This document shows positions 1 through 20,000 of a stretch of DNA of 20,000 nt, piece by piece. Numbering within the stretch: position 1 is the first letter of the stretch; each line of letters begins with the position of its first letter. Below the pieces are notes generated by a model. The model did not search any database. It saw nothing but the letters and a program-made list of their open reading frames with translations, and was not told the DNA's origin. The stretch is taken from assembly GCA_010015585.1 (NCBI GenBank), contig ML975153.1, one strand, 5' to 3'. Both the position numbers and the translations under genes were made by a program. Origin of the DNA: Eremomyces bilateralis CBS 781.70. Lineage: Eukaryota.

Positions 1-68
1 TCCGCGGTAATCTGATTGATATGCGCTGCGAAAGTGTCAGGCAAGGGTCGGTTCCGATATCATAGCGG

Positions 69-1454
69 ATGCGTACAGTTCACCCAGGACTCGCTCATCG
101 AGTATCCTCAGTTGTGACAGCAAGAAACTGCGCTATGGCGGCTTATTCATTTAAATATCATTTGGTTGGGGGTTATAAAGGTATATCAAGAGCTGCGTCG
201 TTCAGTGGAGCCCGGAATCCCGCTCCAAGGCAATCAAGACTTTCTTTCATTGCAGGGAAGCTTGTTCCCTTTTCAGCACACCAAATTCGCTGGTATATAG
301 AGGGGCAGAGGTTTGCATTTTCAACCGAGAACCTTCTACACTCCTCGAAATGCAAGATTGTTCTCCCGCCGGCGCGGCCTCTGGCTCTCCAATCCTACCA
401 AATCCGATGCACGGCGCTCTCCCCTCGACACCAGTCCACGGCTGCTCCTGCACACGGTTCCTCCCTTCCACCCTATCAACCACCGACCAATGGTCTTCTT
501 TCGGTCCTACCCCCATCCCTCATTCCCTACGCCGAGCTCATCCGCCTGGACAAGCCCACGGGGACCTACTATCTATTCTTTCCATGCCTCTTCAGCACCC
601 TCCTTGCCGCTCCCCTCGCCACCCCCATCACACCCCCCTCCACCGTCCTAGCAACGACGGCGCTTTTCGCTACCGGCGCTCTCATCATGCGTGGCGCGGG
701 TTGTACCATCAATGACCTCTGGGATCGGAATCTAGACCCACATGTCGCCCGTACGAGGCTCCGACCGATTGCTCGCCGTGCCATCACCCCGTTTCAAGGT
801 GTGGCCTTCTTCGGGGCGCAATGCCTTGCGGGATTAGGCGTCCTGGTGCAATTCCCCACGGAATGCTTATGGTACGGCATCCCCAGCCTGCTGCTCGTGG
901 GGACGTATCCGCTCGCCAAGCGGATCACGCACTATCCTCAGGTCGTCCTGGGCCTCGCATTCTCCTGGGGTGGAATCATGGGGTTCCCGGCGCTGGGGGT
1001 CGACTTGCTGTCGAATCCAAGTGCCCTCCATGCCGCCGCTGCATTGTATGCGAGTTGCGTGGCGTGGACCGTGGGGTACGACATGATCTACGCACATATG
1101 GATATCAAAGATGACAAAAAGGCGGGAATCAAGAGCATCGCGCTTCGCCACGAGAAGGAGACCAAGGGGGTGCTGACTGGCCTTGCCGCTGTGCAGGTCG
1201 GGCTATTGGGTGCCGCTGGTTGGGCCGTTGGCGCCGGTCCCATCTATTATCTTGGAACCTGTGGAGGTGCAGCAGCGACGATGGGCATTCAAATCATCAA
1301 AGTCAAATTGGACAGCGTTGCGGACTGCTGGTGGTGGTTCAAATGGGGTTGCTGGTTCACTGGAGGTGCGGTTACAACGGGGCTGCTTGGAGAGTACTTG
1401 GTGAGATTCAATGCTGAGGCGCATGAGAATCAGAAGCGAGAAACATCGTTTTGA
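69..1454 (+). CDS. COQ2: 4-hydroxybenzoate polyprenyltransferase (UbiA family), mitochondrial; start codon uncertain
   Basis: Uninterrupted ORF with Coq2/UbiA motifs RLDKPTG, RGAGCTINDLWDRNLD, RTRLRPIA, YPLAKR and YDMIYAHMDIKDD, plus several hydrophobic segments. In-frame ATGs occur only at 69 and 135 before 687, so the true N-terminus is unclear. Confidence 0.95.
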   Translation: MRTVHPGLAHRVSSVVTARNCAMAAYSFKYHLVGGYKGISRAASFSGARNPAPRQSRLSFIAGKLVPFSAHQIRWYIEGQRFAFSTENLLHSSKCKIVLPPARPLALQSYQIRCTALSPRHQSTAAPAHGSSLPPYQPPTNGLLSVLPPSLIPYAELIRLDKPTGTYYLFFPCLFSTLLAAPLATPITPPSTVLATTALFATGALIMRGAGCTINDLWDRNLDPHVARTRLRPIARRAITPFQGVAFFGAQCLAGLGVLVQFPTECLWYGIPSLLLVGTYPLAKRITHYPQVVLGLAFSWGGIMGFPALGVDLLSNPSALHAAAALYASCVAWTVGYDMIYAHMDIKDDKKAGIKSIALRHEKETKGVLTGLAAVQVGLLGAAGWAVGAGPIYYLGTCGGAAATMGIQIIKVKLDSVADCWWWFKWGCWFTGGAVTTGLLGEYLVRFNAEAHENQKRETSF

Positions 1455-1560
1455 ACTGTGTCTATAAATGTATAACATTGAGTATATTTCATCCATTTCC
1501 GCCATTCATATGCATTTTTTCATCACAATCATAAACCCAACATCGTGTGCACATGCTAAA

Positions 1561-3273
1561 TCAGACCCGAAGGGTGCGCAACTGCACCTCTTGAACCGGT
1601 GCTCTAGGTTCCATTTGTACGTCCATATCGTCCAAGAGACGTCCTCCTTCTTCATCTGTATTTCCGGCTGTCCTCTCAGACTCTTTCTTAACACTCAAGT
1701 CTTTTTTAACTGCCACGAAAATCGCCGATCCAAGGATCAAACTTGACCCTATAAGAGACAGAACTCCAGGCGTAGTACCAAATATGAGCTTGTCGAAGGT
1801 CAGTGCGAAGAGCATCTGCGTGTATGTCATATTGGTCGCACGCGAGGACTTTTCGTACTGCAGCCCGGCAGCGAGGAGGAATTGCTGATTGAACACGTTA
1901 GTGCAAGTGGGAAAGAATTCCAAATGTAAGACGAACCATGATAAACCCACAGGTCCCGAGAAAGATCAGATAGGACCAATCCCTCAGACTACTGGGAAGA
2001 AGAAAACCGACATCTGGAAGAGCCATCATCATCACGATGCTGACAAACGTGCACCAGGTAGCGAAGTAGTTGACGCTGATAAGTGGGTGCGCCCGCTTTC
2101 CAATCCACCGGATCGTGGTATATGCACAAGCTGCACCCAAGACACCAAGGAGTGACATCCCCACAGCGCTCGCCCGTTGAGCGGGAGTGACATCTTCATA
2201 GTTTCCTGCTTCGTGCCCACTGGAGGGCATGGCTGCTGTCCCGTTTGTGGTTATTGGAGAGACGTCTCCGTTCCCTGCGGCAGGGATTTCCGCTGTGTTG
2301 TGCGAGGGGAAGAAGAACGACGTTGGCCGAGCAATGAGGACGACCCCGATGAACGAGACTCCTGCCGCAATCTGTTCCAATCGAGTAAATGGCTCGTTTA
2401 TGAAGATGCTACATGCCCAGCATGCTATGCTTGGGGCTAGGAAAGTAATGACCGTAGCTTCGGCGAGAGGTAGGTAACGGAGGGAATCTGCTTCAGGATT
2501 AGGGCCGGAGAAGGTGATCGTACGCTCAACGTTTACATACAGTACTATTTCCTTGGTTAGCAAACACGTCATGGATGGTGAGGGCATGGCATACCATTCC
2601 AAAGACTCCAAAGAACCCTCCAATACCTCGAGCAATAAGAAGGCCTCGAACTTCTTTGGCTCCAAATGGGAAATGTGGGGTCCTAACCCAGTACATGTAT
2701 ATTGATGCGATTACTACGGTAATACTCATCCGTGCGAAGAGAATCTGTTAACCGGCTATCGTCAGAGCTGGGTATCGATCAGGAACCTCCATATCTATTA
2801 CGCACCTGGAATGGATGGAACCCTTTACCATTATTCCCCTCAATTTCTAAGAGTCGTGTCGTGACATTCATCAAGGTACCAAATATTTGCGCCAGTAACA
2901 CCAGCCCCAACCCCTTGTTTCTCACCCAGGATGCTTTCAATTTGTCTCGAATGGACTTGCTGTATCCTGAAGAGGCAGAACGTGTACCGTTAGCCTCCGG
3001 AGTTTCAGTCCACGCACCATGGTTCGGCTGAGATTCGTCGAATGAAAGGTTCGATATCGTATCTGGTGATTGAGAGCGGGGAAGGCCTGTTAAAGGAATG
3101 TTTAGGAATGTGTTCCCATCCTCAGTGGATTTCGGCAGGATCTTTGTGGAGGGGTCGACTGAAGAATGTCGAAAGAATGGGGACTTCACTCGTTGAATCC
3201 CGTTGCCCATGATTTCTGGACCTCCCTTCTCATTGTTTTCAGGTTCCGTCCCAGGTGGCGGAAATATAGTCAT
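1561..3273 (-). CDS. EamA / drug-metabolite transporter (DMT) family membrane protein, 5 exons
   Basis: Exons 3273-2806, 2744-2595, 2544-2541 (4 nt), 2487-1937 and 1884-1561. All introns are GT..AG with branch sites. The spliced product has EamA-type motifs (HPFQILFARM, LLIARGIGGFFGVFGMYYSLRYLPLAEATVITFLAP, GLQYEKSSRATNMTYTQMLFA) and many hydrophobic helices. Confidence 0.88.
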
Positions 3274-5640
3274 TGTGTTTCATTAGAGTCGACAACCAAA
3301 CGCCGAGTCTACTTCTATATCTCGCCGCAGACGAAGTGAAGACTCGATACCAAGAAGGAATAGCGATATAAGACGACTTTGAGGAAACCAGACTTGAAGA
3401 CTAACAGTCTACCTCAATATAAAGACCGACGGCATCAGAATTCAAAATTTGGCGTATGACAGATGTAGACGAAGAACAGAAGAAGACTCAGTCCAGTTGA
3501 AGGGTAGAGGTATCGAGTAAGCATTAGTTGCATTCGTAAGTACTAGAGTCCTCAGTCATGGTACTGGCGGAGTCCGCCCGCAATCGGCTTCCATTTGCGA
3601 GTCGAGGTTAGCCAGTCCCCGCCTCAACCGGGCCAATGAGAGCGGGGAAATAACACTGGATATGTGGGAGGAGTGAGCTGCATCGGTTCTTTAGGTTAGT
3701 TTTCTAGTTGATGGGGGGGATGGAATCCATCCAGTATGGTTGGGACGAAACTATTCCGCCGCTACGAGTGGAACTGCAGCCATGTCGTTTGCCGAACCCC
3801 CGAACGGTACGGGACGGGAAAGCCAACAGGAGCCTGATGGCTGAGCGGGGTTGGGGTTCTGTTTTTACTGCGGCAGCCGGGATTTGGTGACATTGGGCGG
3901 GTTGATGCAATAATAGCACGTGACTCCATCACACGGCCAGGCCGCCAGACAACCATAGACCTGAACCTCTGATTTCAGTGTGGTTTTTTGCAATACATTT
4001 ACGCATCATATTTTTGGGGAGAGGGTGTAGGTATGTCTTAGTAAGAAACTTAGTGTTGCATCAAATGGCTTTTCAGCTAGTCATATTGGCTTGTTACCTA
4101 TATCATTTAGTACTAAACTGCTAGAGTATTTTATTATCCAATCATATTAGTCCAACCACGATTTCACCTTTCTCCCCTCAGGCACAGTGAATTGAATAAT
4201 CAGAGAATCAGTGCTCCACAAGAGTCAGTTGCTTCCAGACGGTTATGTTTCTATTCGATCCTGCCCTCCTATTCTACATACGGATATTTTAAATGCGTCC
4301 CAATGATCGTTGCCGCTGATATTTGCCACTGATTTTCCTGCTCGAAAAAGCATCGATGCCGTAATAATATAGAACAGACCATCGGAGAATAGCATGCATA
4401 GGTAGAATCAGAAGAACAGGGTCTTATATTCACTACAGTAACTTCCTAGCTATTTAGCTGACCGAGAAGTGTTGGAGACAGCCCATGGACCTTCTCGACT
4501 GTCGCCTCTGACACCCGATCCGATTGATCAAAGTAGGCGGACAACTGACCTCCGTCCAAATAACGATGGGGTTCTCGACTTTCTAGATCTAGCCAAATCT
4601 CCTAAGAAAACCCGATGGCCCAATAGCTTGCAGATTGTTGCTGTAGGTTGACTCATCCCCATACTAGGCACTAAGTTCGGCTCCTGGCAGCTCCGTTGCA
4701 GAATGTTCTGTAAAGAATCCTACTCCTCCCCCAGGGACCACAAGTCATAGTGGTTTTCACTGAGGTACCCTCCTGTGTTCATCACCTAAACGACCAACCT
4801 CATCCTGAAGACCAGGTCTAATGAGACCGTTGGCCCTTTGGGCATAAGAATTGCTGTGTATAGACGTTACAGGGATTGTTTCAACCATAGCAGGCGAAAC
4901 ATCAGTCTCGTTCCCCCTTTTCAGGCGGTTTGGTCGTAGCGAAACCGTAAGAAAGCCTGCAATTCATCATAAAGGAACTCCGATCAGGTATATGCGGAGC
5001 CTCCACAGCAGGCAGACTGAATATTCGCATCTTGTGCAGGTATAACTGGCGCAGACATGAAATCCTTTCCACCCTCCACGCAGAAGAATTTAAAGTAGCT
5101 CCAGAATCTAGTGGTACTTCCTAGGGCTGCCTGAGTTGCGTGATGGACAATTCCGAGTGGTTGAGGAGACTTTTACCAGTAAAACAGTCAAAGCAGTCAA
5201 AACAGTGTGCGTCAAGAAAACGAAATTGGAGGTCGAAATAGTCCACATTGTTCAGACTTAGAGATCATCCGAAGCTCTTCTTTAAATTGACAAAGCTTTC
5301 AAATCTATGACTGGGAAGTGGATTGCATTGAGTAAAGGCCGGATGAGATGACCGAAGGACTAGAATTGCACGCCACTGAAACCTGAAGCGACAGAAAGCT
5401 AAGAAACTACATCATTTGTTAGCCTCAAGAGCTACAACTATGTGACAATGACACAATGTAAAGAGATGTATACAAGTTTTGAAAATGGAGAATTGGCAAG
5501 TTAACATGAGTGAACAAGACAGAACAGACGCCTAGGAGAGATCACGTGCTGTGGTGATCCAGGATGCATCGATTGAATGACCGCATCAAATCAATTATTT
5601 TGTATTTCTAATTCCACTGATATTCCACCATAACGTCGCC

Positions 5641-6239
5641 ATGTCTGCTATATCAATATTCTCATCCGTATGCACTATTCCTTTTGCAGCACTGAACCTA
5701 CAGAAAGTAACCATGCATCACAGGCCCTGCGGCAAACCGCCCGCCCAACCCGTCTCCTCACATCCCAACTCTCCCGACCGACATGGACTCCTTCCTTTTC
5801 CCGCCTCGCACCCCTTCAGGCCCGCCTCCTCTCCGACTCCACGAAACAAGCCATCAACCAAGCTGTGGCGACCTCGCCGGTCGTCTTGTTCATGAAAGGG
5901 ACGCCGGAAGCCCCGCAATGCGGCTACTCGCGCGCCTCGATCCAGATCCTGGGCCTCCAGGGCGTGGACCCTGCGAAGTTTACGGCGTTCAACGTCTTGG
6001 AGGACGAAGAGCTGCGGCAAGGTACGGAAGGAGTGCGCCATGCGTTTGGTCCGATGGAGTGCTAACGGTGCTTAGGTATCAAGGAGTACACGAACTGGCC
6101 GACGATCCCGCAGCTTTATTTGGAGAAGGAATTCGTGGGCGGTGCTGATATCGTCATGTCCATGCATCAGGACGGATCATTGGCGCAGCTTCTGGAGGAG
6201 AAGAAAGTCCTCGTCCCTGCAGAAGAGGAGAGCAAGTAG
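5641..6239 (+). CDS. GRX5: mitochondrial monothiol glutaredoxin (Grx5 type), 3 exons
   Basis: Exons 5641-5667, 5724-6021 and 6076-6239. Arg/Ser-rich presequence followed by [35 protein letters not shown] and EFVGGAD, which are class II glutaredoxin motifs. Confidence 0.93.
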
Positions 6240-6858
6240 CCTGGTCTCCGTATGGGCCGTACGCCCAGTGGAGTCGATGGTTCTACTTCTGTACAACATG
6301 TGTTGTATACGACGGATCTGTATGCTACGCGGGCTTCAATTTCTCAAACAGGCCACCATCCAATCTGCCGAATGACATCTTAGGAATATATTCTTCTAAA
6401 TGGATTGGAACGATGGGTTCAACACGCAGTGGCATAACTTCGGTTCATAAGGCTCAAGTCAGGTCTGGGGATATCAGATCGAGAAAGAACGATTCGAAGT
6501 CCTAATAGAAGCACGTAATCCTGAACAATAGTTGTCCCCAATGTGCTACAGTCTACCAACATTCGCGTATCGCTTGCCTTTTGCACCAATGAAAACCATT
6601 GCTCGCCAAACCAGGTCAAAGTGCGTCGTCTTCACTGTGCCGCGACAGAACCGCGGCGAAGAATACTGATGCATTCGTTCACACCGTCAATTAAGAATCC
6701 GAACCCACACGATCTCACCACGACACCGTCGCAATGAGGGGACGACAGCAGCGGGTACTCATAGCGCAATTCATCGGAACCTTTCCGAGATTCCGCAAGG
6801 AGAACTGACTCATAGGACACTTCCAAACTACCAAGGAGCCTTTCTGTTCACGTCCACT

Positions 6859-9746
<2,888 letters not shown>

Positions 9747-11621
9747 GACGACCGTTGGGTCGGATGGAATCCGAGTCGATTAGCGGAGGTCCAGATGAAG
9801 ATAGCGATGAGGAGAGATTCCCACAATCTCGGAGGACCCCGGCAACGATATGTGGAAGGAAAGCCTCAAGATGCGAGAGGCCGATGATGGAAGGAGAAAG
9901 TGCAACTCAGCACGACCACGTTCCCGTTCTGGTATTCCAGTGTGAGGGTGTCGTTGGAGGTGGAGCGAGCTGTGGAGGACGCACGAGGCCAAGGGTCGAT
10001 CGGAGCGACTGAAGGAGAGAACAAGCCGCCAGTCAGCCAGGGAACTCAGTTGGGACTTGGGACTTGGGGCTTGGCTTGAGAATGAGGTAGGTAAGTTGGC
10101 TAGTGCGCGTCGTGAGGAAGTGCTAACTGTGCTAAGGAACAAGCGCCTAGTGGCGACGTGGGTGAGTTTGACGGTGCAAAGTGGGCTGTGCAGCTGCCCG
10201 TCCAGGTGCTATTGATGTATTCGGGGCTGTATGTCGTATTATAGGTTCGTGGAAGGCCGTGACGAATTAATTAAGGCAGTGCCTGATATGGTCAGGTCGG
10301 TAGGGGACGACTCCTGACGAGGATTCGAACTTTTCCTCGAGTTTGCAGATGACGCTTTGGTGAGAGAGAAAAGGATGGAAAGTTGGTACTGTTCAGGTCC
10401 AGTTCCAGTTCGGCGGTTCAGAGGATCGGTGTAAGACTTCAAGTTCCCCGTCCCTCACACTCTCTACTTCTAAGAACCACCGAAACTGGGACTCGAGATG
10501 TCCTAATCGCAGGAGACATCAGTTGTCGCATGTCACTTGGATTTTGTGGTAGAAGTTATCCAATGGGAAAATGAAGAAGGTTATCAGAACAGAATCAGAT
10601 ATTGGTGGAAAAAGAGTTTATTTACTTGGGCAAGTACTTATCTCTACTCCGTACCTACTTATGTCCCAGACTCCCAGTTAACTTAAATACAGTAGCACTT
10701 ACTAAGATACGAAGATCAATAGCAGTGTGCCTAACGACCAGACCAATGAAAGCCGAGTTTTGCTTCTCGAGTATCCAGGCGCCTCTAATAATCCAGCTGC
10801 TGGATGGCGAGATGTAAGCAGTAAGCAGGCACTTTGATCGACCGTAGACCTCCATTTGTGGACGATGAAATTTCCACGTCCACAGAACAACTATTTTTAA
10901 TAAATCCATTGAAGTGAGAACCGAGAGGTGAGAAGTGAATTGGAGACCATCCGATGCCGGATTTCTCGTGGTGAGAGATCCATGCCATTCTTGTCTGTTG
11001 GGACTTCTGGAAACCGCTGGAAAGGGACTGTTCCGAACGCAGTACGTACGTATCGTTTTCGTATCCGGCCGCGAGTTAATGGATGCCCTACAGAGTAACG
11101 TTGAGTGCTACAGAAAAGACCTCCAAAAACGGAGGTTTCTGACGCCGTTTTCTGCGGTTTTTCCACCTAGGTGAAACGCCCTCGTTTCGTTACCAGCATT
11201 GCCCAAAACTCCCTGGCATTGTGCCAAGCCCTGCACACGCTCACCAAAGTCGGATCCCTACTTTGGTCCATCCAACCAGCCCAAACTTGGTGGGGGGCCG
11301 ATTTTGGACTTCCTGTTTTCAGTTTTTTGACCTTCGCAACTTCAATGCCTCCATGCTAATTTCGGAAGCATGGTTGGTGTCAAGCGATATGGCTCCGCTG
11401 CAGAGCCTTCCTCTGCTTTCGTATATAATAACAACCAATGTCCAGGCCCGTCGCTTGATGGATCGTTCCGTCGTGCCCGCTTGTCTTCTCTTCTCTTCCA
11501 TACTTGGGCCGTCGCTCTTTCACTCCTCCAGACGCATCTCCGTTAACCGGCTGCCTTTGGCTGAATTGCACTTCGCTCTCTTAGGCGACCGCTCTCTACA
11601 TCGAACTCCGAGACCATCGTA

Positions 11622-13946
11622 ATGGGAAGAGGAAACAAGTCGCGCCCCCGCGGCAAAAAAGATACGCCATGAGACTCTGCGTACTATGAATCGCTCTATG
11701 CCGACGATCTAACCCCAGCATTGCGCCCTATCACAGCCGCAACCGAGAGAGGAGTTGACTATGTGTGGAAGAAGTGGACAAAGTGTGTATTCGCTAGGAT
11801 TTCCCAAGTCTATCCATGACTGGCTGTCTATCCCTCTTTGATCAGATACTGTTCGCTCCGAGTCCTTAACCCGGATGCTCTTGACCGCCTGCGAAACATG
11901 AGCGTAGCCGAGATCCGGCGATTCATGCACTGGTATCTGGAAAATCATGCTATGACGAAGCTGAATTCCTTCTATGTGCTGATGCGTTACTGGCGGATGA
12001 TGTACGCTCGGAAGATATACCAAAGCCTAGACCTTGTCATCGCTTCGGATATGAAAGACGTAAGGCTGTGGTTCCGTCTAGAGACCGTCTCTAACAGCAT
12101 CGCTAAGGTATGGTTAGTTCATCGGCACCGTCCTTAAAAAGCGAGTACAGTTTGAGTGAGGGGATGAAAGAGAAGCCTGTCATGAACGTAGACGATGGGT
12201 ACCTGCTCCTATACCACCATTACGCGCTATCGAACGAATACTACGCACACGAGCGGGAGCGAGTTCAGCACAGTTTGATTATTCTCTTCATGATAGGCAC
12301 CTCTGCAAGGCCGTCGACGCTCGTCGAAGGGGGCGGCTACTACAACACAAACGAATGCCTTAAGTACAACGATATTGAGATATTCAAGGTTAGAGATCCA
12401 AACCTCCCCTCTCAACAAGTCTTTCTTATGAGAGTCCGGCTTCGGCTTCTCAAGGGCAAAAGAGACAAGGGCCTGCCGTAAGTATTCCATATCCTCTTGA
12501 GTTCACGTCGGCTAAGGTCATTAAGGATCAAGGTGGTGTTTTGTGAGCGAGACGATAATCTTGCTTTTTGCGCCATTCTGCAAGTTTTCGGGCTCGCCTT
12601 CGCAGATGACGCCTTCGACAGTGACTGGATCAAGCAGCCAAAGGACTTGTATACATTTTCGGTCCCACCTCACCTGCAAAGTGTGCAGCTACATTGGAAA
12701 GAGTCAATGCAGGACATTCCGATTTTCCGGCGATCTGTTTTTCGCGGCGGGCAGGCGACCATATCACCGAATAGATCGGTTCAGTACATGAATCTCTATT
12801 ACCAGAACGCGCGACTAGGTAAATCTGCTGGTTTTGCAGATCCTCTCGGGCTATACAGCTATCGTAGAGGCGCTGGTGAAGCGATTGATTGTAAGGGCAC
12901 ACTCTTACTCCTACGCTGGCAATCTTCTTACATCTGCGTGCTTCATAACGTTTTTGAGGCCTTCCTCGCTAACATCATTTCTAGGCGTAGCTGGTTCAGA
13001 TATGCGGAGCTTTATGATGGGCCATGCTCGTGCAAGTCTCTTTGAGCGCTATTATCGTAATAGCGTTGTCCAGCTCGATTCGGTATCCACGTTCCTCGAA
13101 GTGCCTTCCAGCGACGCGCTGATCAAACTGGCTGGGCATATGAGCTTGACCCGGGATCTCTCTGCGGCCGATTCCATCAACGTCGAGGATTCTGCGGTTG
13201 ACAGCGACCCTAGTATCCAAGAAATCGAAAAGACGTGCCTCCGGTTTCGGAAAGACCTCATTGAAACTTTTGGGAAGATCAAGAACGGAACGGGCACGGA
13301 GCTCTACGATACGTACCGGCGCGAGCGAAGCCATTTACGCAGCGAGAGGATTAAGGTAAAACGGGCGCTCGAGGAAGAAGCCCGGCAACAGTATTTCCGG
13401 ACCGCCGGGACTAGGTATATCGATGAACAGCGACGCGGCATCGCTCGTGAATATGTCGAACCGAAACCTATATTCCAATTCGAGGAACAGGAGAGGCTGG
13501 CAGCGCTCCTCTTCCAGAATCGAGATGTTCGGCAAGTATCTGAGGAAGAGATTTACGGGGTAGCGCATTGCAGCGATGGATAACCTAATCAGCTTATGCG
13601 GTCGGCATTTGCCCCGCCATGCGCCCCGTCGTCATCTCTCGTTGCGAGATAAATCTGTGGAAGAATACCGGAGGAGGATGAGAAAGATTTTGACCCCGAC
13701 CTCTTCCCTTTGGTGTGTCTGGGCACCCAATGCCTGTTCTGTCTCGGCAATCAGAGCCTAGGGCCACAGTCTAGAACCTTCGCATTTGCTCGAAAGGATG
13801 CTCTAAAGGATCACGTTGAGAAGCATTTACGCCACCACGACTGGTCGAAAGAGCCGGAATGCCCTCACCCGCTCTGCGAAGAGGCTTTGAGCACTGATAT
13901 GCACTTCAAGAACCATACGGCATGGGTTCACAACATTTTCTTGTAG
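11622..13946 (+). pseudogene. DUF3435 tyrosine recombinase (Starship captain), disrupted
   Basis: Exons 11622-11782, 11846-12059, 12118-12477, 12526-12890 and 12985-13946; the reconstructed protein is about 686 aa. Motifs: EKPVMNVDD, HERERVQ..I, GTSARP (catalytic R), LKGKR, YSYRRG, MMGH, FERYY (catalytic Y) and a C-terminal Cys/His region (QCLFCLG...DHVEKH...CPHPLC...NHTAWVH). Lesions: TGA at 11670-72, +1 in the A-run at 12136-40, +1 near 13557-62, -1 near 13653-67. Confidence 0.9.
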
Positions 13947-14390
13947 CGAAACTGCCAATGAAAACACTGTTCGGAAAGTCCTTGACTGCCAAGACACATC
14001 TGGAGCTTTGTTTCAACCTCCAGATGTGTCTTGGCATCACTCCAGTCTCTTGTCGCTCCACCTTTCCGTATCATTCCAGACTCCATGTTCCTACTTGCGT
14101 TGTCTCATGGGTGTACTGATTTGTATCACACCGATCTCCGAAAATGAGCTCAGACGCAGGCAACCTGAGCTTCAGAAAGATATGCATGAACGAGAAATGT
14201 CCAATTATGTTGGTGTCATGTACGGTTACGCCACTTGATACTCTGTTCTGTTGAGAGAGCGTCGGTGTGAGATACTCGAGCGACTGTGGAGCGGGAGTGC
14301 TTTCCTCGCGGATACATCAACCGCCGACATCCAATACTGGTGTCTGAACATCCTGGCGCTTGCAATTGCACATCCACCATCCTAACCATC

Positions 14391-15268
14391 ATGAAAGCGA
14401 GAATCATTCTTCTGGGCCTGCGTTTTGCAGCCTCAACTCTAGGAGCCTCGGCTCCCAAGGACGCTCCGGAAATCCTTCTTGCAGGACCACGACCTCCAGA
14501 GACCCCAAATCTTACTCCTCCGACAGGTGCTTCTTCGTTTTCGAAGCCGTACTGCATCTCCCAACCGCCCCAAGGTAGCTGCTATACCGCCAAAGTCTGC
14601 AACCAAGGGCCCGTAGATCTTAAACCGTGCGATAAATACACCGTCACTTATGACAAGCATGGAAATCCTCTGGAGGAGGAATTTACAATGAGTCCGAACC
14701 GTCCAAGATGTGGGAAACAAGCGAATGGTATCACCTGCGACCCGTAAGTTTGGCACTGCGTCTGATATTGAGAGGTTCTAACGCAGAAAGCCATAATGGA
14801 TGGGTAGTTGTTGTTCAGAGGATGGGTATTGTGGGAGCGACGAGTATATCTGCAGTATCAAGAAGAAATGTCCTGCTTGTCCCACTGAAGGTGGTTGTCA
14901 GTCAGGGGGTAACTACAATTTCACGCATCACCAGCTTTTTAGAGGCATAAATCAGATATCTAACTGTGAACCAGACTACTACCCACGGCCTCCGGAGACT
15001 TCTGAAAATAAATGCGGCCCACAGTTCGGTGGAAAGCTGTGTGATGTCCGTTTCAATACAGGACCATGCTGCTCAAAGGAAGGGTAAACCCGACCACCCC
15101 TTGAGGCAGAATTCCGCTGACCAGTGAATAGTGAATGCGGCTAAACGGCAATAGATATTGTGGGTCTTCTTCACAGCATTGCGGTACAGGGTGTCAGAAC
15201 GGGTTAGTCAACTCGCAAGACACAGAAGACGACAGATATTGATTTGCACAAGACTTTGTACCGCCTAG
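14391..15268 (+). pseudogene. secreted cysteine-rich protein with two hevein/CBM18 chitin-binding domains, in-frame stop
   Basis: Exons 14391-14743, 14787-15083, 15155-15202 and 15253-15268 (about 237 codons). Signal-peptide-like N-terminus MKARIILLGL..., then CG...C...CCSEDGYCGSDEYIC and CGPQFGGKLC...CCSKEGYCGSSSQHCGTGCQNGLC. TAA at 14794-96 is in frame under this splice model. Confidence 0.75.
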
Positions 15269-16869
15269 GAGGAATGCTGAGGGTTGTCCAGCATGAGCGG
15301 ATCTGCGGGAGCCTGCATATTAGATGATAGATCCATTGAGAAGCGCGGACGCGGACGGACCACACTTTCAGAATACCGAATCTCTGATTCCAAATTCAGG
15401 AACCGGTTTGGGCAGATTCCTGGAACAATGGTTGGCATCATGTTCTAGTTCGAGACCAAGACCGATGCCAGGGGCATTAACGAGGAAGCACATGGTGCGG
15501 GAAGTCGCTAGGCGACAGGATTGCTCAATGACATGACGTCAATCTAGGGGACCATTAATATGCAAGAAAGTCGTCATTGCTACTGCCATCCCCCCCGGTC
15601 CATCCATCAGAATTCTGGAAGCGATGCCACGACTTGGGTTTTGCCCAAACCACAGGAACATTCTGCCTCATTTCAAATCGATTATCAGACTGGTCCACGG
15701 TTTTAGGAGAGAAGCAAGTCCATTTCTGAGCATGTTTGTCAATTTTGCAGGTGCTCCATGACTTCTCGAACCTATTCAAATTCCTCCCGGAGTCAAAGCA
15801 CACGGCTCCGACGATAGCTTCATCTTTCGCGGTCGAGGCTATGAGGACTGCTTCGAGAATTTCTCAGCAGCACAATTGCTTGTGCATCGTGCTAAACTTT
15901 TGACTGGTTACAGAATCATATCAGCTTTTATTCCGAAGTGCGCGGACCGGTTGACGCTTACATGTGTCGACACAGCTGGCATCTCCGCTCCCGTTGCGGA
16001 CACAATTAACGTACTCTCGTTTCGTCGAAGCACACTGTTCCGAATTGGCGCAGTTTTTTAAACCGTCAGTGCTGTTGTCGGGACTTGGGGCGCAAGGTGC
16101 TCGTACCATATTCAAGACGACTTTTCAAACCCAGAGGATCCGACACTCCACCATCTGCGCCAGGAACTGCACCGCCCCTGTTCTCACTTGCGTTTCGATT
16201 CCCTCTAGGGCTACGGATCGCATCCTTCTGAGGTTTGGCATCCTTTCTGTTGACGCTTTTTTCCTCGTCGCTTTCCTGGGGCGAATGCGCGGGCGTACTC
16301 GTCGAGGCTCCTCCACGGAGTCCTATGCGTCTTGGATCGTTGGGCAGCATTTCGTTGTTTAGGCTCTAAACAGGCGTGCAGCAGTATGGAAGAGAGATGA
16401 TTGTAACGCGAAGGATCGGGTGGTTTCTTATGGACCATTGGAACGGAGAGGCTCGGGTAGTTAAGGCTTTCAGAGTTTGCATTATATGACATCTTAATGA
16501 TATATCCCTGATTTCCGGGTTTTTCGGCATCTATCATGAATAGAAAGGGAAGAAGTTTGATCATGTGCTACTGAGCGAACGAAATTGGCGTTGACATCCA
16601 GCTTTCATGCGGTCCCTGGAAATATACCAATGGTTTTACATGGAATACTGAATGAGATTTGAATTTGTTCGCATGATGTTTTATGGTAACGGCGCGCAAA
16701 TTCTGCCTGAACAGAAACGAGAGCGCCGACGATGCATGACGTCACAGATAGACAATCTGCTGACAGAGAGGCAAAGTCACTTCAGAGTTCAGAAGCACGA
16801 AGGTCTACCAAACCATTCCAATTCAGTCTATAGAAGGATTACTGCGGACTTCGTGTTCCTGTACTAAGG

Positions 16870-18171
16870 CAACTAAGCCAAAAGTCTGCGCACAGACCCC
16901 ATTCTCACCTGAATATCTCTACACCCACCCCTTACTTTGACAATCAATAACTTTACCAAAATGAGGTCTTTTGGCACAAAAATAAGTGGTAATCGAGGGC
17001 CTAATAAGGAGTTATCGGCCGCTTAAAGAGTTGGATTGTTCAGGCTGCTGAAGATGGGAAACCAAAGACTGAAATCGCGCGGAACTTTCGCGTCTCTAGA
17101 AGCGCGGTGCATGGGACTCTAGAGAGGTGGGAAGAACATCAAACCACTGTATCTTTACCCCGTGAAGGGTGTCCCCATAAGCTATCACGCCCTGACGAAC
17201 GGCATATCGTTCAAATCGCGCGTCGATTTCCTAAAATGGAGTATGGAGAGCTCCTCGCAGGTATTTTGTACCTCCGCATTTCTAGGAAGACTATCTACCG
17301 AACCCTTAAGAAATATCACCTTACGAAATGGCGAGCGAAGAAGAGGCCTTACCTGAAGCCCCACCACGCAAAAGACCGCCTCCAATTTGCCCACGAATTC
17401 CTTGAATTCGACTTCTCCCCGACCCACTCCATGGACGAGTGCTCGTATGAGAAGGGGGCGGGCGGTAAGCAGGTATGGGTATGGCGACTGTACCACGAGG
17501 CATATGATCCGCAAATGGTAGAGCCTAAGACCTCTGGCAAGGCCATTTCACAGATGATATGGGGCTCAATCTCGCGTGATGGGAGGTCAGGCCTGGTGAT
17601 CATGGACCGCGACGAAACCTCCGCAAGACAGGGCTATTCCGCGAAATCCTACATCGCTACGTTAGAGGAGGGACTTCTCCCTACGTACGAACCCGGGGAT
17701 ATTGTTATCCAGGATAACGCAAGGATCCATACGGCTAAAATCACCCAAGAATGGCTGGAGACGCACGGCATTTGGGTCATCGATTGGCCGGCCAATTCCC
17801 CAGACATCAACCCCATCGAGCATATATGGCATCTGTTGAAATCAAAGGTCCTAGAGCTGCACCCCGAATTGAAGACGATGGGCGCCTCGGAGGAGGCACG
17901 GGAGGCCATGAATGCGGCGTTAAAGGAGGCGTGGTGGGCGATCCCTCAGGAGACGACCCGAGAGCTGATCGACTCAATTCCGCGACGTCTACGGGCGGTA
18001 ATCAAGGGAAAAGGGTGGCATATGAAATATTAGATATTTCCCAATTAAGAAATCAAAAAAGTAGACTGAATTTGCATTTGTATGTGTTTTGCAGCGTATC
18101 TCAAGATACGGTGTATAGCGATTAGATTTGGTGATTTTCGGGGGTGTGTGCAGACATTTGTCTACTTAGTG
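16870..18171 (+). mobile_element. Tc1/mariner (Impala-like, DD34E) DNA transposon, about 1.3 kb
   Basis: The transposase is flanked by degenerate TIRs. Left about 16870-16900 is CAACTAAGCCAAAAGTCTGCGCACAGACCCC. Right 18140-18171, reverse-complemented, is CACTAAGTAGACAAATGTCTGCACACACCCCC, and TA follows at 18172-73. The left end is ragged, with ACTAAG duplicated. Confidence 0.85.
16961..18033 (+). pseudogene. Tc1-family transposase (DD34E), 1-nt frameshift near the 5' end
   Basis: ATG 16961 reads MRSFGTKISGNRGPNKELSA. One missing base near 17021-23 joins it to LKSWIVQAAEDGKPKTEIARNFRVSRSAV (HTH) and the 17107-18033 ORF. Catalytic motifs are MDE, QDNARIH and WPANSPDINPIE, with 34 residues between the second D and E. 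Confidence 0.9.
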
Positions 18172-18375
18172 TATCTTGAGCCATGATTTCGCCGTGTTTT
18201 GGGAGAGCTTGGCCTCTTCGCAAACATCTTTGAACGTTTTGCCTTTCGGTCAGTCGTCGTACGCTTGAAAAAACCGGGGTTTTTTGACTGTATCGTACTC
18301 CCGGCGCTTTATTTGCCTATCAGGAGTATGAGGGCGTTCCATACTGATAGGAAATAGTGGTGTTGGGCCGGCCCC

Positions 18376-18453
18376 CGGTTGACAAAAAAAGCGAGACTCA
18401 CAACAGGAACCCCGATTCCCACCAAAATCCTTAACTTTGGAGGCTTATATCTC
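18376..18453 (+). repeat. left TIR of MITE-like element
   Basis: CGGTTGACAAAAAAAGCGAGACTCACAACAGGAACCCC..., an inverted copy of 18736-18813. Confidence 0.9.
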
Positions 18454-18735
18454 TACGAAGAGTAAATAATATTTTATAAAATTAAATCACATCATTTAAA
18501 CTAACCCAAAAAGCTATTTTATAAAGATTTTAAATTTAAATAAACGTTATCTGTTAGTTATTTCTTGCCTACCTTTTAGCTTCAAGAAATTGATGTAGAA
18601 ACAGCCTACCTTAGGCGGCGCAAGACAATATCTCAGGACCTATATACAATTAAGATTCTAGAAAAGTAGAATATTATTAACTCGATACTCTGAACTTGTA
18701 TTTTAGCTTAAAGTAATTTAAAATAATTATTGGTT

Positions 18736-18813
18736 GAGTTATGAGCCTCCAAAGTCGAGGATTTTGGTGGGAATAGGGGTTCCTGTTGTGAGTCTCGCTT
18801 TTTTTGTCAACCG
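18736..18813 (-). repeat. right TIR of MITE-like element
   Basis: ...GGGGTTCCTGTTGTGAGTCTCGCTTTTTTTGTCAACCG, an inverted copy of 18376-18453. Confidence 0.9.
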
Positions 18814-19170
18814 CGTGGCCGGTTTGGTGGTTCTAGAGGTTTGGTATGGTATCCGACCGGGGCCAGGTTTTGGGTGGTTGGTGGGTGGGGTTGGGGTATT
18901 CAATTTCGTCCACCCCGGAGGCGGGTACGGAGGACAGTATCATGGCCTCCCGAAATGAGAACGTTGTGCTTATCAAATGATAGCGGTGACGTATATCTAG
19001 CAGCAATTGACCTGGTTTCATCGTCATTATGTTGTCATGGTTTGGACGACGATACATCATCGCGGCTCGCACAAGACATAAAAGAGCGGCTATGCCGAGG
19101 AGAGTACTGTTTCTTAACCCCAAAATACGTATTTGCGAACCTCTGTTAAACCAGACCAAAGCACGACACG

Positions 19171-19507
19171 ATGACTAGCAACCGGAATCCAGGAAATTTC
19201 GCCAATAGGTGGGTATTTTTATCGAATCGTTAACTGACTTCCACTAATGTTTTCACAGGCCTCAGGAGGAGGTTCAGGACATTGCCTCTGCAGGTGGCCA
19301 GGCAAGCCACTCTGGCGGATTCGCAAGCATGGATCCCGACAAGCAGGTTGGTGTTCTCCGTCTATGATCTATAGCAGGGTCAGTAGATGCTAAACACAAT
19401 TCCTCTAGCGCGACATTGCCTCCAAGGGCGGTCAAGCATCCTCCGGATCGTTTGAGAAGGGCAGTGAGAGAGCTAAAGAGGCTGGCGCCAAGGGAGGTTC
19501 CAAGTAA
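19171..19507 (+). CDS. con-10: conidiation-specific protein 10-like (KGG-repeat stress protein), 74 aa, 3 exons
   Basis: Exons 19171-19208, 19259-19346 and 19409-19507 give MTSNRNPGNFANRPQEEVQDIASAGGQASHSGGFASMDPDKQRDIASKGGQASSGSFEKGSERAKEAGAKGGSK*. NPGNFANRP, FASMDPDKQRDIASKGG and the KGG repeats are typical of CON-10. Confidence 0.92.
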
Positions 19508-20000
19508 ATAATTAGGCGACGAATCGCGATACCTTCAAAACAAAAGGGAAAAAGATACGTGACCGGTTATACAGTTAAACTTTGAAACACTTGAGACGGC
19601 TATAACTTAAAATCAACACCGTAATCGTTGAACCTAGCAACAGGCTTGGACGTTGTCACCGGTGTTGCAGGTAGATGGTCGATTCATTATGGTATAATCT
19701 TGCACTCGCAGTGTCCTGTGAGAAAACTCCGAGCATGCCCAGTAGATTTTCCTCGCTTTCGAAGGGTCCAGCCAGTTCCTTATTCATTGACTAGTACTGT
19801 GTGGGGTCAGAGTAATCCGGTCAAACCCCTGTTTTTTGTTGGATATCAACCATCCTCTAGTTACCTCAGCAAGCTCAGGCCATTGTGGTAGTGCCTGAGG
19901 CAACAAACCGCGCTATACCTAATTGGTATGGTCCTCGACCAAATAGCCTGAGGATCCTGTCATTGATTTTCGGCCTGAGTCGAGATCGTTTGTATGAGAG

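Follow-up and report, generated by a model that had tools for sequence, protein, structure and literature searches.

Background

Does the broken recombinase gene beside RSP5 in Eremomyces bilateralis mark one end of a giant transposon, and does the rest of that transposon still lie next to it? The window analysed here is the whole 20,000-nucleotide stretch taken from strain CBS 781.70, in which a sequence-only reading had described a Starship captain spread over six open reading frame fragments. Starships transport genes within fungi and from one fungus to another, in loads of tens to hundreds of kb, and in the starfish survey 10,212 of 10,771 Starship tyrosine recombinases (about 95%) were without a known element; such 'solo' recombinases may reflect failed detection, decay, or a cargo-less life. 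Captains of the Tardis family reportedly cleave DNA at a site resembling (C)TACGGAGTA(G) and join it again, moving the captain and everything between both repeats. The mean length of Tardis h1 is 81,743 bp, and the shortest published Starship is 15,020 bp.

The reading had suggested that the element might be uncatalogued. The recombinase is in fact listed in the starfish tables (scaffold5 1105199-1108054, erebil1_447870; PMC11162782, Tables S3/S4), yet no element has been called in this genome, which is the single one for the species and has 15 recombinases (PMC11162782, S8). The 50% representative of erebil1_447870 is erebil1_192051 and its family is fam03 (PMC11162782, Table S4), an assignment taken from the published table and not from a tree built here; family 3 is Tardis, in clade 1. 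The four fam03 genes of E. bilateralis, erebil1_447870, erebil1_475428, erebil1_192051, and erebil1_140144, are located on four scaffolds, and the four captains differ by 8-16% in protein. Their relatives carry generic database names (FluG domain-containing, C2H2-type domain-containing). Contigs from four runs were compared with the window: X1 and X2 are DNA runs, X3 is RNA-like, and X4 is a second species.

Structure of the captain gene

The features of the gene are as follows.

11622-13946, + strand: pseudogenised Tardis-family captain, a DUF3435 tyrosine recombinase carrying a twin C2H2-like finger at its C terminus (Pfam, tblastn, splice sites, RNA joints)
11622-11782, 11846-12059, 12118-12477, 12526-12890, and 12985-13946, + strand: the five captain exons, with four introns

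A DUF3435 captain had been placed over the six plus-strand fragments, to be checked against Pfam, and that search bore it out: three of the six matched DUF3435 (PF11917), at 12107-12481 (E 4.5e-14), 12482-13045 (E 5.2e-33), and 12819-13583 (E 3.5e-30), all three lay above the Pfam cut-off of 25.8 bits, and together they covered, in order, positions 2-404 of the 418 in the profile. By tblastn, the paralogous proteins P0001 and P0002 tiled the gene (11589/11622-13943) in frames 3, 2, and 3. The exons sum to 2062 nt, which with the net +1 from indels gives 686 codons, matching the five exons and approximately 686 aa proposed from the letters. GT..AG borders were found at all four introns; three of these (12060-12117, 12478-12525, and 12891-12984) appeared in X3 contigs as GT..AG skips, and the acceptor of the first intron (11845/11846) is used in the transcript of a paralogue. 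The deposited model P0003 (443 aa, 12110-13580) represents only the middle of the gene.

The ordered catalytic motifs and the Cys/His tail that had been noticed earlier were likewise upheld by an alignment of 14 proteins, in which the catalytic positions (R of SARP, K of LKGKR, Y..RR, H of MGH, and Y of ERYY) vary little or not at all and are retained in the window copy, and in which the tail lines up as two C2H2-like fingers. Comparison of the family profile with the fingers of WT1, YY1, and TFIIIA gave weak matches (E 0.007-0.7). DUF3435 was the sole Pfam domain in the captain fragments and in all seven relatives scanned, and intact relatives matched it at E 1e-65 to 1e-111. Fold was assessed for the relative P0005 only, whose AlphaFold model (pLDDT 68.9) gave Cre recombinase as its best Foldseek matches (E 7e-4, with low TM scores of 0.16-0.30), followed by XerA, Tn1549 integrase, XerH, and lambda Int. 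As a tyrosine recombinase of the Cre-like kind, the captain has a core-binding domain and the DUF3435 catalytic domain (R-K-Y/H-R-H-Y), followed by the twin C2H2-like finger. In the same alignment the P0001 copy is without the region of the catalytic Lys. A 155-nt skip (12455>12611) that occurred in DNA runs only falls inside the stretch missing from P0001 and probably belongs to that copy.

Lesions and transcription

Five real lesions were identified in the captain against its paralogues, with support from the contigs: two nonsense codons and three frameshifts of 1 bp each.

11670-11672, + strand: lesion 1, an in-frame TGA where the paralogues have Arg
12136-12140, + strand: lesion 2, a +1 frameshift, with five A against four in an expressed paralogue
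13557-13560, + strand: lesion 3, an additional G in a run of G
13561-13563, + strand: lesion 4, a TAG where the paralogues have Gln
13664/13665, + strand: lesion 5, a -1 frameshift with one base missing, the paralogues having an added G behind 13664

Of the in-frame stops between the six fragments of the sequence-only reading, two (11817-19 and 12479-81) fall within introns. A separate contig over 11129-11718, which spans lesion 1, showed no differences from the window; at lesion 2 a paralogue transcript joins in frame at 12137; and P0003 stops at lesions 3 and 4 (13557-13563). The decayed copy is still transcribed: a contig of run X3 over 13494-14743, spanning lesions 3-5, showed no differences from the window copy, X3 being treated as RNA for its intron-like skips missing from the DNA runs and its zero depth in bin 4003-4669, while no listed run is recorded as RNA. 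Because it has two stop codons and three frameshifts, this copy is no longer autonomous and cannot move alone. Repeat-induced point mutation (RIP) was considered as the cause of decay and rejected, since the dinucleotide indices of the element (TpA/ApT 0.73, (CpA+TpG)/(ApC+GpT) 1.19) are similar to those of the flanks.

Left end and boundary motif

Two features precede the captain.

11088-11097, + strand: direct-repeat or target-site motif CTACAGAGTA at the 5' terminus of the element (sequence match and contig boundary)
11089-11621, + strand: 5' terminal or leader region, most repeated over 11089-11197 (contigs)

Contigs carrying related copies begin to match the window at 11089 (six in X1, six in X2, five in X3, and five in X4), a boundary that derives from assembled contigs (Logan) and not from raw reads, with X1 and X2 possibly being the window's own assembly data. 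Before 11089 these contigs have unlike flanks (agreement 0.43-0.51). The motif at the boundary, CTACAGAGTA, agrees in 9 of 10 positions with the published Tardis direct repeat, CTACGGAGTA, which was described in Eurotiomycetes whereas the present host is a Dothideomycete, and in 8 of 10 with the Tardis h1 target site, TACGGAGTAG. Exact CTACRGAGTA occurs once in the window (11088-11097) against 0.04 expected, the R at motif position 5 having been admitted after the window sequence had been seen. With at most one mismatch, 1.29 sites would be expected per window, both strands counted, and the chance of such a site on the correct strand within 2 nt of the independently found boundary is approximately 1.6e-4. 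Just one other site of this kind exists (10645-10654); its strand and side are both wrong, and it is no more than chance would yield. The repeat or target site of 9-11 bp, (C)TACGGAGTA(G), that characterises the Tardis family was found at the 5' end only. Since similarity is lost exactly at 11089 and a 9/10 Tardis repeat lies there, this is a true Tardis-type 5' end.

The end is located 533 bp upstream of the inward-facing captain and approximately 460 bp from the RSP5 transcript, and no other gene lies between the boundary (11088/11089) and the captain ATG (11622, + strand). Within the leader, the segment 11126-11588 is variable and is missing from some copies: joints at 11125>11589 and 11144>11608, both of which skip 463 nt, were present in DNA runs and in X3, and in P0001 residues 7-25 align with 11088-11153, after which the match continues from 11589. 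At position 11199 an alternative letter was found in 10 contigs of X1 and 11 of X4. The heptamer CTACAGA has two occurrences, at 11088 and, 20 nt further on, at 11108. A 5S rDNA or tRNA gene as the insertion target was rejected, as no Rfam family and no tRNA was matched in the window. What is new here is a base-precise left end for a catalogued 'solo' captain.

RSP5 and gene order in a second species

The gene to the left of the element was annotated from Pfam matches and RNA-like contigs.

6500-10629, - strand: RSP5/NEDD4-type HECT E3 ligase, with transcription directed away from the element; start coordinate approximate

Pfam matched three WW domains at E 1.5e-36 together with a HECT domain at E 3.1e-22, eight CT..AC intron skips were present in X3, and an RNA contig extends to 10629; the divergent arrangement reported earlier, with the ligase on the minus strand and the captain on the plus strand, was therefore recovered. 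Parts of the window that X4 does not cover (10006-10672, 12007-12673, and 15342-16675) were kept out of the evidence from that species. Among the pieces listed, a 29-kb contig of X4 keeps the order UbiA-glutaredoxin-RSP5, is missing the captain and the downstream gene, and extends about 8.9 kb past RSP5 with no match to the right side of the window; the intergenic DNA beside RSP5 in X4 does not align to the window. The X4 homologue of 14377-14912 is on a separate contig, where about 44 kb lie on the side towards RSP5, again among the pieces listed. The downstream gene differs from its X4 homologue by 87 other letters and 15 gaps in 536, and RSP5 by 278 and 24 in 1577. Since the captain and the downstream gene are both absent from beside RSP5 in the related species, an insertion or rearrangement at this locus is real.

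Right flank

Two regions were distinguished to the right of the captain.

13947-14036, + strand: 3' trailer; similarity to related copies ends about here, at bin resolution (contig depth)
14037-20000, no strand: right flank, cargo or host DNA (depth, Pfam)

The trailer contains a hairpin with 22-nt arms (13987-14008 and 14015-14036). Summed depth was 4.3-6x the flank across 10673-14007 and 1.1-1.2x in 14008-16675; in X1 it fell from 974.6 (bin 13341-14007) to 202.1 (bin 14008-14674), with 183.8 further right. Related copies have about 2.9 kb in common, from 11089 to approximately 14030. Beyond this, 14037-16675 is single-copy, with a pair of secreted Cys-rich ORFs at 14391-15087; a Tc1/mariner copy is located at about 16.7-18.7 kb (DDE_3 and HTH_Tnp_Tc3_2 on 17008-18033, Pfam); and 19344-20000 is repeated. 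Pfam matches were obtained for two of the five right-flank ORFs of at least 90 aa (the Tc1/mariner domains and a weak match to Chitin_bind_1), 29 further ORFs matched no family, and the downstream ORF at 14391-14747 had no relatives among proteins of 208-2000 aa.

A second direct repeat was absent from 13947-20000; allowing up to two mismatches gave 18 sites in the window against 20.3 expected, and the plus strand of 13563-16313 had no CTACRGAGTA-like site even at two mismatches. Copies of 11088-11140, inverted or direct, were sought in 13947-20000: the scores, 12 and 11, did not exceed the null (12.1 +/- 1.4), and no such copy is present. As there is no second repeat or terminus in 13947-20000, the element is defined at one end only. 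Genes for DUF3723, ferric reductase, patatin-like, and NLR proteins, which are common but not obligatory in Starships, were absent from 14.0-20.0 kb by Pfam. The proposal that everything to the right of the captain is cargo found no direct support, given the lack of a second repeat, terminus, or accessory genes and the restriction of similarity among copies to about 2.9 kb.

Interpretation and alternative explanations

The sequence from 11088 to approximately 14036 is likely to represent the left (5') end of an insertion of Starship type and Tardis family, with the captain reading inward. On the model of published work on Starship captains, the element would have inserted upstream of the RSP5 transcript, about 460 bp away; its captain has since decayed into a non-autonomous but transcribed gene. 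The giant-transposon insertion next to RSP5 that had been proposed thus stands as regards the left end, the inward captain, and the break adjacent to RSP5, while the giant cargo is unproven and the captain is dead. That a large element still survives rightward of the captain falls just short of an even chance.

What became of the remainder is the point on which the readings differ. A complete but immobilised giant Starship, extending for more than 8.9 kb from 11088 to beyond position 20000, with the Cys-rich gene and the Tc1/mariner copy as cargo or passengers, is nearly an even prospect. It would account for a captain at the true 5' end and facing inward, for a 3' repeat that would sit beyond 20000, and for a right flank that is gene-poor with transposons; it agrees with the mean size of Tardis h1, and, among the pieces listed, with the X4 contig of RSP5 that has no match to the right side of the window while the homologue of the downstream gene is elsewhere. 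However, the other end was not seen, the accessory genes named above were not found in the 6 kb rightward, the downstream gene has diverged in X4 about as much as RSP5, which fits ordinary vertical descent, and RSP5 identity with X4 is only about 82%, so that a plain rearrangement could account for the break in synteny. A truncated relic, in which the 5' end and captain survive, the cargo and 3' end have been deleted or rearranged away, and host DNA begins at about 14.04 kb, is a serious possibility that we hold only tentatively. The fall in depth after 14007, the missing 3' terminus and accessory genes, the heavy decay of the captain, and the 'solo' state of most such recombinases all suit it, but the cargo of different Starships should vary even where their captains are related (PMC11162782, abstract and passages), so that loss of similarity past the gene is no proof of missing cargo, and the right flank is not the neighbour of RSP5 in X4.

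The limits of the shared sequence also bear on a compact, cargo-less unit of 2.5-2.9 kb (repeat, leader, captain, and short trailer), Crypton-like and multiplying alone in two related species. Raised depth is limited to 11089 to about 14030, contigs of X1 carry a non-window letter at several positions (10 at 11199, 8 at 11630, 5 at 11737, and 3 at 13079), the first 110 bp are present in about 11 contigs of the second species, and the copies are transcribed and spliced. Against this, no TACRGAGTA-like repeat with up to two mismatches was found on the plus strand at or near 13947-14100, the 3' limit comes from depth bins only, and four captains 8-16% apart in protein would equally fit four different ships. 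Such a unit, unlikely as it is, would be unrecorded, the smallest published Starship being 15,020 bp, and it would offer one answer to the abundance of 'solo' Starship recombinases. A duplicated host gene family of 'FluG domain' or 'C2H2-type' proteins, involving no mobile element, would suit the generic names of the relatives and the transcription of the family, but is very improbable in view of the five disabling lesions in the window copy, the missing catalytic Lys region in the P0001 copy, the sharp common end and unrelated flanks of the copies, the full recombinase catalytic set, and a boundary motif that matches a known Starship target.

The left end of a Tardis-family insertion, as preferred here, would mean that the long target motif of Aspergillus and other Eurotiomycetes is used nearly unchanged in a distant Dothideomycete. 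With the Tardis motif at the E. bilateralis boundary the question of target recognition becomes testable, and the conserved twin C2H2-like finger is a candidate reader of the motif. In other respects the locus is unremarkable: its gene is catalogued and dead, and adaptive cargo is not evident.

Comparison with known systems

One close system is Tardis h1 of Aspergillus fumigatus, with which the present element shares the recombinase family (fam03, by the published classification), a captain at the 5' end reading inward, the boundary motif (CTACAGAGTA compared with the repeat CTACGGAGTA and the target TACGGAGTAG), and a target other than 5S rDNA. It differs in its host, a Dothideomycete (Eremomycetales) as opposed to a Eurotiomycete, and in presenting one end and a pseudogene captain where Tardis h1 averages 81.7 kb. 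Starship Wallaby of Penicillium, mentioned in the starfish paper, is likewise headed by a captain with premature stop codons, but its boundaries and cargo are known, whereas the E. bilateralis element is seen at one end. Kirc, the captain of Enterprise in Podospora, also combines DUF3435 with a zinc-finger region; it belongs, however, to family 6 of clade 2 and has a central finger and a C-terminal chromodomain, a domain absent by Pfam from the captain fragments and the seven relatives scanned. The CryptonF elements are fungal tyrosine-recombinase transposons of a few kb with introns, short terminal direct repeats, and no inverted termini, and are close in size to the 2.9-kb unit, but they carry a GCR1_C DNA-binding domain, in place of which the captain and all seven relatives have the C2H2-like tail; Starship recombinases constitute a separate group with Cryptons as its root. 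Like the 'solo' Starship recombinases, the present gene is a DUF3435 recombinase without an annotated element. It differs from them in that its 5' end is placed to the base with a family-typical repeat, and the captain is therefore more than an orphan gene.

Structure of the captain gene

The captain, a DUF3435 tyrosine-recombinase gene (11622-13946, + strand), is split into pieces by stop-to-stop ORFs, three of which matched Pfam DUF3435 colinearly (E 4.5e-14, 5.2e-33, and 3.5e-30; profile positions 2-404 of 418). The nearest database proteins were four gene models of E. bilateralis CBS 781.70, each on a different contig.

Gene models nearest to the captain
P0001; 655 aa; E. bilateralis captain relative
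P0002; 670 aa; E. bilateralis captain relative
P0003; 443 aa; deposited model of the window copy
P0004; 429 aa; E. bilateralis captain relative

P0003 spans 12110-13580, uses two of the captain's introns, and has a second block 100% identical to the window; the public annotation is of the middle of the captain gene only. The exons were placed by comparison with P0001 and P0002.

Captain exons
11622-11782, + strand, exon 1
11846-12059, + strand, exon 2
12118-12477, + strand, exon 3
12526-12890, + strand, exon 4
12985-13946, + strand, exon 5

The introns (63, 58, 48, and 94 nt) are all GT..AG. The last three were found as exact GT..AG skips in contigs of X3, a run taken as RNA on the basis of eight CT..AC skips within RSP5 that are absent from the DNA runs and zero depth in bin 4003-4669. 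For the first intron, the transcript of a diverged paralogue in the contig alignment splices at the same acceptor. The spliced length is 2062 nt which, with a net +1 from indels, gives 686 codons. Aligned piecewise, the captain shares 572/619 residues with P0001 and 520/622 with P0002; against a protein of Geoglossum simile the figure is 317/579. The five-exon DUF3435 gene of ~686 aa proposed in the sequence-only reading was thus borne out by Pfam, the paralogue comparison, and the codon count. Its account of ORF breaks was correct in that the gene lies in pieces, but two of the stops, at 11817 and 12479, fall inside introns and are not lesions, because of the exon/intron structure given by the paralogues and the X3 skips.

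Left end of the element

Logan contigs from four runs (X1 and X2, DNA; X3; and X4, a second species) were aligned to the whole window at 80% likeness. Summed X1 depth, which by the tool's own warning is not equal to copy number, was flat at ~165 across 668-10672, rose to 710-991 across 10673-14007, fell to 184-202 across 14008-16675, and was very high across the Tc1/mariner copy. Plainer evidence of related copies is provided by the distinct X1 contigs carrying a letter other than the window's: 10 at 11199, 8 at 11630, 5 at 11737, and 3 at 13079. Contigs that match from 11089 rightward and are unrelated before it were found in all runs (6 in X1, 6 in X2, 5 in X3, and 5 in X4), with flank agreement of only 0.43-0.51. 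X4 represents a different species, as its RSP5 piece differs from the window by 278 letters plus 24 gaps over 1577.

According to the A. fumigatus Starship paper, the Tardis family has a conserved direct repeat of 9-11 bp (consensus CTACGGAGTA), a predicted target site of TACGGAGTAG, and elements averaging 81,743 bp. Positions 11088-11097 of the window read CTACAGAGTA, the sole exact CTACRGAGTA site in the 20 kb (0.04 expected; present in 9/200 shuffles); if one mismatch is allowed, the expectation rises to 1.29 sites per window. For a motif site to fall no more than 2 nt from the boundary and on the expected strand, the probability by chance is roughly 1.6e-4. Since the contig boundary at 11089 coincides with this Tardis-like sequence, 11088/11089 was taken as the true Tardis-type 5' end. 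It lies ~460 bp from the RSP5 RNA contig end at 10629 and 533 bp from the captain ATG; in copies without 11126-11588 it lies only ~70-100 bp before the ATG, as judged from contig joints and P0001.

Several features were observed around this end. CTACAGA occurs twice at the extreme end (11088-11094 and 11108-11114), 20 nt apart; the pair may be repeated recombinase-binding half-sites or chance. Near the RSP5 RNA contig end, 10645-10654 (- strand) reads GTACGGAGTA, which departs from the Tardis motif at a single position and is at chance level. The stretch 11089-11197 is present in more X1 contigs than the gene body (10 at 11199 versus 3-5 inside the gene) and in ~11 second-species contigs, four of which cease matching at 11197; element ends may outnumber captains or be common to more diverged ships. 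A leader segment of ~463 nt, 11126-11588, is missing from some copies (joints 11125>11589 and 11144>11608 in the DNA runs and X3) and kept in a second-species copy matching 11251-11955; it was rejected as an intron because its ends are not GT..AG. Five X3 contigs extend past the 5' boundary in related copies and continue into unrelated flank; in copies with the ~70-100 bp spacing, transcription of the captain may start outside the element.

Damage and activity

Comparison with the paralogues left five real lesions.

Captain lesions
11670, + strand, TGA, Arg in paralogues
12136-40, + strand, one A too many
13557-60, + strand, one G too many
13561-63, + strand, TAG, Gln in paralogues
13664/65, + strand, one base absent; paralogue contigs have an extra G after 13664

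The TGA is backed by an independent 590-nt contig (11129-11718, 0 differences from the window) and the extra A by contigs with an in-frame join at 12137 in a paralogue transcript. No RIP signature was found at the captain. The window copy is unable to make the recombinase; it is transcribed, an X3 contig of 13494-14743 with 0 differences spanning three of the lesions.

In the 14-protein alignment P0001 lacks the stretch carrying the catalytic Lys, and a related DNA copy lacks 155 nt inside that stretch (skip 12455>12611, DNA runs only). We infer that this is the copy encoding P0001, an annotated "protein" that probably comes from a damaged copy like the window's. P0004 begins inside the DUF3435 domain, and the P0002 model runs through introns and ends early. 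Judged from gene models and not from the DNA of the copies, all three look impaired, and mobilisation in trans inside the E. bilateralis genome is therefore doubtful on the same basis.

Right flank

The order UbiA-glutaredoxin-RSP5 is intact on one 29-kb X4 contig, with ~8.9 kb more past RSP5 and no match to the window's right side among the contig pieces listed. The X4 homologue of 14377-14912 is on another contig, with 44 kb on its RSP5-ward side without RSP5, and X4 captain homologues are on still other contigs among the pieces listed. With these homologues on separate contigs, the right-hand neighbours of RSP5 in E. bilateralis therefore differ from those in the X4 relative, among the contig pieces listed. 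These three observations favour a large element that survives and runs off the window's right end, a reading to which we give nearly an even chance; the synteny break fits a large insertion but also, at ~82% identity, an ordinary rearrangement.

Other results weigh against cargo or at any rate lend it no support. Likeness to related copies ceases near the bin boundary at 14008, ~50-90 bp past the stop codon as estimated from depth excess, and 14.0-16.7 kb is single-copy by contig depth. Further TACRGAGTA-like sites in the window show no excess over chance (18 found, 20.3 expected), with none on the + strand in 13563-16313, and neither an inverted nor a direct copy of the terminus was found right of the captain up to 20000. 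The only Pfam matches on this side were to a Tc1/mariner transposase (17008-18033) and, weakly, to a chitin-binding domain, and 0/29 further ORFs matched any family. That the locus is a relic in which only the element end and captain survive is a serious, if less than even, possibility, and a compact self-multiplying unit is improbable. The earlier suggestion that everything to the right may be cargo agrees with the changed RSP5 neighbours but outruns the evidence, with no 3' repeat or Starship accessory family found up to 20000. The captain observation is thus confirmed and its interpretation partly supported: the locus holds a decayed Tardis-type Starship with a well-placed left end and a right end that may lie beyond 20000 or be lost.

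The flank itself contains a hairpin at 13987-14036 (22-nt arms, 95% complementary, 6-nt loop), where captain-copy likeness ends. Two RNA contigs break off at it, one beginning to match at 13987 and the other ceasing at 14036, and both are unrelated outside; the 50-nt palindrome is therefore present in another transcript context. Two adjoining ORFs at 14391-15087 have a hydrophobic N-terminal stretch (putative signal peptide) and are Cys-rich with hevein-like CCS..G.CG motifs (weak Chitin_bind_1, E 0.0063); no relatives were found among proteins of 208-2000 aa, and a DNA homologue is on another contig in the second species. The Tc1/mariner copy (16676-18676) has an open 341-aa ORF at 17008-18033 (DDE_3, HTH_Tnp_Tc3_2, HTH_23) and an X1 summed depth 9-35x that of the flank; contigs of the RNA-like run carry it too, and the second species has a diverged version. 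Just past it is an inverted repeat (18376-18459 and 18730-18813; 84-nt arms, 92% complementary, 270 nt apart), a possible foldback or MITE-like element; a 386-nt contig at 18402-18787 has ~2x single-copy depth.

Protein family and classification

A full HMMER scan returned 1060 representatives at E <= 1e-3, 51 of them at E <= 1e-30, the named sources among ten of the best matches being Histoplasma, Blastomyces, Teratosphaeria, Orbilia, and several lichen-associated fungi. The predicted catalytic motifs and C-terminal Cys/His region were upheld by the 14-protein alignment, in which the recombinase residues are invariant or nearly so and the tail has two C-x2-4-C...H-x3-4-H units; the family profile gives weak matches to the fingers of WT1, YY1, and TFIIIA (E 0.007-0.7). 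For the predicted structure of P0005, an intact relative (mean pLDDT 68.9, pTM 0.40), the best Foldseek match was Cre recombinase (E 7e-4, probability 1.0, TM only 0.16-0.30), followed by XerA, Tn1549 integrase, XerH, an integron recombinase, and lambda integrase. A CryptonF protein was rejected: Pfam found DUF3435 alone in 7/7 relatives and GCR1_C in none of them, and the captain family differs from CryptonF in missing this domain.

The starfish survey (PMC11162782) included this genome as erebil1. Its Table S3 lists erebil1_447870 (erebil1_scaffold5, 1105199-1108054, +, "tyr"), and Table S8 gives erebil1 15 recombinases and 0 elements, with the species represented by one genome. The "possibly uncatalogued" Starship thus has a recombinase already listed, while the element itself is uncatalogued in these tables. 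Table S4 places erebil1_447870 in fam03 alongside the genes of P0001, P0002, and P0004, and therefore already answers the captain phylogeny that had been proposed; family 3 is Tardis in Table 1.
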